From Alphaproteobacteria bacterium (GTDB lineage Bacteria; Pseudomonadota; Alphaproteobacteria; MPNO01): DNA of 64,000 nt. Positions 1 to 64,000 of this stretch are shown one piece after another. Numbering within the stretch: the first letter of the stretch is position 1; every line of letters begins with the position of its first letter. The notes beneath the pieces are model-generated. The model was not told where the DNA came from. It saw only the letters and a program-made list of their open reading frames with translations, and did not search any database. The position numbers and the translations under genes were made by a program. Where the stretch lies: NCBI GenBank assembly GCA_965242495.1, contig OZ251446.1, forward strand, positions 2,530,160 through 2,594,159, written 5' to 3'.

Positions 1-220
1 GGACGAAGCCGAGGGCGTAATAGGCCCCGGCCTCGGTCTCGGCGCGGATATGGGCCGCCCCGTTGCGGTCGCGGACGATCTCCGCCGGCGCGTCGAGGCC
101 GGGAGCGCGTATCTGCCCGCCGATCTGCGGCAGCGAGCTCCGCAGCCACAGATAGCCGGCCCCGCCCGCGACCGCGGCGGCCAAAGCGAGCGCCGCGGCC
201 GCGCGCCGGGCCCATTTCAT
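1..220 (-). CDS. penicillin acylase family protein, N-terminal fragment (runs off window start)
   Basis: Reverse translation from ATG (complement of 218-220) gives MKWARRAAAALALAAAVAGGAGYLWLRSSLPQIGGQIRAPGLDAPAEIVRDRNGAAHIRAETEAGAYYALGFV. Signal-like N-terminus followed by ...HI.A....YYALGFV, as in penicillin amidase family N-termini. Confidence 0.5.
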   Translation of the reverse strand, partial: MKWARRAAAALALAAAVAGGAGYLWLRSSLPQIGGQIRAPGLDAPAEIVRDRNGAAHIRAETEAGAYYALGFV

Positions 221-260
221 CCCGCTTTCATCCCGCGGCCCCGCCTGCGGCCGCCGCCCC

Positions 261-1526
<1,266 letters not shown>

Positions 1527-1580
1527 TCAGTAAAATAACGTATATTTTCTGACGAAACGAACTTCGGCGAGGATGGTCCG

Positions 1581-2204
1581 ATGGCCCATGTGGCCGACAA
1601 GATCATGAAAAGGGTGCGCGCGCGCGGCCGGGGACGCTGGGTGTGCGCGCCAAAGGATTTTCTCGACCTCGGCAGCCGCCAGGCCGTCGACCAGGCGCTT
1701 TCGCGCCTCGTCAAGGCCGGCCGGCTGCGCCGGGCCGGGCGCGGCCTCTACGACCTGCCGAGAACGAGCGGCGTGCTGAAGCGGCCTGCGCCGGTCGATC
1801 TCGACGCCGCCGTCGCGGCCCTCGCGCGGCGGGACGGCATCCGCATCATGCCCGACGGCGCGGCCGCCGCGCACGGCCTCGGTCTCACCAACGCCGCGCC
1901 CGCCAAGGCCAGCTACGCGACGGACGGCGCTTCGAGGACGGTCGAGATCGACGGAAGGACGATCCGGTTCCGGCACGCAGGTCCCCGCATCATGCGGTGG
2001 GCGGGCCGGCCGGCGGCTCCGGTGGCTCAGGCGCTACGATGGCTCGGCCCCGACGCCGCCGCGGACGCGCGGGTCGTCTCGATTCTGAAGCGCCGCCTTC
2101 CCGACGCGGTGAAGCAGGACCTGTACGTCAACGGCCGCGACCTGCCCGGCTGGGCGCTGCCGCTCGCGCGCGACGTCGCGTCCGACCGGGCCGTCGCGGC
2201 GTGA
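1581..2204 (+). CDS. DUF6088 / AbiEi-like (winged-HTH antitoxin-type) domain protein, orphan
   Basis: N-terminus KDFLDLGSRQAVDQALSRLVKAGRLRRAGRGLYDLPR matches my recollection of the AbiEi_4/DUF6088 N-terminal wHTH pattern (L.RLV..G.L.R..RGlY). No AbiEii nucleotidyltransferase partner adjacent. AT-rich putative promoter just upstream (ttgtcg-N16-tatatt, ~1524-1552). Confidence 0.55.
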   Translation: MAHVADKIMKRVRARGRGRWVCAPKDFLDLGSRQAVDQALSRLVKAGRLRRAGRGLYDLPRTSGVLKRPAPVDLDAAVAALARRDGIRIMPDGAAAAHGLGLTNAAPAKASYATDGASRTVEIDGRTIRFRHAGPRIMRWAGRPAAPVAQALRWLGPDAAADARVVSILKRRLPDAVKQDLYVNGRDLPGWALPLARDVASDRAVAA

Positions 2205-2262
2205 CGGCCGAAGCCTTCAAGTCCTTCCTCGCCTTTCGGAACGGGACAGGCGGGACGTGGGT

Positions 2263-2535
2263 TCAGTAATCGGGTCGGTATCGCGCCGCGTTCACCGCCC
2301 ATTCATTTGCCACCATGCGCCGGCCAAGGTCGGCTATCCCGCCCGCGCGGCATGTCGCCACCATGCACCCGTATCTATCTTCCGCCTCCGCCTCCGCGCC
2401 TACAGCTTTGATGATAGGCAAAATGAACACCAAGAGACCCACTAACGCGAACACGACCATGAACGCCACAATGAGCTTCAAGATACATCCAAGCGGTCGT
2501 TCCCAAGGCCGCCACTCCCGCTTTGGCGCCGTCAT
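2263..2535 (-). CDS. hypothetical small single-TM membrane protein
   Basis: 90-aa ORF with hydrophobic segment ILKLIVAFMVVFALVGLLVFILPII. Markedly lower GC than surroundings. Lies ~240 nt downstream (minus strand) of direct-repeat copy 2. Function unknown. Confidence 0.3.
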   Translation of the reverse strand: MTAPKREWRPWERPLGCILKLIVAFMVVFALVGLLVFILPIIKAVGAEAEAEDRYGCMVATCRAGGIADLGRRMVANEWAVNAARYRPDY

Positions 2536-2774
2536 TCGTCACACCCCTTCCAATTCCCCGCCGTCATACCACAGCGCTGCGCCTTCTCTTTGAAGCCGCC
2601 GCCGACGCGTCCATTGCAGCCCTCTGCGCCGCCCGCGCAATCCCGGCCAAGCTCGGGACTCATAGCCGGAAGACGATGGTAGCGTCGGCGCAGATGGCGC
2701 CCAAGAATAGCGTCGGCGCATCGGTCATGTCGCGTCGCGATGCGCCGTCGATCATCGCCGCCCCGGCTCTGCAC

Positions 2775-2900
2775 CGCGCTCCTCCGCCCGAGGCTTAGCC
2801 CCGACGACCCCGGGGCGCAAGCCTGCGTCCCGGTTCGATTGCGGACGAGACGCGGAGCGCCGCGGGAAGGCGGCCCCGGCCCGCCGCCCGGCGCGCGCAA
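2775..2900. repeat. copy 2 of the ~125-bp direct repeat (see 1296-1430)
   Basis: Pairwise comparison with 1296-1430 by eye. On the minus strand it retains GGAGGAGCGC…ATG at the same spacing as hemB but then encodes only a 31-aa remnant ORF. Confidence 0.6.
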
Positions 2901-3029
2901 CCGCCAGCCCGGTCGGCGAACCGTTCGGGTTCAAAGGCCTCGCGTCCCTCGCTTTGCAGCCCTCAAAACCGACACCGCTTGATACGGCGCATAACGATAG
3001 TTGGGTTGAAACGCCACTGGGAGACGACG

Positions 3030-3234
3030 ATGCGCACTACGCTCGACATCGACGACGACCGGGAAGTTCGTCTCGGACGTGACGCGCGAGGCCTTGCAGG
3101 CGCGCTCGCATCCCGCCCCCGCCGACGGATCGCAACGCGGATTGCATGCATATGGCTTCGATCCCATTCCGGCGGGAGAAGCCGTCGTCACCGACGAACT
3201 GGTCAACGAGCTTCGCGAGGAGGCGGGAGTCTGA
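3030..3234 (+). pseudogene. vapB: vapB-like antitoxin, apparently frameshifted
   Basis: ATG 3030 encodes MRTTLDIDDD (typical VapB N-terminus). It then runs into Arg-rich nonsense. The +1 frame from ~3061 encodes a plausible acidic antitoxin C-terminus (KFVSDVTREALQARSHPAPADGSQRGLHAYGFDPIPAGEAVVTDELVNELREEAGV*) and ends TGA 3232-3234, 3 nt before the vapC start. One extra G in cgGGg at ~3058-3062 explains it. Confidence 0.5.
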
Positions 3235-3237
3235 CTC

Positions 3238-3672
3238 GTGAGAGCGTTGCTCGACGTCAACGTCCTGATCGCGCTGCTCGACGAGAAACATACCCACCAC
3301 GCGGCGGCGTCGGACTGGCTCTCGGCGCGCATCGAGTCGGGATGGGCGTCCTGTCCCCAAAACGCAGAACGGATGCATTCGCATCCTCTCCCAACGCCTT
3401 GGGCGTCGGGGAAGCTGGCGCGTTTCCGGACCGCCGTGTCCGCGCCGTATCACCGGTTCATCGCCGACGACGTAAGCCTGCTCGACGATGCCGTCGCGGA
3501 CCGTCGACGGTTGTCGGACCCCGACCATGCCGAACGCTATCTCGCCAGCTTCGCTTGGCGCTACAACCGACGCTACCGACTCCAGACCATGATCCTGCGC
3601 TTCATCCACAGCGCCGCTCATACGCAACCCATCCCTTATCCAGCCTTCGTCCCGGCTGAGTCTCACGGATAA
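3238..3672 (+). CDS. vapC: PIN-domain VapC-family toxin with an internal compensating double frame disruption
   Basis: GTG start. MRALLDVNVLIALLDEKHTHHAAASDWLSARIESGWASCP matches a PIN/VapC subfamily as I recall it (LLDVNVLIAL…HH…GWATCP). The in-frame stretch QNAERMHSHPLPTPW is aberrant. The +1 frame over ~3358-3400 gives KTQNGCIRILSQRL, matching the expected …TQlgFiRlSSNP… block. Frame 0 resumes with …HRFIADDVSLLDD. The two indels fall in runs ccccaaaa (~3357) and cgggg (~3400). Confidence 0.55.
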   Translation: MRALLDVNVLIALLDEKHTHHAAASDWLSARIESGWASCPQNAERMHSHPLPTPWASGKLARFRTAVSAPYHRFIADDVSLLDDAVADRRRLSDPDHAERYLASFAWRYNRRYRLQTMILRFIHSAAHTQPIPYPAFVPAESHG

Positions 3673-3764
3673 GCAGGTATCGTTACGTCACAGGCGTCGC
3701 CGAGGCGATCCCCCTCCCGACTCCCGGCAGGAGGAGTGCGAGCGGCGCCGGTTGCTCACTCCTC

Positions 3765-3795
3765 TTGACGGGGGGCCGGGAGAGGCGTTTATGAT
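3765..3795 (+). promoter_or_regulatory. candidate sigma70-type promoter for the ATPase-PIN-ligase operon
   Basis: TTGACG (3765-3770) … TATGAT (3790-3795) with a 19-nt spacer (suboptimal). Preceded by an 8-bp-stem hairpin GAGGAGTG…CACTCCTC (3731-3764). ~95 nt upstream of ATG 3890. Confidence 0.3.
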
Positions 3796-3889
3796 ACTTG
3801 GCGGAGTTGGAACACGATGCATGACGAGCGGCATCCGGTGAGTCGGGCGGACACGGTGCGGCTGTCGGGAGCGCGACGGAGAAACGGCG

Positions 3890-5239
3890 ATGCTGAAGCA
3901 TTTGGAGATCCAGAATTTCAAGGCGTGGCGGGAAGCCGATTTGGCGTTCGGCAAGGTGACCGGATTCTTCGGAACCAACAGCGCCGGTAAGAGCAGCCTC
4001 CTCCAGCTCCTCCTGTTGCTCAAGCAAACCCGGAACGCCACGGACCGGGGGCTGGTTCTCGATTTCGGCGGGCCGGAGAGCCTGACGAACCTGGGGACGT
4101 TCGCCGATATCGTCCATGGCCAGGACAGACGAAAGCGAATACGCTGGCGTCTGGACTGGACGTTGCCCAAAACGCTGAACATCGAGGATCCGAGGAGCCC
4201 GAAGAGCAAGCCGCTATTCAACGGGGACAGTCTGAGCACGGAGTGCGTAGTCGGCTGGAAAGAGGAACGTCCTTGGCCGCACTCGTTGAAATACCGGTTC
4301 AACGACGTGATGTTCTGGAAGGAGGGACCCAATCTGGAAACGGACAGCCCGAAATTCGAATTTTTGCGCACCAAAGGCCGGCGCTGGCCGCTTCCGAATC
4401 CGGTCAAGACTTACCGGTTTCCCGATCAGGCAAGGACTTACTACCAGAATTCGGATTTTCTCGGCGATTTCGAGCTGGCTTACGAGGATCTGATGGACTC
4501 GATTTACTATCTCGGACCGTTGCGCGATCCTCCGAAGCGGGAATACCACTGGTCCGGATCGAGCCCGAGCGACGTCGGCCAGCGCGGCGAGCGCACGGTG
4601 GATGCGATACTCGCCGCCATCCGCGACGGAAAGGCGAGGACGCTGAGGCCCCCGGCGCAAGGAGTACGACAGCAACCATTCCAGGAGGTCATCGCTCATT
4701 GGTTGCGTGAGTTAGGATTGATCAGCGAATTCAATCTCGACGAGATCGCCAGAGGAACGAACCTGTACCGGGCGATGGTCAAGACCTCCCCGTCGAGTGC
4801 GCCGACGGCCCTCACCGACGTCGGATTCGGCGTCTCCCAGGTTCTGCCGGCGCTGGTCCTGCTCTACTACGTCCCGGATGGCTCCACGGTGCTGATGGAG
4901 CAACCGGAGATCCATCTCCATCCCGCCGTGCAAAGCGGTCTGGCCGACGTCATGCTGAACGTCGCCAAGGTGCGAAACGTTCAGATCGTCGTGGAGAGCC
5001 ACAGCGAACACTTGCTGCGGCGCCTGCAACGCCGGGTCGCCGAACAGAAGGCGCCCTCCGCGGACGTGAAGCTGTATTTCGTTTCCTCGCAACAGGGCCA
5101 GGCGCGCGCGTCCGACCTGCGCCTGAACGAATATGGAGAGATCGAGAAGTGGCCGGACAAGTTCTTCGGCGACGAGATGGACGAGATCTCGGCGATCGTG
5201 AAGGCCGGTTTGAAAAGAAAAATGGAACGATCCGGATGA
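3890..5239 (+). CDS. AAA_21/ABC-type (SMC-like) ATPase, DUF3696-like C-terminus
   Basis: Walker A GTNSAGKSSLLQ at the N-terminus (MLKHLEIQNFKAW… as in AAA_15/AAA_21 defence ATPases). C-terminal LMEQPEIHLHPAVQSGLADVML…VESHSEHLL (signature/Walker B/H-loop-like). Terminal …IEKWPDKFFGDEMDE, which I associate with DUF3696 (not fully certain). GC ~60%, lower than flanks. Confidence 0.8.
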   Translation: MLKHLEIQNFKAWREADLAFGKVTGFFGTNSAGKSSLLQLLLLLKQTRNATDRGLVLDFGGPESLTNLGTFADIVHGQDRRKRIRWRLDWTLPKTLNIEDPRSPKSKPLFNGDSLSTECVVGWKEERPWPHSLKYRFNDVMFWKEGPNLETDSPKFEFLRTKGRRWPLPNPVKTYRFPDQARTYYQNSDFLGDFELAYEDLMDSIYYLGPLRDPPKREYHWSGSSPSDVGQRGERTVDAILAAIRDGKARTLRPPAQGVRQQPFQEVIAHWLRELGLISEFNLDEIARGTNLYRAMVKTSPSSAPTALTDVGFGVSQVLPALVLLYYVPDGSTVLMEQPEIHLHPAVQSGLADVMLNVAKVRNVQIVVESHSEHLLRRLQRRVAEQKAPSADVKLYFVSSQQGQARASDLRLNEYGEIEKWPDKFFGDEMDEISAIVKAGLKRKMERSG

Positions 5240-5712
5240 CGTTCGTCGTCGATACCAACGTCGCGATAGCCGCCAACGGCCGCAATACTCACGTGGACGA
5301 AGAATGTCAGTTGGCATGTGTGGAGAAGCTGGAGTTTCTTAAACGAAAAGAAGTAGTCGCCATCGACGGCGAAGGTCTCATTCTGGAGGAATACAGCAAC
5401 AGTCTAAACTACTCAGGAGGACCAGGAGTCGGAGACGTGTTCTTCAAGTATGTGCACGACAACCAATACTGGGACGATCGTGTCCACAGGATCCCGGTGA
5501 CGCGGTCCAAGAACGATGGACGAGGCTTCGAAGAACTGCCGGAGAATACCTTCGACCCCTCGGACCGAAAGTTCCTGGCGGTCGCGGTGAAGGCGAAAGC
5601 GGTCGTTCTGAACGCGACCGACAGCGATTGGGGCAAGCACGCGGCGCTGATGGATGAGCTGAACGTCAAGGTGGAGCAACTTTGTCCGCAACACGCCCGC
5701 CGCGAGCAATGA
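5236..5712 (+). CDS. PIN-domain nuclease
   Basis: ATG 5236 overlaps the upstream stop (ATGA). MTFVVDTNVAIAANG (first PIN Asp), …DPSDRKFLAVAVKA (third Asp + hLAhA), …VVLNATDSDW (TxDxD fourth-Asp motif). 158 aa. Confidence 0.7.
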   Translation: MTFVVDTNVAIAANGRNTHVDEECQLACVEKLEFLKRKEVVAIDGEGLILEEYSNSLNYSGGPGVGDVFFKYVHDNQYWDDRVHRIPVTRSKNDGRGFEELPENTFDPSDRKFLAVAVKAKAVVLNATDSDWGKHAALMDELNVKVEQLCPQHARREQ

Positions 5713-6410
5713 CCGCGAGGGCCGGTTCCAGCCCGCCCTGGAACGCGAAGTACCCCGGCATTCCGTACTGGCCTTGGTCCCCGGCCATCGGCCGCGGCGA
5801 CGACCGGCACCCGAACCCGGATCGGTTCGTCGGCGAGGACGTGGTGGCGACGGAGAAGCTGGACGGCGGCAACACGCTCCTGCACGCCGGCGAGGTCTAT
5901 GCGCGCAGCGTCGCCGCCCCTTCCGACGCGAAGTGGATGGCGATGGTGAAAAAACACCATGTCTGGAAGGTAACCGAGCCCGACGTCTGGCTGTACGGCG
6001 AGGACGTCTACGGCGTGCACAGCATCGAGTACGATCCCGTGCCGGAGCAAGCGACGTTCTACGCATTCGCATTGCGCGGCGGCGACGGCGCGTTCGCCGC
6101 CTTCGCCGAGGTCGAGGCGTATGCGAGGCCGCGGGAGATCCCGGTCGTCCCGGTGCTGTTCCGGGGCCGTTTCGGGTCGGTCGCGGAGATACGCGAATTC
6201 GTCGAACACGCCCACGGCGAGCCGTCCGCGCTCGGCGGCGAGCGGGAGGGCGTCGTGATGCGGCTGGCGCGGGGGTTTCCGGCGGCGGAATTCCCGGACG
6301 ACGTCTGCAAGAGCGTCCGCCTCGGACACGTGCAAAGCGACGAGCACTGGACCAGGAACTGGAGGCCGTGCCGGATCGCGGGGCGGGCCGGGGCCGGAGC
6401 GCGGCGGTGA
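5709..6410 (+). CDS. ATP-dependent RNA ligase family (nucleotidyltransferase) protein
   Basis: ATG 5709 overlaps the upstream stop (ATGA). Motif I VATEKLDGGN (KxDG adenylyl-lysine), motif IV GEREGVVMR (EGhVhK-like), motif V CKSVRLGH. 233 aa = minimal NTase domain (Rnl/PF09414-like). A DNA-ligase/capping-type NTase cannot be excluded from motifs alone. Confidence 0.7.
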   Translation: MTARAGSSPPWNAKYPGIPYWPWSPAIGRGDDRHPNPDRFVGEDVVATEKLDGGNTLLHAGEVYARSVAAPSDAKWMAMVKKHHVWKVTEPDVWLYGEDVYGVHSIEYDPVPEQATFYAFALRGGDGAFAAFAEVEAYARPREIPVVPVLFRGRFGSVAEIREFVEHAHGEPSALGGEREGVVMRLARGFPAAEFPDDVCKSVRLGHVQSDEHWTRNWRPCRIAGRAGAGARR

Positions 6411-6522
6411 CGGACGCCGCCCGCCGGGAATCGTCTTGGCCCTTCCGGCGGTCGGGGGTATCGTCGCCGCAGCGGCTGCGTCCGTCGTGCCGCCGCCGCC
6501 GAACCGACGAGGAGCAGGAACC

Positions 6523-7500
6523 ATGAGGACGACGAGAACCTGCGCGATCGCGCTCGCCGGGCTGGCCAGCGCCGCGGTCGCGGCTCCGGCCGCGGCCGAA
6601 GTCACGCTGAACGGGGCCAGCTGCTTCCCCATCGGCAGCCCGCCGGGCAAGCCGTTCGAGGAACTGGTCAAGGCGGTGAACGAGCGCGGCAAGGGCGCGC
6701 TCCAGATCAAGATGGTCGGCGGCGCGCCGGCGATCGGCAGCCCCTTCACCCTGACCCAGAAGATGGCGCGCGGCGCCTACGACGTCGTCGGCTGCCCGGA
6801 GGCCTATTTCGGCAACGTGCTGCCCGAGGCGCCGGCGCTGCGCCTCGCCCAGCGGTCCTACGCCGAGCTGCGCAAGAACGGCGGCATCGCCTACATCCAG
6901 AAGCTGATGAACGCCAAGAACATGCATTTCGTCGCCCGGCATTCCGACCAGGGGCCGTTCTATCTGTGGCTCAGCCGCGCCATCGACAAGCCCGACCTCA
7001 CCGGGCTGCATCTCCGCGTCTCCCCGGTCTACACCGCCTTCTTCAAGTCGCTGGGGGCCACGGTCCAGCGCTCCAACATCCAGCAGGTCTACACCTATAT
7101 GGAGAACGGCACCGTGCAGGGCTTCGGCTGGCCGGCGCTGGGCTGGGTGCCGTCCTGGGCCAAGGTCACCAAGTTCCGGGTCGAGCCGGGCTTCTACAAC
7201 GCGACGCTGCACACCATCGCCAATCTGAAGAAGTGGCGGTCGCTGACCGACGCGCAGCGCGGCGTGCTGGCCGCCGTCGCCGAAGAGTTCGAGGTCCGGT
7301 CCGATCCCGACAGCGCGGAGATGAAAGCCGCGCTCGCCGAACGTCACGCCTGGGCGGCGAGCCAGGGGTTGAAGGCGATCACCTTCACCGGCGCCGACGC
7401 CGAGAAGTGGTCCGGCGCCGCGGTCGAGGCCGCCTGGAAGGAGGTCGCCGACCGCAGCCCCGAACACTGGAAGAAGCTCCGCGCCCTGTTCGCCGAGTGA
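6523..7500 (+). CDS. dctP: TRAP transporter substrate-binding protein (DctP family)
   Basis: Start at MRTTRTCAIALAGLASAAVAAPAAA (signal peptide) after GAGGAGCAGG SD. DctP-like periplasmic binding-protein sequence. Followed by dctQ and dctM. Confidence 0.85.
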   Translation: MRTTRTCAIALAGLASAAVAAPAAAEVTLNGASCFPIGSPPGKPFEELVKAVNERGKGALQIKMVGGAPAIGSPFTLTQKMARGAYDVVGCPEAYFGNVLPEAPALRLAQRSYAELRKNGGIAYIQKLMNAKNMHFVARHSDQGPFYLWLSRAIDKPDLTGLHLRVSPVYTAFFKSLGATVQRSNIQQVYTYMENGTVQGFGWPALGWVPSWAKVTKFRVEPGFYNATLHTIANLKKWRSLTDAQRGVLAAVAEEFEVRSDPDSAEMKAALAERHAWAASQGLKAITFTGADAEKWSGAAVEAAWKEVADRSPEHWKKLRALFAE

Positions 7501-7573
7501 GAGCGAGCGAGGGACCGCGGCGGGGCGGCGGCGCAGCCCGCCCCGCCGCGCCTGCGCTGACGGGCGAGCGGCG

Positions 7574-8095
7574 ATGGCGCGGCGACTCGATCGCTTCGAC
7601 GACGCCTTCGCGCATTCGCTGCGCTGGCTGGCCGGGGCGACCGCGGCCTCCATCGGCCTGATCGCGGTCCTGATCCCGCTCAACCTGCTGCTCATCAAGA
7701 CCGGCTGGGGCAGCATGTGGTGGCTCTACGAGGCGGTCGAATACGCGCTGTTCGCGGGCGTGTTCGCCTGCGCTCCCTGGGTCCTGCGCCAGGGGGCGCA
7801 CGTCCGGGTCGACGTCGTCGTCTCGGCCCTGTCGGGGACGATGGCGCGGCGGCTGGAGCGGACGCTCGACATGATCGGCGCGGCGCTCTGCCTCCTGCTG
7901 TGCTTCTACGGCGTCCGCGCCGGGCTGGCCGAATACGCCGACGGCACGCTGCCCGACAAGGACCTCCGCATCGAGAACTGGTACATGATGGCGATCTTCG
8001 CCCTGTCCTGCCTGCTGCTCGCGATCGAGTTCGGCTTGCGCCTGCGCCGCGCCGGAACGGCGCAGACCGCCGGGCGGGCGGACGCGGGATTCTGA
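7574..8095 (+). CDS. dctQ: TRAP transporter small permease (DctQ family)
   Basis: 173 aa, four hydrophobic segments, position between dctP and dctM. Confidence 0.8.
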   Translation: MARRLDRFDDAFAHSLRWLAGATAASIGLIAVLIPLNLLLIKTGWGSMWWLYEAVEYALFAGVFACAPWVLRQGAHVRVDVVVSALSGTMARRLERTLDMIGAALCLLLCFYGVRAGLAEYADGTLPDKDLRIENWYMMAIFALSCLLLAIEFGLRLRRAGTAQTAGRADAGF

Positions 8096-8098
8096 GCC

Positions 8099-9544
8099 GT
8101 GGAGTGGTATTCCGCCCTCGTGCTGCTGCTGGGCTCGGTCTGCGCCCTGCTGTTTCTCGGCCTGCCGGTGGCGCTGGCCTTCTTCGCCGCCAACGTGCTC
8201 GGCACGGCGCTGTTCATCAACGGCGACATCGGCCTGGTGTTCATGCCGTTGGAGTTCCACAACGCGATCAAGTTCACCCTGTCGCCGATCGCGCTGTTCC
8301 TGCTGATGGGCGAGATACTGCTCCAGACCGGCGTCGCCTTCCGGGCGATCGGCGCGGTGGACCGCATGATCGCGCGCGTGCCCGGGCGGCTCTCGGTGGT
8401 CTCGATCGCCGGCGGCGCGGTCTTCTCCTCCCTGTCGGGCTCGACCATCGCCAACACCGCCATCCTCGGCTCGGTGCTGCTGCCGGACATGACCCGGCGC
8501 GGCTACCGGCCGGCCATCTCCATGGGGCCGATCATGGCGGTCGGCGGCATCGCCATGCTGATCCCGCCCTCGGCCCTGGCGGTGCTGCTGGCCAGCCTCG
8601 CCGAGCAGTCGGTGGCGCAGCTGCTGATCGCCGGCCTGATTCCGGGCCTCCTGATGGCGGCGCTGTTCCTGGCCTACGTGATCGGCCGCTGCATCCTGGA
8701 CCCGACGCTGGCCCCGACCTACGAGCCCGACGAGAGCGCGCTCGACGAGCCGGTGACGCTGACGCTCGATTTCGGCCGCGCCCTCCGCTGGTCGGGCAGC
8801 TATGACGGGCGCTGGCGGCGGACGATCCATCGGGCCCTGCCGGCGCTGTGCTACATCCTGCCGCTGTTCGCCATCTTCGTCGTCGTCGTCGGCAGCATCT
8901 TCTTCAAGATCGCGGCGCCGACCGAGGCCGCGGCGCTCGGCTGCCTCGCCTCCCTCGGCGCCTGCTATTTCTTCCGCCTCTACCGGCGGCGGATCCGGAT
9001 CGGCGGCATCGAAGGCGCCGATTTCGACTGGCGGGCGATCGCCAGATCGCTGATGGAGACGGCGAAGATCAACACCATGATCCTGTTCATCATCGCCGGA
9101 TCGCTGGTGTTCGCGCAGGCCCTGTCCAACTCGGGCGCCACCGACGGCCTGCTGCGCCAGGTCCAGGCGATGGACCTCACGCCGCTCACGGTGGTCGTCG
9201 CCATGATGCTGATCCTGCTGTTCCTCGGCGCCTTCATGGATCAGGTCAGCATGCTGCTGCTCACCCTGCCCTTCTTCCTGCTCGGCTCGCAGTCCCTCCA
9301 GGTCGTGTTCGACATCGACGTGATCTGGCTGATGGTGCTGATGCTGATCGCCATGGAGGTCAGCCTGCTGACGCCGCCCTTCGGGCTGCTGCTCTACGTG
9401 ATGAAGGGGGTGGCGCCAGCCGACACCAGGATCGGCGTCGTGGTCCGCTCGGCCCTCCCCTTCATCGCCATCGAGCTGCTCGTCCTCGGGCTGCTGATCC
9501 TGGCTCCGGAGGTCGCGACCTGGCTGCCGTCCAAGGTCGAATAG
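8099..9544 (+). CDS. dctM: TRAP transporter large permease (DctM family)
   Basis: 481 aa polytopic membrane protein with DctM-like N-terminus (…LLLGSVCALLFLGLPVALAFFAANVLGTALF…). Confidence 0.9.
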   Translation: MEWYSALVLLLGSVCALLFLGLPVALAFFAANVLGTALFINGDIGLVFMPLEFHNAIKFTLSPIALFLLMGEILLQTGVAFRAIGAVDRMIARVPGRLSVVSIAGGAVFSSLSGSTIANTAILGSVLLPDMTRRGYRPAISMGPIMAVGGIAMLIPPSALAVLLASLAEQSVAQLLIAGLIPGLLMAALFLAYVIGRCILDPTLAPTYEPDESALDEPVTLTLDFGRALRWSGSYDGRWRRTIHRALPALCYILPLFAIFVVVVGSIFFKIAAPTEAAALGCLASLGACYFFRLYRRRIRIGGIEGADFDWRAIARSLMETAKINTMILFIIAGSLVFAQALSNSGATDGLLRQVQAMDLTPLTVVVAMMLILLFLGAFMDQVSMLLLTLPFFLLGSQSLQVVFDIDVIWLMVLMLIAMEVSLLTPPFGLLLYVMKGVAPADTRIGVVVRSALPFIAIELLVLGLLILAPEVATWLPSKVE

Positions 9545-9548
9545 CGGG

Positions 9549-10529
9549 TCAACCGCCGGGCGCGCCATCCAGCAGGACCTCGAGTCCCAACAGCGCCGGA
9601 TGCTCGCGCGTGACGACGTAGGCCGGGATCGGGCGCAGATAGTCGCGGAAGCGGCCCTTGTCCTCGAAGCGGCGGCGGAACGGCGAGGCCGCGAAGGCCG
9701 TCCCCAGCCGGGGAACGATGCCGCCGCCGATATAGACCCCGCCGCGGGCGCCGAGACAGAGCGCCAGATTGCCGGCCGCGGTCCCCAGCATGGCGCAGAA
9801 CGTATCCAGCGCCTCGACGCAGCGCGGATCGGCCCCGGCGAGGGCGCGGCCGGCGATCGAAGCCGGCGTCGCGTCTTCGGCCCCGGTCCCGTCGCGCGAA
9901 GCGATCGCGCGATACAGGTTGACCAGCCCGGGGCCCGAGACCGCGCGCTCGATCGAGACGTGGCCGAACTGCGCGGCGAGCGCTGCGGCGAGCGCCCGCT
10001 CGCGGTCGTCGACCGGGGCGAGGGTCGCATGTCCGCCCTCGGTGGCCAGCGGAATCCAGCCGTCCCCCGTCGGCACCAGGCCGGACACCCCGAGCCCGGT
10101 GCCGGGGCCCAGCACGGCGATCGGCCAGCCGGGCTGGGGCCGTCCGCCGCCGATCCGGGTCACGTCGTTCGCGCCCAGCGCCGGCGCGGCGAGGGCGAGG
10201 GCGGCGAAGTCGTTGATCACCTCCAGCCGGTCGAGACCCAGCGTCCGCTCGAGGTCGGAGATGCGGAACGACCAGCCGCGGTTGGTCATCGCCACCGCGT
10301 CGCCGGTCACCGGCGAGGCGACGGCGATCGCCGCGCGGACGGGCGCCGGGTCGGGGGCCGTCGCGTCGAGATAGGCGCGGGCCGCGGCGGCGAGGTCGGG
10401 ATGGTCGCCGCAGGCCAGCACCCGCACGGCGCGCGGCCCGCCGCCGCCGCCGCCGCCGTCCAGCAGCGCGAAGCGCGCATTGGTGCCGCCGATGTCGGCG
10501 ATCAGCCGCGGCGGGCCGGTCTCCGGCAT
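9549..10529 (-). CDS. glk: glucokinase
   Basis: C-terminal 326 aa of listed ORF 9549..11798 from MPETGPPRLIADIGGTNARFAL… (ROK/Glk ATP-binding motif). The remainder of that ORF is an out-of-frame artefact over otsA. Confidence 0.85.
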   Translation of the reverse strand: MPETGPPRLIADIGGTNARFALLDGGGGGGGPRAVRVLACGDHPDLAAAARAYLDATAPDPAPVRAAIAVASPVTGDAVAMTNRGWSFRISDLERTLGLDRLEVINDFAALALAAPALGANDVTRIGGGRPQPGWPIAVLGPGTGLGVSGLVPTGDGWIPLATEGGHATLAPVDDRERALAAALAAQFGHVSIERAVSGPGLVNLYRAIASRDGTGAEDATPASIAGRALAGADPRCVEALDTFCAMLGTAAGNLALCLGARGGVYIGGGIVPRLGTAFAASPFRRRFEDKGRFRDYLRPIPAYVVTREHPALLGLEVLLDGAPGG

Positions 10530-10537
10530 CGCCGGGT

Positions 10538-11920
10538 TCAGCGGCCGCGCGGCGCCGCGTCGAGGGCGGCGAGAAAGCTCCGGCGCCATTCGTGGACGTC
10601 GTGGCGGAGCAGCCAGGAGATCATGCCGCGATGGCGGTTCCGGCGCTCCTCGACCGGCATTTCCAGCGCCGCGCGCAGCGCGCCGGCCACGTCCTCCATG
10701 TCGTAGGGGTTGACGATGACCGCGCCGTCGAGCTCGTGCGCGGCGCCGGCGAATCTCGACAGCACCAGCACGCCGGGGTCGTCCGGGGCCTGGGCGGCGA
10801 CGTATTCCTTGGCCACCAGATTCATGCCGTCCCGGAGCGGCGTCACCAGCCCGACGCGGCTGGCGCGAAAGAAGCAGGCCAGGTCGCCGCGCTCGAAGCT
10901 GCGGTTGAGATAGCGGATCGGCACCCAGTCGAAGTCGGCGAACCGGCCGTTGATGTTGCCGGCCGTCGACTCGAGCTCGCGGCGGATGTCGCCGTAGCCG
11001 CCGACGTCCGCGCGCGACGGCGGCGCCACCTGCATGAAGGTGACGCGGCCGCGCGCGGCCGGGTGCATTTCGAGCATCCGTTCGAAGGCGCGGAACCGCT
11101 CCACCAGCCCCTTCGAGTAGTCCAGCCGGTCGACGCCGACGATCAGCGGCTGGCCCCGGAGCATCGAGTCCAGCCGCGCGCGTTCCGGCGATCCCTCCTG
11201 CCGCTCGGCGAGGGCCACGAGATCGCGGGCGTCGATGCCGATCGGGAAAACGCCCGTCCGCAACCTGCGTCCGAAGGCCGTCGCCATGCCGTCGGACAGC
11301 ACCTCGCCCTTCGCCTCCAGCACCAGATAGTCGTGGAAGGCGGCGAGGTCGTTCGTCGTCTGGAAGCCGATCAGGTCGTAGTCGCACAGCGCGCGCATGA
11401 GCTGCCTGTGCTGCGGCAGCGCGAGCAGCACTTCGAGGGCCGGCATCGGCGTGTGCAGGAAGAACCCCATCGGGTGCGCCGCGCCCTGGCGGCGCAACTC
11501 CCCGGCGAACGGAATCAGGTGGTAGTCGTGGACCCAGATCGCGTCGTCGACCCGGAGCAGCGGCGCCAGCGCCTTGGCGAAGCGCGCGTTCACGCGCAGA
11601 TAGCCGGTGAAGTTGCGGCGGCTGAAGGTCGCGAGGTCCAGCCGGTAGTGGAACAGCGGCCACAACGCCCCGTTGGCGAAGCCGTTGTAATACTCGGTAT
11701 GGTCGCGCCGCGTCATGCCCATCGTCGCGTAGGTCAGGCGGTCCACCGTCGTCATGTCGGGCTTGGGCGGCGGCGCGGCGACCACCTCGCCGTTCCATCC
11801 GAACCAGATGCCGCCGCTCTCGTCGAGCGCCGCGGATACGGCGACCGCGAGCCCGCCGGCCGCGGGCTTCCCTTCGTCGATCGGCGCCACGCGGTTCGAG
11901 ACGACGACCAGACGGCTCAA
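10538..11920 (-). CDS. otsA: alpha,alpha-trehalose-phosphate synthase (UDP-forming)
   Basis: …[27 protein letters not shown]…GWNGEV…HDYHLIPF…[12 protein letters not shown]… From a TTG start (11918-11920) 4 nt after GGAGGAGG, overlapping the upstream stop (TTGA). Confidence 0.9.
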
Positions 11921-13701
11921 AACGCCTCCTCCCACGACCGGCTCAACCGCATCGCCGACGAGATCAGCCCGACCATCGAATAGGTCTGGGGAAAATTGCC
12001 CCACAACTCCCGCGTGTCGGGGTCCAGGTCCTCCGACAACAGCCCGACGTGGTTGCGGCACGACAGCACGTTCTCGAACAGCCGCCGCGCTTCTTCGTGG
12101 CGCCCCAACGCCGAAAGCGCGTCGATGTACCAGAAGGTGCAGATCGTGAACGCCGTCTCCGGCGCGCCGAAATCGTCGGGCGTCCGGTAGCGGAACAGGA
12201 AGTCGCCGTAGCGCAGGGTGTTCTCGACCGCGGCGACGGTTCCGGCGAAGCGCGGATCGTCCGCGTCCAGGAACCCGACCTCGTGCAGCAGCAGCAGGCT
12301 CGCGTCCGTGTCGTCGCCGCCGAAGCTCTCGGCGAACGCGCCCAGCTCGGCGTTCCACGCCTTCTCCAGGATCACCCCCCGCATCCGCCTGGCGCGGCCC
12401 CGCCACAGATCGGCGCGCTCGGCGAGCTCCAGACGGCGCGCGATCTTGGCCAGCCGGTCGCAGGCCGCCCAGCACATCACCGCGGAGAAGGTATGGACCT
12501 TGGCGATCGAACGAAATTCCCACAGGCCGGCGTCGGGTTGGTCGAACACCTTCACCGCCTGTTCGCCGATCGCCTCCAGGCGCTCGAAGACGCGGGCGGT
12601 GCCGGGATGCACCAGCCGCTGATCGAAGAACATCTGCGTCGCGGCCAGGACCACGCTGCCGTAGACGTCGTTCTGGATATGCTCGAAGGCCTGGTTCCCG
12701 ACCCGCACCGGCCCCATGGCGCGATAGCCGCTGAGCGCGGTATCGGCGCGCTCGGTCAGGCGCGCGGCCTGGGTGATGCCGTAGACCGGCTGCAGGTGAT
12801 CGCTGACGGCCGCGGCGGCGATATTGGCGATGTAGCGGAGGAACTCCTCCATCGTCCGCGTAGCGCCCAGCCGGTTCAGCGCGTGGACTACGAAATAGGC
12901 GTCCCGCAGCCAGCAATAGCGGTAGTCCCAGTTGCGCCCGGTATCGGGCGCCTCCGGGATCGAGGTGGTCATCGCCGCGACGATCGCGCCGCTCTCCTCG
13001 AAACTGCACAGCTTGAGCGTGATCGCGGCGCGGATGACCGCCTCCTGCCACTCGAACGGAACCGACAGATAGCGCGCCCATTCGCGCCAGTACTCGTCGG
13101 TGTTCTCGCGGAAGCTGCGGCCGGCCTCGCCGACCGGCCGGTCGAACGACTCGTCGGGGCCGAGGATCAGCGTACACGCCTCTTCGAGGACGAACGGTAT
13201 CTCGTCGAGCACGTAGGTCACCGGCGCATCCGTGGTGAGCCGCAGCGTCATCGCCGGCATGACGTAGCGGATATGGTTGCTGCCATGGGTGACCTCCGGA
13301 ACCCGGCTGCCGTAATCGACGGTCGGGCGCAGGCGCACGCGGATGCGCGGATTGCCCGCGGCGGGGCGGATTTGGCGCACCGCCATGATCGGCCGGTAGG
13401 ACCGTCCGAACTGCTTGAACCGCGGCGCGAAGTCGGTGATCTCGACCGCCGAGTCGTGGCTGTCGAACAGGGTGGTCACCAGGATCGCCGAGTTGCGGAG
13501 ATAGCGTTGCTCGCTGCGCGCGAAGTCGTCGATCGTCACGTCGAAGAAGCCGCGACCGTCCTCGTCGTCGTCGTTGATCAGGCTGCTGAAGACCGGGTCG
13601 CCGTCGAAACGCGGCAGGCACGACCAGACGATCCGGCCCCGCGAGTCGATCAACGCCGAATAGCTGCAATTGCCGATCACCGCGAGGTCGAGATTGCTCA
13701 T
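11917..13701 (-). CDS. glycoside hydrolase family 15 (glucoamylase/trehalase-like)
   Basis: MSNLDLAVIGNCSYSALID…WDYRYCWLRDAYFVVHALNRLG… (GH15 catalytic-domain signature). Start ATG 13699-13701 overlaps the otsB stop. Confidence 0.8.
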   Translation of the reverse strand: MSNLDLAVIGNCSYSALIDSRGRIVWSCLPRFDGDPVFSSLINDDDEDGRGFFDVTIDDFARSEQRYLRNSAILVTTLFDSHDSAVEITDFAPRFKQFGRSYRPIMAVRQIRPAAGNPRIRVRLRPTVDYGSRVPEVTHGSNHIRYVMPAMTLRLTTDAPVTYVLDEIPFVLEEACTLILGPDESFDRPVGEAGRSFRENTDEYWREWARYLSVPFEWQEAVIRAAITLKLCSFEESGAIVAAMTTSIPEAPDTGRNWDYRYCWLRDAYFVVHALNRLGATRTMEEFLRYIANIAAAAVSDHLQPVYGITQAARLTERADTALSGYRAMGPVRVGNQAFEHIQNDVYGSVVLAATQMFFDQRLVHPGTARVFERLEAIGEQAVKVFDQPDAGLWEFRSIAKVHTFSAVMCWAACDRLAKIARRLELAERADLWRGRARRMRGVILEKAWNAELGAFAESFGGDDTDASLLLLHEVGFLDADDPRFAGTVAAVENTLRYGDFLFRYRTPDDFGAPETAFTICTFWYIDALSALGRHEEARRLFENVLSCRNHVGLLSEDLDPDTRELWGNFPQTYSMVGLISSAMRLSRSWEEAF

Positions 13702-14477
13702 CGGACTTCCCCCGTCATCCGCGCGCATCGACCCGTCCCCGCCGCGAGATCGTCCAGCCAGGCGTGGAGTTCGGCGACGCTCGCGATGCGCCACCGGGCC
13801 GAGCTGCGGTCGGCGTCGCCGACGCGAATGGAATGGCCGCCCAGGCGGTTGACCGCGGCGAACCCGTCCTCATCGGTCACGTCGTCGCCGACGAAGACGG
13901 GCAGGCGGCCGCGAAACGGCGCGCCGGCCATGAACTCGTCCACCACGTCGCCCTTGTGGGCGCCGGGCGGGCGGAACTCCAGCACCATCTTGCCGCGTTG
14001 CAGGACCAGACGGTCGCGATGCCCGTCGAGCAGCGCGCGGGCGAACCGGCCGGCCTCGTCCGCCATGCCGGGCGCGCGGCGGAAGTGGAGCGCCACCGTC
14101 GGCCCCTTGTCCTCGACCAGAAGGCCCGGGTCCCGGCGGGCGAAGTCCCGCAGCGCCGCGCCCACCGATTCGATCTCGCGGGTCGGCCCGCCGGGACGGA
14201 CGACATGGCCCGCGGCGTCGCGGCGCTCCAGCCCGTGCAGCCCGGCGGCGACGGGGCGCAGCGGCGCGAACAGGCGGTCGAGCGTCTCCAGCGACCGGCC
14301 GCTGATGAGGGCCACGGCGCCGCCGAAGCGGCCGCCCAGCGCGGCCAGGGTCTCGCGCATACCCGGTGCCGGCGCCGCCGCCTCCGGCGTGTCCGCGATC
14401 TCGATCAGCGTGCCGTCGACGTCGAGGAACAGCGCCCAGCCGTCCGCCGGACGGGGAAGCGCGCCGGCGCCTCTCAT
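13698..14477 (-). CDS. otsB: trehalose-phosphatase
   Basis: HAD motif I FLDVDGTL, …VALISGRS…, motif GDDVTDE. Heads the otsB-GH15-otsA-glk operon. Confidence 0.85.
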   Translation of the reverse strand: MRGAGALPRPADGWALFLDVDGTLIEIADTPEAAAPAPGMRETLAALGGRFGGAVALISGRSLETLDRLFAPLRPVAAGLHGLERRDAAGHVVRPGGPTREIESVGAALRDFARRDPGLLVEDKGPTVALHFRRAPGMADEAGRFARALLDGHRDRLVLQRGKMVLEFRPPGAHKGDVVDEFMAGAPFRGRLPVFVGDDVTDEDGFAAVNRLGGHSIRVGDADRSSARWRIASVAELHAWLDDLAAGTGRCARMTGEVR

Positions 14478-14532
14478 GCCGGTCTCCTCGCGCCGGGGGC
14501 GGCGCGCATCGGCGGCGGCGTCTTCTCCGCCG

Positions 14533-15495
14533 TCATTCGGCGGCGAGATCCAGTCTTCCCATATCGGCCAGCGCCTCGATCACGGCGGTCATCTGTCCGG
14601 TCAGGCGCTCGATGCCGGCGGTCCGCTCGATCCTGCGCTCGTCCATGTAGAGCGCCCGGTTGATCTCGATCTGGAGCGCGTGCACGCCCTCGGCGGGCCG
14701 GCCGTAATGGCGCACCGTGTAGCCGCCGGCGAAGGGCTTGTTGCGCACCACGACGCCGCCCAGCGACCGGAGCGCCGCCTCGACGGTCGCGGTGACGCTC
14801 GCGTCGCACGACCTGCCGAATGCGTCGCCGAGCACGAAATCCGCCCTGTTGCGGCCGGCGTCGGGGTCCCTCGGCCCACCGACCGACGGCATCGAATGAC
14901 AGTCGATCAGGATGCAGAAGCCGAACGCCTCCCGCGTGCGGTCGATGCTGGCCTGCAAGGCCGCGTGATAGGGCCGGTAACAGGTCTCGATGCGGCGCAT
15001 CGCCTCGGCGAAGCGCAGCTTGGCGCGGTAGATCTCCCGGCCGCTGGCGACGACCTTGGCGATCGTGCCGAGGCCCGCGGCGACCCGGCTCGACTGGGCG
15101 TTGGCGTAGCCGGGCAGCGGGTCGGCGAACATCGCCGGGTCGAGCTCGAACGGCTCGCGGTTCGGGTCGACGAAGGCGCGAGGGAACAGGGCGCGGACCA
15201 GCGGCGCCCCATGGGCCGGGGCCGCGGCGAACAGCTCGTCCACGAAGCTGTCCTCCGACTGCCGCAGCGTCAGCCGGTCGAGGGCCGAACCGGCGACGAA
15301 ATCGGGCGGGTAGTCGCTGCCGCTATGCGGCGAGGCGAAGACCAGCGGCGCCTCCTGACGCGCCGGCGCGATCACCTCGACGGGCCGCGCCGCCCTGGCG
15401 CGGATCCTGGCCAACACCCCCATCCCGCGCAGCTCCTCGCCCCAGCCGTCGAACATGCGGCCCGGGCGCGGAAGTATTCTGGCCAGCATCCTCAT
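14533..15495 (-). CDS. N-formylglutamate amidohydrolase family protein
   Basis: …LVFASPHSGSDYPPDF… …ILIDCHSMPS… consistent with FGase (PF05013). Confidence 0.65.
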   Translation of the reverse strand: MRMLARILPRPGRMFDGWGEELRGMGVLARIRARAARPVEVIAPARQEAPLVFASPHSGSDYPPDFVAGSALDRLTLRQSEDSFVDELFAAAPAHGAPLVRALFPRAFVDPNREPFELDPAMFADPLPGYANAQSSRVAAGLGTIAKVVASGREIYRAKLRFAEAMRRIETCYRPYHAALQASIDRTREAFGFCILIDCHSMPSVGGPRDPDAGRNRADFVLGDAFGRSCDASVTATVEAALRSLGGVVVRNKPFAGGYTVRHYGRPAEGVHALQIEINRALYMDERRIERTAGIERLTGQMTAVIEALADMGRLDLAAE

Positions 15496-15734
15496 CCCGC
15501 GCAGGTCTTAACCCGCATTCTTCGTCCTGTCCATGGCCTGTTCCCGCCCATGGCCCGCGCGGCGCGCGCGACGGGCCGAATGGACGCCTTCCGACCGCAC
15601 GACGCCCTCGACGAACGACCCCGCCGCGCATCTTCACGCGCCGACGGCCAAAGAAGCCCCGTGTCCCATGCGCAGGGAGCCAGGACACGCGCTTGCCATC
15701 GGCGGCGCTTCGTCTATAACCTGGGGACGTCGGC

Positions 15735-15809
15735 GGGCGCGTAGCTCAGCGGGAGAGCACTACGTTGACATCGTAGGGGTCGCTGGTTCGATCCCAGCCG
15801 CGCCCACCA
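15735..15809 (+). tRNA. tRNA-Val (anticodon GAC)
   Basis: Acceptor GGGCGCG/CGCGCCC, D-arm TAGCTCAGCGGGAGAGCA, anticodon stem CTACG/CGTAG with loop TTGACAT, T-arm GGTTCGATCC, discriminator A plus CCA. Confidence 0.9.
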
Positions 15810-15824
15810 CCGGCGCCTGTCGCG

Positions 15825-16330
15825 CCGCCGGCATTTTTCGCTTGACACGGGGGAGCGTTTGTGTTACGATCCTTCACAGTGGACAGAAGCGACCGGGAGC
15901 CCCGCTGTCGACCGTCGGCGGGGTTTTTCGTCGCCCCCGACATGGATGCGCAGGAGCCCGCTCCCTGCAATCGAAGATTGCATCGGCGACGGCGAACCGA
16001 ACGCGACCTTCCCGCCGGCGCCGGGCCGGACCGGATCGAAGCCGGGCGGTGCGGAATGGACGGCGGGGCGCGGCGGCAGGCGAAATCGGACGCCGAATCC
16101 GCCCTGCTTTTCGCCTGCTTTCGCCCTGCTTCCGACCGGTTTTCACCCTGCTTTTTCCCTGGTTTTTCGTCGTAACCCATTGGTATGCAACGAAATCGTG
16201 AATTTTTCGCCGGCGGAGCGCCCGCCACCCCGCCGCCGCGCCGTCGCCGACGGGGGAGAACGCGCCGGCCCGGGGCGGGGCCGGCGGCCGGATTTCCGGC
16301 AATCGAAGATTGTATTCCATCGTAACGAAA
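15825..16330 (+). repeat. dispersed repeat family, copy A (promoter module + palindrome pair + phased T-tracts)
   Basis: UP-like gcatttttcgc + TTGACA(15842-47)-N17-TACGAT(15865-70). Palindromes TGCAATCGAAGATTGCA at 15966-15982 and 16298-16314. T-tracts at 16108/16119/16130/16141/16153/16163 (11-bp phase). Motif gtaacccattggtatgcaacgaaatcg. Aligns with copies B (18850-19140) and C (44230-44760, minus). Confidence 0.65.
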
Positions 16331-16524
16331 TACCGGGACGGGACGAGGCGCAGCGTCGCGGCCGCCCGTTGGACAATCCGCCGCCGGCCGGGTTAGGCTC
16401 GCCGCCCGGCCGCCGGATCGAGCATCGAGGAGCAGCGCAATTGGACGAACGACCCGACGCGCCCGGCGGGATCGAGGCGTCTCTCGACGCGGCGGGCATC
16501 GGACACAACCGGCCCAAGGAGGTC

Positions 16525-17043
16525 GTGTGGGAGCGCTGGCAGCGCAAGCGCGTCTTCGTGCGCGCGCTCGAAGGCGCCTACGGCGAGTTGCAGCGCCAGA
16601 TCTGGGACCAGCCCCGGGTCTACCGCTCCCGGGACCAGGAGTGGCGCGGCGGGCCGCAGCTGTTCGACAAGGCGATCGTCAACCCGCAGAAGACCGACGT
16701 CGCGCAGTCGATCGAGACCCACATCTCGGTCATCGCCCCGGGCGGCACCGGCCAGCGCCATGGGCACATGAACTCGGCCATCTTCTACGTGCTGCGCGGC
16801 AAGGGCTACGACGTCCATGACGGCAAGCGCCACGACTACGAGGCGGGCGACGTCATGGTGGTCGAGAACGGCTGCGTGCATCAGCACTTCAACGCCAGCG
16901 ACAGCGAGGATCTGGTGCTCCTGGTGATGAAGGCCAAGCCGCTGTTCCTGTTCATGCACATGCTGTTCCAGAAGATCGCGAAATTCCCGCCCAAGGAGCC
17001 GGTCCCGGGCTGGGAGGACTGGACCCCGCCGGACGACGTCTGA
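16525..17043 (+). CDS. cupin domain protein (metal-binding HxH…E…H)
   Basis: GTG start 7 nt after AAGGAGG. …GQRHGHMNSAIFYVLRGKGYDVHDGKRHDYEAGDVMVVENGCVHQHFN…. Confidence 0.55.
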   Translation: MWERWQRKRVFVRALEGAYGELQRQIWDQPRVYRSRDQEWRGGPQLFDKAIVNPQKTDVAQSIETHISVIAPGGTGQRHGHMNSAIFYVLRGKGYDVHDGKRHDYEAGDVMVVENGCVHQHFNASDSEDLVLLVMKAKPLFLFMHMLFQKIAKFPPKEPVPGWEDWTPPDDV

Positions 17044-17062
17044 GGGGTCGGGGAGGAGGTTC

Positions 17063-17695
17063 ATGGCCGACGAACGGGACCGCGCGCGCCGGAGCGAACG
17101 GCGCGCCGACATCTACGCCGACTGGCTGCGCGACTCGGCGGCGTTCCGCGCCGACTACCGGCGCCGCGTCACCGTCCTCAAAGGCGCCGACATGCCGCTC
17201 GAAGACTCGCCCGACGGGCTGCTCAAGCACATGGTGCACGAGAAACTCAACACCACCGAATGCTGTCTCGACGTCTACATGCAGTTCCTGCCGCCGGGCG
17301 GGCGGTCGGGCAAAAGCCGCCGGCTCGCCGAGCAGATCGCCTATGTCGCGGAGGGTTCGGGCTACGACCTTCACTGGGACGTCGATTTCGAGGTCGACGT
17401 CGAGTTCGAGTGGAGCTGGGCGGAAGAACCGCGCCGGTTCGAATGGAGCCGGGGCGACTTCGTCTTCGTCCCGGCCTACACGATCAAGCAGCACGTCAAC
17501 GCCGACGCGAATCGGGGGGCGCGGCTGATCGTGATCTCGAACCGCATCTTCAAGGCGATGGGTCTCGACTGGATCGAACAGATCGAGAATGCCGAGGGCT
17601 ATGACGGCGGCCTCGCGACCGAACTGGCCGGGCCGGGCTGGCGCCCCGATTCGCGCGCCGGCCCCGATTCCCGCGCCGAAGGAGAATCCCCATGA
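17063..17695 (+). CDS. cupin domain protein (second)
   Basis: …YDLHWDVDFEVDVEFEWSW…GDFVFVPAYTIKQHVNA… Stop overlaps the next start (ATGA). Confidence 0.5.
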   Translation: MADERDRARRSERRADIYADWLRDSAAFRADYRRRVTVLKGADMPLEDSPDGLLKHMVHEKLNTTECCLDVYMQFLPPGGRSGKSRRLAEQIAYVAEGSGYDLHWDVDFEVDVEFEWSWAEEPRRFEWSRGDFVFVPAYTIKQHVNADANRGARLIVISNRIFKAMGLDWIEQIENAEGYDGGLATELAGPGWRPDSRAGPDSRAEGESP

Positions 17696-18819
17696 GCCAG
17701 GCGTCGGGCATCCGCGAAATCGGCTATTTCGACTGCCCGGGCGGCGGGCAGGTCGTGGTCGACGGAACGACCGCCTATATCGGCCACATCGCCGGACCGG
17801 AGGCGACCACCGTCGTCGACGTGAGCGACCCGCGCAATCCCCGCCAGGTCCATCAGCTGACCTGCCGCCATGCCGGCGCCCACGCCCACAAGGTGCGCGC
17901 CCGGAACGGGCTGATGCTCACCAACTACGAGTCGGTCGTCCCCGCGGGCGACGCCGAGCCGGGCTTCCGCGGCGGGCTCCACGTCTTCGACCTCGCCGAC
18001 CCGCACAAGCCCGAGCCGATCGCCTTCTGGCCCTGCGACGGCACCGGCGTCCACCGCTTCACCTTCGACGGCCGCTACGCCTACATCTCGCCCGAGATCG
18101 AGGGCTATGACGGCAATATCTGCATGATCCTCGACCTGAAGGATCCGGCCCGCCCCGAGGAGGTCGGCCGCTGGCACATGCCGGGCCAGTGGATCGCCGG
18201 CGGCGAGACGCCCGGCTGGGGGCCGCGCCAGCATCGCTGCCATCACCCGATGCGGCTGGACGACCGGCTCTACGTCAGCTACTGGCACGGCGGCTGGGTG
18301 ATCCTCGACATCTCGGACATGACCAGACCCGAATTCGTCTCGGGCATGGATTGGAGCCCGCCCTTCCCGTGGCCGACCCACACCTGCCTGCCGATTCCGT
18401 TCGAGGTCGCGGGGCGCCGGATCATGCTGGTCGCCGACGAGGACGTCGCCAAGGCCTACCCGTCCGGCCCGTCCTTCCTGTGGGTCGTGGACATCACCGA
18501 CGAGGCCCACCCGATGCCGTTCTCCAGCTATCAGGTGGCCGGCCTCGACGGCGCCCCGACGCCGGCGATGACCGGCTGCCACCAACCGGTCGAGCACGTC
18601 CGCGGCTCCGAGATCCCGGTCGCCTGGTTCGCCCAGGGTCTCCGCGTGATCGACATCGCCGATCCGTTCAACGTCAAGGAGATCGCCCATTACGTCCCCG
18701 ACCTGCCCGAGGGGTCGCGGCGGGTCTGCAGCAACGACGTGTTCCAGGACGACCGCGGCCTGATCTACGTCATCGACCGGGTGCGCGGGCTGAACATCGT
18801 CGAGCCCGCTTGGTCGTAG
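17692..18819 (+). CDS. LVIVD-repeat beta-propeller protein
   Basis: Repeated …G(L/W)(R/V)(V/I)(I/L)D(I/V)(S/A)D… units (GLRVIDIADP, WVILDISDM, LWVVDITDE, LIYVIDRV) resembling LVIVD repeats (PF08309). Confidence 0.45.
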   Translation: MSQASGIREIGYFDCPGGGQVVVDGTTAYIGHIAGPEATTVVDVSDPRNPRQVHQLTCRHAGAHAHKVRARNGLMLTNYESVVPAGDAEPGFRGGLHVFDLADPHKPEPIAFWPCDGTGVHRFTFDGRYAYISPEIEGYDGNICMILDLKDPARPEEVGRWHMPGQWIAGGETPGWGPRQHRCHHPMRLDDRLYVSYWHGGWVILDISDMTRPEFVSGMDWSPPFPWPTHTCLPIPFEVAGRRIMLVADEDVAKAYPSGPSFLWVVDITDEAHPMPFSSYQVAGLDGAPTPAMTGCHQPVEHVRGSEIPVAWFAQGLRVIDIADPFNVKEIAHYVPDLPEGSRRVCSNDVFQDDRGLIYVIDRVRGLNIVEPAWS

Positions 18820-18849
18820 GGCCGGCCCCGCCTCTCCCCGGCGCGACTC

Positions 18850-19140
18850 GTGTTCTCAATTTGTGCTTGACATTGGGGAGCGTCTGTGCTATGATTCCCC
18901 AAGATCGTAAAGACGCGACCGGCCCGGCCCTCCGGCCGGAAAGCGGGAGGGAAGGAGCCGATCCTGCGCTCGCCCGCCACCGGGAAGCGAATTCGCCCGT
19001 TTCCGGTCGCGTTTTCGTCCTGCTTTTCGCCTGCTTTCGCCCTGCTTTCTGCGCGTTTCCGCCCTGGTTTTTCCCTGGTTTTTCGGAGTAACCCATTGAA
19101 ATACAAAGAAACTGGAAAGTTTTCGCCGGAATCCGCCGAT
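18850..19140 (+). repeat. dispersed repeat family, copy B (promoter + phased T-tract block; lacks the palindromes)
   Basis: TTGACA(18867-72)-N17-TATGAT(18890-95). Spacer ttggggagcgtctgtgc is similar to copies A and C. Tail …ttttcgcctgctttcgccctgctttc…ccctggtttttccctggtttttcggagtaacccattgaaatacaaagaaa. Confidence 0.6.
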
Positions 19141-19244
19141 GGCGGCGCCGCCCTTCCGTCCGTTCGCCCGCCCTTGACCCGCCGCCCGGTCTCGCCGACA
19201 CTGGCCGGCGACCGCAACACCGCCGGGTGAGCCCCGGGCGAGCC

Positions 19245-20423
19245 ATGCCGATCGTCAACCGGATCGCGGAGTTCCACGACGAGATGACCGCGTGGCGGCG
19301 CGCGCTCCACGCCCATCCCGAGACCGCGTTCGAGGAGTTCCGCACCGCCGACTTCGTCGCCGGCAAGCTCGCCGAGTTCGGCATCGAGGTCGATCGCGGG
19401 CTCGGCGGGACCGGGGTGGTCGGGACCCTGCGCGGGGCGCGCGGCGCCGGCCCCGCGATCGGGCTCCGGGCCGACATGGACGCCTTGTTCATCGCCGAGA
19501 AGAACGACTTCGCGCACCGGTCCACTCACGACGGCAAGATGCACGCCTGCGGCCATGACGGCCATACCGCGATGCTCCTGGGCGCGGCGCGCTATCTCGC
19601 CGAGACCCGCAATTTCGCCGGCTCGGTGCGCTTCATCTTCCAGCCGGCGGAGGAAAACGAAGGCGGCGCGCAGGTGATGATCGAGGACGGGCTGTTCGAG
19701 AAACTGCCGATGGAGGCCGTGTTCGGCATGCACAACATGCCGGGCATCGGGGTCGGCGAGATGGCGGTGCGCCCGGGGCCGATCATGGCCGCCTTCGACG
19801 TCTTCGAGGTGACGGTGACCGGACGCGGCAGCCACGCCGCGGCCCCGCATCAGGGCGCGGACGCCATCGTCGCCGCGGCCCAGATCGTCGCCGGCCTCCA
19901 GACCGTCGCCAGCCGCGTCGTGGACCCGCAGGATTCGGTCGTGGTCACCGTGACCCAGATCCACGGCGGCGACACCTGGAACGTCATCCCGGAGGACGTG
20001 ACGCTGCGCGGCACGGTCCGCGCCTTCCGCCCGGAGGTGCAGGACCTGGCGGAAGCGGTGATCGGGCGCATCGCCCGGGGCGTCGCCGACGCCGCCGGGG
20101 TCGCCGCGACCGTCGAATACCGGCGCCGCTACCCGCCGACGATCAACAGCGAGGCCGAAGCCGCGCTGACCGCGCGGGTGATGGGCGAACTCGTCGGCGA
20201 GGACAACGTATTCCTCGACAAGAACCCCAAGATGGCCTCCGAAGACTTCGCCTTCATGCTGAACGAGAAACCGGGCGCCTATGTCTGGATCGGCAACGGC
20301 CCCGCCGACGGGAATCGCCTGCTGCACAACCCGAACTACGACTTCAACGACGACGTCCTGCCGCTGGGGGCGAGCTACTGGGCGCGGCTCGCCGAAACGC
20401 GGCTGGCCCCGGAGACGGCCTGA
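19245..20423 (+). CDS. M20 family amidohydrolase (hippurate hydrolase/aminoacylase-like)
   Basis: …ETAFEEFRTADFVAGKL…ADMDALFI…HACGHDGHTAMLLGAA… M20D signature. Confidence 0.85.
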   Translation: MPIVNRIAEFHDEMTAWRRALHAHPETAFEEFRTADFVAGKLAEFGIEVDRGLGGTGVVGTLRGARGAGPAIGLRADMDALFIAEKNDFAHRSTHDGKMHACGHDGHTAMLLGAARYLAETRNFAGSVRFIFQPAEENEGGAQVMIEDGLFEKLPMEAVFGMHNMPGIGVGEMAVRPGPIMAAFDVFEVTVTGRGSHAAAPHQGADAIVAAAQIVAGLQTVASRVVDPQDSVVVTVTQIHGGDTWNVIPEDVTLRGTVRAFRPEVQDLAEAVIGRIARGVADAAGVAATVEYRRRYPPTINSEAEAALTARVMGELVGEDNVFLDKNPKMASEDFAFMLNEKPGAYVWIGNGPADGNRLLHNPNYDFNDDVLPLGASYWARLAETRLAPETA

Positions 20424-20441
20424 CCGGGCGCGGTCCGAGCG

Positions 20442-22058
20442 ATGCGCAATCGTCTCTACCGCGCCGACTGCAAGGCGGTCATCGACGACTTGGCGTCGGA
20501 AGGCGTCCGCGCGGATCTGGTCTATCTCGATCCGCCCTTCAACTCCAACCGCACCTACTCGATGCTGTTCCGACAAAACGGCGTGACGGCTCGGCAGAAA
20601 GCCTATCACGATATGTGGGACTTCACGGACAGCACGCGCCAACTCGTTCTCGATTTCCGCGCCGAACTGGAGCGGTGGGAGCTCGCCCAAGAGTTCAAGA
20701 GATTCATTCTGCTATGGGTAAACATGTTGGAGCAAAGCTCGTCGGACGAAAAGAAGCTGCTCAATTACCTCATGTACATGACGCAGCGCTTGGTGCTGCT
20801 CAAAAAGATCTTGAAGCCGACGGGTTCCATCTACATGCATTGCGATCCGACGGTAAGCCACTACGTCAAGGTGATTATGGACGGGATATTCGGGTTCGGG
20901 AACTTCCGCAACGAGGTCGTGTGGAAGCGAATGTCGTCCCACAACGACGCCAAGCGGTGGGGCAAGGTGCACGACGTCTTGCTGTTCTACTCGATGTCGG
21001 ATCGCTTTACCTGGACCGGCGAGGCGCGCGTTTCTTACGACGACGCCTATATCGCCAAGAGCTATCGGCACAAGGATGAGCATGGGCGCTATATGACCTC
21101 CCCGCTCCAGGCGCGAAGCTTGTCCGGCGGCGGCTACGAGTACGAATGGCGAGGCCGACCGGACATCTGGAAGTTTCCCAAACATCGACTCGACGAACTG
21201 GATGCGAACGGCGAAATCCATTGGCCTCGAAAGCCCGGCGGCGTCCCCCGTCGAAAAGTCTACCTTGACGAGGCAAGAGGCGCGCCGGTGCAGGACGTTA
21301 TCACCGACATCGTGCGGAAGCGGGAGTCCACGGACTACCCGACGAAGAAGCCGAACGACCTGCTCGGACGGGTCATCCGGTCGTCTACCCGCGAGGGCGA
21401 TATCGTTCTCGATCCGTTTTGCGGTTGCGGCACCGCGATAGAGGCGGCGCGCCGTCTGAAGCGGCGCTGGATCGGAATAGACATAAGCGGTCCCGCCATA
21501 GACGAGATAGAAATCCGCCTCGGCCGGCATGGGCTACATCCGAAGACGCATTACGACCTTCTGGAAGGCAGCCCCGAGACGATGGCCGAGTACGACCGGC
21601 TCTCCGCCTACGAGAAGCAGGACTGGCTGATTCGGCGCATGCATGGCTTGCCGAACCCGAGAAAGTCGGGAGACCGCGGCGTGGATGGCGATATGGATAT
21701 TCACCTTGGCGTCGACGAGAACGGGCGCGACCGGTGGGGGCGCGTCGTCTTCTCGGTGAAAACCGGCAAACAACGCAAGCCCGAGCATGTCCGCGAACTG
21801 ATCGGCGTCATGAAGAGCGAAAAGGCGGATATCGGCGTCCTGATCCTGGACGTCGAACCGACGGAGAAGATGGAAGACGCGGCGCGAGCCGTGAAAACCC
21901 TTCGATACCAGCAGCGGGCCGACCTGCCGCCGAAGGAATACGATCGGGTTCAGATACTCACCGCCTACGAGATCATCGAGGGGGCGAAGATAGATTGTCC
22001 ACCCACGATGCAAATCGTGAAACGGTTCCGGGAAGCGCAGATGGAGATGAAGGTATGA
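20442..22058 (+). CDS. beta-class N6A/N4C DNA methyltransferase fused to a C-terminal Mrr-like PD-(D/E)xK nuclease domain
   Basis: Motif IV DLVYLDPPFNSNRTY (res ~25) precedes motif I VLDPFCGCGTAIEAARRLKRRWIGID (res ~315), the beta-class order. C-terminal ~170 aa contains GDRGVDGDMDIHLG…VVFSVKTGKQ, resembling the Mrr_cat D..GxDG…QxK core. GC clearly lower than flanks. 19 nt after the M20 stop. Confidence 0.75.
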   Translation: MRNRLYRADCKAVIDDLASEGVRADLVYLDPPFNSNRTYSMLFRQNGVTARQKAYHDMWDFTDSTRQLVLDFRAELERWELAQEFKRFILLWVNMLEQSSSDEKKLLNYLMYMTQRLVLLKKILKPTGSIYMHCDPTVSHYVKVIMDGIFGFGNFRNEVVWKRMSSHNDAKRWGKVHDVLLFYSMSDRFTWTGEARVSYDDAYIAKSYRHKDEHGRYMTSPLQARSLSGGGYEYEWRGRPDIWKFPKHRLDELDANGEIHWPRKPGGVPRRKVYLDEARGAPVQDVITDIVRKRESTDYPTKKPNDLLGRVIRSSTREGDIVLDPFCGCGTAIEAARRLKRRWIGIDISGPAIDEIEIRLGRHGLHPKTHYDLLEGSPETMAEYDRLSAYEKQDWLIRRMHGLPNPRKSGDRGVDGDMDIHLGVDENGRDRWGRVVFSVKTGKQRKPEHVRELIGVMKSEKADIGVLILDVEPTEKMEDAARAVKTLRYQQRADLPPKEYDRVQILTAYEIIEGAKIDCPPTMQIVKRFREAQMEMKV

Positions 22059-22157
22059 GCGAAAACGCAAAGCGCCAGGAGATACCCGACGCTCGATCGT
22101 CGGGACCGTGACTCTCCTACGTAATTCCTCTACGTAATCCCCATCGCTTTCACTCCT

Positions 22158-23756
22158 ATGGACCAGGGAAACGGAATGGCCGACAAGGACGGTTTCGCCG
22201 GCGTGACGATTCCGCGCTCGCCGGTCTACGGAACCAGGGGGATGGTGGTTTCGGGGCACTCGCTCGCCTCGATCGCTGGCTACGGCGTGCTCGACCGCGG
22301 CGGCGCGGTGATCGACGCGGCGGTCGCGGCCTCGGCCGTCCTGTCGGTCGTGATCCCGCAGGCGACCTCGCTCGGCGGCGATGCGTTCTTCCTCTATCGC
22401 GACGCCGAAGCGGGGCGGACCGTGGGCCTCAACGCCACCGGACCCGCCCCCGCCGGGGCGACGCCCGAGGTCTTCGCCGACGGCATGAAGCCGCGCGGCC
22501 CGCTGGCGGCGAGCGTTCCGGGCATGGTGCGGGGGCTGGAGCGCATCCATCGGCGTTACGGCCGGCTGCCCTGGGCCGGGCTGTTCGACGCCGCGATCGA
22601 CGCCGCCGAGGCGCACCCCGCCTCGCGCATCCTGGCCAACGCCCTCGGCCTCTATCGCGCCGAGGTCGAAGCCGATCCCGGCCTCCGGGCGACCTACCTG
22701 CCCGACGGCGCGCCGGTCCGCGCCGGCGACGTCCTGCGCCAGCCGGCCCTGGCCCAGTCGCTCCGCGCCATCGCGCAAGACGGCGCCGCCGCCTTCTACG
22801 AGGGCGCGATCGCGCGTTCGTTGGGCGATTACGCGACCGCGCGCGGGGGGCTGTTGAGCGCCGGCGACTTCGACGGCTACGAACCCGAATGGGTCGAGCC
22901 GCTCACCGCCGACTACCGCGGCCGGACCGTCGCCGTCATGCCGCCCAACTCCTACGGCATCCTGATGCTGATGCAGCTCAACGGGCTGGGCGGCGTGGAC
23001 CCGGCCGACCTGGCGGCGGACGATGCGCAGCGCCTGGCCCGCCTCATCCGCGCCATGCAGGCGGCCTTCGCCGAGGGCCAGCGGCACGTCGCCGATCCGC
23101 GGACCTATCGGGCGCCGATCGACGAGCTGCTGGGACCCGCCGTCGCGGCGCGGCTGCGGGCCGCGGTGGCGAACGGCGCGCCGGGGCGCGCCGGCGGCGG
23201 CCGCGGCGGCACCTCCTGCATCGTCGTCGCCGACGCCGCCGGCAACGGGCTGTCGCTGGTGCAGAGCGTATTCCATCAGTTCGGCTGCGCCGTCCTCGAC
23301 CCGGGTTCGGGCATCCTCCTCAACAACCGGATGATGGGCTTCGCCAACGACCCGTCGCTCCCCAACGCGGTCGCGCCGGGCAAACGGCCGTCGCATACCC
23401 TCAACCCGGTGCTGGCGCTCGACGACGACAGGCTGCGCTATCTGCTGGCGACGCCGGGCGGCCCGAGCCAGACCATGACCAACGTCCAGCTGCTGACCAA
23501 TCTGGTGGACCGCGGGATGGAGCTCACCGCGGCGATCGACGCGCCCCGCTGGAGCGTCGATCTCGACGGCGGCCTGCTGCTCGAGGCGGGCTTCGACGCC
23601 GACGTCGGCGCGCGGCTCGCCGCCCTTGGCTTCGACGTCGCCTCCGCCGCCGGAGCGCTGTTCTTCGGCTCGATGAAGGCCATCGAAGTCCTGCCCAACG
23701 GCGTCCTCTGCGGCGCCGCCGACACCCGGCGCGAAGCCTCCGCGGTCGGCGCCTGA
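22158..23756 (+). CDS. ggt: gamma-glutamyltransferase family protein
   Basis: …GGTSCIVVAD… (nucleophile region), …PGKRPSHTLNP… GGT small-subunit motifs. Alternative ATG at 22176. Confidence 0.85.
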   Translation: MDQGNGMADKDGFAGVTIPRSPVYGTRGMVVSGHSLASIAGYGVLDRGGAVIDAAVAASAVLSVVIPQATSLGGDAFFLYRDAEAGRTVGLNATGPAPAGATPEVFADGMKPRGPLAASVPGMVRGLERIHRRYGRLPWAGLFDAAIDAAEAHPASRILANALGLYRAEVEADPGLRATYLPDGAPVRAGDVLRQPALAQSLRAIAQDGAAAFYEGAIARSLGDYATARGGLLSAGDFDGYEPEWVEPLTADYRGRTVAVMPPNSYGILMLMQLNGLGGVDPADLAADDAQRLARLIRAMQAAFAEGQRHVADPRTYRAPIDELLGPAVAARLRAAVANGAPGRAGGGRGGTSCIVVADAAGNGLSLVQSVFHQFGCAVLDPGSGILLNNRMMGFANDPSLPNAVAPGKRPSHTLNPVLALDDDRLRYLLATPGGPSQTMTNVQLLTNLVDRGMELTAAIDAPRWSVDLDGGLLLEAGFDADVGARLAALGFDVASAAGALFFGSMKAIEVLPNGVLCGAADTRREASAVGA

Positions 23757-25438
23757 TGGCCGGAGTCGCCGACCTGATCGTCACCCGCGGCCGCGTCCTC
23801 ACCGTCGATCGTCCCTTCTCGATCGCCGGCGCGGTCGCCGTAAAGGGAAACCGCATCCTCGCCGTCGGCGCGCCCGACGAGATCGCCGCGCTGGCGGACG
23901 AATCGACCCGCATCGTCGACGCCCGCGGGCGGGCGGTGATTCCGGGGCTGATCGACGGTCACGCCCATATGGACCGCGAGGGCCTCAAGTCGGTCCTGCC
24001 CTCGCTCGCCGGATGCCGGTCGATCGACGACGTCCTTCAGCGGATCGAGGCGCTGGCGCGGGACGCCGCGCCGGGCGCATGGATCGTGACGATGCCGATC
24101 GGCGAACCGCCCTATTACTTCGACCCGGCGCGCGGGCTGCGCGAAGGCCGCTACCCGACGCGCTGGGAGCTCGACCGGGCGGCGCCCGACAACCCGGTCT
24201 ACATCCGCCCGATCTGGGGCTACTGGCGGCACGCGCAGCCGCTCGACTCGGTGGTCAACAGCCGGGCGCTCGCCGCCGCGGGGATCGACCGCGACTTCGT
24301 CCCGCCCAGCCCGGAGATCGAGTTCGAACGGGACGCGGAGACGGGCGAGATCAACGGCGTCGTCCATGAATGGACCTACATGCCGATCGTCGAACTCAGC
24401 CTGTTGCGCATGAGTCCGGGGTTCAGCCCCGCGCAGCGCGCGGCGGGGCTGGAGCGGGCGATGGCGATCTACAACCGCACCGGCACGACCAGCGTCTTCG
24501 AGGAGCACGGCGCCGCCCAGGAGCTGATCCGCGCCTATCAGACGGTCCGCGACGCCGGCAAGGCCAGCGTCCGCGCCAACCTGGTCTTCAGCCCCGCCTG
24601 GGACGGCGCCGAAGCCGCTTACGGCCCGATGCTGGCGCGTTGGGCCGGTTGGCTCGGCGGCCGCGGCCTTGGCGACTCGTGGCTGCGGGTCGCCGGCGTC
24701 TACACCGAGTTCGGACCGACGGTCGAGAGCCGGCTGCGCGCGCGGGCGTCGCCCTATACCGGCTGGGCCGGCTTCAATCCCGATCACGGCGTGCCGCGCG
24801 CGCGCATGAAGGAGTTTCTGATCGAGGCGGCGCGCAACGGCATCCGCGTCGCCACGCTGTCGATGGAGTTTCTCGACCTCTACGAAGAGGTCGACCGCGC
24901 GGTCCCGATCGGCGACATGCGCTGGATCGTGGGCCACCTCAACACGGTCACCGAGGACCAAGCGCGGCGGCTGGCCCGCCTCGGAGTGGCGACGACGACC
25001 CACACCAACCGCTACGTCTACAAGCAGGCGCACGCGACGCGGGACGAGATCGGGGCGGATCGGGAGGACGACATCGTCCCCCTCGCGCGCCTGCGCGGGG
25101 CCGGCGTTCATGTCGGCCTCGCCACCGACAACGTGCCCACCTCGCTGTTCTATCCGATCTGGCAGGCGGTGGCGCGCCCCGACCTCCACGGGCGCGGGCC
25201 GGTCGGCGCGGCGCAGCGGCTGTCGCGGCGAGACGCGCTCAGATGCGCCACCGTCGAGGGCGCTTGGCTCACCTTCGAGGAGAACGAGAAGGGGTCGATC
25301 GAAGCCGGCAAGCTGGCCGATCTGGCGGTCCTCTCGGACGATCCGCTCGCCTGCGACGAAGACCGGCTGAAGGACATCGCGGCCGACGTGACGATCGTGG
25401 ACGGCCGCATCGTCCACCTCCGGGAAGGCGCGGCGTGA
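23756..25438 (+). CDS. amidohydrolase family (Amidohydro_3) metal-dependent hydrolase
   Basis: …VIPGLIDGHAHMD… (HxH metal site), 560 aa. Start overlaps the ggt stop by 1 nt. Confidence 0.8.
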   Translation: MAGVADLIVTRGRVLTVDRPFSIAGAVAVKGNRILAVGAPDEIAALADESTRIVDARGRAVIPGLIDGHAHMDREGLKSVLPSLAGCRSIDDVLQRIEALARDAAPGAWIVTMPIGEPPYYFDPARGLREGRYPTRWELDRAAPDNPVYIRPIWGYWRHAQPLDSVVNSRALAAAGIDRDFVPPSPEIEFERDAETGEINGVVHEWTYMPIVELSLLRMSPGFSPAQRAAGLERAMAIYNRTGTTSVFEEHGAAQELIRAYQTVRDAGKASVRANLVFSPAWDGAEAAYGPMLARWAGWLGGRGLGDSWLRVAGVYTEFGPTVESRLRARASPYTGWAGFNPDHGVPRARMKEFLIEAARNGIRVATLSMEFLDLYEEVDRAVPIGDMRWIVGHLNTVTEDQARRLARLGVATTTHTNRYVYKQAHATRDEIGADREDDIVPLARLRGAGVHVGLATDNVPTSLFYPIWQAVARPDLHGRGPVGAAQRLSRRDALRCATVEGAWLTFEENEKGSIEAGKLADLAVLSDDPLACDEDRLKDIAADVTIVDGRIVHLREGAA

Positions 25439-26550
25439 GCGCGGCGTCGGCCGCGGCCATGCCGGTCGCCGAGCTCGACACGCCGGTCCTGCTGGTCGAC
25501 GCCGCCTCCCTCGAACGCAACATCGCCCGCATGAGCGCGCTTGCGTCCGACGCCGGCGTCGCCTGCCGGCCGCACGGCAAGGCGCACAAGTCGCCGGTCA
25601 TCGCCCGGATGCAGATCGACGCCGGCGCCGTCGGGATCTGCTGCGCCAAGCTGGGCGAGGCCGAGGTCATGGCGGCCGCCGGGACGCCCGACATCCTCAT
25701 CACCACCGCAGTGATCGGCCGGTCGAAGATCGCGCGGCTGATGCAGGTGGCCCGGCAGGCGAAGACCGCGGTCGTCGCCGACGACGCCGGCAACGTCGCC
25801 GATCTCGCCGCCGCGGCGCAGACCGCCGGGCTGCGGCTCGACGTCGTGGTCGAGGTCGATGTCGGCCAGGGCCGCTGCGGCGCGCCGCCGGGGGAAGCGG
25901 CGGCCGGAGTCGCGGCCGCGGTCGCCCGGTCGCGCTGGCTGCGTCTGCGCGGGCTCCAGGGCTATCACGGCTCGATCCAGATGACCGGCGGCTTCGCCGA
26001 GCGCGAGGCGGGCGCGCGGCGGGCCCTCGACAGGCTGCTCGACACCGCGCGGCTGATCCGGGCGCAAGGCGACGAGGTCGAACTGCTCACCGGCGGCGGC
26101 ACCGGCACGTCGGCCATCGACGCCGCCCTGGGCGGGCTCACCGAGTTGCAGCCGGGAAGCTACATCTTCATGGACAGCAACTACGACGCGATCGAATGGC
26201 GGGGCGGGGCCGCCCAGCCGTTCGAACGCTCGCTGACCGTGCTCGGCTCGGTCATCAGCCGGCCGGCGGGCGACCGCGCCATCGTCGATGTCGGCATGAA
26301 GGCGGCGAGTTCCGACGGCGGCGCGCTCGCGCCGGTCGATCTGCCCGCGGCGAGGTTCCGCTTCGCGGGCGACGAGCATGGCGAGATCTCCTTCGCCGAC
26401 GGGGCCTGCCCGCTCGCGCTCGGCGACAAGGTCGCCTTCTACCCGAGCCATTGCGACACCACGGTCAACCTGCACGACCGCTTCGTCGTCGTCCGCGAGG
26501 GCGCCGTCGAGGACGTGTGGGAGATCGCGGCGCGCGGGCGGTCGCAATGA
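25435..26550 (+). CDS. alanine-racemase-fold PLP enzyme, D-serine dehydratase-like (DSD1 family)
   Basis: GTGA overlap with upstream gene. …LVDAASLERNIARMSA…CRPHGKAHKSPVIARMQ… (PLP-Lys region) and C-terminal D-Ser-dehydratase-like domain. Confidence 0.7.
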   Translation: MSAASAAAMPVAELDTPVLLVDAASLERNIARMSALASDAGVACRPHGKAHKSPVIARMQIDAGAVGICCAKLGEAEVMAAAGTPDILITTAVIGRSKIARLMQVARQAKTAVVADDAGNVADLAAAAQTAGLRLDVVVEVDVGQGRCGAPPGEAAAGVAAAVARSRWLRLRGLQGYHGSIQMTGGFAEREAGARRALDRLLDTARLIRAQGDEVELLTGGGTGTSAIDAALGGLTELQPGSYIFMDSNYDAIEWRGGAAQPFERSLTVLGSVISRPAGDRAIVDVGMKAASSDGGALAPVDLPAARFRFAGDEHGEISFADGACPLALGDKVAFYPSHCDTTVNLHDRFVVVREGAVEDVWEIAARGRSQ

Positions 26551-27815
26551 CCCGGGGCGGCGGTCTCGCCCGCCTCCCGGCCGCGCTCGCCGCGGCTCTG
26601 CTCGCCGCGACGCCCCTCGTCGGCGGCGGCGCCGCCGCCTCTCCGCCCGCGGGCGGCGGCGGCGAAACCGCCGCGCTCCGGCCGCCGCCCGCGGCCGAGG
26701 CGCGCGTCCTGCGCACGGTGCGCCGGGGCGACACGCTGGGCGCGATCATGAAGCGCCTGGGCATTCCGGGCGGCGAGGCCCATGCGGCCAACGAGGCGTT
26801 GCGCGGCGTCTTCGACGTGCGGCGGCTCCGTCCCGGGCAACGGTTGACGTTCGTCCATCGCCCCGAAGCCGGCGGCGGGGGCGGCGTCCTCCGCAGCGTC
26901 GAGATTGAGGCCAGCGCCGAGCGCAGCGTCGTGGTCGCGCGCCAAGCCGACGGCGAGTTCGCCGCCCGGACGACCGACAACCGCCTGGAGCGGCGGCTCG
27001 CCCGCGCCCGGGCGACGATCCGGTCGAGCCTCTACGAAGCCGGGCTGGCGGCGCGTCTGCCGCCGCGCATCCTGCACCGCCTGATCGGCATCTACAGCTG
27101 GGACGTGGACTTCCAGCGCGAGGTCCAGCCCGGCGATTCCTTCGACGTCGCGTTCGAGCGCCTGCATCGGGAAGACGGCGGCTTCGCCGGCGACGGCGAG
27201 ATCGTCTCCTGCGCGCTCACGCTCGGCGGCCGGGAGCGCCGGCTCTACCGCTACGAGTTCGCCCCCGGGCGCTTCGACTATTTCGACCGGCGGGGCCGCA
27301 GCGCGCGCAAGCCGCTGATGCGGACGCCGATCGACGGCGGGCGGCTGACCTCCGCCTACGGCCGGCGCAGACACCCGGTGCTGGGCTACACGCATATCCA
27401 TCGAGGCGTGGATTTCGGCGCGCCGCCCGGAACGCCCATCTACGCCGCCGGCGACGGGCGCATCGTCCGCATGGGATGGAACGGCGCCTACGGCCGCTAT
27501 CTGCGCATCCGCCACAACCCGCGCTACGACACCGCCTACGGCCATCTGCGCGCCTTCCGCCGCGGGCTGCGGCCGGGCGCGCGCGTCGAGCAGGGCCAGG
27601 TCATCGGCTATGTCGGCTCGACCGGACGGACGACCGGGCCGCATCTGCATTACGAGGTCTTCGTCGGCGGCCGGCGGGTCAACCCGTTGCGGGTCAAGCT
27701 GCCCTCCGGCCACGTCCTTCGCGGCGAAGCGCTGGCCGCGTTCGACGACCGGCGGCGGGAGATCGACCGCCGGGTCGCGGCGGCCCCCGCGACGATCGAG
27801 ATCAGCCGTCGCTGA
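26547..27815 (+). CDS. LysM-domain M23 family metallopeptidase
   Basis: ATGA overlap. LysM TVRRGDTLGAIMKRLGI. M23 HxxxD/HxH: …HRGVDFGAPPGTPIYAAGDG…GHLHYEV…. Confidence 0.8.
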   Translation: MTRGGGLARLPAALAAALLAATPLVGGGAAASPPAGGGGETAALRPPPAAEARVLRTVRRGDTLGAIMKRLGIPGGEAHAANEALRGVFDVRRLRPGQRLTFVHRPEAGGGGGVLRSVEIEASAERSVVVARQADGEFAARTTDNRLERRLARARATIRSSLYEAGLAARLPPRILHRLIGIYSWDVDFQREVQPGDSFDVAFERLHREDGGFAGDGEIVSCALTLGGRERRLYRYEFAPGRFDYFDRRGRSARKPLMRTPIDGGRLTSAYGRRRHPVLGYTHIHRGVDFGAPPGTPIYAAGDGRIVRMGWNGAYGRYLRIRHNPRYDTAYGHLRAFRRGLRPGARVEQGQVIGYVGSTGRTTGPHLHYEVFVGGRRVNPLRVKLPSGHVLRGEALAAFDDRRREIDRRVAAAPATIEISRR

Positions 27816-29289
27816 GTCCCGATCCCGATCCCGGCGCCGGCGGGCCGGCGCGGTCGTAGCCGCGCAGCAGATCGTCCACCAGACCGGCGGCGTCCGCCCA
27901 GTCGAAGGTGCGGTACATATGCCCGCGCGGAATATGGGGCGCCCCGGCGTAGAACATCTCGTACTGGACGTGGCGCGACCCGAACTCGGAGCCGAGCGCG
28001 TCCCAGGCGAGCTTCATCAGCTTCACCCGATCGGCCGGGTCGGCCGCCGACGGCGTCCGGGCGCCGCCGAGCGGCGCGGCCGTCTCCGGGCGGCCGAGGT
28101 CGTCCGCCGACGAGGGCAGCGCGATCAGCCCGCCGCCCGCGAGCTCGCGGATCGCGTTGACGAATCGGGGATACGCCTCCTGGGTGACGACCTGGAGGGA
28201 ATAGAGCATCCGTTCGTCGGGAACGTAATAGCCGTACCAGGCTTTGCCGTTCGCCTCCATGCCGCGCACCATGCCGTCGACCATCGCGGCGAAGGCGGCG
28301 AGCCGGCCCAGCCGGTCGCGCGCCCGCGCATCGCCGATGGCGCCGCGGGCTTCGACGATGCGCCTGGCGAGGCCCAGCAGGAAGCGCAGCTTGACCGCCA
28401 AGCGGATCTGGCATTGGTAGTTCTGATAGACATGGGCGGAGGTGTCCCGGAACTGCCCCGCGCACATATCGACGTCGCGATAGATGAACAGCCGCTCCCA
28501 CGGCACCTCGACCTGATCGAAATGGATCACGGCGTCGTTCTCGTCGAAATGCGACGACAGCGGGTAGTCGAACTCCGAGGTGGCGTTGCGTTCGTAGGAC
28601 GTGCGCGAGAGGATCGAGACGCCCTTGGCGCCCAGCGGCTGGGCGAAGGACAGGGCGAAGCGCTCCTCGCCGGGCTTCAGCGGCTGGATGTTGCTGACCA
28701 GCACGTCGTTGGCGATCGCGCAGCCGGTCCCCAGCATCTTGGCCCCGTGAACGACGATGCCGCGCGGACCTTCGTCGACGACCGCCAAAGCGAGATCGCC
28801 GTCGCGCGGCAGCGCCGCGGTGTCCTTGGACCGGTCGGCCTGGGGGTTCACGAAGGCCGAGGTGAGGTAGAGTTCGTCGTCGCGGGCCGCGGTGAAATAG
28901 GCTTCGAGCGCGCGGGCGCGGGCCTCGCTCGAACGCCGGAAAATCTCCCGGCCCATGACCTGGCCGCACATGCTGTGGGCCATGTAGTCGGGCGACCGCC
29001 CCATGAATCCGCAATGGGTCCGCGCCAGGGCTTCGACCGCCTTGCGCCCGTCGATCAGATCGCTGCGGCTCCGGGGCAGCCGCCAGCACTTGCCGACCCG
29101 CCGGCCGCTGGTCGGCGAGACGAAGGTCGCGAGTTCCGGATTGGCCGCCTGGAAGTCGTACAGGTCGGCGATCGCGCGCGCGGCGTTACGGAATGCCGGG
29201 TGACGGGCCGGATCGGCGATCCGCTGTCCGTCGAGATAGATCGTGCGGCCGTCGTCCAGGCTCTCGAGATAGTCCGCGCCCGTCTTCAT
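27802..29289 (-). CDS. 4-hydroxyphenylacetate 3-monooxygenase oxygenase-component family (HpaB-like)
   Basis: MKTGADYLESLDDGRTIYLDGQRIADPARHPAFRNAARAIADLYD… matches HpaB N-terminal pattern. Start chosen at MKT (29289). Confidence 0.8.
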   Translation of the reverse strand: MKTGADYLESLDDGRTIYLDGQRIADPARHPAFRNAARAIADLYDFQAANPELATFVSPTSGRRVGKCWRLPRSRSDLIDGRKAVEALARTHCGFMGRSPDYMAHSMCGQVMGREIFRRSSEARARALEAYFTAARDDELYLTSAFVNPQADRSKDTAALPRDGDLALAVVDEGPRGIVVHGAKMLGTGCAIANDVLVSNIQPLKPGEERFALSFAQPLGAKGVSILSRTSYERNATSEFDYPLSSHFDENDAVIHFDQVEVPWERLFIYRDVDMCAGQFRDTSAHVYQNYQCQIRLAVKLRFLLGLARRIVEARGAIGDARARDRLGRLAAFAAMVDGMVRGMEANGKAWYGYYVPDERMLYSLQVVTQEAYPRFVNAIRELAGGGLIALPSSADDLGRPETAAPLGGARTPSAADPADRVKLMKLAWDALGSEFGSRHVQYEMFYAGAPHIPRGHMYRTFDWADAAGLVDDLLRGYDRAGPPAPGSGSGLSDG

Positions 29290-29349
29290 GACCCGCACGC
29301 CGCCGCCGCCCGGCGACTGTTCCATGCCCGCGGCGGCCGGTCAACCCGC

Positions 29350-30490
29350 TGTCCGGGTTCACTACATATGAGACGGCGGGGTTTCCTGTGCTGTCAGTGA
29401 GAGAAGGTACTCGGCGGGGGTATGTCCGTCGAGAGCGTTGTGCGGTCGGAAGGTGTTGAACTCGTCGGCGAAGGCGTCGATCCATCGGTTGATGTCGTCG
29501 AGGTTGTCGTTGGGCGGGTCCCAGGTTGCGTAGAACTCGTATCGCCAAGCGCCGTTGTTGCGCTCGACGTGTCCGTTGAGTTCGGGCGATTTGGGGGGCA
29601 GTTCGAAGAGTTGGATGCCGCGTTTCTGGCATTCGCGCTCGAAGCTGGCCTTGAACTCGGAGCCGCCATCGACCTGGATGGCCTGGATGGGGAAGGGCAT
29701 GTCGTCCTGGAGCTTGTCGAGGAAGCGTTTGGCGTTGTGTGCGGTTGCGCGCCGGCAGGCTTGTGCGCAGGTCCACTTGGCGACGGGATCGCAGGCGGTG
29801 AACTGCTTGAGTGGGGGTCGTCCGTGTCCTGGGGAGAGGGAGAGGGTGTCGAGTTGGACGATCTCGCCTGGGGCTGTGGGTCTGCGCCCCTTGGGGAGGC
29901 GTCTGGCGTGCGGCCGGCTGTGCTTGCGGCTGCGTCGCGGGGCCTTGCGTCGGAGGGTGGGGACGGGGGTGACGGCGCCTCGTTGGACGAGGTTCTTGAG
30001 GATGCGGCCCACGGTGCTCTGGCTGGCGGTGTATCCCTGGCGGCGCAGCAGGATGGTGAGCTTGGCCTTGCCCCACATCGGGAAGTCGGCGCGCATCTCA
30101 TGCACCGCCGCCGCCAGTTGCGGCGACCATTCGGGCCGTCGTGAGCGCCGGGGCCGTCGCGAGCGCGGGGCCAGGCGGCCCTGGTCGTGAAGCTTCCGCC
30201 AGCGGTAGAGGGTGGCCCGCGACACGCCGACGGCGGCGGCCGCATCGGCGGCGCTGAGGCCATTGTCGCGGGCGCGACGCCAACGCTTCAGGGCGTCACG
30301 CCTGTGCGCTTCGTCGCTCCGCTCCTTGCCGCACAGGCGTGACGCCAGGGCGGCTCCCCGTGTAACATGACGGGGCAGGCCGAAAACCTGCATGGGGGTC
30401 CTCCTTCCAGCTGTCTGTCCAAACCAACAGCTTCGGAGACCCCCAACCTTCCTTCAACCTCCTCGTCTCACATGTGTCTGGACCAGGACA
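29350..30490 (-). mobile_element. IS481-family insertion sequence (1141 bp) with 5-bp target-site duplication CCCGC
   Basis: ~30-bp imperfect terminal IRs starting TGTCC: left tgtccgggttcactacatatgagacgg vs reverse complement of right tgtcctggtccagacacatgtgagacg. Identical CCCGC at 29345-29349 and 30491-30495. Single DDE transposase ORF ending inside the left IR. Confidence 0.8.
29362..30393 (-). CDS. IS481-family transposase (HTH + rve/DDE)
   Basis: …SRATLYRWRK… HTH. Integrase core …IVQLDTL…IQVDGGSEF…ELNGHVERNN… 343 aa. Confidence 0.85.
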   Translation of the reverse strand: MQVFGLPRHVTRGAALASRLCGKERSDEAHRRDALKRWRRARDNGLSAADAAAAVGVSRATLYRWRKLHDQGRLAPRSRRPRRSRRPEWSPQLAAAVHEMRADFPMWGKAKLTILLRRQGYTASQSTVGRILKNLVQRGAVTPVPTLRRKAPRRSRKHSRPHARRLPKGRRPTAPGEIVQLDTLSLSPGHGRPPLKQFTACDPVAKWTCAQACRRATAHNAKRFLDKLQDDMPFPIQAIQVDGGSEFKASFERECQKRGIQLFELPPKSPELNGHVERNNGAWRYEFYATWDPPNDNLDDINRWIDAFADEFNTFRPHNALDGHTPAEYLLSLTAQETPPSHM

Positions 30491-30518
30491 CCCGCGCCCG
30501 GGCGGCGCGGCCGCCGGC

Positions 30519-31130
30519 ATGACGCGCCAGGGCCGGTTCGAGGTCGTCGACGTCGTGGTCGTGCTCGGCGCGCCGCCGACCGCGGCGGGCGCGCCCGGCC
30601 CCAGGATGCGGCGGCGCATGGCCGGCGGCGTCGGCGCGTTCCGGCGATCCGCCGCGCAGGCGCTGCTGGTCACGGGCGGACCGCCCGGCGCCGATCCGAC
30701 CGAGGCCGCGCTGATGCGCGATCTCGCGATCGCGGCCGGCGTCCCCCGCAGCCGCATCGTCGTCGAGCCCACGGCCGGATCGACGTTCGACAACGCGGCC
30801 CGAAGCGCCGAGATCATGCGGGCGCGGGGCTGGTCGAAGGCGCTGGTGGTGACCGATGCGCTCCATTTGCCGCGCGCCTTGCTCGCGTTCCGGGCCGAAG
30901 GCGTCCGCGCCCGCGGCCGAAGCGCGGGCCCGGGGCCGGGCGGGGCGGCGCAGCGCGCGCTCTGGCGCGAGGCCGCCTACGAAGCCGCGGCGCTCCTCTG
31001 CTACGGCGCCGCGATCCTGTTGCGCCGTCGCCGGCGGGGGCCGCCTACCGCCGCAGACCCCGGACGATCGCGAGATAGTCGGGATGGTCCGGGCCGATCA
31101 GCCCATGACGGACGAAGAAGTCGATATTGA
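30519..31130 (+). CDS. DUF218 / YdcF-ElyC-SanA family protein
   Basis: MTRQGRFEVVDVVVVLGAPP…LLVTGGPPG… (DUF218 core). Start lies 29 bp from the IS right end. 3' end overlaps the convergent NUDIX ORF, so the true stop is uncertain. Confidence 0.55.
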   Translation: MTRQGRFEVVDVVVVLGAPPTAAGAPGPRMRRRMAGGVGAFRRSAAQALLVTGGPPGADPTEAALMRDLAIAAGVPRSRIVVEPTAGSTFDNAARSAEIMRARGWSKALVVTDALHLPRALLAFRAEGVRARGRSAGPGPGGAAQRALWREAAYEAAALLCYGAAILLRRRRRGPPTAADPGRSRDSRDGPGRSAHDGRRSRY

Positions 31131-31890
31131 CCAGGTTGCAGTTGAACTTGAACGCGCCGGTCCGGGAAACGATCCGCATCACCCGGCCCGCCGGCCACAG
31201 ATGGAACGCCGCGACCTCGCCGTCGGCGTTGCGCGGACGGAAGTCGGCCGGGAGTTCGAGGTCGTAGGCGAACATCACGTCGGGCCTGAGCCCGTCGGCG
31301 GTCTCCTGCGTGTAGGACACGGCGCCTACCGGGATCGCCCGCGCCGCCAAATCCGGCGGGATGCCCGCCTCCTCGGCGGCTTCCTTGACGACGTTCTCCG
31401 CCGGCCCGATCCCGACCGGCTGGCCGCCGGCGACGAGGTTGTCGAGCAGGCCGGGGAAGGTCTGCTTGCGCGCCGCGCGCCGCGCGACCCACAGATGGAT
31501 CCCGCCGCGGTCGCGGACGAACCCGTTGACGTGCACGCCATAGGCGCGGACGCCGAAGAACGGCGCCGCGGCGCGCTCCATCTCGAACAGATGGGGGCCG
31601 GCGAACGGACCGCCGACCGGATAGGCTTCGCCCCGCCAGCCGGGGATGACGCCGCGCCGGGCCAAGTCACAGAGCGCGGCGTGGACGGCGCGCGTCCGCG
31701 CGGCGTAATCGTCGAGTCCGCGGGCGAGTCCGACCGCGGCGTCCGACAGAGCGAACGCCTCGGGATAGCGGGCGAGCCGCGCCGCGAAACCATGCTTGAC
31801 CCAGCCGACCCGCTCGTCGGCGACGACGAAGGGCGTGAAATGCGACAGGTCGTGGGAGTTGCACTCGCGGATCCGGTCGAGAAAGCTCAA
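31045..31890 (-). CDS. NUDIX hydrolase with N-terminal DUF4743-like domain
   Basis: NUDIX box GGQPVGIGPAENVVKEAAEEAGI (Gx5Ex7REUxEExGU-like). Confidence 0.7.
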   Translation of the reverse strand: MSFLDRIRECNSHDLSHFTPFVVADERVGWVKHGFAARLARYPEAFALSDAAVGLARGLDDYAARTRAVHAALCDLARRGVIPGWRGEAYPVGGPFAGPHLFEMERAAAPFFGVRAYGVHVNGFVRDRGGIHLWVARRAARKQTFPGLLDNLVAGGQPVGIGPAENVVKEAAEEAGIPPDLAARAIPVGAVSYTQETADGLRPDVMFAYDLELPADFRPRNADGEVAAFHLWPAGRVMRIVSRTGAFKFNCNLVNIDFFVRHGLIGPDHPDYLAIVRGLRR

Positions 31891-31923
31891 TCTGCGGGCT
31901 CCGGCCGGGCGAGGCGGGCGCGC

Positions 31924-33108
31924 TCACACGACGTTGCGCTCGGGCAGCCGGCGCCCCGCGCGGATCCGCGCATAGGTCAGGGCCGACAGGTCGAGCGTGC
32001 GAAAACCGCCATGGACGATCGACTCGCAGACCGCGCGGCCCGCGGCCGGGGCCTGCTGCGCGCCGTGGCCCGAGAAGCCGTTGCAGAACGCCAGGCCGCC
32101 GATCTCGGGATGCCAGCCGAGGATGGCGTTGCGGTCGAACGTGTTGACGTCGTAGAGGCCCGCCCAGGCGCCGACTTGGCGAACCGCCTCGAAGCGCGGC
32201 ACCCGCCGCGCGAGCGCCGGCCATACGATCCGTTCGAACAGCGCTTCGTCCGGCTCGAGCGCTCCGGCGGCGGCGTCTTCGTCCTCGGCGTCCGGCGGGG
32301 AGACGAGGGCGATGTAGCGGCGGCCTTCCGGTCGGAAGGCGACGCCGGTCGGATCGACCACCAGCGGCGCAGCGCCGACGTTCTCGCGGCAGTCGAACAC
32401 GAAGGTCGTGCGCTTGCGCGGGCGGACCGGCAACGCGCAGCCGGCGAGGGCCGCGACCGTCGCCGCATGAGGCCCGGCGGCGTTCACCAGGACCGCGCAG
32501 TCGACCGCGCCGCCCCGGCGCAGCCGCACGCCGACGACGCGCCCGCCCCGCCGGGTCACGCCGACCACCTCGTCATGGACGTAGTCGGCCCCCAGCGCCA
32601 GGGCCTTGCGGCGCAGGGCGCGCAGCAGAGACTCCGGGTCGAACCAACCTTCGCCGGTCAGCCCGAACCCGCCGCCGGCGAGGCCGTCGCCGTCGAGCCA
32701 GGGGAAGCGGGCGCACAGCTCGGCGGGCGACAGCAGCGCCACGTCGGCGCCGAGCGCGTTCTGCCGGCGCACGTTCGCCGACAGCTGGGCGTATCCGGCC
32801 GCCGAGGCGAGAAACAGGTAGCCGCGTTCGACGAAGCCCACCTCCGGCCGCTCGCCGCCGACCGCGAGCAACTCCGGCGCCCGCCGGAGGAATTCCGCGC
32901 CGAACAGGGACATGCGCACGTTCTCGGGCGTCGAGAATTGCTGGCGAACGCCGCCCCAGGACCGCAGCGTCGCGCTGGCGGAATAGGTCGGGTCGCGCTC
33001 GACGACCAGCACGCGGCCGTCGAAGGTCGCGCAGGCGCCGAGGAAATAGGCGACGGCGCTGCCCATGATCGCGCCGCCGGCGACGACCACGTCGTACCGG
33101 TCCGTCAT
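31924..33108 (-). CDS. FAD-dependent oxidoreductase (DAO family)
   Basis: MTDRYDVVVAGGAIMGSAVAYFL (GxGxxG dinucleotide fold), ~394 aa. Confidence 0.75.
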   Translation of the reverse strand: MTDRYDVVVAGGAIMGSAVAYFLGACATFDGRVLVVERDPTYSASATLRSWGGVRQQFSTPENVRMSLFGAEFLRRAPELLAVGGERPEVGFVERGYLFLASAAGYAQLSANVRRQNALGADVALLSPAELCARFPWLDGDGLAGGGFGLTGEGWFDPESLLRALRRKALALGADYVHDEVVGVTRRGGRVVGVRLRRGGAVDCAVLVNAAGPHAATVAALAGCALPVRPRKRTTFVFDCRENVGAAPLVVDPTGVAFRPEGRRYIALVSPPDAEDEDAAAGALEPDEALFERIVWPALARRVPRFEAVRQVGAWAGLYDVNTFDRNAILGWHPEIGGLAFCNGFSGHGAQQAPAAGRAVCESIVHGGFRTLDLSALTYARIRAGRRLPERNVV

Positions 33109-33285
33109 CGCGCGGGTCCGCCGGCCGAAGGCGCGTCCATCCCTGGCAGCCTTACGCCGCCGGGCGCCCGCGCGCAAGGCGCCGGCCCGGACGAATTCCT
33201 TGACTCGCGCCGACCCGACGTGACCTTATGGCCGCGGTCCGCGCCGCCGGGAGACGCGCGTCCCGGCGGCGGGCCGCAGGGACGG

Positions 33286-34619
33286 ATGCGCAGGATTCCC
33301 AGGATCGGGAGCCGCGGGACGGTGAGACAGGGCGCTATTCCGGCAGCGATCCTCGCGATCCTGTTGCCGTCGGCGGCGGCCTTGGCGCAAGGCGCGGCGC
33401 TGTCGGATCGCGCCAGGCAGATGGACGCGAACGGCGACGGGGTGATCGACCGCGCCGAGGCGCGGGGGCCGTTGCAGGCCAATTTCGACCGGGCCGACAC
33501 CGACAAGAGCGGAGCCCTCGCGGGGCCGAGATCGGCGCGTTCTTCCGCGCGCTGCGCGCCGGCGGCGGGCCGCCGGACCGCGGGCGGCCCACGGTGGTCT
33601 CCGTCGATGCGGTCAAGAACGGGCCGGCCGGCGAGACGGTGCCGGTCTACGGGCGGCTGGTCGCCCGCCAGAAGGGCGTGGTCGCGGCCCGGGTCCAGGG
33701 CGCGGTGGCGGAGATGCGCGCCGATGTCGGCGACCGGGTGGCGGCAGGCGACGCGCTGGCGCTGCTGGTCGCGGACACGCTGCGCGCCCGGCGCGCGCTC
33801 CGGCGGGCCGAGCTCGCCGAAGCGGAAGCCAAGCGGCGGGCGGCGTCCGTGCAGCTCGACCAGGCGCGGTCGGAACTCGACCGGCTGAAACGGCTCCGCA
33901 AGTCCGCCGCCTTTTCCAAGGCCCGCTACGAGGACAAGGAGAAGGACGTGTCCCGCCGGTCGAGCGCGCTCGCCGAAGCGCGGGCGCGGACGGCCCAGGC
34001 CCGGGCGGCCCTCGACATGGCCGACATCGATCTGCGCGGCGCGACGATCCGCGCGCCGTTCGCCGGCGTCCTCAGCCGGCGGCACACGGACATGGGCGCG
34101 TTCCTCAAGGTGGGCGACCGGGTGGCGACGCTGATCAACGACGCCGCGCTCGAGGTCGAAGCGGAGATTCCGTCGAACCGACTGGCCGGGCTCGCGGAAG
34201 GCGCGGCGCTCGATCTCGAATTCGAGGACGGGACGCCGTTCAAGGCCGTCGTGCGCGCCGTGATCCCGGAGGAGGATCCGCTCGCCCGCACCCGCACGGT
34301 CCGGCTGGTTCCCGACTTCGCCGGCGAGGACGCGCGCGCCGCCGTCAACCAGAGCGTCCTGCTCAACGTGCCGCTGAGCGCGCGGCTCGACGTGGTCTCG
34401 GTCCATAAGGACGCCGTGATCCGGCGGAGCGGCGGCAGCGCGGTGTTCGTGGTCGAGGACGGCAGGGCGGCGCTGCGCGCGGTGCGGCTGGGCGACGTGG
34501 TCGGCGGACGGTTCGAGGTCCTGGAAGGGTTGGAGGCGGGCGAGTTGACGGTCGTGCGCGGCAACGAGCGGCTGCGGCCCGGCCAGGCGGTGCGGACGCG
34601 CGGGGGGCCGCGCGGATGA
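33286..34619 (+). pseudogene. RND efflux periplasmic adaptor (MFP/HlyD family) with N-terminal double EF-hand; apparent -1 frameshift at ~33520-33528
   Basis: Frame 1 from ATG 33286 gives MRRIPRIG…signal…DANGDGVIDRAE…DTDKSGAL. Frame 0 continues (GAEIGAFFRAL…) into a canonical MFP (…VVAARVQGAVAEM…IRAPFAGVLSRRHTDMGAF…). The break is in run cgcggggcc. Confidence 0.65.
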
Positions 34620-37600
34620 AGCCGATCGCGTTCGCCATACGACGCCCGGTCGCGGTGCTGTCGATGGTGCTGATGACCGTGCTGCTCGGCTGGCTGGCGC
34701 TCAAGACCATCCCGATCCAGCTCACGCCCGACGTGCGCAAACCGCTGATCATCGTGGAGACCCGCTGGCGCGGGGCCGCGCCGGCCGAGGTGGAGCGCGA
34801 GATCGTGAACCGCCAGGAGGAAGCGCTCAAGGGGATCGAGGGCGTCGAGAAGATGGAGTCGAGCGCGCAGCGCGGCCGCGCCAGGATCTCGCTCGAGTTC
34901 AACGTCGCCCAGAACATGGAGCGCGCCCTCCTCCTGGTGAACAACCGCCTCGGCCAGGTGGGCGACATGCCGGCGGAGGCGGGCGAGCCCAGGCTGCTGA
35001 CGCGCGACACCGACGACAACCCGGTCGCCTGGTTCGTCGTCAAGCCGTTGCCCGGCAACGACCGCAGCATCCACACCTATCGCGACTTCGTCGAAGACGT
35101 GGTCCAGGATCGGATCGAGCGCGTGGCCGGCGTGGCGCTGGTCAACGTCTATGGCGGCGACGAGCGCGAGCTGCGCGTCGTCGTCGATCCGCGCCGCCTC
35201 GCCCGCTACGGCCTGACGGTCTCCGAGATCGCCGACACGCTGCGCCGGACCAACGTCAACATCTCGGCCGGCGCCGTCGACGAGGGCAAGCGCAGCTACA
35301 CGGTCCGGACCGAGAGCGAGCTCAACACCGTCGAGCGGGTCCGATCCGTCGTCCTGCGCTCGCGCGTGGCGGCGGAGACCGGGCGGATCGCGCGCGTCAC
35401 CGTGGGCGACGTGGCCGAGATCGGGTTCGCCTACAAGCGGCCGACCGCGCGCATCCGCAATCTCGGCGAGGGCGCGATCGCCGTCAACGCGATCCGCGAC
35501 ACCGGCACCAACGTGATCCAGGTGATGGAGCGGATCCGGGACGTCGCGCAACAGCTGAACGACGGCCCGCTGCGCGCCGCCGGGCTGCGGCTGACCCAGG
35601 TCTACGACGAAACCTTCTACATCAACTCGGCGATCTCGCTCGTCACCCAGAACATCTGGCTGGGCGGGACCTTCGCCGCCCTGATCCTGCTCCTGTTCCT
35701 GCGCTCGTTCGGCGCGACGCTGGTGATCTCGCTCGCCATTCCGGTCTCGATCGTCGGCTCCTTCGTCGCCATGGCGGCTCTCGGCCGGTCGATCAACGTC
35801 ATCTCGCTCGCCGGCATCGCCTTCGCCGTCGGCATGGTGGTCGACGCCGCCATCGTCGTCCTGGAGAATATCTTCCGCCACCGGCAGATGGGCAAGTCGA
35901 GATTCGAGGCGGCCCGTCTCGGCGCGTCGCAGGTATGGGGCGCGGTCATGGTCTCGGCGGTGACCACGGTGGTCGTCTTCGCCCCGGTCCTGGTCATGCG
36001 GCTCCAGGTGGGGCAGCTCTTCCGCGACATCGCCGTGGCGCTCTCGGTGGCGGTGATCCTGTCGCTGATCGTATCGGTCACCGTCATCCCGACCCTCGCC
36101 CACCGGCTGCTCGGCGACCGCGTGGCCGCCGGCCCCGCCCGGCGCCTGCCGGCGGTGGACGACCTGGCCCGGCTGTTCGTGTCGTTGACGATCCGCTACA
36201 CCCGGCTGGTGGTCGGCAGCCGACCGGCGGCGCTGGGCGTGGTGGCCCTCGTGTGCGGGGTCGCGGCCGCCGCCACCTGGCTGTTCCTGCCCAAGCTCGA
36301 ATACCTGCCCGAGGGCAACCGCAACCTGATCATCGGCATCTCGGCGCCGCCGCCGGGCTACAACCTCGAAACCACCACCCGGATCGCCGAGGCGACCGAG
36401 GACCGGGTGCGGCATCTGTGGGCGAGCGAGACCGGCCCGGACTCCGCGCCGGGCGAGCCGCCCAAGATGGCGCGCTTCTGGTTCATCGCGCTGCCGGCGC
36501 GGACGATCCTGGCCGCTTCGGCGGTCGATCCGACGCGGGCGCGCGAGCTGGTCCCGGTGCTCCGGCCGCTGGTCTTCACCGAGCCGGGCACGTTCGGCTT
36601 CGTCCTCCAGACGTCGCTCTTCGGGCGCGGCTTCAGCGGGTCGCGGGTGGTCGACATCGACATCATCGGTCCCGATCTCGACGCGCTGCTCGCCGTCGCC
36701 CGGCGGGCGATGGGGCCGATCGCGCAGTCGATGCCGCGCCGGGAGGGCAACCAGATCCGGCCGCGCCCGGGGCTCGAACTCGGGGCGCCGGAAGTCCGGG
36801 TCGTGCCGGATCCGATGCGGCTGGCGGATAACGGGCTGAGCGCGCGCGATCTCGGCCTGACGATCGACGCCTTCAACGACGGGCTGCGGCTGGCCGAGGT
36901 CAATATCGGCAGCCGGCGCGTCGATCTCACGCTGATGGGGCCGGAGGGCCGGATCAAGAGGACGCAGGGCATCGGCAACCTGCCGGTCGTGACGCGCGCG
37001 GGCGCGATCCTGCCGGCCCGCCAGCTCGCGCATATCGAGGTGACCGAAGGGCCGACGCAGATCCGGCATATCGAGCGCGAACGCTCCGTCACCCTCCAGA
37101 TCCGCCCGGCGCCCGGGGTCCCGCTCGAAGCGGCGATCGAGACCATCGCGCAGCGCATCGTGCCGCAGCTCGAGGCGGACGGCCTGCCGCCGGGGACGCG
37201 CATCGCCGTGTCGGGAACCGCAAACGAGCTGGCGCGGACCTGGCGCGCGATGATCGTCAACCTGATCGTCGCCGCCGCCATCGTCTATCTGGTGATGGCG
37301 ATCCTGCTGGAGAGCTTCGTCTATCCCTTCATCATCATGTTCTCGGTGCCGCTGGCGACCGCCGGCGGCGTGGCCGGGCTGGTGGTCCTCAATCAGTTCT
37401 CGCCCCAGGCGCTCGACATGCTGACGATCCTGGGCTTCGTGATCCTGATCGGCACCGTGGTCAACAACGCGATCCTCCTGGTCCACCAGACGCTTCAGCT
37501 CGTCCGCGTCGAAGGGATGGCCGCGCGCGAAGCGGTGATCGAGGCGACGCGCAACCGCATCCGGCCGATCTTCATGTCGACGATGACGAGCTGCTTCGGC

Positions 37601-37798
37601 ATGCTGCCGCTGGTGATCGTCCCGGGCGCCGGGTCGGAACTCTATCGCGGCCTCGGTTCGGTGGTGGTCGGCGGGCTCGCCCTCTCGGCGGTGCTCACGC
37701 TGCTGATCATCCCGCCGCTGCTGTCGGTCGTCACCTCGGTCGTCGAACGCCGCCGCGCGGGCGGGGCGCTGCCCGCCGCCGAGCCGACGGCGGCGTGA
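34616..37798 (+). CDS. RND efflux transporter permease (AcrB/CzcA family)
   Basis: 1060 aa, 12-TM RND architecture, ATGA overlap with the MFP gene. Confidence 0.9.
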   Translation: MKPIAFAIRRPVAVLSMVLMTVLLGWLALKTIPIQLTPDVRKPLIIVETRWRGAAPAEVEREIVNRQEEALKGIEGVEKMESSAQRGRARISLEFNVAQNMERALLLVNNRLGQVGDMPAEAGEPRLLTRDTDDNPVAWFVVKPLPGNDRSIHTYRDFVEDVVQDRIERVAGVALVNVYGGDERELRVVVDPRRLARYGLTVSEIADTLRRTNVNISAGAVDEGKRSYTVRTESELNTVERVRSVVLRSRVAAETGRIARVTVGDVAEIGFAYKRPTARIRNLGEGAIAVNAIRDTGTNVIQVMERIRDVAQQLNDGPLRAAGLRLTQVYDETFYINSAISLVTQNIWLGGTFAALILLLFLRSFGATLVISLAIPVSIVGSFVAMAALGRSINVISLAGIAFAVGMVVDAAIVVLENIFRHRQMGKSRFEAARLGASQVWGAVMVSAVTTVVVFAPVLVMRLQVGQLFRDIAVALSVAVILSLIVSVTVIPTLAHRLLGDRVAAGPARRLPAVDDLARLFVSLTIRYTRLVVGSRPAALGVVALVCGVAAAATWLFLPKLEYLPEGNRNLIIGISAPPPGYNLETTTRIAEATEDRVRHLWASETGPDSAPGEPPKMARFWFIALPARTILAASAVDPTRARELVPVLRPLVFTEPGTFGFVLQTSLFGRGFSGSRVVDIDIIGPDLDALLAVARRAMGPIAQSMPRREGNQIRPRPGLELGAPEVRVVPDPMRLADNGLSARDLGLTIDAFNDGLRLAEVNIGSRRVDLTLMGPEGRIKRTQGIGNLPVVTRAGAILPARQLAHIEVTEGPTQIRHIERERSVTLQIRPAPGVPLEAAIETIAQRIVPQLEADGLPPGTRIAVSGTANELARTWRAMIVNLIVAAAIVYLVMAILLESFVYPFIIMFSVPLATAGGVAGLVVLNQFSPQALDMLTILGFVILIGTVVNNAILLVHQTLQLVRVEGMAAREAVIEATRNRIRPIFMSTMTSCFGMLPLVIVPGAGSELYRGLGSVVVGGLALSAVLTLLIIPPLLSVVTSVVERRRAGGALPAAEPTAA

Positions 37799-37808
37799 GG
37801 CCGCGGCG

Positions 37809-38861
37809 TTACGCCGCGCCGCCGGTCTCCAGCGGCGCTCCCGCCTTGCGCCAGGCGTCGATCCCGCCGACGATGTGGGCGGCCCGCGCGACGCCGCGCC
37901 GCCGCGCGGCCTCCACGGCGAGGGCCGAGCGCTCGCCATAGGCGCAGTAGAACAGCAGCCGCTTGCCCGTCGCCGACGCCAGCTGGCTCAGCAGGCCGCA
38001 CGGCTCGAGCTGCTTCTCCAGCCCGACATAGGGCAGGTGCAGCGAGCGGGCGATGAAGCCGTCGCGCGCGCGCTCTCCGTCTTCCCGCAGATCGACCAGG
38101 GCCGTCTCCGGGCGCAGCGCCTGGCGCCGGGCCTCGGCGACCGACAGCCCCCAGCCTTCGTCCTCGCCGTCGCCGGTCTGCGGGGCGCCGATGCGCGTAT
38201 TCGCCGGCACGGCCACGTCCATCATCCTGGGGTCGGCGAGATCGAGCCGATCCATCAGCTCGACATAGGCCTGTTTCGATTCCACCCGGAGGCGCGGGTT
38301 GAATCGGCGCTCCTCGCCGATCGTGCTCACCGTCTCGCCCTTGTAGTCGTGCGCCGGGTAGACCAGCGTCTCCTCGGGCAGCGTCAGCAGCCGGCCGAAG
38401 ATCGAGTCGTACTGGGCCGCGGCGCTGCCGTTCTGGAAATCGGTGCGCCCGGTTCCCCGGATCAGCAGCGTGTCGCCGGTGAACACGCGGTCGGCCAGCC
38501 GGAAACAATAGGAATCGTCGGTGTGGCCGGGCGTGTAGATCACCTCGAGCGAGACGCCTTCGATGTCGATCCGGTCGCCGTCGGCGACCCGCATCGAGAC
38601 GGTGTCGACCGCCGAGCGCTCTCCCATGACGGTGATGCATTTCACCCGGTCGCGCAGCGCGCCGAGCCCGGTGATGTGGTCGGCGTGGACATGCGTATCG
38701 ACGGCCTTCACCAGCCGAAGGTCAAGCTCCCCCAGCAGCTCCACGTAACGGTCGACGCGGTCCAGCACGGGATCGACGATCAGGGCTTCCCCGCCGCGCC
38801 GGCTGGCGAGGACGTAGCTGTAGGTGCAGGAGACCGGATCGAAGAGTTGCCGAAAGATCAT
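37809..38861 (-). CDS. MBL-fold persulfide-dioxygenase-like domain fused to a rhodanese domain
   Basis: MIFRQLFDPVSCTYSYVL…HVHADHITG… (MBL HxHxDH), …YTPGHTDDS…, C-terminal rhodanese …LLFYCAYGERSA… (start coordinate ±1). Confidence 0.7.
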   Translation of the reverse strand: MIFRQLFDPVSCTYSYVLASRRGGEALIVDPVLDRVDRYVELLGELDLRLVKAVDTHVHADHITGLGALRDRVKCITVMGERSAVDTVSMRVADGDRIDIEGVSLEVIYTPGHTDDSYCFRLADRVFTGDTLLIRGTGRTDFQNGSAAAQYDSIFGRLLTLPEETLVYPAHDYKGETVSTIGEERRFNPRLRVESKQAYVELMDRLDLADPRMMDVAVPANTRIGAPQTGDGEDEGWGLSVAEARRQALRPETALVDLREDGERARDGFIARSLHLPYVGLEKQLEPCGLLSQLASATGKRLLFYCAYGERSALAVEAARRRGVARAAHIVGGIDAWRKAGAPLETGGAA

Positions 38862-39012
38862 GTCTCCCGCCCCGGCGCCCGCGCGCCGTTCCTGGCGTCG
38901 TTCCGGGCGGTGTTCGCGCCGCCGACCCCGAGCAGGGTATTGCGCCGCGTCCGGCGCCGCAACGGCGCCGGTTTGACCGGACGCGGCGCGTGCTCTATTC
39001 GTGACCCCTTCC

Positions 39013-39831
39013 ATGCGCATCGCCCAACTCAGCGACACCCACGTCATGGCGCGCGCCTCGACGCACCCGGCGGCCCCGGCGCGGGCCGGGTATCTGGCGC
39101 GCTGCGGCGCCGACATCCGCGCCCTGGAGCCGCGCCCGGACGCGGTGATCCACACCGGCGACATGACCCATGACGGGACGGTCGCGTCGTATGCGCATCT
39201 GGCCGAGCTTCTGTCGCCGCTGGACATGCCGGTCTATCTGGCCGCCGGCAACCGGGACCGGCGCGACGCCGTCCGGGCGGCCTTCCGCGGCCACGGGCAC
39301 CTGCAGGGCGGGGACGGGTTTCTCCACTATGCGATCGACGACGGGCCGGTCCGCCTGATCGCCCTCGATACGCTTCGCCCGGGCGACCGGCGGGGCGGGC
39401 TGTGCCGCGACCGGCTCGACTGGCTGGCGCGGGTCCTCGACGGGGGCCGCGACAAGCCGGCGGTCCTGTTCATGCATCACCCGCCGTTCCCGGGCGCGGA
39501 CGACTATCCGGACTCCTTCCGCGACCGGGGCGAGGCGGAAGCCTTCGTCGGGCTGGTCGGCCGCCATCCGGAGATCGCGGGGATCCTCTGCGGGCATCTC
39601 CACCGGCCCCTCGACGTGGCGCTGGGCGGCGCGGTCGCGCGCACGATGGAGAGCGTCGCCGTGGATCTCAGCCAGGATCCCGACCGGACGGGCTGCGCGC
39701 CGGTCTACCATCTGCACGAGACGACCATGCCGGCGGGTCTCGCGACCGCGCGGCGCGATTGCGCGTCCGCGGGCGGCGATGCTATACGGGGCGGCGAAGA
39801 CGAGGGAGCGCGACGTTGCCGACTTTCGTGA
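39013..39831 (+). CDS. metallophosphoesterase (calcineurin-like phosphodiesterase)
   Basis: MRIAQLSDTHV…IHTGDMTHDG…AAGNRD…GHLHRP. 3' end overlaps aprB by ~16 nt; true stop uncertain. Confidence 0.65.
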   Translation: MRIAQLSDTHVMARASTHPAAPARAGYLARCGADIRALEPRPDAVIHTGDMTHDGTVASYAHLAELLSPLDMPVYLAAGNRDRRDAVRAAFRGHGHLQGGDGFLHYAIDDGPVRLIALDTLRPGDRRGGLCRDRLDWLARVLDGGRDKPAVLFMHHPPFPGADDYPDSFRDRGEAEAFVGLVGRHPEIAGILCGHLHRPLDVALGGAVARTMESVAVDLSQDPDRTGCAPVYHLHETTMPAGLATARRDCASAGGDAIRGGEDEGARRCRLS

Positions 39832-40273
39832 ATCCCGGCAAGTGCGACGGCTGCAAGGCGCTCGAGCGCCCCGCCTGCATGTATATCTGCCCGATGGACC
39901 TGATGGCCCTCGATGCGGCGACGGGCAAATCCTACAACCAGGAGCCCGACCTGTGCTGGGAGTGCTATTCCTGCGTCAAGATGTGCCCGCACTCGGCGAT
40001 CCAGATGCGCGGCTACGCCGACGTGGTGCCGATGGGGGCCACGCTGAACCCGCTGCGCGGCTCCGAGTCCATCATCTGGACGGCCAAGTATCGCGACGGA
40101 CGGGTCAAGCGGTTCAAGCTGCCGCTGCGCTCGACGCCCTGGGGATCGATCGACCCGTTCCCGGCCGAGGCGCGGCCGCGCGCGAACGATCTCGGCTCGC
40201 CCGCCCTGTTCGGCGAGGACAAGTATCTGGGCGTGGACCGGCTGCCCGCCCCCGCCCCGACGGGCGCCGCCTG
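39816..40273 (+). CDS. aprB: adenylylsulfate reductase beta subunit
   Basis: TTG start after GAGGGAG. (M)PTFVNPGKCDGCKALERPACMYICPMDLMALD…NQEPDLCWECYSCVKMCP… (two [4Fe-4S] Cys clusters), strongly AprB-like. Confidence 0.85.
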
Positions 40274-40338
40274 ACCGCCGGTCGCGGCGGCCCCCGCTCC
40301 GGAGCCGAAACCGAAACCCGCCCGGCCAGGGGAGACGC

Positions 40339-42213
40339 ATGACCCGCTTCGAAACCGAGGTCGTGGAGTGCGACGTCCTCATCGTCGGCGGCGGCATGTC
40401 GGGCTGCGGCGCCGCCTACGAGGCCGCCTATTGGGCGAAGGAGAACGGGCTGCGCGCCGTCGTGGCGGAAAAGGCGGCGATGGAGCGGAGCGGGGCGGTC
40501 GCGATGGGGCTGTCGGCGATCAACTGCTACATGGGCATGAAGTGGGGAGAGAACCAACCCGAGGACTTCGTGCGCTACGTGCGCAACGACCTGATGGGGC
40601 TGTCGCGCGAGGATCTGGTCTACGACATCGCCCGCCACGTCGATGCGTCGGTCCACATGTTCGAGGAATGGGGCCTGCCCTTCTTCAAGACGCCCGAGGG
40701 CCGCTACGTCCGCGAAGGCCGCTGGCAGGTCATGATCCACGGCGAGTCCTACAAGCCGATCGTCGCCGAGGCGGCCAAGAAGGCCATCGGCCTCGACAAC
40801 GTCTATCAGCGCGTCTTCGTCTGCCACCTGCTCAAGGACCGGCGCGACCCGGCGCGCGTCGCCGGCGCGGTCGGCTTCAGCGTGCGCGACGCCAAGATCT
40901 ACGTCTTCAAGGCGCGGGCCGTGGTCTGCGCCTGCGGCGGGGCGACCAACGTCTGGCGGCCGCATGCGGTGGGCGAGGGGCTGGGGCGGATCTGGTACTC
41001 GGTGTTCAACACCGGCTCGGTCTACAAGCTGATGATCCGGGCCGGGGCCGAGATGAGCCAGATGGAGCACCGGCTGGTCCAGACCCGGTTCAAGGACGGC
41101 TACGGCCCGGTCGGCATGTGGTTCCTGCTGTTCAAGTCGGTGGTGAAGAACGCCTACGGCGAACGCTACGACCAGACGCTCGACGACGAGCTCAAGAACT
41201 GGGCACCCTACGGCCTCGCCCATCCGGTGCCGACGCCGCTGCGCAACCACCAGATGCTGCTCGATGCGTTCAACGGCCGCGGACCCCACTACATGCGGAC
41301 CGACGAAGCCCTCCAGGCCTTGTACGAAGGCCAGACGCCGGAGCGCATCCGCGAGATCGAGAGCGAGGCGTGGGAGGACTTCCTGGACATGACCATGTCC
41401 CAGGCGCTGCTGTGGGCCGCCCACGGCATCGACCCCGCCGAGAAGCCCTCGGAGGTCGTCGTCACCGAACCCTATCTGATGGGCTCGCACGCCTCGGCCT
41501 GCGGCGCTTGGGTGAGCGGCCCGCAGGACGTCTCGCCCGGCGAATACCATTGGGGCTACAACCGGATGACGACCGTGCCGGGCCTGTTCGCGGCCGGCGA
41601 CGGCGTGAGCGGGTCGGCGCATAAATTCTCGTCCGGGTCCTATACCGAAGGGCGGCTCGCGGCCAAGGCGGCCGTCGCCTACGCCGTCGACATGGCGGCC
41701 GCGCCCGAACTCGACGACGACGAGATCGAGGCGGTCAAGGCGGCCATCCGGCGGCCGTTCGAGACGTTCCGGGCGCGCGGCGGCAGCCCCTCCGACCCGA
41801 TCGAGGCGGTCGACGTGGGCTACCTGCCGCCGAAGCTGGGCCTCCGCCGGCTGCAGAAGATCATGGACGAATACGCCGCGGGGCCGGGGGCGCATTACCG
41901 CACCAACGAGCCGACCCTGAAGCGCGGGCTCGAGCGGCTCGCCGAGTTGAAGCGGGAGATGGCGGATCTCGGCGCGCGCAACCTCCACGACCTGCTGCGC
42001 TGCTGGGAGTTGTGGGACCGGGTGATCTGCGCCGAATGCCACATCCACCACGTGCTCTACCGCCAGGAGACGCGCTGGGCGGGGTATCTGTACCGGTCGG
42101 ACTACCCCCGCCTCGACGACGAGAACTGGAAGCTGTTCGTCAACTCCCGCTACGACGCCGAACGGGACGAGTGGCGCATGTCGAAGAAGCCGTTCATCCC
42201 GGTGTGCGACTGA
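40339..42213 (+). CDS. aprA: adenylylsulfate reductase alpha subunit (FAD flavoprotein)
   Basis: MTRFETEVVECDVLIVGGGMSGCGAAYEA…LVRTDLMGL-type block RNDLMGLSREDLVYDIARHVDASVHMFEEWGLP… 624 aa. Confidence 0.9.
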   Translation: MTRFETEVVECDVLIVGGGMSGCGAAYEAAYWAKENGLRAVVAEKAAMERSGAVAMGLSAINCYMGMKWGENQPEDFVRYVRNDLMGLSREDLVYDIARHVDASVHMFEEWGLPFFKTPEGRYVREGRWQVMIHGESYKPIVAEAAKKAIGLDNVYQRVFVCHLLKDRRDPARVAGAVGFSVRDAKIYVFKARAVVCACGGATNVWRPHAVGEGLGRIWYSVFNTGSVYKLMIRAGAEMSQMEHRLVQTRFKDGYGPVGMWFLLFKSVVKNAYGERYDQTLDDELKNWAPYGLAHPVPTPLRNHQMLLDAFNGRGPHYMRTDEALQALYEGQTPERIREIESEAWEDFLDMTMSQALLWAAHGIDPAEKPSEVVVTEPYLMGSHASACGAWVSGPQDVSPGEYHWGYNRMTTVPGLFAAGDGVSGSAHKFSSGSYTEGRLAAKAAVAYAVDMAAAPELDDDEIEAVKAAIRRPFETFRARGGSPSDPIEAVDVGYLPPKLGLRRLQKIMDEYAAGPGAHYRTNEPTLKRGLERLAELKREMADLGARNLHDLLRCWELWDRVICAECHIHHVLYRQETRWAGYLYRSDYPRLDDENWKLFVNSRYDAERDEWRMSKKPFIPVCD

Positions 42214-42231
42214 CCGGGCCGGGAGCGCGCG

Positions 42232-44130
42232 GTGGACCGCCCCCCGATCGAGACGGTGGACTGCGACGTCCTGATCGCGGGCGGCGGCATGGCCGGCTGC
42301 GGCGCCGCCTGGGAGGCCGCCCGCGCGGCCGGGGGCGAGGGCCTCCGCGTCGTCCTCGCCGACAAGGCGACGATCGACCATGGCGGCCCGGTCGGCATGG
42401 GGGTCGCCACGATCGACTGCTTCGTCGGCACCGGGGCCGGCGGGAACGCGCCGGAGGACTTCGTCCGCCACGTCCGCCGGGAGATGATGGGCCTGTGCCG
42501 CGAGGACCTGGTCTACGACGTGGCGCGCCGGGTGGACGACTCCGTGCGGCTGTTCGAGGGCTGGGGGCTGCCGATCCCCAGGAGCGCGGATGGCGGCTAC
42601 GTCCGCAAGGGAAGCTGGCGGATCGAAGCGGACGGGCGGGACTGCAAGCGGATCGTCGCCGAAGCCGCGCGCGAGGCGGTCGGCGCGGGCAACGTCTTCG
42701 AGCGGGTGTTCGTCTCCCATCTTCTGACCGACCGGCGGAACCCCGGCCGCATCGCCGGCGCGGTCGGCTTCCGCACGGACGAGCCCGGGCTTCTCGTCTT
42801 CCGGGCGCGCGCCGTGGTCTGCGCCTCGGGCGGGGCGACGGGCGTCTGGCGGCCGCATCGGCTGCGGGAGGGAGTCGGCCGCTTCTGGGCCGGAGCCTTC
42901 AACAGCGGTTCGGCCTACCGGCTGATGATCGCGGCCGGGGCCGAGATGAGCCAGATGGAGCACCGCATCGTGCTGCCGCGCTTCAAGGACGGCTACGGCC
43001 CGGTCGGCATGTGGCCGCTGGTCCCGGAGGCGGCGATCGAGAACGCCGCCGGGGAGGACGTCGAACGCAAGCGCCGCGCGGCGACGCATGGCCGGACTCC
43101 CCGCGCGGACGAAGCGGACCAAGACGCAGCCCCGGTCACGCTGCGCAACTTCCGGTTCATGCAGGACATTTCCGCCGGCCACGGGCCGTTCCGACTCGCG
43201 CTCGACGCCGCCTATCGCCGCCTCTACCGGAACCAGCCCGACGCGCTGATCGAGTATGCGCGGGCCGAGGGCCTCGCCGAATACATCGACGGCATGACGC
43301 TGCCCCAGGCGGTCGCCTGGGCGCAAAGCGGGGCCGGGGAAACGGCGGCGGAGGCGGAAGCCGAAGCCGAGGTCTATCTCGGCGAGCCGTTCCTGGCCGG
43401 TTCGCACGCCTCGGGCTGCGGCGCCTGGGTGAGCGGCCCGGACGATCTGGCGCCGGCGGAATGGCGCTGGGGTCCCAACCGGATGACCACGGTCGAGGGC
43501 CTGTTCGCGGCCGGCGACGGGGTGGGCGGGGCGGCGCATAAATTCTCCTCCGGCTCCCATGCGGAGGGGCGGATCGCGGGGCGGTCGGCGGCGGCCTACG
43601 CCGCACAGGCGGGCGAACGGGCCGAGCCCGACGCCGGCCGGGTCGAAGCGATCGCGGGCGAGATTCAACGGCCGTTCGAGACCTTCGAGGCCGGGCGGGG
43701 CGCCTCGTCGCGCGACGACGTGAACCCGCACTATCTGCTGCCGGGGATGGGGCTTCTCCGCCTGCAGAAGATCATGGACGAGTATTGCGGCGGCCCCAAC
43801 GCCCATTTCCGCGTCAACCGGCCGACGCTCGAACGCGGACTCGAACTGTTCGCCATGCTGACCGAGGACCTCGACCGGCTCGCCGCGCGCGACCTCCGCG
43901 AGCTGCTGCGCTGCCAGGAGCTGCGCGACCGCGCGCTCACCGCCGAATGCCACCTGCGCCACGTGCTCTATCGCGAGGAGACCCGCTGGCCGGGCGATCT
44001 GTTCCGCCCCGACCACCCGGCGACCGACGACGAGAACTGGAAGGTCTTCGTCAACTCGCGCTACGACGCCGCGACCGGCGGCTGGCGTTTCTCGAAGAAG
44101 CCGGTGAAGGACGTCGTCGGGCCGGGCTAG
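42232..44130 (+). CDS. second, diverged AprA paralogue
   Basis: MDRPPIETVDCDVLIAGGGMAGCGAAWEA…REMMGLCREDLVYDVARRVDDSVRLFEGWGLP… Collinear with aprA but carries an insertion (…EDVERKRRAATHGRTPRADEADQDAAPVTLRNF…). Confidence 0.75.
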   Translation: MDRPPIETVDCDVLIAGGGMAGCGAAWEAARAAGGEGLRVVLADKATIDHGGPVGMGVATIDCFVGTGAGGNAPEDFVRHVRREMMGLCREDLVYDVARRVDDSVRLFEGWGLPIPRSADGGYVRKGSWRIEADGRDCKRIVAEAAREAVGAGNVFERVFVSHLLTDRRNPGRIAGAVGFRTDEPGLLVFRARAVVCASGGATGVWRPHRLREGVGRFWAGAFNSGSAYRLMIAAGAEMSQMEHRIVLPRFKDGYGPVGMWPLVPEAAIENAAGEDVERKRRAATHGRTPRADEADQDAAPVTLRNFRFMQDISAGHGPFRLALDAAYRRLYRNQPDALIEYARAEGLAEYIDGMTLPQAVAWAQSGAGETAAEAEAEAEVYLGEPFLAGSHASGCGAWVSGPDDLAPAEWRWGPNRMTTVEGLFAAGDGVGGAAHKFSSGSHAEGRIAGRSAAAYAAQAGERAEPDAGRVEAIAGEIQRPFETFEAGRGASSRDDVNPHYLLPGMGLLRLQKIMDEYCGGPNAHFRVNRPTLERGLELFAMLTEDLDRLAARDLRELLRCQELRDRALTAECHLRHVLYREETRWPGDLFRPDHPATDDENWKVFVNSRYDAATGGWRFSKKPVKDVVGPG

Positions 44131-44229
44131 GACGGGCCCGGCTCGCGCCGGCGCGCGGCGCCTGCCGGCGTGGCGGCCACACGGGAAATACGGGCCGGAA
44201 GGCCGATGCGGGGATGTCGGGACGCCCGT

Positions 44230-44760
44230 GAGCGGCGGTCTTCGCCGGCGAAAAATACAATCTTCGATTGCAGAAAATCCGCGCCGGTAATACGCGCCGG
44301 ACCGCCGCGCTCCGCCATGCCGGACGGGGATCGGCCGACGGCGCGGCGGCGCAGAGGACGTCCGCGGCGACGAAAAAATTCCGATTTCGTTGTATTTCAA
44401 TGGGTTACGACGAAAAAACAGGGAAAAAGCAAGGCGAAAACCGGCCAAAACCAAGCCCAAAGCAGGTGAAAACAGGGCGAATCGGCGCCCAGAAACCGCG
44501 CGCCGGCGGGCGGGGCCGTCCGCCCCGCGCCGCCCCACCCGAGCGCAAGCCGGCGCCGCGCCAAAGCCGCGCGCAGCCGATGCGCTATCGCGGATGCAAT
44601 CTTCGATTGCAGGCGATCGGACCATGGGAATCTCCGGTTCGGGCGACGAAGAACCCCGCGGGCGGGCCGCCGCGGGGGTCCGGATCGATTCTGTCGACGA
44701 TGGAGGATCGTAACACATCCGCTTCCCCATGTCAAGCGGAAAATTCCCTCGTCCATTCGC
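44230..44760 (-). repeat. dispersed repeat family, copy C (minus strand; full-length like copy A)
   Basis: Minus-strand UP-like aattttccgc + TTGACA (44730-35) -N17- TACGAT (44707-12). Palindromes at 44595-44611 and 44256-44272. Phased T-tract block and gtaacccattgaaatacaacgaaatcg. No gene lies downstream on the minus strand (it faces the 3' end of aprA'). Confidence 0.65.
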
Positions 44761-44854
44761 CCCGACCTCCGCCAGGAACATCTCCCGACCGGCCTCGCGG
44801 TCGGCGGTCCCCATACGCGCCGCCTCGCGGGGCGGCGCAGGCGGGCGGGGGCGG

Positions 44855-46018
44855 TTATCGCAGCGGCTCCAGGATGCTCGCGTAGTTGGCGACCGCCGAG
44901 CCGCCCATGTTGAAGACGCCGGCGAGGCCGGCGCCGGGGACCTGGATGCGGTCCGCCTCGCCGGCGAGCTGCATCGCCGCCATCACGTGCATCGACACGC
45001 CGGTGGCGCCGATCGGATGGCCCTTCGACTTGAGCCCGCCGGACGGGTTGACCGGCAGGCGGCCGTCGCGCGCCGTCCAGCCCTCCTCGATCGCGCGCGC
45101 GCCGTCGCCGGGGCGGGTCAGCCCGAGCGCCTCGTAGAGGATGAGCTCGGCGATGGTGAAGCAATCATGGACCTCCAGCAGGTCGAGATCGTCGAGCGTC
45201 AGGCCGGACCGGTCGAAGGCCTGGCGCCAGGCCCGCTCCGCGCCCTCGAACCGGGTCAGGTCGCGCCGGCTCATCGGCATGAACTCGTTGACGTGGCTGC
45301 GCGCGCGGAAGACGATCGCCTTCCGCATGCCGAGCGCGGCGTCGACATCGGCGAGGACGACGGCCGCGGCCCCATCGGTGACCGGCGAGCAGTCGGTGCG
45401 CTTGAGCGGACCGGCGACGACCGGGTTCTTGTCGGATTCGGCGCGGCAGAACTCGTACCCCAAATCCTTCTGGAAATGGGCCAGCGGGTTGGACGCCCCG
45501 TTGGCGTGGTTCTTGGCCGCGATCCGCGCCAGCGCGTCGGCGCGGTCGCCGTAACGCTGGAAATAGGTTTCGGCGATCCGTCCGAAGACGTCGACGAAGC
45601 TTGCGTTCTCTCCCTCCTCGGCGAGGTAGCAGCCCTTGGCCAGCACCTCGCCGATGGCGGTCCCGGCGAGTTCGGTCATCTTCTCGACGCCGACCGCGAG
45701 CACGATGCGCGCCCGCCCGGCCTCGATCGCGTTGGCGCCCTGATAGATCGCGGCCGTCCCCGTCGCACAGGCGTTCTCCACCCGCGTCGCCGGCTTGAAC
45801 CGCAGATCGTCATGCGCTTGCAGAACCAGCGACGACGGAAACGCCTGGCGGACGAAGCCGCCGTTGAAATGGCCGACGAAGATCTCGTCCACGTCGGCCG
45901 CGGCGACGCCCGCATCGTCCAGCGCGCCCAACGCCGCCTCGCGGATCAGCGACTCGACGTCGCGATCCTCATGCTTGCCGAACTTGCCGTGCGCCCATCC
46001 CACGATGCAGGTCGTCAT
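44855..46018 (-). CDS. thiolase-fold protein (SCP-x/lipid-transfer-like thiolase)
   Basis: …ENACATGTAAI…, C-terminal …NPSGGLKSKGHPIGATG… thiolase motifs. Confidence 0.8.
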   Translation of the reverse strand: MTTCIVGWAHGKFGKHEDRDVESLIREAALGALDDAGVAAADVDEIFVGHFNGGFVRQAFPSSLVLQAHDDLRFKPATRVENACATGTAAIYQGANAIEAGRARIVLAVGVEKMTELAGTAIGEVLAKGCYLAEEGENASFVDVFGRIAETYFQRYGDRADALARIAAKNHANGASNPLAHFQKDLGYEFCRAESDKNPVVAGPLKRTDCSPVTDGAAAVVLADVDAALGMRKAIVFRARSHVNEFMPMSRRDLTRFEGAERAWRQAFDRSGLTLDDLDLLEVHDCFTIAELILYEALGLTRPGDGARAIEEGWTARDGRLPVNPSGGLKSKGHPIGATGVSMHVMAAMQLAGEADRIQVPGAGLAGVFNMGGSAVANYASILEPLR

Positions 46019-46042
46019 GATCGGATCCCCCGCGGCGCCGGG

Positions 46043-46573
46043 TCAGACCGGGTTCGCGCTCACCAGCACCACGCCCAGGAGACAGGGCTCGTCCGTGCGG
46101 ACGCTCCAGGAGTGGTTGGTGCCGCGTTGTATCATCACGTCGCCCTGCTTCAGACAGACCTCGCCCTCGTCGAGAACCGCCCAGATCTCGCCCTTGAGCA
46201 CCAGCAGATAGTCCACCGTCGCGGTCTTGTGCATCATCGGATCCGCGCTCGTCCGGTCGGCCGCGTGCGCCGCCCCGATCGAGCCGAACGCCTCGCGCGC
46301 ATCGGCCCGGTCGCGCCATTGGGAATCGGGCGGGAACTCGACGATCCTGAAGATCGTGCCCGCCGGCGGCGGCTCCAGGACGGCCGGGCGGTCGGCGGCG
46401 TCGCGAGCGCCCGAATTGTCCGCGGGCGCGGCGTCGGTCTGCCACAGCTCGGTGAGGGCGAGGCCCGGCATCGACTCCATTTCCTTGACGTTGGCGGCGA
46501 CGCCGTCGCGGACGAACACCGACCGGCCCCGTGCGTCGTGGCCCGTGACGACGCGGCGAATCTTCTGCGCCAT
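46043..46573 (-). CDS. cupin domain protein
   Basis: 176 aa, C-terminal beta-barrel cupin (…KGEIWAVLDEGEVCLKQGDVMIQRGTNHSW…). Confidence 0.55.
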   Translation of the reverse strand: MAQKIRRVVTGHDARGRSVFVRDGVAANVKEMESMPGLALTELWQTDAAPADNSGARDAADRPAVLEPPPAGTIFRIVEFPPDSQWRDRADAREAFGSIGAAHAADRTSADPMMHKTATVDYLLVLKGEIWAVLDEGEVCLKQGDVMIQRGTNHSWSVRTDEPCLLGVVLVSANPV

Positions 46574-47563
46574 CTATCCGTTCTCCCTGACGATTCGATT
46601 GCGGAGGACGCCGATTCCCTCGACCTCGAGCTCCATCACGTCGCCCGGCCGGAGGAAGCGCTCGAGCTCGAGCCCGCAGCCGCCGCCGACCGTCCCCGAT
46701 CCGATGAACTCGCCGGGATGGAGCGTTTCCGATTGGGAGACGTGGGCGATCACGTCCTCGAACTTCCAGTGCATCGTTCCCGAATGGCCGCGCGACCACT
46801 CCTCGCCGTTGATCCGCGCCGTCATCGTCAGGTCGTAGGGGTCGATCTCGTCGGCGGTGACGATGCAGGGGCCGATGACGTTCCCGGTATCGAAGTCCTT
46901 GCCCTTGGCCGGGCCGAGCTGTCCCGCCATCTCCGCCGTCTGCGCGTCGCGCGCGCTCACGTCGTTGAAGACGCTGTAGCCGAAGATGCGCTCGCGCGCC
47001 CGGTCGCGCGGGACGTCGCGGCCGCGCCCCTTGAGGAAGACGCCGTATTCGAGCTCGTAGTCCAGGACCTCGGCGTAGCCGGGCCAGATCACGTCCTCCT
47101 CCGGGCCGATGACCGAGAAGCGGTTGCCCTTGTAGTAGATCGGCTGGCGATACCAGATCTCCGGGGGGCGGGGAGCGCCCGCGGCCTCGAGGGCGCGCAG
47201 CGCCGCCGCCGGGTCCGGCTGCCGCCGGGCTTGCAGCCGGCGCGCGCCGATGAAGGCTCGCCGGAGATGCTCCTCGAAACACAGGCCGTCGCGGAGCTGC
47301 GGCGGCTGCGGGACGGGCGCGCGGAGGACGACCGCGCCCCGGTCGCGGACCGATTCGGGCCGGGGGGCGGCGGCCAGAGCGCGCGCATGGTCGAGCGCCG
47401 GATCGCCGGCCTCGATCAGGGCGAGCATCGACGCGAAGGCCGCATCGGGCGGGTTCCCGGCCGCCTCGCGCGCCGCCTGGAGATCGACCACCGCCTCCCC
47501 CGACGCCGACAGCGCGCCGAGCCGGTCGCCGCTCCCGGCGGCCCGGAACGTCACCAGTTTCAC
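46574..47563 (-). CDS. fumarylacetoacetate hydrolase (FAH) family protein
   Basis: …NYAEH/…GYSVFNDVSARD…KGKDFDTGNVIGPCIV… FAH-fold motifs. Confidence 0.85.
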   Translation of the reverse strand: MKLVTFRAAGSGDRLGALSASGEAVVDLQAAREAAGNPPDAAFASMLALIEAGDPALDHARALAAAPRPESVRDRGAVVLRAPVPQPPQLRDGLCFEEHLRRAFIGARRLQARRQPDPAAALRALEAAGAPRPPEIWYRQPIYYKGNRFSVIGPEEDVIWPGYAEVLDYELEYGVFLKGRGRDVPRDRARERIFGYSVFNDVSARDAQTAEMAGQLGPAKGKDFDTGNVIGPCIVTADEIDPYDLTMTARINGEEWSRGHSGTMHWKFEDVIAHVSQSETLHPGEFIGSGTVGGGCGLELERFLRPGDVMELEVEGIGVLRNRIVRENG

Positions 47564-47837
47564 GCCGCCCTCCTCTCCTCCGGCCGCGAGGCCAGCATAG
47601 CGCGCGGAAGGACGGAGACAAACGGCGGGGCGCGCCCGAACGGTTTCGTATCGGAAAAACGATCATGGATTACGGCCGCCCGCGCCCGCGACGGACCGTT
47701 CGACATCGAGGCTGGCCAGCGCCAGGGACGCCGAACCGCGACCGCGACGGCCCGAAGGCAATGCATCCGCGGCCGCGACGGCCGACATCGGCGACGGCGA
47801 CGCGCCCGCCATCCCGACCGCGATGCGGGCGGGCCGG

Positions 47838-48152
47838 TCAACGCTGCTTGATTGTGTGCTTGATCTTCAGGGATCGCGGAGATTCGCGGACTTCCGTGAT
47901 AAGCACATCGAAAACATACCCACCAATGAGAGTGGAAGCAGCGCCAATAAACTGTTCACCATCGTAAGCCCGAATGGTGATTCCTCCCTCTTCGCAAGTG
48001 GTAGTTCCGTTGATGAATAGCGAACCGAAGATGTTGTAACTCCACCGCCAATCCTCGATTTGACAGTCGGCGCGCGCCGGGGCCGCCCATGTCGCCAGCA
48101 TCAACGCAACCATGGCCAAAGCGAATGTCGGAACGGCGCGAATGGCGAGCAT
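47838..48152 (-). CDS. small secreted hypothetical protein (low-GC insert)
   Basis: ATG 48152 6 nt after GAGGAGG. Signal peptide MLAIRAVPTFALAMVALMLATWAAPARA. GC ~45% vs ~70% background. Two Cys. Confidence 0.45.
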   Translation of the reverse strand: MLAIRAVPTFALAMVALMLATWAAPARADCQIEDWRWSYNIFGSLFINGTTTCEEGGITIRAYDGEQFIGAASTLIGGYVFDVLITEVRESPRSLKIKHTIKQR

Positions 48153-48544
48153 GGAAGCCTCCTCGGTATCGGATCGGGCCGATCCTATAGCCAAAGGGAC
48201 GCGCGCCCGCGACGGCCCGTTTTGCCGGACGCGACGGCATGGCTCACTACCGAGCGCGTCGACAAGCAGCCTCGCCGCTTTCTGCTAGGTGAGCCCCCGG
48301 CGACGCGGCCCGGCCGGGTTGGCCTCCCGACCGGCTTTGCAATGCTTGCTCCACGCGCAAATACGCCACACTTGCGCGCCCGGCGCAATCGAGGCTGGCG
48401 ACGCCGGCGCGCGGCCCCTCGCCATCACTCGCACCATCCTTCCTGCCAGCCGCCGCCGTATGGACGACCAAGCCCGGCTAGGATCAACGCAGGCGCAAGC
48501 GAACGGCCGTCAATGTCCACGTCCGCGACCACACGGCCGCCATA

Positions 48545-48590
48545 CCAGCCCCATCGCGGACGATGGCGGAAATTTCCCTATGTCAAGCGG
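48545..48590 (-). promoter_or_regulatory. fragmentary copy (D) of the repeat-family promoter module
   Basis: Minus-strand cgcggaaattttccgcTTGACAtagggaaatttccgcc. Shares the UP element (aattttccgc, identical to copy C) and -35 hexamer, but has no good -10. Points toward the low-GC secreted-protein gene ~390 nt downstream. Confidence 0.35.
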
Positions 48591-48667
48591 AAAATTTCCG
48601 CGCGGGCGTTGAGACCGGACCGCAAGTCGGGCTATACTGATTCCGGTCAGCGGCAACGGAGGTCGGC

Positions 48668-49231
48668 ATGACGTCGGTCGTCGGACGGTTGGCGCGCGCC
48701 GCGCGGGGCGCGGTCTGGCTCGGCGCGGCGGCGCTGGCGGGCTGCTCCGGCGACGGGCTCGAGTACGACTTCCCGGAAAACCAGTACAGCGAGCGGCTGC
48801 CGCCGAGATACTCGAACGAGCCGGGCGCGGGTTCGATCTTCGGCGGCGGCGGGATCAACCTCCTGGGCGGCGACGAGGCGGCCGCCCGCCCCCAGGGCGG
48901 GGGCGGGGTGGGGGTCAACGCCTTCCTCTGGCGCGCGTCCCTCGACACGCTCTCCTTCATGCCGGTCGCCTCGGCCGATCCGTTCGGCGGCGTCATCATC
49001 ACCGATTGGTACACGCCGCCGGAGTCGCCGGAAGACCGGTTCAAGATGAACGTCTACATCCTCGGCCGCCAGCTGCGCGCGGACGGCCTGCGCGTGGCCG
49101 TGTTCCGCCAGTCGCGCGACGGCGGCGGATGGGCCGATTCGTCGGTCGGGCCCAAGACCGCGACCGACATCGAAAACCAGATCCTGACGCGGGCGCGCCA
49201 ACTCCGCGTCGCCGCCGCGACCGCCAACTGA
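48668..49231 (+). CDS. DUF3576-family lipoprotein
   Basis: Lipobox LAGCSG, conserved position immediately upstream of leuS as in many Alphaproteobacteria. Confidence 0.65.
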
Positions 49232-49238
49232 CCCGCCG

Positions 49239-51806
49239 GTGGACGAGCGATACGACGTAAAGGCCACCGAAGCCCGGTGGCAGGCGGCGTGGGAGCGGTC
49301 GGGCGCGTTCCGCGCCGCGCCGGCGGCGGACAAGCCCAAATACTACGTCCTGGAGATGTTTCCCTACCCCTCGGGACGCATCCATATGGGGCACGTCCGC
49401 AACTACACCATGGGCGACGTCGTCGCCCGGTTCAAGCGCGCGCGCGGCTTCAACGTCCTGCACCCGATGGGGTGGGACGCCTTCGGCATGCCGGCCGAGA
49501 ACGCGGCGATGGAGCAGAACGACCACCCGGCGCGCTGGACCTACGACAACATTCGCACCATGCGCCGGCAGCTCAAGAAGATGGGGTTGTCGATCGACTG
49601 GAGCCGGGAGATCGCCACCTGCCATCCGGGCTATTACCGCTTTCAGCAGAAGATGTTCCTCGATTTTCTCGCCCGCGGGCTGGTCTATCGCGAAGACGGC
49701 TGGGTGAACTGGGACCCGGCGGAGCAGACGGTCCTGGCCAACGAACAGGTCATCGACGGGCGCGGTTGGCGCTCGGGGGCGGAGGTGGAGAAGCGCCGCC
49801 TGCCGCAATGGTTCTTCCGCATCACCGAATTCTCGGACGCGCTGCGCGAGGCCCTGCCGGCGCTCGACCGTTGGCCGGCCAAGGTGCGGCTGATGCAGGA
49901 GAACTGGATCGGCCGGTCGGAAGGGCTGCGCATGCGCTTCGCCCTCGAAGGGCGCGAGGACCGGCTCGACGTCTTCACCACGCGGCACGACACGATCTTC
50001 GGCGCCAGCTTCTGCGCCATCTCGCCGGAGCACCCGCTGGCGGAGGAGCTCGCCCGGGACGCGCCCGCGGTCGCCGCCTTCCTCGCCGATTGCCGCCGGC
50101 AAGGCGGCGGCGAAGCCGCGATCGAGCGCGCCGACAAGACCGGCGTCGACACCGGATTGCGCGCCCGTCATCCGTTCGACCCGGACCGGCTGCTGCCGGT
50201 CTACGTCGCCAACTTCGTGCTGATGGATTACGGTACCGGGGCGATCTTCGGCTGTCCGGCGCATGATCAGCGCGACCTCGAATTCGCCCGCAAATACGGC
50301 CTCGACGTGCTGCCGGTGGTGGTTCCCCGCGAGGCCGACCCGGCGACCTTCTCCATCGGCGCCGAAGCGTATCTGGGCGACGGCGCGCTGGCCAACTCGA
50401 CCTTCCTCGACGGGCTCGACGTGGACGACGCCAAGGAGGCCGTGGCCAAGCGGCTGGAGGCGCAGGGGGACGGGCGGCGCGAGGTGAATTACCGCCTGCG
50501 GGACTGGGGGATCTCGCGGCAGCGCTACTGGGGATGCCCGATCCCGGTCGTCCATTGCGACGCCTGCGGCCTGGTTCCGGCGCCGGAGCGCGACCTGCCG
50601 GTGCTGCTGCCCGACGACGTGGACTTCGACCGGCCCGGCAACCCGCTCGACCGCCACCCGAGCTGGGCGCGCACGCCCTGCCCGCGCTGCGGCCGCGCGG
50701 CCCGGCGCGAGACCAGCACGCTCGACACCTTCGTCGATTCGTCCTGGTATTTCGCCCGTTTCTGCTCGCCCCGCGCGGAGCGGGCGATCGCCCCCGAGGA
50801 GGGCGAATACTGGCTGCCGGTGGACCAGTACATCGGCGGCGTCGAGCACGCGATCCTGCACCTGCTCTATGCGCGTTTCTTCACCCGCGCCCTGAAGCGC
50901 TGCGGCTACGTCGCGATCGACGAGCCGTTCGCCGGCCTGTTCACCCAGGGGATGGTGCGCCACGAGACGTACCGGACCGAGGACGGCGCCTGGGTCGAGC
51001 CCGCGGACGTGACCCGGGACGACGGGCTGCGCCATCGCCGGACCGGGGCGCGGCTGACCGCGGGCCGGTCCGAGAAGATGAGCAAATCGAAGAAGAACGT
51101 CATCGACCCGGAAGACATCATCGCGACCTACGGCGCCGACACCGCGCGCTGGTTCATGCTGTCGGACAGCCCGCCGGAGCGCGATCTCGACTGGACCGAG
51201 GCCGGCATCGCCGGCGCCTGGCGGTTCGTCAACCGGCTGTGGCGGACGATCGCCGCCGCGCCCGGCGCGCTCGCCCCGGCCGATGCGCCCGCGCCCGCCG
51301 GCCTCGACTCCGAACCCGCCTTGCTGGCGGTCCGGCGGCGCACCCATCGCGCGATCCAGGCGGTCACCCAGGACCTCGACCAGTTCCGCTTCAACCGGGC
51401 GGTGGCGCGCATCCACGAGCTGGTCAACGCGGCCGGCGCGCTGACCGGCGACGACGACGGCGCGGCCTGGGTCCGGCGGGAGGCGTTCGACGCCACGGCC
51501 CGGCTGATCGGCCCGATGATGCCCCATCTGGCCGAGGAGTTGTGGCGGCGGCTCGGCCACGCGACGCCGCTGGTCGAGACTCCCTGGCCCGCGTTCGAGC
51601 CGGCGCTCGTCGCCGCGGACAGGGTGACAGTCGCGGTCCAGGTCAAGGGCCGGACGCGCGGCGCGGTCGATCTGCCGCGGGACGCGCCGCAAGCCGAAGC
51701 CGAGGCCGCGGCGTTCGCGCTGCCGGCCGTCGCCGCGGCGCTGGCGCAGGGTCCGGCCCGGCGGGTGGTCTTCGTCCCCAACCGGATCATCAATGTCGTG
51801 CCGTAG
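49239..51806 (+). CDS. leuS: leucine--tRNA ligase
   Basis: 855 aa; HMGH (…[11 protein letters not shown]…) and KMSKS (…EKMSKSKKN…) class-I motifs. Confidence 0.95.
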
Positions 51807-52290
51807 CCCTGCGCCCCTTCTGCTGCTTGCGGCCGTCGCGGCGGCAGGCTGCGGGTTCCGGCCGCTCTACGCCGAACGAGACGGAGCGCAGGCGGCGCTG
51901 GCCGCGATCGGGATCGCGCCGATCGAGCACCGCGCCGGCCAGCGCCTCCGCAACCTGCTGCTGGAGCGGCTCAACCCGGCGGGCGAGCCCGGGCGGCCGC
52001 GCTACGCGCTCGACGTCCGCCTCGCGGAACGGCGGCAGGACCTGGCGATCCGCAAGGACGCGACCGCGACGCGGGCCAATCTCGTCCTGACCGCAACCTA
52101 TCGGCTCGAACGCCGCGCCGACGGCGAGACGCTGCTGCGCGGCGAGGCGCGCTCGACCAACAGCTACAACATCGTCGACAATCCGTTCGCGGCCCTCGCC
52201 GCGGAGCGCGACGCGCGCATCCGGGCCGTGCGCGAACTCGCCGAGACGCTCAAGCTCCGGCTCGCTCTGTTCCTGAGCCGCGCCCGATGA
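51793..52290 (+). CDS. lptE: LPS-assembly lipoprotein LptE
   Basis: Lipobox …AAAGCG…, position between leuS and holA. Confidence 0.65.
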
Positions 52291-53312
52291 AGCTCCGCCC
52301 GGCCGAGGTCGAGCGCGTCCTGCGCCGGCCCGACCCCGGTCTCCGCGCGGTGTTGGTCTACGGGCCGGACGAAGGGCTGGTGCGCGAACGCGCCGGCGCG
52401 CTGGCGCGGAGCGTCGTCGAAGACTTGGCGGACCCGTTCCGCGTCGGCGAGGTGACCGGGACGCAGCTCCGGCAGGACCCGGGACGCCTCGCCGACGAAG
52501 CGGCGGCGCTGTCGCTCACCGGCGGGCGGCGCGTGGTCCGCCTGCGCGGCGTGGACGACGGCGCGGCGGGCGCGCTCGAACCGGTGTTGGGTTCGCCGGC
52601 CGGAGACTCGCTGATCGTCGTCGAGGCCGGCGATCTGGGCCCGAGATCGCGACTCCGCAGGCTGTTCGAGCAGGCCGGGAACGCGGCCGCCCTGGCCTGC
52701 TACCAGGACGATGCGCGGACCCTGGAGGGGGTGGTCCGCCGGACGCTCGCCGAACGGGACCTGCGCCCGACGGACGACGCGGTGATCCATCTCTGCGCCA
52801 ATCTGGGCGGCGACCGCATGGTCAGCCGGAGCGAGCTGGAGAAGCTCTCGCTCTACGCCGCCGGGACCGGGACGGTCACGCTGGAGGATGCCGTCGCCTG
52901 CGTCGGCGACAGCGCCGCGGCGACGCTCGACGACCTGGCCGGGGCGGTGGCCGCGCGCGACCCGGCGGCGACCGGGCGGGCGCTCGGCCGCGCGCTGGAG
53001 ACGGGGGTCTCGCCGGTGGCGGCGCTGCGCGCCGTGGGCCGGCATTTCCAGCGGCTCCAGCTCGCCGCGGCGACGATCGATGCCGGGCGTTCGGCGGAGG
53101 AGGCGATGCGCGCGCTGCGGCCGCCGGTGTTCTTCAAACGCGCCGACGCCTTCCGCGCCGCGCTCCGGGCCTGGTCGGCGGCCGACTCGGGAGCCGCGCA
53201 GTCCGCCCTCGCCGAGGCCGAAATCCTGTGCAAGTCGACCGGGACGCCGGCGAACGCCGCCTGCGCAGCGGCGCTGATGCAGCTCGCCGGCGGGACCGGC
53301 GACGGCGGTTGA
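52287..53312 (+). CDS. holA: DNA polymerase III delta subunit
   Basis: …AVLVYGPDEGLVRERA… N-terminus, 341 aa, synteny leuS-lptE-holA. Confidence 0.8.
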   Translation: MKLRPAEVERVLRRPDPGLRAVLVYGPDEGLVRERAGALARSVVEDLADPFRVGEVTGTQLRQDPGRLADEAAALSLTGGRRVVRLRGVDDGAAGALEPVLGSPAGDSLIVVEAGDLGPRSRLRRLFEQAGNAAALACYQDDARTLEGVVRRTLAERDLRPTDDAVIHLCANLGGDRMVSRSELEKLSLYAAGTGTVTLEDAVACVGDSAAATLDDLAGAVAARDPAATGRALGRALETGVSPVAALRAVGRHFQRLQLAAATIDAGRSAEEAMRALRPPVFFKRADAFRAALRAWSAADSGAAQSALAEAEILCKSTGTPANAACAAALMQLAGGTGDGG

Positions 53313-53323
53313 CCCCGCTCTTC

Positions 53324-54202
53324 CTACCCCGCCGCGGGGTGGACCAGACGCCGCACGACGTCGTCGAGCTGGTCGGGCGTCGTATAGTGGATGATCAGCG
53401 CGCCGCCGCGTTTGTGCGTGCGCAGGCTGACCCGCAGGCCGAGAGATCCCGATAGCTCGCGGTCGATCGCGGTCTCGCCGACGGGCCGGCCCGTTTCGGC
53501 GCCTGCGCCGCCGCCCGGGAGAGCGCGCCGGACCAGCCGTTCGGTCTGGCGCACGCTGAGCCCGCGCGCCGCCACCGTCCGCGCCAGCGGGCCGGGCTCG
53601 GCGGCGGCGAGCAGCGCCCGCGCATGTCCCGCGCTCAGCCGGCCGTCGACGAGCATCGACGTCACCTCTTCGGGCAGGTTGAGCAGGCGCAGCATGTTGG
53701 CCACGTGGCTGCGGCTTCGGCCGACCAGCCGCGCGACGTCCTCCTGGCGATGGCCGAAGTCGTCGATCAACCCGCGATAGCCCTGGGCCTCCTCGACCGG
53801 GTTGAGGTCCTGGCGCTGGACGTTCTCGACGATCGCGATCTCGAGCGCGGCCCGGTCCGGGACCTCCCTGACCAGGACGGGCACTTCATGCAGCCGCGCC
53901 CGCTGCGCGGCGCGCCAGCGGCGTTCCCCGGCGACGATCTCGTAGCCGTCGGCCCGGTCGGGGTCGCGCCGCACCAGGATGGGTTGGAGGAGGCCCTGGG
54001 CGCGGATCGACTCGCTGAGCGAATCGATCCGCGCCTCGTCGAAATCGCGCCGCGGCTGTAGTCGGTTGGGACGCAGCAGGTCGATGCCGACCGTCTTCGA
54101 CGACCCGCCTTCGCCGGTCGGGTCGTCCGCCGCGCGGTCTTCGCCGAGCAACGCCGTCAGGCCGCGTCCCAGCGGCCGGTCGCGTCCCGGTCCGGCGTTC
54201 AT
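53324..54202 (-). CDS. parB: chromosome partitioning protein ParB
   Basis: …LQPRRDFDE…GLLQPILVR…YEIVAGERRWRAA… ParB box motifs. Confidence 0.9.
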   Translation of the reverse strand: MNAGPGRDRPLGRGLTALLGEDRAADDPTGEGGSSKTVGIDLLRPNRLQPRRDFDEARIDSLSESIRAQGLLQPILVRRDPDRADGYEIVAGERRWRAAQRARLHEVPVLVREVPDRAALEIAIVENVQRQDLNPVEEAQGYRGLIDDFGHRQEDVARLVGRSRSHVANMLRLLNLPEEVTSMLVDGRLSAGHARALLAAAEPGPLARTVAARGLSVRQTERLVRRALPGGGAGAETGRPVGETAIDRELSGSLGLRVSLRTHKRGGALIIHYTTPDQLDDVVRRLVHPAAG

Positions 54203-55023
54203 GCCCGGCCTCCTTCCTCCCGCCGCAGCATCTCGCCGGCGAGGCGCATATAGGCGCGGGCGCCGGTGCAGCGGACGTCGTAGATCAGAACCGGCTTGCC
54301 GTGGGACGGCGCCTCCGAGACCCGCACGTTGCGCGGGATGACGGTCTCGAACACCATGTCGCCGAAATAGCCGCGCACGTCTTCGGCGACGAGCGCGCTC
54401 AGCCGGTTGCGGGAATCGTACATGGTGAGCAGGATGCCCTGGATCGCCAGGCGTTCGTTGTGGGTCCGCCGGACGCGCTCAATCGTGCGCACCAGCTGGC
54501 TCAGCCCTTCGAGGGCGAGGAACTCGCATTGCAGCGGCACCAGCACCTTGTCGGCGGCGGCGAGGGCGTTGAGCGTCAACAGGCCGAGGGCGGGCGGACA
54601 GTCGATCAGCACGTAGTCGCGGCCCGAGGCCAGGCCGCCGATGGCGTCGCGCAGGCGATAGGCCCGGCGCGGCCGGTCGACGAGCTCGATTTCGGCGCCC
54701 GACAGGTCGAGCGTCGACGGCGCGACGGCGAGCCCCGGGATCCCGGTATCGACCGCCACCCGGTCCGCCGGCGCGCCGTCGAGCAGCATTTCGTAGACGC
54801 CCCGGGTCCGCCGCGCGCGTTCGATGCCGAGGCCGGTGGACGCATTGCCCTGCGGATCGATGTCGAGCAGCAGGACCTTGCGCCCGACCGCGGCCAGCGC
54901 GGTGGCGAGGTTGATCGCGGTGGTGGTCTTGCCGACCCCGCCCTTCTGGTTGGCGACCGCGACGATCCGGCAACCGCCGTCCGGCGGCGCGCCGTCGGCC
55001 CGCGGCGCGTCCCCTTCGCTCAT
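54199..55023 (-). CDS. parA: chromosome partitioning ATPase ParA
   Basis: Deviant Walker A KGGVGKTT, 4-nt overlap with parB. Confidence 0.9.
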   Translation of the reverse strand: MSEGDAPRADGAPPDGGCRIVAVANQKGGVGKTTTAINLATALAAVGRKVLLLDIDPQGNASTGLGIERARRTRGVYEMLLDGAPADRVAVDTGIPGLAVAPSTLDLSGAEIELVDRPRRAYRLRDAIGGLASGRDYVLIDCPPALGLLTLNALAAADKVLVPLQCEFLALEGLSQLVRTIERVRRTHNERLAIQGILLTMYDSRNRLSALVAEDVRGYFGDMVFETVIPRNVRVSEAPSHGKPVLIYDVRCTGARAYMRLAGEMLRREEGGRA

Positions 55024-55030
55024 GACGCCT

Positions 55031-55771
55031 TCACCGTTGTTTCACGTGAAACGCTCGACCGGCTGGCTCTCCGATCTCTCCGGTCTCGCCGGGCGCCCGC
55101 CGGGCGACGCGCTCCAGCCGCAGGATGCGAGCCGCCGGCTCGGTCGCGCTGGGGCGGATTTCGACGCGCATACGCCACAGCCGGCGCGCGGCCGTCAATT
55201 CCTCCCGCCAGGCGGCGCCCTTCGGGAACAGGCAGCAGGACGCGGCGAGGGCGACCGGCCGCAGGAAGGGCCGCGCATAGTCGAGCAGCCGGGGGAGCGG
55301 GGCGAGGGCGCGGGCGGTCACGACGTCGCTGGGCCAGGCGTCGAGGCGCTCGATCCGTTCGGCGTAGACCCGCGCCGGCGCGCCGGTCAGCCGAATGCAC
55401 TCCTCCAGGAAGGCCGCCTTCCTGGAATCGGCCTCGACGAGGCGGGTCTCGACGCCCGCGATTACGGCGAGCACCAGCCCCGGAAACCCGGCGCCGCTGC
55501 CGAGATCGGTCAGCCGCGCCGCGCCGGGCGGCAGATGGGCGGCGAGCTGCGCCGAATCGAGCATGTGGCGGCGCCACAGATCGTCGAGGCTGCGCCGGCT
55601 CGCCAGATTGACCCGCGGTCGCCAGCGGAGGAGGCAATCGGCGTAGGCGACCAGCCGGTCCAGCGTTTCACGTGAAACACCGGCCGCGCGGCGGAAACGC
55701 CGGGCGTCGAGCGGCGCGCCGGCGGAGTCGGAGACCGGGTGGATTGCGGCCGCCTGGGGCGGGGCGTTCAA
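55031..55771 (-). CDS. rsmG: 16S rRNA (guanine527-N7)-methyltransferase
   Basis: …VSRETLDRL…, …DLGSGAGFPGLVLA… SAM motif. Contains parS-1 and parS-2 at its ends. Confidence 0.85.
   Translation of the reverse strand: MNAPPQAAAIHPVSDSAGAPLDARRFRRAAGVSRETLDRLVAYADCLLRWRPRVNLASRRSLDDLWRRHMLDSAQLAAHLPPGAARLTDLGSGAGFPGLVLAVIAGVETRLVEADSRKAAFLEECIRLTGAPARVYAERIERLDAWPSDVVTARALAPLPRLLDYARPFLRPVALAASCCLFPKGAAWREELTAARRLWRMRVEIRPSATEPAARILRLERVARRAPGETGEIGEPAGRAFHVKQR
55038..55053. promoter_or_regulatory. parS site 1 (TGTTTCACGTGAAACG)
   Basis: 15/16 match to the parS consensus tGTTtCACGTGAAACa. At the rsmG 3' end/parA start. Confidence 0.75.
55663..55678. promoter_or_regulatory. parS site 2 (CGTTTCACGTGAAACA)
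   Basis: 15/16 match. Inside the rsmG 5' end (encodes VSRET). Confidence 0.75.
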
Positions 55772-55774
55772 GGC

Positions 55775-57649
<1,875 letters not shown>

Positions 57650-57668
57650 CGTAGCCGCGGGCGCGGAG

Positions 57669-57684
57669 CGTTTCACGTGAAAAT
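57669..57684. promoter_or_regulatory. parS site 3 (CGTTTCACGTGAAAAT)
   Basis: 14/16 match. Just upstream of mnmG. Confidence 0.6.
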
Positions 57685-57766
57685 TTTTAGAAGGGTTGTA
57701 AAATACGGCTTCCCCGCCGGGTCGCGAATCGACGGCCGTCCCGCCCGCAACCGCCGCGCCGGTCGG

Positions 57767-59098
57767 TCACTTGCCGATGCAGAAATCGCGGAAGACGACG
57801 TCGAGCAGCTCCTCGACGTCGACCCGCCCGGTGATCCGGCCCAGGGCGCGGGCGGCGAGGCGGTAATCCTCCGCGGCGAGTTCGGGCAGCGGGGCGGTCC
57901 GGGCGCGGCGCAGCGCCTCCAGGCACGCTTCGAGCGCCGCCCGATGCCGCGCGCGGGTCAGGGCGGGCGCGCCGGCGGGATCGAAGCGCCGGGCCGCCAG
58001 CCGCCCGATCTCCTCCAGCAGCGGGCCGATCCCCGCCCCGGTCCGCGCCGATATGCGCTGCGGCGCGCGGCCGGCGAGCGCGGCGGGGCCCGGGGCGAGG
58101 TCGATTTTGTTGACCACCGGAACGGCGTCCGCATCGTCCGCCAGCAACGCCGCCGACGCCGCATCGGAGGCCGGGGCGTCGGCCGCGAACATCACGATCC
58201 GGAGGTCCGCCTCCGCGGCCTGCGCATAGGCGCGGCGCACCCCCTCGCGCTCGATCTCGCCGCCGCCCGGGCGAAGCCCGGCGGTGTCGGCGACCGTCAC
58301 CGGATAGCCGGCGAGATCGAGCGCGACTTCGATCACGTCGCGGGTGGCGCCCGCCACCGGCGAGACGATCGCGGCGTCGCGGCGGGCCAGCCGGTTCAAC
58401 AGGCTCGACTTGCCGACGTTGGGCGCGCCCAGGATGGCGATGCGGACGCCGTCGCGCAGCCGCTCGCCCCGCCTTCCGTCGTCGAGATGGGCGGCGATGG
58501 CGGCGATCAGCTCGCCCGCCTCGGCCGCGGCGTCGGCGGTCGCGGTCTCCGGGACGTCCTCGTCGGCGAAGTCGATCGCCGCCTCGCCATGGGCGAGCAG
58601 GCGGACCAGCCGGGCGCGCCAGCCGTCGTACAGCGCGCCGAGCTCGCCCGCCATCTGGCGGAGCGCCTGGCGGCGCTGCGCCGCGGTCTCCGCGGCGACC
58701 AGATCGGCGACGCCCTCGGCCGCGGTGAGGTCCATCTTGCCGCGCTCGAACGCGCGCCGGGTGAACTCGCCGGGTTCGGCGAGGCGGAGGCCGGGGAGTC
58801 CGGCGAGGGCTTCGGTCACGGCGTCGACGCCGGCGCGGCCGCCATGGACGTGGAGCTCCGCCACGTCCTCGCCGGTGAAGCTCGCCGGGCCGGGGAACCA
58901 GAGGCAGAGCCCGTCGTCGAGCGTCTCCCCCGTGTCGGGGCGGCGCAGACGCGCGCGCACCGCCCGGCGCGGCGGCGGCAGGCCGCGCCCGGCGAGGCGC
59001 CGGAGCGCGCGGCCGGCGGCGGGGCCGGACAGGCGGAAGACCGCGATCCCGGCGCGTCCCGGCGCCGACGACAGGGCGAAGATGGTGTCGCCGGTCAT
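57767..59098 (-). CDS. mnmE: tRNA modification GTPase MnmE (TrmE)
   Basis: …IAILGAPNVGKSSLLN… G1, …DTAG… G3, C-terminal CIGK. Confidence 0.9.
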   Translation of the reverse strand: MTGDTIFALSSAPGRAGIAVFRLSGPAAGRALRRLAGRGLPPPRRAVRARLRRPDTGETLDDGLCLWFPGPASFTGEDVAELHVHGGRAGVDAVTEALAGLPGLRLAEPGEFTRRAFERGKMDLTAAEGVADLVAAETAAQRRQALRQMAGELGALYDGWRARLVRLLAHGEAAIDFADEDVPETATADAAAEAGELIAAIAAHLDDGRRGERLRDGVRIAILGAPNVGKSSLLNRLARRDAAIVSPVAGATRDVIEVALDLAGYPVTVADTAGLRPGGGEIEREGVRRAYAQAAEADLRIVMFAADAPASDAASAALLADDADAVPVVNKIDLAPGPAALAGRAPQRISARTGAGIGPLLEEIGRLAARRFDPAGAPALTRARHRAALEACLEALRRARTAPLPELAAEDYRLAARALGRITGRVDVEELLDVVFRDFCIGK

Positions 59099-59193
59099 CT
59101 ACGAAGGAGCCTCCGGCTCGTCGGGACGTCCGATCGCCGACGATGGATGGTTTCGCCGGTCGTTTACGGGGGAGCCTCCGGGTGCTAAGTGAG

Positions 59194-59282
59194 GATCCGC
59201 TCGCGGCGCGCGCGGGCTCCGATGTACGACGACACGGAAGACGGCGACGTTTTCCATCCGCTCGCGGCGCGCGCGGGCTCCG
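59194..59282. repeat. 28-bp perfect direct repeat (two copies, 33-bp spacer) in the mnmE / thioredoxin-domain divergent intergenic region
   Basis: atccgctcgcggcgcgcgcgggctccga at 59194-59221 and 59255-59282. Confidence 0.5.
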
Positions 59283-59341
59283 ACCGGTATAGGTGATCGA
59301 ATGACGGCGTTCAATCGACGGCCCCGGCGGACGCCGGCCCG

Positions 59342-61357
59342 ATGACGGAAAACCTCCTCGGCCGCGAGACCAGCCCCTATCTGCTTCAGCATGCGGACAA
59401 CCCGGTCCATTGGCGGCCCTGGGGGCCGGAGGCGCTGGCCCTCGCCGGGCGGGAGAACAAGCCGGTCCTGATGTCGATCGGCTACGCCGCCTGCCATTGG
59501 TGCCACGTGATGGCGCATGAGAGCTTCGAGGATCCGGCGACCGCGGCGCTGATGAACGAGCTGTTCGTCAACGTCAAGGTGGACCGGGAGGAGCGCCCCG
59601 ACCTCGACACGATCTATCAGCACGCCCTGCAGCTGATGGGCCAGCAGGGCGGCTGGCCGCTGACGATGTTCCTCGACGCGGAGGGCAAGCCGTTCTGGGG
59701 CGGCACCTACTTCCCGCCCGACGACCGGTTCGGGCGGCCCGGCTTCAAGCGGGTGCTGACCGCGGTGGCGAACTTCTATCGCGAGAAGCCCGACAAGGCG
59801 GCCGAGAGCGCCGCCGGGCTGACCGGGGCGCTCGGGGCGCTCGGGCGGTCGAGCCCTGGCGGGACCATCCCCATCCGGGTCAACGACCAGGCGGCGAGCC
59901 GGCTGGCGAAGGAGTTCGACAAGGTCCATGGCGGCATCGGCGGCGCGCCCAAATTCCCCAACCCCAGCGTCCTGCAGCTGCTGTGGCGCGCCTGGCGGCG
60001 GACCGGCGACGCCGAGTGCCGGGACGCGGTGCTGCTCACCCTCGACCGGATGAGCCAGGGCGGCATCTACGACCATCTGGGGGGCGGCTATGCGCGCTAC
60101 GCCACCGACGGGGCCTGGCTGGTCCCCCATTTCGAGAAGATGCTCTACGACAACGCCCAGCTGATCGAGCTGCTGACCGCGGCGTGGCAGGACACCGGCT
60201 CGCCGCTCTACGCCGCCCGCGTCCGCGAGACCGCGGAATGGATGCTGCGCGAGATGATCGCCGAGGGCGGCGGTTTCGCGGCGACGCTCGACGCCGACAG
60301 CGAGGGCGAGGAGGGCCGGTTCTACGTCTGGACCGAGGGCCAGATCGACGACGTCCTGGGCGCGGACGCCGCGCCGTTCAAGCGCGCCTACGACGTCCGC
60401 CCGGGCGGCAACTGGGAAGGCAAGTCGATCCTCAACCGCAACCACGACGCCGGCCCGTTCGACGCCGCCGCGGAGGCGCGGCTCGCCGACTGCCGCGCCC
60501 GGCTGCTCGCCGAGCGCGGCAAGCGCGCGCGGCCGGGCTGGGACGACAAGGTCCTGGCCGATTGGAACGGGCTCGCGATCGCCGCCCTGGCCCATGCGGG
60601 CGTCGTGTTCGACGCGCCCGGCTGGATCGACGCCGCCGCCGCGGCCTTCCGTTTCGTGTCCGAGACGATGCGCCCGGACGGGCGGCTGCGGCACAGTTCG
60701 CGGGGCGGGCGGGCGCGCCATGCCGCGACGCTCGACGACTACGCCAACATGGCCGGGGCGGCGACCGTCCTGTTCGAGGTCACGGGCGAGCGAGGCTATC
60801 TCGACCGGGCGGCCGAATGGGCGGCGACGCTCGAGGCGCATTACGCGGACGCCGAGGGCGGCGGCTACTTCCTCACCGCGGACGACGCCGAGGCGCTCAT
60901 CGTGCGCACCAAGAGCGCCGCCGACAACGCGACGCCGTCGGGCAACGGCGCGGTCGCGGGCGTCCTCGCCCGACTCTACTACCTGACCGGCGAGGACCGC
61001 TATCGCGCCCGCGCCGAGGCGACCGTGGCCGCCTTCGCCGGCGAGGTCGAGCGCAACTTCTTCCCGCTCGCCACCCTGCTGAACGGCAGCGAGCTGCTGC
61101 AACGCGCGACTCAGATCGTCATCGCCGGCGAACGCGGCGAGGCGAATTTCGAGGCGCTCCGGCGCGCCGCCTTCGCCGCGCCCCTGCCGACGCGGCTGAT
61201 CAGCGCCGTCGCGCCGGGCGGCGACCTTCCGCCTGCCCACCCGGCGCACGGCAAGGGTCCGGTGAAGGGGCGGGCGGCCGCCTATGTGTGCGCCGGCCCG
61301 ACCTGTTCGCCGCCGATCCTGGAAGCCGAAGAACTCCGGCGGACGCTGGCGCCGTGA
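59342..61357 (+). CDS. thioredoxin-domain protein (DUF255/YyaL, six-hairpin glycosidase-like C-terminus)
   Basis: …[20 protein letters not shown]… thioredoxin-like CxxC. 671 aa, typical YyaL/SPATA20 architecture. Confidence 0.8.
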
Positions 61358-61866
61358 CCGGGACGGGCGGCCTCCGCATCGACAGGATCGACACGCCGTT
61401 CGGGCCGATGTCGCTATACGAACGCGACGGCGCGATCTGCGCCCTGGCGTGGGGCGCGCCGGCCGCGGTCGGGACGGCGGCCGAGGCGGCGGCGGCGGGG
61501 CCGGGCGGCGCGCCGCCGAGCGACGCGGCGCGCCAGCTGGGCGAGTATTTCGCCGGACGGCGGCGGCGTTTCGACCTTGCGCTGGCGGCGCCGGAAACCC
61601 GGTTCCAGCGCGCGGTGCGGGACGCCCTGCTGGCGATCCCCTACGGCGCCACGCGAAGCTACGCGGAGGTCGCGGACGCGCTCGGCAACGCCCCGCGCGC
61701 GGTGGGCCAGGCCTGCAGGCGCAACCCGGTCGCGGTCGTCGTTCCCTGCCACCGGATCGTCGGACGCCGCGGGTTGGGCGGCTATGCGGGCGCCGTGAGC
61801 GGGGACATGCCGGCGACCAAACGCGCGCTGCTGGACCTCGAAGCCGGGCGCGGCGCCTTGCGGTGA
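61354..61866 (+). CDS. ogt: methylated-DNA--protein-cysteine methyltransferase
   Basis: GTGA overlap with upstream gene. Active site VPCHRIV. Confidence 0.85.
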
Positions 61867-61982
61867 CGGGGCGCGGCGGCGGGGGCGGCGACGGGGGCGG
61901 CGACGGGGCGCGGTGACAGGGCGCCCGGGCCGGGGTATCCTTCGCCCGTGCGCGGCAACCAACGCAGAGGGAGACATCGGCG

Positions 61983-62690
61983 ATGCCCGACATCACCATT
62001 CGAGCCTCCGACGGCGGCGACTTCGGCGCCTATCTCGCGCGCCCGGCCTCGGGAGCGGGGCCCGGCCTCGTCGTCATCCAGGAGATCTTCGGCGTCAACG
62101 GCGTCATGCGCGACCTGTGCGACGGCTATGCGCGCGACGGTTTCATCGCCTGCAGCCCGGACCTGTTCTGGCGTCAGGAGCCCGGCGTGCAGCTCACCGA
62201 CAAGACCGAGGAGGAATGGGGCCGGGCGTTCGGCTACCTGCAAAACTTCGACTACGAGAAGGGCGTCGCCGATCTGCAGGCCACGCTGTCCCACCTGCGC
62301 GGGCTCGACGGCTGCGACGGCAAGGCGGGGAGCGTCGGCTACTGCCTGGGCGGCAGCCTCGCCTACATGACCGCCTGCTTCACCGACGCCGACGCCGCGG
62401 TCGGCTTCTACCCGGTGCAGATCGAAGGACAGCTGGCGCATGCGGCCAAGGTCACGAAACCGGCCATGCTCCACCTCGCCGAGAAGGACGGGTTCTGCCC
62501 GCCCGAGGCGCAGCAACAGATCAAGGACGGGCTCGGCGCCAACGCGCATTTCACGATCCACTCCTATGCGGGGGTGGACCACGCCTTCGCGCGGGTCGGC
62601 GGCCAGAACTACGACCGCGACGCCGCGCAGCTGGCCAACCGGCGGACCGTCGATTTCCTGCGGGCGAATCTCGCCGGAGGGGCGGCATGA
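61983..62690 (+). CDS. dienelactone hydrolase family protein
   Basis: …GYCLGGSLA… nucleophile elbow (Cys-type DLH), …GVDHAF…. Confidence 0.8.
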   Translation: MPDITIRASDGGDFGAYLARPASGAGPGLVVIQEIFGVNGVMRDLCDGYARDGFIACSPDLFWRQEPGVQLTDKTEEEWGRAFGYLQNFDYEKGVADLQATLSHLRGLDGCDGKAGSVGYCLGGSLAYMTACFTDADAAVGFYPVQIEGQLAHAAKVTKPAMLHLAEKDGFCPPEAQQQIKDGLGANAHFTIHSYAGVDHAFARVGGQNYDRDAAQLANRRTVDFLRANLAGGAA

Positions 62691-63658
62691 GCAAAGCGAT
62701 CCGGATCGAGGCGTTCGGCCCGCCGTCGGTCCTGAAATGGCGCGAGGTCGAGGTCGGGAAGCCGGGCGCGAAGGAGGTCCGCGTGCGCCACACCGCGGTG
62801 GGCCTCAACTTCGTCGACGTCTATCAGCGGACGGGCCTCTACCCGACGCCGCTGCCGTTCACCCCCGGCCAGGAAGCCGCCGGCGTCGTCGAGGCCGTCG
62901 GGCGCGGCGTCGACGGCCTCGCGGTCGGCGACCGGGTGGCCTATGCGGGGCCGAACGGCGCCTATGCCGAGCGCTGGCTGCTGCCCGCCGACCGGATGGT
63001 GAAGCTGCCGCGCGGCATCGGCGACGAGCAGGCCGCGGCGATGATGCTCAAGGGGCTGACGGCGCAGTATCTGCTGCGCGCGACCTACCGGGTGAAGGCG
63101 GGCGACACGATCCTGGTGCACGCCGCGGCCGGCGGCGTCGGGCTGATCCTGTGCCAATGGGCCAAGCTGCTGGGGGCCACGGTCGTCGGCACCGTCGGCA
63201 GCAAGCGCAAGGCGGACCTCGCGCGCGCCCATGGCTGCGACCATCCGGTCGTCCACGGCCGGCAGAGTTTCGTCGATCGCGTGAAGCGGGTCACCCGCGG
63301 CGAGGGCGTGCCGGCGGTATACGATTCGATCGGCAAGGCGACCTATATGGATTCGCTCGACTGCCTGCGGCCGCGCGGGATCTTCGTCAATTTCGGCAAC
63401 GCTTCCGGGGCCGTCCCGCCGCTCGAGCCGCTGCTGCTGGCGCAGAAGGGGTCGCTGTTCCTGTCGCGGCCCTCGCTGACGCATCACGTGCTCACGCGGG
63501 CCGAGCTGGAGGCGCGCGCCCGCGACCTGTTCCGCGTGGTCCGATCCGGCAAGGTCAGGATCCAGATCAACCAGCACTACGCGCTCAAGGACGCCGCCCG
63601 CGCCCATCGCGACCTGGAGGCCCGCAAGACCACCGGCTCCACGGTCCTGCTGCCGTGA
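62687..63658 (+). CDS. qor: NADPH:quinone oxidoreductase (MDR/zeta-crystallin family)
   Basis: ATGA overlap. …HAAAGGVGLILCQWAK… Rossmann motif, 324 aa. Confidence 0.85.
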   Translation: MSKAIRIEAFGPPSVLKWREVEVGKPGAKEVRVRHTAVGLNFVDVYQRTGLYPTPLPFTPGQEAAGVVEAVGRGVDGLAVGDRVAYAGPNGAYAERWLLPADRMVKLPRGIGDEQAAAMMLKGLTAQYLLRATYRVKAGDTILVHAAAGGVGLILCQWAKLLGATVVGTVGSKRKADLARAHGCDHPVVHGRQSFVDRVKRVTRGEGVPAVYDSIGKATYMDSLDCLRPRGIFVNFGNASGAVPPLEPLLLAQKGSLFLSRPSLTHHVLTRAELEARARDLFRVVRSGKVRIQINQHYALKDAARAHRDLEARKTTGSTVLLP

Positions 63659-63761
63659 GCCGACGGGCCGGGACGATGGGCGACGAAGTCGAGGGTCAGG
63701 GAGCCGGACGGACGAGCGGCGCCGCGTTCCTCTCGCGTTCGGCGCGAAGCAGGTCGCGGCG

Positions 63762-64000
63762 ATGACGGACAAGCAGGCCGCGAAGTTGCGCGCTCAGGGA
63801 TGCCTGCTCGGGCAGCTCATAGGGGACTCGTTGGGCGGCCTGGTGGAATTCCAATCGGCGAAGTCGATCCGACGGGGCTATCCCGATGGCGTTCGGGATC
63901 TCGCCGACGGAGGGACGTGGAGCACGATCGCCGGTCAGCCGACGGACGATTCCGAAATGGCGCTGATGCTGGCGCGCTCGCTGGTCGAACGAGGCGAGTA
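63762..64000 (+). CDS. ADP-ribosylglycohydrolase family protein, N-terminal fragment (runs off window end)
   Basis: MTDKQAAKLRAQGCLLGQLIGDSLGGLVEF… typical ARH N-terminus. Confidence 0.55.
   Translation, partial: MTDKQAAKLRAQGCLLGQLIGDSLGGLVEFQSAKSIRRGYPDGVRDLADGGTWSTIAGQPTDDSEMALMLARSLVERGE

Follow-up and report, generated by a model that had tools for sequence, protein, structure and literature searches.

A mobile HEC-03-type ATPase-PIN cassette with an added RNA ligase gene: a possible immune module with its own RNA repair

PrrC, RloC, PARIS and VapC-like defences are viewed as one-way systems: cutting is the part of the host, and repair is done by the phage alone. The pairing of an ABC ATPase with a nuclease is a well-established sensor-effector design of immunity (bioRxiv 10.1101/2024.01.29.577857). 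HEC-03 (Hma-embedded candidate 3) is such a pair, composed of an ABC ATPase gene and a PIN gene (Payne et al., bioRxiv 10.1101/2024.01.29.577857; PADLOC-DB v2). In E. coli it reduces plaquing, both genes are needed and the system is toxic when induced; a ligase is not mentioned in the paper (bioRxiv 10.1101/2024.01.29.577857). In Menshen, the Walker B motif of NsnB deviates from D-E to E-N, and in models of this system a DUF3696 helix pair clamps the PIN-like domain (PMC12065111). On the side of repair, phage ATP-dependent ligases mend cleaved tRNA and require 5'-P/3'-OH ends (PMC7824862). The ligase DR_B0100 from Deinococcus forms an enzyme-AMP, but no joining activity was shown for it alone and no joining of DNA (PMC5397189). 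Finally, a conflict operon of PIN_3/COG1569, an ATP-grasp RNA ligase, an ATPase and an HNH protein was predicted by Burroughs & Aravind in 2016, with the proposal that the ligase neutralises the PIN/HNH nuclease (as summarised in PMC5499597).

The locus described here lies in a window of 64,000 nucleotides, the whole stretch of DNA that was analysed. ORF calls in the window place three plus-strand genes in one operon-like run of about 2.6 kb, which is self-contained. They encode an ATPase, a PIN protein and an RNA ligase, and the ATGA overlaps originally predicted at both junctions are indeed present, at 5236-5239 (ATPase/PIN) and at 5709-5712 (PIN/ligase). The features are as follows.

3800..3889, + strand: leader of the cassette, probably with promoter and ribosome-binding site; edge of inter-genome nucleotide homology
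3890..5239, + strand: HEC-03 ATPase of the ABC type, 449 aa, NsnB-like, carrying a DUF3696 helix at its C-terminus (PADLOC, Pfam)
3971..3997, + strand: Walker A GTNSAGKSS (K34), conserved across 59 aligned ATPases
4883..4924, + strand: Walker B-like stretch STVLMEQPEIHLHP; an E-Q dyad stands where D-E is usual (alignment of 59 ATPases)
5150..5188, + strand: C-terminal DUF3696 tail WPDKFFGDEMDEI (Pfam DUF3696 at residues 390-434; conserved in the alignment)
5236..5712, + strand: VapC-like PIN nuclease of HEC-03, 158 aa, likely effector (PADLOC, AlphaFold, Foldseek)
5709..6410, + strand: minimal ATP-dependent RNA ligase, nucleotidyltransferase domain only, 233 aa (Pfam, PHROG, homology)
5856..5858, + strand: K50 codon, predicted adenylylated lysine of motif I (EKLDGGN), invariant in 32 homologues

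The original prediction let the cassette begin at 3765. The start of the ATPase was moved from there to the ATG at 3890, because its homologues open with MLxxLEIxNFKAW; positions 3765-3889 thus belong to the upstream leader, which is non-coding in the window over 3673-3889. Nucleotide homology to related cassettes starts in this leader at 3800 (L002), 3835 (L008) or 3867 (L001) and is limited to 3800/3867-6390/6428, that is, to the cassette borders. A promoter scan found no sigma-70 consensus in the leader and no promoter sites across 3600-6600, terminators in the same interval were not more numerous than in shuffled sequences, and an Rfam search of 1-8000 gave no match. Only short, chance-level direct or inverted repeats were found at the cassette ends. 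Among 80 related loci there was no integrase or any other conserved neighbour around the cassette, nor a conserved fourth gene, kinase or phosphatase with it.

The setting is only in part the lower-GC islet that had been described. The GC content is 0.60 in the ATPase gene and 0.56 in the PIN gene, against 0.71 for the whole window, whereas the ligase gene, at 0.70, is host-like. The defence-type neighbours were recovered: a DUF6088/AbiEi-like gene lies at 1581-2204, and a vapBC pair, which is decayed, lies upstream of the cassette at about 3027-3672. Reading the C-terminus of the vapC-like ORF as an IS-transposase remnant was a guess without Pfam support and was dropped.

Full-length sequence matches to both PADLOC models identify the first two genes, for ATPase and PIN, as HEC-03, a system already named and experimentally validated. 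The ATPase matches PDLC04148 (database name HEC-03B) with E 1.5e-198 over residues 1-447 and model positions 1-455 of 458, and the PIN protein matches PDLC04147 (database name HEC-03A) with E 2.5e-70 over residues 1-156 and positions 1-157 of 159. The ATPase also matches the NsnB model (E 1.2e-60). In Pfam it gives AAA_15 (8e-23), AAA_21 (1.7e-19) and DUF3696 (2.8e-9), which bears out its assignment as an AAA_21/ABC-type ATPase. The stretch LMEQPEIHLHP is at least 95% conserved among the 59 aligned ATPases. By analogy with the Menshen models, the PIN protein probably docks on the DUF3696 tail.

The PIN gene lies on the same strand as the ATPase gene, with an overlap of 4 nt. At default thresholds Pfam finds nothing in its product, and sub-threshold PIN/PIN_3 matches are seen in 25 of 33 members of the family. 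Sequence and profile searches against the PDB, carried out with the PIN protein and with the ligase, gave nothing meaningful, and a comparison at the level of the fold was therefore needed. The AlphaFold model of the PIN protein (pLDDT 91) has VapC toxins and PIN-type RNase P as its top Foldseek matches, with a probability of about 1.0; the best VapC matches come from Rickettsia, Shigella and Mycobacterium. The protein is a single domain without a C-terminal toxin domain. Its acidic residues D6, E52, D110, D129 and D131 are invariant in the homologue alignment, as expected from the acidic motifs initially reported.

The third protein was correctly recognised as a minimal RNA ligase. It matches PF09414 RNA_ligase (E 3e-17), phrog_34045 (E 4.7e-28) and phrog_24030 'RNA ligase' (E 4.4e-25), the last over only positions 133-332 of 342. 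The motif I lysine and motifs III, IIIa, IV and V of covalent nucleotidyltransferases are all present, as EKLDGGN (I), YGED, FYAF, EGVV and CKSVR, and an alignment of 32 homologues shows no variation at K50 (KLDG), E98, F120, E180-G181, K201 or R204. The motif I lysine is the adenylylated residue of covalent nucleotidyltransferases, and the role predicted for K50 has this basis. From their invariant catalytic residues, both the ligase and the PIN enzyme look active. Neither an appended Rnl2 C-terminal domain nor an Rnl5 N-terminal OB domain is present in the ligase, which is domain-only, like DR_B0100. The structure model is weak (pLDDT 59). Its best matches are all ATP-dependent RNA ligases, archaeal Rnl3 enzymes included; RNA ligases fill the first 14 places of the PDB comparison, with TM-scores of only about 0.3-0.4 and, for the first 13, probabilities of 0.8-1.0. 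The low confidence of this model was counted against a repair role of the ligase.

Among the homologues studied by experiment, DR_B0100 of D. radiodurans is the closest (34% identity over the full length, E 3e-31). The lack of joining activity of DR_B0100 alone was also counted against a repair role. An enzyme of this domain-only kind may depend on a partner. It may be functional only while docked on nuclease or ATPase partners, and such a requirement would also explain the inactivity of the Deinococcus relative alone. The defence-linked ligases form a monophyletic clade, dedicated to ATPase-PIN modules and seen with two kinds of such pairs only. Its sister group is found on phage-like contigs (jumbo-phage-like), including a 436-kb IMG/VR contig, and more distant relatives belong to jumbo phages and to the Deinococcus ligase-PARG-kinase repair operon. 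The phage-like sister clade and these more distant relatives suggest a repair ancestry. The ligase is moreover the most conserved of the three proteins (0.71, against 0.67 and 0.60 for the other two) and is more conserved than the PIN protein in 98% of pairs; in this it behaves as would an enzyme with a constant substrate.

The proposal that the three genes form one conflict cassette was borne out by comparison across genomes. Of the 80 HEC-03 loci closest to this one, 70 have the ligase gene directly 3' of the PIN gene, always as a same-strand neighbour and often overlapping, in unrelated genomic contexts. The arrangement is not due to chance, because the same gene order recurs in so many related loci. 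The ligase-bearing form is conserved in about ninety genomes and occurs in at least eight phylum-level lineages: HEC-03 loci with a ligase were found in Alpha- and Gammaproteobacteria, Vicinamibacterales, Bryobacterales, Palauibacter, Rhodothermales, Latescibacterota, Binatia and Thermodesulfobacteriota. ATPase and ligase diverge together, with a Spearman coefficient of 0.75 between their pairwise identities. In the ATPase tree the ligase-free loci are basal, with one secondary loss in addition. The cassette is not phage-borne: a look at viral contigs gave no more than three distant relatives, all of them two-gene forms on small contigs and none with a ligase.

Decay of the cassette was also observed. 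A truncated PIN gene stands beside a full ligase gene in L015, L018, L048, L093 and L095/096, a tally that takes in clear truncations only, since alignments can run through the natural stop codon of the ligase. In L093 and L095/096 the ligase persists where PIN and ATPase are truncated or lost. Loci with a truncated PIN and an intact ligase were counted in favour of a repair role. L019, the sole locus inside the ligase clade with an intact PIN gene and no ligase, keeps ATPase and PIN and was counted against it.

A second ligase-linked ATPase-PIN pair was found in seven loci (L101/L102, L125-L129) and corresponds to the PADLOC candidate PDC-M07 (PDC-M07A, E 2e-161; PDC-M07B, E 6e-52). Its ligases form the sister subclade to the HEC-03-linked ligases, with 63-65% identity. 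The three functions are the same as in the present cassette, but the genes run ligase-ATPase-PIN, the ATPases share only 23-25% identity and BLAST detects no similarity between the PIN proteins. The claim of an undescribed triad can be kept in part. The PADLOC check places ATPase and PIN in HEC-03, and an operon type with PIN, ligase, ATPase and HNH had already been proposed in 2016 (as summarised in PMC5499597); the ligase, in turn, is a component of no PADLOC model. The new part is the ligase gene attached to the HEC-03 core.

With the three protein identities, the intact catalytic motifs in all three, the conserved linkage, the joint mobility and the evolutionary origin of the ligase clade established in this analysis, the locus is best explained as a horizontally mobile HEC-03-type anti-phage cassette with an acquired third gene. 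A probability of roughly 0.5 is assigned to this explanation as a whole, repair by the ligase included. In the most likely scheme, the ABC ATPase keeps hold of the VapC-like PIN nuclease and controls it. Upon infection, the ATPase would release or activate PIN, an essential RNA would be cut and phage growth would stop. The ligase would most likely reseal the 3'-OH/5'-phosphate breaks made by PIN, thereby buffering leaky PIN toxicity in uninfected cells and/or allowing recovery after an aborted infection. We infer the docking of PIN on the ATPase, the RNA target, the chemistry of the cut ends and the repair role of the ligase. That this is an immune module with its own RNA repair, in which the ATPase unleashes PIN and the minimal ligase reseals, giving a self-limiting or reversible response, is given slightly less than even odds. 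In this reading two unrelated ATPase-PIN systems would each have been joined with a ligase clade that is sister to the repair ligases of jumbo phages.

The cut-and-reseal logic is likewise inferred, and it gains support from the second, independent ligase-ATPase-PIN arrangement and from the phage-ligase sister clade. The absence of a kinase or phosphatase from the cassette fits with ends that need no healing. A precedent is found in RtcB, which reverses MazF damage (PMC5408214). On the other hand, the two-gene HEC-03 works without a ligase; the ATPase alone can therefore restrain PIN, which counts against repair. A constitutively active ligase would undo the defence, and the repair model therefore needs extra regulation, a further point against it. 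When VapC is expressed, the rtcBA operon is induced, and the signal to which this operon responds is tRNA halves with 2',3'-cyclic phosphate ends (PMC7790460). Such ends could not be sealed by an ATP-dependent ligase unaided, which also speaks against repair. A literature search on PIN/VapC end chemistry found no direct statement on the cut ends of VapC-type enzymes.

The ligase may instead be a co-effector: acting jointly with PIN, it would leave the target RNA in a form beyond the reach of phage repair enzymes, perhaps through nucleotide excision followed by resealing, circularisation of fragments or AMP capping of 5'-phosphate ends. This would suit the catalytic residues kept in both enzymes, the tight linkage that recurs in two gene orders and the archaeal Rnl3 ligases among the best structural matches, and it would remove the paradox of a repair enzyme within a defence system; RloC-type nucleases, too, excise a nucleotide to defeat repair (PMC7824862). 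We nevertheless consider it unlikely, as HEC-03 is protective with its two genes, the clade of the ligase goes back to repair-type ligases, no sequence feature indicates a non-canonical reaction and the Rnl3 match comes from a weak model. Equally doubtful is that the ligase is a separate passenger, a general RNA repair enzyme guarding host tRNA or rRNA against the nucleases of phages or competitors, which co-travels only through the clustering of defence genes. Relatives do occur in repair operons without any PIN, ligase genes outlast PIN and ATPase in the decayed loci, and the GC content of the ligase gene exceeds that of its partners in 63/63 loci, which suggests a separate origin. However, a passenger would not be expected to stay immediately adjacent in 70/80 loci of unrelated context, to co-diverge with the ATPase or to form a dedicated clade with only two kinds of ATPase-PIN pair, and the linkage is far tighter than defence-island clustering.

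A further alternative makes the cassette mainly a selfish addiction module, in which PIN is the toxin, the ligase reverses the damage, the ATPase tunes the balance and loss kills the cell. The toxicity of HEC-03 on induction, the cassette as a minimal mobile unit at unrelated insertion sites, the adjoining toxin-antitoxin-type genes and a decay pattern that favours loss of PIN before loss of the ligase would all agree with this. Yet the two-gene core gives measurable phage defence and ABC ATPase-nuclease pairs are an established immune design, which makes addiction as the main function rather improbable; addiction and defence are not mutually exclusive. Very improbable is a DNA substrate, with PIN nicking or trimming DNA or RNA-DNA hybrids and the ligase sealing DNA in the manner proposed for DR_B0100 ('LigB'). 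The initial annotation of DR_B0100 was as a DNA ligase, in a DNA-damage-induced operon, and the PIN-like superfamily includes DNA flap nucleases (PMC5499597). The PIN model, however, best matches VapC RNases and PIN-type RNase P, the ligase matches Pfam RNA_ligase and phage RNA ligase PHROGs, and DNA joining by DR_B0100 was not shown (PMC5397189).

If repair within the cassette is true, the abortive-infection systems of bacteria can be made reversible or self-protecting, and the enigmatic domain-only ligases of the DR_B0100 type would obtain a natural partner and substrate. The ligase would add a third component to a validated system, to be included in the PADLOC or DefenseFinder models of HEC-03 and PDC-M07. 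As the cassette is small and self-contained, these ideas are directly testable.

Compared with HEC-03, the ATPase-PIN pair has the same gene order and coupling. HEC-03 was, however, defined and tested as two genes, whereas the present cassette adds a translationally coupled ligase gene and is not embedded in an Hma system; phage protection was shown only for the homologue tested in E. coli. With Menshen (NsnABC) the cassette shares an NsnB-like ATPase with the DUF3696 tail, whose likely binding target is the PIN-fold partner; NsnB and the present ATPase also have in common the altered Walker B dyad, an R replacing the Q-loop glutamine and GxG for SGG. In contrast to Menshen, the NsnA (ParB/DUF262) sensor is absent and no conserved upstream gene is seen in 80 loci. 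NsnC is an inactive PIN fused to a C-terminal effector, whereas the PIN protein here keeps its catalytic acids in a single domain, and Menshen has no ligase. To PARIS (AriA/AriB) the likeness is confined to a partial AriA match of the ATPase (E 7.9e-26), with PIN as the partner in place of the Toprim nuclease AriB. The type II VapBC systems share the VapC-like PIN fold and its acidic active site; here, the gene upstream of PIN encodes the ATPase instead of a VapB antitoxin, and PIN is presumably controlled by this ATPase, as noted for HEC-03.

The system predicted in 2016, as summarised in PMC5499597, likewise unites PIN, RNA ligase and ATPase in one operon. It has a PIN_3, to which the present PIN protein gives sub-threshold matches, and an HNH, of which no conserved copy lies beside the cassette (one HNH gene was found about 3 kb from a PDC-M07-type cassette, in L110 only). 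In the Deinococcus operon DR_B0100 (LigB)-DR_B0099 (PARG)-DR_B0098 (HD/kinase), the ligase is likewise a domain-only nucleotidyltransferase, but it is the first gene of a repair operon whose other products are end-healing and de-ADP-ribosylating rather than a nuclease and an ATPase. PrrC/RloC and the T4 enzymes Rnl1/Pnk also combine RNA cutting under an ABC ATPase with mending by an ATP-dependent ligase, and the nearest relatives of the present ligase outside defence cassettes are phage-encoded as well. The nuclease fold is HEPN in PrrC/RloC and PIN here, without a kinase-phosphatase. In that arms race the nuclease of the host and the ligase of the phage are opposed, whereas here both are encoded in one host operon.

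The cassette lies in an accessory-gene stretch of about 5 kb that is flanked in the window by hemB and the gene of a TRAP-transporter binding protein:

261-1481, minus strand: hemB
1581-2204, plus strand: DUF6088/AbiEi-type antitoxin-like gene (PADLOC AbiEi, E 3.6e-53)
3890-5239, plus strand: ATPase ORF (449 aa)
5236-5712, plus strand: PIN ORF (158 aa)
5709-6410, plus strand: RNA ligase ORF (233 aa)
6436-7500: TRAP-transporter binding protein gene (Pfam DctP)

The ATGA start/stop overlaps of the original prediction can be read in the sequence at both the ATPase/PIN and the PIN/ligase junctions. Its span of 3765-6410 has the correct end, but the first gene only begins at 3890, after 125 nt of leader. 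Likewise, the proposed lower-GC islet holds for the ATPase and PIN genes (0.56-0.60 versus 0.71 for the window), but not for the ligase gene (0.70). The AbiEi-like neighbor is present as expected. No AbiEii nucleotidyltransferase partner was recognized among the ORFs downstream of it in the window, and the gene therefore seems to be orphaned or a remnant. A 144-nt direct repeat (1303-1446 and 2776-2919, 84% identity) brackets this gene and a small ORF; it may have arisen by duplication of an intergenic element or be an insertion footprint. The anticipated vapBC pair is also found (about 3027-3672, plus strand), but in a decayed state: the VapB-like start (MRTTLDIDDD) is in another frame than the 51-aa ORF abutting the vapC-like ORF, and the TIGR00028 match of the latter is under the cut-off and limited to residues 1-111. 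A transposase tail was considered for its last ~33 residues and rejected, as Pfam gave no support.

Judged by its Pfam matches (AAA_15, 8e-23; AAA_21, 1.7e-19; C-terminal DUF3696, 2.8e-9), the first protein is an ABC-type ATPase. It is matched end to end (E 1.5e-198) by a PADLOC model of HEC-03, a two-gene anti-phage system. The Walker B region (4883-4924, ATPase residues 332-345) reads LMEQPE: Gln replaces the usual catalytic Glu, a feature conserved across 59 homologues. In other ABC ATPases the Glu-to-Gln change traps the ATP-bound state, so that the cassette ATPase may act as a slow switch and not as a motor. An altered Walker B dyad is also found in NsnB of the Menshen defense system, whose PADLOC model matches the ATPase at 1.2e-60. 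Both proteins further share an arginine at the Q-loop glutamine position (YLGPLR in the cassette), an altered SGG signature (GFG in the cassette) and the DUF3696 tail. In the Menshen models, the PIN-like domain of NsnC is clamped by two DUF3696 tails (PMC12065111). By analogy, we infer that the PIN protein may dock on the DUF3696 tails of the cassette ATPase.

For the PIN protein itself, Pfam returned nothing at the default threshold, while loose thresholds recovered PIN/PIN_3 in 25 of 33 family members. The protein is modeled with confidence by AlphaFold (pLDDT 91), and its closest PDB matches are VapC toxins and PIN-type RNase P. In 33 homologues, residues D6, E52, D110, D129 and D131 do not vary, in agreement with the proposed PIN RNase with acidic motifs. 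Here too, a HEC-03 model matches end to end (E 2.5e-70).

The assignment of the third protein as a minimal RNA-ligase nucleotidyltransferase is borne out at the sequence level. It matches Pfam RNA_ligase (PF09414, 3e-17) as well as phage RNA-ligase PHROGs, and its nucleotidyltransferase motifs are all invariant: K50 (EKLDGGN), E98, F120, E180-G181, K201 and R204. Only the catalytic domain is present; in a phage ligase family of 342 positions, it covers the C-terminal two thirds. The structure model is weak (pLDDT 59), yet ATP-dependent RNA ligases make up all of its top PDB matches. None of the PADLOC models matches the ligase. Its best-studied relative is DR_B0100 of Deinococcus radiodurans (34% identical, full length), which opens a ligase-PARG-HD/kinase operon that is also described in PMC11833690. 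Self-adenylylation was demonstrated for DR_B0100, with no joining shown by DR_B0100 alone (PMC5397189).

An ATPase search with one genome per species gave 263 relatives, and the counts rest on the best 80 of these. The PIN gene follows the ATPase gene in 80/80 loci and is itself followed by a ligase homologue in 70/80, in line with the predicted co-occurrence. The carriers belong to Alpha- and Gammaproteobacteria, Vicinamibacterales, Bryobacterales, Palauibacter, Rhodothermales, Latescibacterota, Binatia and Thermodesulfobacteriota; no further conserved neighbor genes were found in these 80 loci. At the nucleotide level, the window resembles its closest relatives solely over 3800/3867 to 6390/6428, and the three genes therefore travel as one unit to unrelated sites. 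Across these loci the cassette has a lower average GC than its flanks (0.55 versus 0.66). In the ATPase tree the ligase-less loci form the basal branches, with one secondary ligase loss (L019); the ligase-less Methylobacter locus (L077) is a plain two-gene insertion beside hydrogenase-maturation-like genes. The record titles identify most of the 80 carriers as metagenome-assembled genomes and name the cyanobacterium Aphanocapsa feldmannii and Candidatus Palauibacter among the carriers. The former is a marine sponge symbiont, which suggests that the cassette may circulate within a single type of microbial community.

In a set of 58 intact triads and the window, mean pairwise identity is highest for the ligase (0.71), followed by the ATPase (0.67) and the PIN protein (0.60). 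The ligase is better conserved than PIN in 98% of the pairs, and ligase and ATPase diverge in parallel (Spearman 0.75). The GC of the ligase gene exceeds that of the ATPase gene in 63/63 of the best-80 loci (means 0.62 versus 0.55; GC3 0.74 versus 0.66), suggesting a separate origin or a different codon selection within the cassette. Four loci (L013, L015, L034 and L048, at about 9360-10100 each) are decaying cassettes, where the ligase gene has become fused, through deletions, with an N-terminal fragment of PIN. The ligase N-terminus is partly removed in L013 and L034, whereas L015 and L048 have lost just ~20 residues. All four retain a full-length ATPase match, and the one in L013 includes an in-frame stop. 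In L018 (9356-10652), an insertion of ~1.3 kb separates the ATPase side from an N-terminally truncated PIN gene, and the ligase is intact. Overall, a truncated PIN with a whole ligase occurs in L015, L018, L048, L093 and L095/096; the reverse was seen once.

A scan of metagenomes with the ligase profile returned 41 loci. Ligases at least 63% identical to that of the window lie within the cassette or its remnants, whereas no ATPase or PIN was found near those of 44-56% identity. The latter reside on contigs with a lower GC (some are 347-463 kb long), where neighbor genes match phage protein families; L106-L122 and L133 (45-54% identical; e.g. L114, 5001-5645) are on large phage-like contigs of up to 463 kb. 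In L114, a separate ORF (3058-3501) matches the N-terminal part of the phage RNA ligase family phrog_968, which hints at a two-piece split ligase in phages. In IMG/VR, a viral contig of 436 kb encodes a ligase with 48% identity, and other large viral contigs encode relatives of 26-36%. The GenBank jumbo phages Atu_ph07, XacN1 and CcrBL9 and huge uncultured phages also carry relatives, mostly of 29-38% identity.

A second arrangement was found in L101/L102 and, through protein look-ups, in four further contigs (L125-L129). Here the ligase gene, 63-65% identical at the protein level to that of the window, comes first and is followed by an AAA_21 ATPase (433-435 aa) and a PIN-like protein (151-154 aa). 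The latter two correspond to the PADLOC candidate pair PDC-M07 (A: 2e-161; B: 6e-52). The ATPases of PDC-M07 and HEC-03 are 23-25% identical and BLAST detected no similarity between their PIN proteins; by these comparisons the pairs are non-orthologous. One such triad (L125, 6001-8447) has an MmeI-type restriction-modification gene and a TrwC relaxase as neighbors. With DR_B0100 as the root, the ligase tree places the 86 HEC-03-linked ligases in one clade and the 7 PDC-M07-linked ones in another. The two groups are sisters, and the phage-like group is in turn sister to both. This topology thus indicates a single ligase lineage, specialized for ATPase-PIN modules and acquired by two different ones.

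As a whole, the cassette is best explained by an ATPase-controlled PIN nuclease that cuts RNA and a ligase that mends it, at a probability of roughly 0.5. The ATPase would perceive infection and govern the PIN protein; such control was proposed for HEC-03 and is how ABC ATPase-nuclease defenses are known to work (bioRxiv 10.1101/2024.01.29.577857). As its fold is VapC-like and its active site intact, the PIN protein would be expected to cleave an essential RNA, and DNA is a very improbable substrate. The ligase would mend these breaks, either curbing self-damage by a leaky, toxic PIN or permitting later recovery. Its high conservation is a point in favor of resealing, as expected if RNA ends are recognized and not a fast-evolving protein partner, and so is the decay pattern, in which PIN is repeatedly truncated beside a whole ligase. 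Neither a kinase nor a phosphatase is encoded in the cassette, as would fit metal-dependent cleavage producing ends that can be ligated. Precedents are the reversal of MazF damage by RtcB (PMC5408214) and the earlier proposal, as summarized in PMC5499597, that a ligase neutralizes the nucleases of PIN-ligase-ATPase-HNH operons.

Against resealing, a ligase without regulation would cancel the defense and DR_B0100 is inactive by itself. Moreover, none of the papers examined settles the end chemistry of VapC, and VapC induces the cyclic-phosphate-responsive rtcBA operon (PMC7790460). The ligase might instead be a co-effector that yields repair-proof RNA, but this is unlikely, and its repair ancestry speaks for resealing. 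That two-gene HEC-03 works without a ligase also counts against resealing. It is nevertheless improbable that the ligase is an independent passenger: its uptake by two modules is the strongest comparative argument that it functions with the nuclease and not merely alongside it. An addiction module is quite unlikely, although induction of HEC-03 was toxic: HEC-03 lowered phage plaquing in E. coli, a defense that required both genes (bioRxiv 10.1101/2024.01.29.577857).

HEC-03 was discovered embedded in Hma systems and consists of an ABC ATPase and a VapC-like PIN protein; a ligase is nowhere mentioned in that paper (bioRxiv 10.1101/2024.01.29.577857). The names are swapped in PADLOC-DB (PDLC04147, PDLC04148): model HEC-03B matches the ATPase and HEC-03A the PIN protein, while the ATPase is HEC-03A in the paper. 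On the strength of the model matches, the ATPase and PIN core is this known, validated system. The claim of an unnamed triad thus falls for the core and stands for the ligase-bearing form, which is absent from PADLOC and the HEC-03 paper; a literature search found no experimental or dedicated description of it. What is described here is very probably a cassette of the HEC-03 type with which the ligase is genuinely associated; the ligase-bearing form is real, widespread and compact, and makes a good experimental target. A similar triad is contained in the PIN-ligase-ATPase-HNH operon predicted bioinformatically in 2016 (PMC5499597). As far as the summary in PMC5499597 goes, PIN, ligase and ATPase are common to both, whereas the HNH belongs to the predicted operon.

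Follow-up and report, generated by a model that had tools for sequence, protein, structure and literature searches.

The BIMEs (BIME/RIB-RIP) of Escherichia coli are repeats of ~100 bp that consist of GC-rich REP hairpins in inverted pairs and contain no promoter, and in the BOX elements of Streptococcus pneumoniae, which are modular, the number of internal repeat units varies and a promoter–terminator unit is absent. The Correia elements of Neisseria measure 107-155 bp and possess 24-bp terminal inverted repeats and a TA target duplication; these Correia/NEMIS repeats are also described as carrying an internal IHF site and putative promoters, and as occurring in a long and a short variant, distinguished by an internal segment (PMC2229807). 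The same source describes the CIR repeats of Caulobacter and Brucella (Chen and Shapiro 2003) as ~110 bp long, with two arms and a GANTC in a hairpin loop, and as conserved across the alphaproteobacteria (PMC2229807). Putative mobile promoters were defined as stretches of at least 50 nt, at least 80% identical, located within -150 to -50 of a start codon, and duplication by recombination is one listed route (Matus-Garcia et al. 2012, PMC3488235).

The window analysed here is a 64-kb stretch of DNA with 71% G+C that covers an origin-proximal mnmE-mnmG-rsmG-parA region with parS-like sites. Three of its intergenic stretches are copies (A, B and C) of one non-coding repeat of ~0.5 kb, and D is a stub of it. 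Copies A (15833–16338, plus strand) and C (44231–44745, minus strand) are long forms, collinear with each other, and were aligned by blastn over ~500 bp (508 nt) with 73% identity and an E-value of 1.5e-69. This alignment bears out the original prediction in its view that the copies descend from a common ancestor and did not arise by convergence. The homology was also found to run ~140 bp beyond the gtaacccattg core at which the shared sequence had been said to end, up to a palindrome and the 3' boundary. An nhmmer profile built from five long copies matched copy A over profile positions 2-515 (E 1.6e-140). Copy B (18858–19166, plus strand) is a short, internally deleted form with no terminator, palindrome 1 or palindrome 2. 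It shares with the other copies a 39-nt promoter block and a block of 114-130 nt containing the T-tracts and core, at 78-82% identity. Since the profile search also matched copy B to element positions 192-419, with positions 59-191 absent, we consider B to be a long copy that lost positions 59-191 and its 3' end. Fragment D (48558–48599, minus strand) is a degenerate 5' stub that consists of the A/T run, the -35 and the first bases of the spacer followed by CCATCGTC, the -10 being deleted; 26 of 29 bases (48574-48599, minus strand) match copy C, and the fragment reported earlier is real. Not recognised in the earlier reading were the terminator, both palindromes, the phased array of T-tracts and its IHF-type core, and the origin of B as a deletion derivative.

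About a dozen copies of this non-coding element, which measures 310-510 bp, are known from the window and related contigs. This multi-copy repeat family is previously undescribed and limited to a few related bacteria.

Promoter and predicted microgene

A consensus scan called TTGACA-N17-TA(C/T)GAT in each of copies A, B and C, with TGn as an extended -10; the spacers are related. The composite promoter pattern TTGACANNGGGRAGCGNNTGTGNTAYGAT gave three matches, at 15842 (+), 18867 (+) and 44735 (-), and 0.00 in shuffled sequences, in agreement with the earlier claim that three loci share this arrangement. The rarity of near-consensus promoters had also been noted correctly: both strands of the 64-kb window contained only four sites that agree with the sigma-70 consensus at 10 or more of its 12 positions (A2 and T6 required; shuffle mean 0.1), and three of the four are those of the repeat. 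The promoter of copy A (15833–15870, plus strand) is composed of an A/T run (ATTTTTCGC, 15833-15841), the -35 TTGACA (15842-15847), a 17-nt spacer ending in TGn and the -10 TACGAT (15865-15870). In copy B, where the -10 reads TATGAT, the promoter is located at 18867-18895 (plus strand), and in copy C at 44735-44707 (minus strand). An UP element had been proposed in this place; an A/T run is indeed found beside the -35, but it extends over only 6-9 bp (AATTTTTCGC) and is UP-like rather than a consensus UP element.

In the long forms the promoter is followed by an 8-bp GC hairpin ~30 nt past the -10 and by a U-run. The hairpin arms of copy A are located at 15900-15907 and 15916-15923 and the U-run at 15924-15928 (plus strand); in copy C the hairpin with its U-run occupies 44677-44649 (minus strand). 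Pairing of the stem was complete in the five long copies (40 of 40 cells), and at two pairs both partners differ between copies (C:G to U:A; U:G to G:C). Pairing as complete as this was reached in only 9 of 500 shuffles, and slid registers paired at 40-62%. Judged by sequence, the hairpin and U-run, restricted to the long forms, have the anatomy of an intrinsic terminator. Since this terminator follows the promoter 45-55 nt downstream, the predicted RNA would be ~50 nt long; in copy A it would span 15877–15931 (plus strand; start site deduced from the -10), with a fold energy of -24.3 kcal/mol.

Such a unit could encode a family of trans-acting Hfq-type sRNAs, with a 3' hairpin and U-tail, the downstream 400 bp being regulatory or hitch-hiking DNA. 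An sRNA family had been among the earlier suggestions, and part of it stands: in the long forms a covarying terminator follows a strong promoter at a constant interval, and the transcript retains the short motif CA..TCGACA where it begins. However, the RNA is only ~50 nt and the remainder of its ~22-nt 5' tail differs strongly between copies, and this variability speaks against a conserved trans-acting seed. The short forms, moreover, lost the terminator yet keep the promoter and the T-tract/core block, and the best-conserved blocks are located outside the RNA. Identity with a known sRNA family found no support, as tRNA-Val alone passed the gathering score in an Rfam scan and nothing credible was detected up to E = 10. 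We regard an Hfq-type sRNA as an unlikely explanation of the repeat, if one to be taken seriously.

A large structured RNA found no thermodynamic support either: the whole element, on either strand, folded no better than shuffles (z-scores of -0.86, +0.07 and -0.49). The pairing of the G-rich segment with the CU-rich array proposed by RNAalifold consisted mostly of G-U pairs with little covariation and was rejected, as was the T-run array as a Rho-binding 'C>G bubble', which was not among the top C/G-ratio windows.

Palindromes, phased T-runs and the core motif

Downstream of the microgene the long copies contain a series of conserved blocks separated by variable DNA. The block GGGTTYTTCGTCGCC...GGAGATTCCCATG is the best-kept stretch between copy C and its counterpart in the related contig L011, and its part GGAGATTCCCATG is located at 44635-44623 (minus strand) in copy C. 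Palindrome 1 of copy A, TGCAATC-GAA-GATTGCA, occupies 17 bp at 15966–15982, and that of copy C is located at 44611-44595 (minus strand). Palindrome 2, GCAATCGAAGATTGTATT in copy A (16299-16316), is followed there by the 3' boundary block CGTAACGAAATACC (CGAAA.ACC), the whole block extending to 16338; in copy C palindrome 2 is found at 44271-44254 (minus strand). Both palindromes are A/T-rich, and they are placed 335 bp apart in direct orientation. The palindrome pattern matched four times in the window, with 0.30 matches expected. The centres of the palindromes vary (GAA, TAA, GGA) and the arms stay fixed or decay without compensatory change. A variable centre with fixed arms fits a double-stranded site of a dimeric protein better than a selected hairpin, and by their sequence the palindromes look as expected for the binding sites of a dimer. 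No local regulator was found near the repeat; the neighbouring cupins resemble enzymes (dioxygenase halves), and a helix-turn-helix domain is absent from them.

Between palindrome 1 and the T-run array a G-rich variable segment is followed by a small hairpin with GANTC in its loop, on the 5' side of the array; the GANTC is kept in six of eight copies, with varying N. In copy A the GANTC (16095-16099) and about six T-runs phased at ~11 bp cover 16095–16169 (plus strand). Copy B contains eight phased T-runs (~18994-19086, plus strand), and the array of copy C is located at ~44497-44411 (minus strand). The centres of the T-runs are fixed in nine copies, at -86.5, -74, -62, -51.5, -40.5, -30, -17.5 and -6.5 relative to the core, with a spacing of 11.3 ± 0.9 bp (nine copies), and a further T-run occurs 39-40.5 bp beyond the array. 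No other part of the window equalled copies A, B and C in AA/TT helical-period amplitude: they reached 16.8-20.1, the next best value being 10.6 and the median 2.9.

The array is followed by the core motif GTAACCCATTGRWATRCAAMGAAA. Its opposite strand reads TTTCAATGGGTTA or TACCAATGGGTTA, which differ from the IHF consensus WATCAANNNNTTR at a single position. In copy A the core is GTAACCCATTGGTATGCAACGAAA (16172–16195), and the minus-strand TACCAATGGGTTA (16173-16185) is the IHF consensus with one mismatch; the cores of B and C are located at 19088-19111 (plus strand) and 44408-44385 (minus strand), respectively. The sequence GTAACCCATTG occurs exactly three times in the window, against 0.15 expected, and the cores account for three of the four sites in the window with at most one mismatch to WATCAANNNNTTR. 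Substitutions among copies in the core fall on N (NNNN) or R positions of WATCAANNNNTTR. We interpret the core as a putative IHF site with a flanking A/T tract, on the basis of the E. coli consensus. What looks like a third, degenerate palindrome can also be recognised in the core. By-eye inspection of the core for alternative-sigma promoters (sigma-54, sigma-32, ECF) gave no acceptable match. A second variable segment lies between the core and palindrome 2, and the short-form copy B has a 3' block of its own, CGGAATCCGCCGATGGCGGCGCC (19127-19149, plus strand).

Promoter, covarying terminator, phased T-tracts, IHF-type site and operator-like palindromes are normally met separately, and their combination in one repeat is unusual. 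We consider it slightly more likely than not that the element combines a portable transcription unit with a module of DNA architecture, spreads by duplication or recombination and decays by deletion.

Copies in related contigs, element boundaries and neighbouring genes

The further copies were fished out of protein databases using spurious reverse-strand ORFs of the element as handles. They are carried by related metagenome contigs of Defluviicoccus-like Rhodospirillales; among named organisms, Defluviicoccus (Rhodospirillales) has the closest relative of the M20 gene. In contig L011 the site that corresponds to that of C is occupied by a long copy, with a PIN/DUF7662 pair, not the thiolase operon, as the upstream neighbour. 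L012 contains one long copy and, ~230 bp upstream in tandem, the 3' end of a second one, near higBA, and in L013 a long copy faces a convergent gene for a PEP-utilising enzyme; palindrome 1 is degenerate in these two. L014 carries a short form with a B-like layout, ~75 nt upstream of a Schlafen/AlbA_2 gene. Orthologs of B were detected in L009 and L010 (97-98% M20 identity), that of L009 lacking exactly 44 bp, or four T-run units.

The elements diverge ~2.5 times faster than the third codon positions of the adjoining genes. Copy C and its L011 counterpart are 77% identical (77-79%) where third positions are 90.8% identical, and B and its L009 ortholog 88.9% where third positions are 95-96% identical. 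This fast divergence indicates that much of the element is weakly constrained or may be unconstrained; conservation is concentrated in the promoter, hairpin, block, palindrome, T-run and core modules. Exact-pattern scans of 185,579 representative genomes and of JGI metagenomes detected chance matches only, mostly in coding DNA; one match, CTGCTTTTTCGCTGTAACCCATTG in a tRNA-Asp leader (L004), was also treated as chance. Searches of plasmids and phages with blastn and tblastn gave nothing. Viral scans yielded 0 and 1 match with the core patterns, eight bare pattern matches with the promoter pattern and 53 with the palindrome 2 pattern. The last were unrelated, ~43 of the 53 being the coding sequence 'EKYRPxTIEDCIL' on low-GC viral contigs, presumably a clamp-loader/RFC-type gene judging from the motif, and the rest scattered. 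A literature search for the motif sequences returned nothing relevant.

The gene contexts given earlier for A, B and C were correct. Copy A is located immediately after tRNA-Val and upstream of the cupin operon, and copy B between LVIVD on its 5' side and M20 on its 3' side. Copy C follows the thiolase operon and faces a convergent aprA'-like gene, with no gene downstream. Wherever the gene on the 5' side is known, it reads in the same direction as the repeat (tRNA-Val, LVIVD, thiolase, PIN), or its place is taken by a further copy of the element. On the 3' side the neighbour either shares this direction (cupin operon, M20, AlbA_2) or is convergent (the aprA'-like and PEP enzyme genes). The position of A and B upstream of co-oriented genes would be expected of ordinary gene promoters that became alike by convergence or by duplication of a gene with its upstream region. 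Homology over 500 bp at E 1e-69, however, rules out convergence, the genes flanking A, B and C are unrelated to one another, and both C and the L013 copy lack a downstream gene. In addition, a native promoter-like site of the M20 gene, TTGACC-N17-GACACT (19174–19202, plus strand), lies outside the repeat, and L008, L009 and L010 have kept it. In L008 (85% M20 identity) there is no element; a divergent acyl-CoA dehydrogenase gene precedes M20, and the promoter-like CCTTGAC-N17-GAC(A/G)AT is found in front of it as downstream of copy B. Since M20 keeps its own promoter and L008 does without the element, the element is an addition and not the native promoter. The ordinary-promoter reading, to which we assign next to no probability, is refuted, and the original view of a promoter on a dispersed repeat, not native to the downstream genes, was upheld.

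Long open frames are present on both strands of the element, and gene finders call proteins of 140-250 aa there; one of these (P0122) is encoded in a 3.94-Mb NCBI genome. LDR repeats of E. coli are 0.5 kb in length. A small protein gene or an LDR-like type I toxin–antitoxin locus would account for a repeat of ~0.5 kb in which long frames accompany a strong promoter and a short RNA made from it. On its reverse strand the core begins a frame with ATG GGT TAC, and GGAG-N6-ATG is found past the terminator in four of five long copies. The reverse ATG is nevertheless lost in L011 (ATA) and L010 (AGG), so that the reverse-strand ORF starting in the core was rejected, and the forward ORF of L011 has a stop seven codons past the ATG. 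Substitutions are even over the codon positions, with counts of 10/11/9 between L012 and L013 and 17/19/21 between C and L011, which argues against coding on either strand. The 44-bp indel of L009 relative to B breaks the frame, and a Pfam search of the element ORFs gave zero matches. By these sequence criteria the ORFs across the element are spurious and not genes, and the small-protein or toxin reading, to which we likewise assign next to no probability, is refuted as well. Recognition of the repeat would remove the spurious gene calls (P0121, P0122, P0125-P0128).

The five aligned long copies have the ends AATTTTTCGCTTGACA (5') and GATTGTATT-N8-CGAAAAACC (3'). A MITE-like element had been proposed, and a non-autonomous transposable element, whether an IS-derived MITE or an IS200/IS605/REP type moved as single-stranded DNA by an HUH transposase, has some features in its favour. 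The repeat is multi-copy, intergenic and clustered near accessory genes, and its two palindromes are nearly identical and direct, with a centre (GAA/GGA) that fits a stable G-N-A DNA triloop. The core provides a putative IHF site, as described for Correia elements (PMC2229807). No terminal inverted repeats were found in the five long copies, however, beyond the 7-mer TTTTTCG/CGAAAAA, which recurs inside the element, and no direct repeat indicative of a target-site duplication was present at the boundaries of A, C, L011, L012 and L013. On both of these counts the MITE-like assignment falls; the element is ~0.5 kb long. Conservation also extends ~130 bp 5' of palindrome 1 and the palindrome stems show no compensatory change, in disagreement with an IS200/IS605-derived (PATE/REP) element. 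No transposase gene neighbours the repeat in the window, and the IS1595 of L008 bears no relation to it. Empty and filled sites with exact junctions were not found among the loci compared. A transposable element thus seems to us a rather improbable origin of the repeat.

The neighbours of the element are often accessory or defence genes (toxin–antitoxin, methylase–nuclease, Schlafen), which could be expected at a site of site-specific recombination or cassette capture (attP- or integron-like) with the T-run units as arm-type sites and the core as the IHF site. Synteny breaks exactly at the 5' edge of C, where the thiolase operon is replaced by PIN/DUF7662 in L011, with the same aprA'-like gene (94% identity) after both copies, and A and B bracket a three-gene block beside tRNA-Val. 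On the other side, the 3' end of the tRNA is not duplicated, and an island integrated at tRNA-Val was considered unlikely for the same reason. No integrase is present in the window, and the identity of 77-79% between C and L011 fits fast neutral drift, as between B and L009. The 3-bp spacer of the palindromes is too short for a tyrosine-recombinase core. In the alignment of the five long copies, inspection by eye detected no GTTRRRY at the 3' end and no conserved RYYYAAC/GTTRRRY pair at the two ends, and the element has the wrong size for an integron attC (57-141 bp expected). A single GTTAGGC is found at 16392, downstream of copy A only. We therefore give little credence to a recombination or capture site.

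Proposed mechanism and comparison with known families

We favour, with slightly better than even confidence, a composite reading in which the element is a modular, lineage-restricted repeat made of a strong sigma-70 unit and a bent or looped DNA module and copied by duplication or recombination. The sigma-70 RNA polymerase would start ~7 nt past the -10, and in the long form most transcripts would end at the hairpin, giving a ~50-nt RNA composed of the ~22-nt tail, the 8-bp GC hairpin and the U-tail. The DNA downstream of the microgene is predicted to be intrinsically curved and could be bent further by the putative binding of IHF. This bend may bring the palindromes, 335 bp apart and with the degenerate third site at the bend, together for a putative dimeric or tetrameric protein. 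Duplication or recombination, rather than classical cut-and-paste transposition, probably placed copies of the unit in intergenic DNA beside accessory genes, and the unit would decay by unit slippage and internal deletions, as suggested by the four units missing from L009, the loss of positions 59-191 from B and the stub D. The short form (B, L014) has lost the terminator together with palindrome 1. With the terminator gone, transcription should continue across the T-rich leader and into the following gene, and the short form would act as a portable promoter. The analysis shows the homology of the copies, their anatomy, the covariation of the hairpin, the phasing of the T-runs, the lack of coding constraint and the presence or absence of the element in relatives; promoter activity, RNA ends, binding of IHF and of the palindrome protein, and the mode of spread are deduced here from sequence.

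A bolder and quite doubtful extension of this reading would make the element more than a selfish promoter carrier, namely a dedicated chromosomal device, in which a constitutive micro-transcription unit and IHF-bent, protein-looped DNA mark, and perhaps catalyse, the exchange of accessory and defence gene blocks near the origin; the element could then represent a new type of platform for recombination or capture, or a new element mobilised as ssDNA via its G-N-A-loop hairpins. If the link with exchanged accessory genes is true, the repeat could point to an unrecognised mechanism of recombination hot spots. Promoter-bearing dispersed repeats are one way in which bacteria rewire or switch on acquired genes, and a single 64-kb window presents several stages: a long self-terminated unit that should be insulated, a short form before a gene and a dead stub (D). 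The family thus offers a compact natural test bed for the effect of DNA bending and looping on a strong promoter in an alphaproteobacterium with 71% G+C.

Several properties of the repeat are common to described systems. With mobile promoters it shares homologous non-coding promoter DNA beside non-homologous genes: A and B have 114 nt in common at 82% identity, with tRNA-Val/cupin (A) and LVIVD/M20 (B) as neighbours. The position differs, as the shared block is found at -341 to -228 in A and at -229 to -116 in B, and C has no downstream gene. Unlike in mobile promoters, the promoter itself is located 350-600 bp upstream of a gene or has none, and the unit is far larger and modular. As in BIME/RIB-RIP, palindromes flank an IHF-type site and copies occur at the 3' ends of transcription units, but here the palindromes are A/T-rich, 335 bp apart and in direct orientation, and a promoter is present. 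A variable number of internal units (four to eight T-run units in our case) is reminiscent of BOX, to which there is no sequence or other architectural similarity. An Hfq-type sRNA is matched in silico by the own promoter and intrinsic terminator, in the long forms only, and the conserved single-stranded seed is absent; type I toxins of the LDR type differ in that the repeat has no conserved small hydrophobic ORF. MITEs are delimited by a size below ~300 bp, and the present element, non-coding and multi-copy, measures 310-510 bp.

By the published description of CIR, both are alphaproteobacterial intergenic repeats with no terminal inverted repeats and with a GANTC in a hairpin loop; by the same description they differ in size and distribution, our family not being found with exact patterns in the 185,579 representative genomes. 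In its contents the repeat resembles Correia/NEMIS, which are likewise dispersed, non-coding and intergenic and combine an IHF-type site, putative promoters and long and short variants. Unlike Correia, the repeat is 310-510 bp long and has neither terminal inverted repeats nor a target duplication, and it adds a promoter–terminator microgene, a phased T-run array and two 17-bp palindromes. The element is a dispersed non-coding intergenic repeat with regulatory motifs that we assign to none of the named families; it departs from them in defining features, and from CIR in size and distribution.

Internal complementarity and GANTC sites of the repeat

The core segment GAAATACAA of the repeat is complementary to TTGTATTTC, which comprises the 3' half of palindrome 2 and its flank. 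In copy A, one of the two long copies in the window, the paired segments are located at 16177-16185 and 16309-16317, and the same arrangement was observed in long copy C and in the long copies of contigs L011, L012 and L013. The copy A pair contains one compensatory difference (GGTATGCAA with TTGTATTCC). Short forms of the repeat are without the palindrome 2 partner of the core segment. This complementarity could reflect base pairing in an RNA, or it could be an inverted repeat at the DNA level.

GANTC is the CcrM-type methylation motif. The small hairpin directly 5' of the T-run array retains such a site in its loop in six of the eight repeat copies: at 16095-16099 in A, at about 44481 (minus strand) in C, and at the same aligned position in L011, L012, L013 and L009, a relative with an ortholog of short copy B. 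The variable base differed between copies, being A, T or C. Copy B itself showed GAATTC in place of GANTC, and the short forms retain another GAATC 3' of the core, within CGGAATCCGCCGATGG.

Sequences around the repeat copies and in related contigs

The gene at 20442-22058, located between the M20 and gamma-glutamyltranspeptidase genes, encodes a fusion protein that combines an N6/N4 DNA methyltransferase with a nuclease-like domain of the Mrr_cat/NA-iREase1 type. In L008, the 85% relative without the repeat, the transpeptidase gene directly follows M20, so the methyltransferase-nuclease gene of the window is an insertion. Further along the window are tandem paralogous FAD_binding_2/Succ_DH_flav_C (aprA-like) genes (40048-42213 and 42214-44130), with nucleotide identity of about 72-79% along the greater part of both genes.

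Fragment D, a degenerate 5' stub of the repeat, has the fourth strong sigma-70-like site of the window as its back-to-back neighbour: TTGAGA-N18-TATACT (48609-48638, plus strand), which lies upstream of a DUF3576 gene and leuS. Downstream of the fragment, a short stretch of seemingly lower G+C (47839-48160, minus strand) contains an apparent small open frame that starts with ATG after a GAGGAGG. The N-terminus of its product, MLAIRAVPTFALAMVALMLATWAAPARA..., resembles a signal peptide, and the frame may encode an acquired small secreted protein.

A separate REP-like short repeat with the hairpin GTCATTCCCGCGAAAGCGGGAATCC occurred several times around the elements of the related contigs (about 860-1000 and 1600-1720 in L012; about 1400-1500 in L013). 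In the metagenome contig L004 (180-330), CTGCTTTTTCGCTGTAACCCATTG lies within a leader of ~100 nt running from a promoter-like TTGCCA-N17-TATAAT to a tRNA gene (anticodon GTC, read by eye). The match is likely due to chance (expectation about 0.2-1), despite which its leader context is curious.

Origin-proximal partition region

Two 33-nt arms (55034-55066 and 55651-55683), 94% complementary to each other, each hold the parS-type palindrome TGTTTCACGTGAAAC. Because these arms flank rsmG/gidB (55031-55774, minus strand), next to parA (54199-55041, minus strand), mnmG and mnmE, the window is the chromosome's partition region close to the origin.
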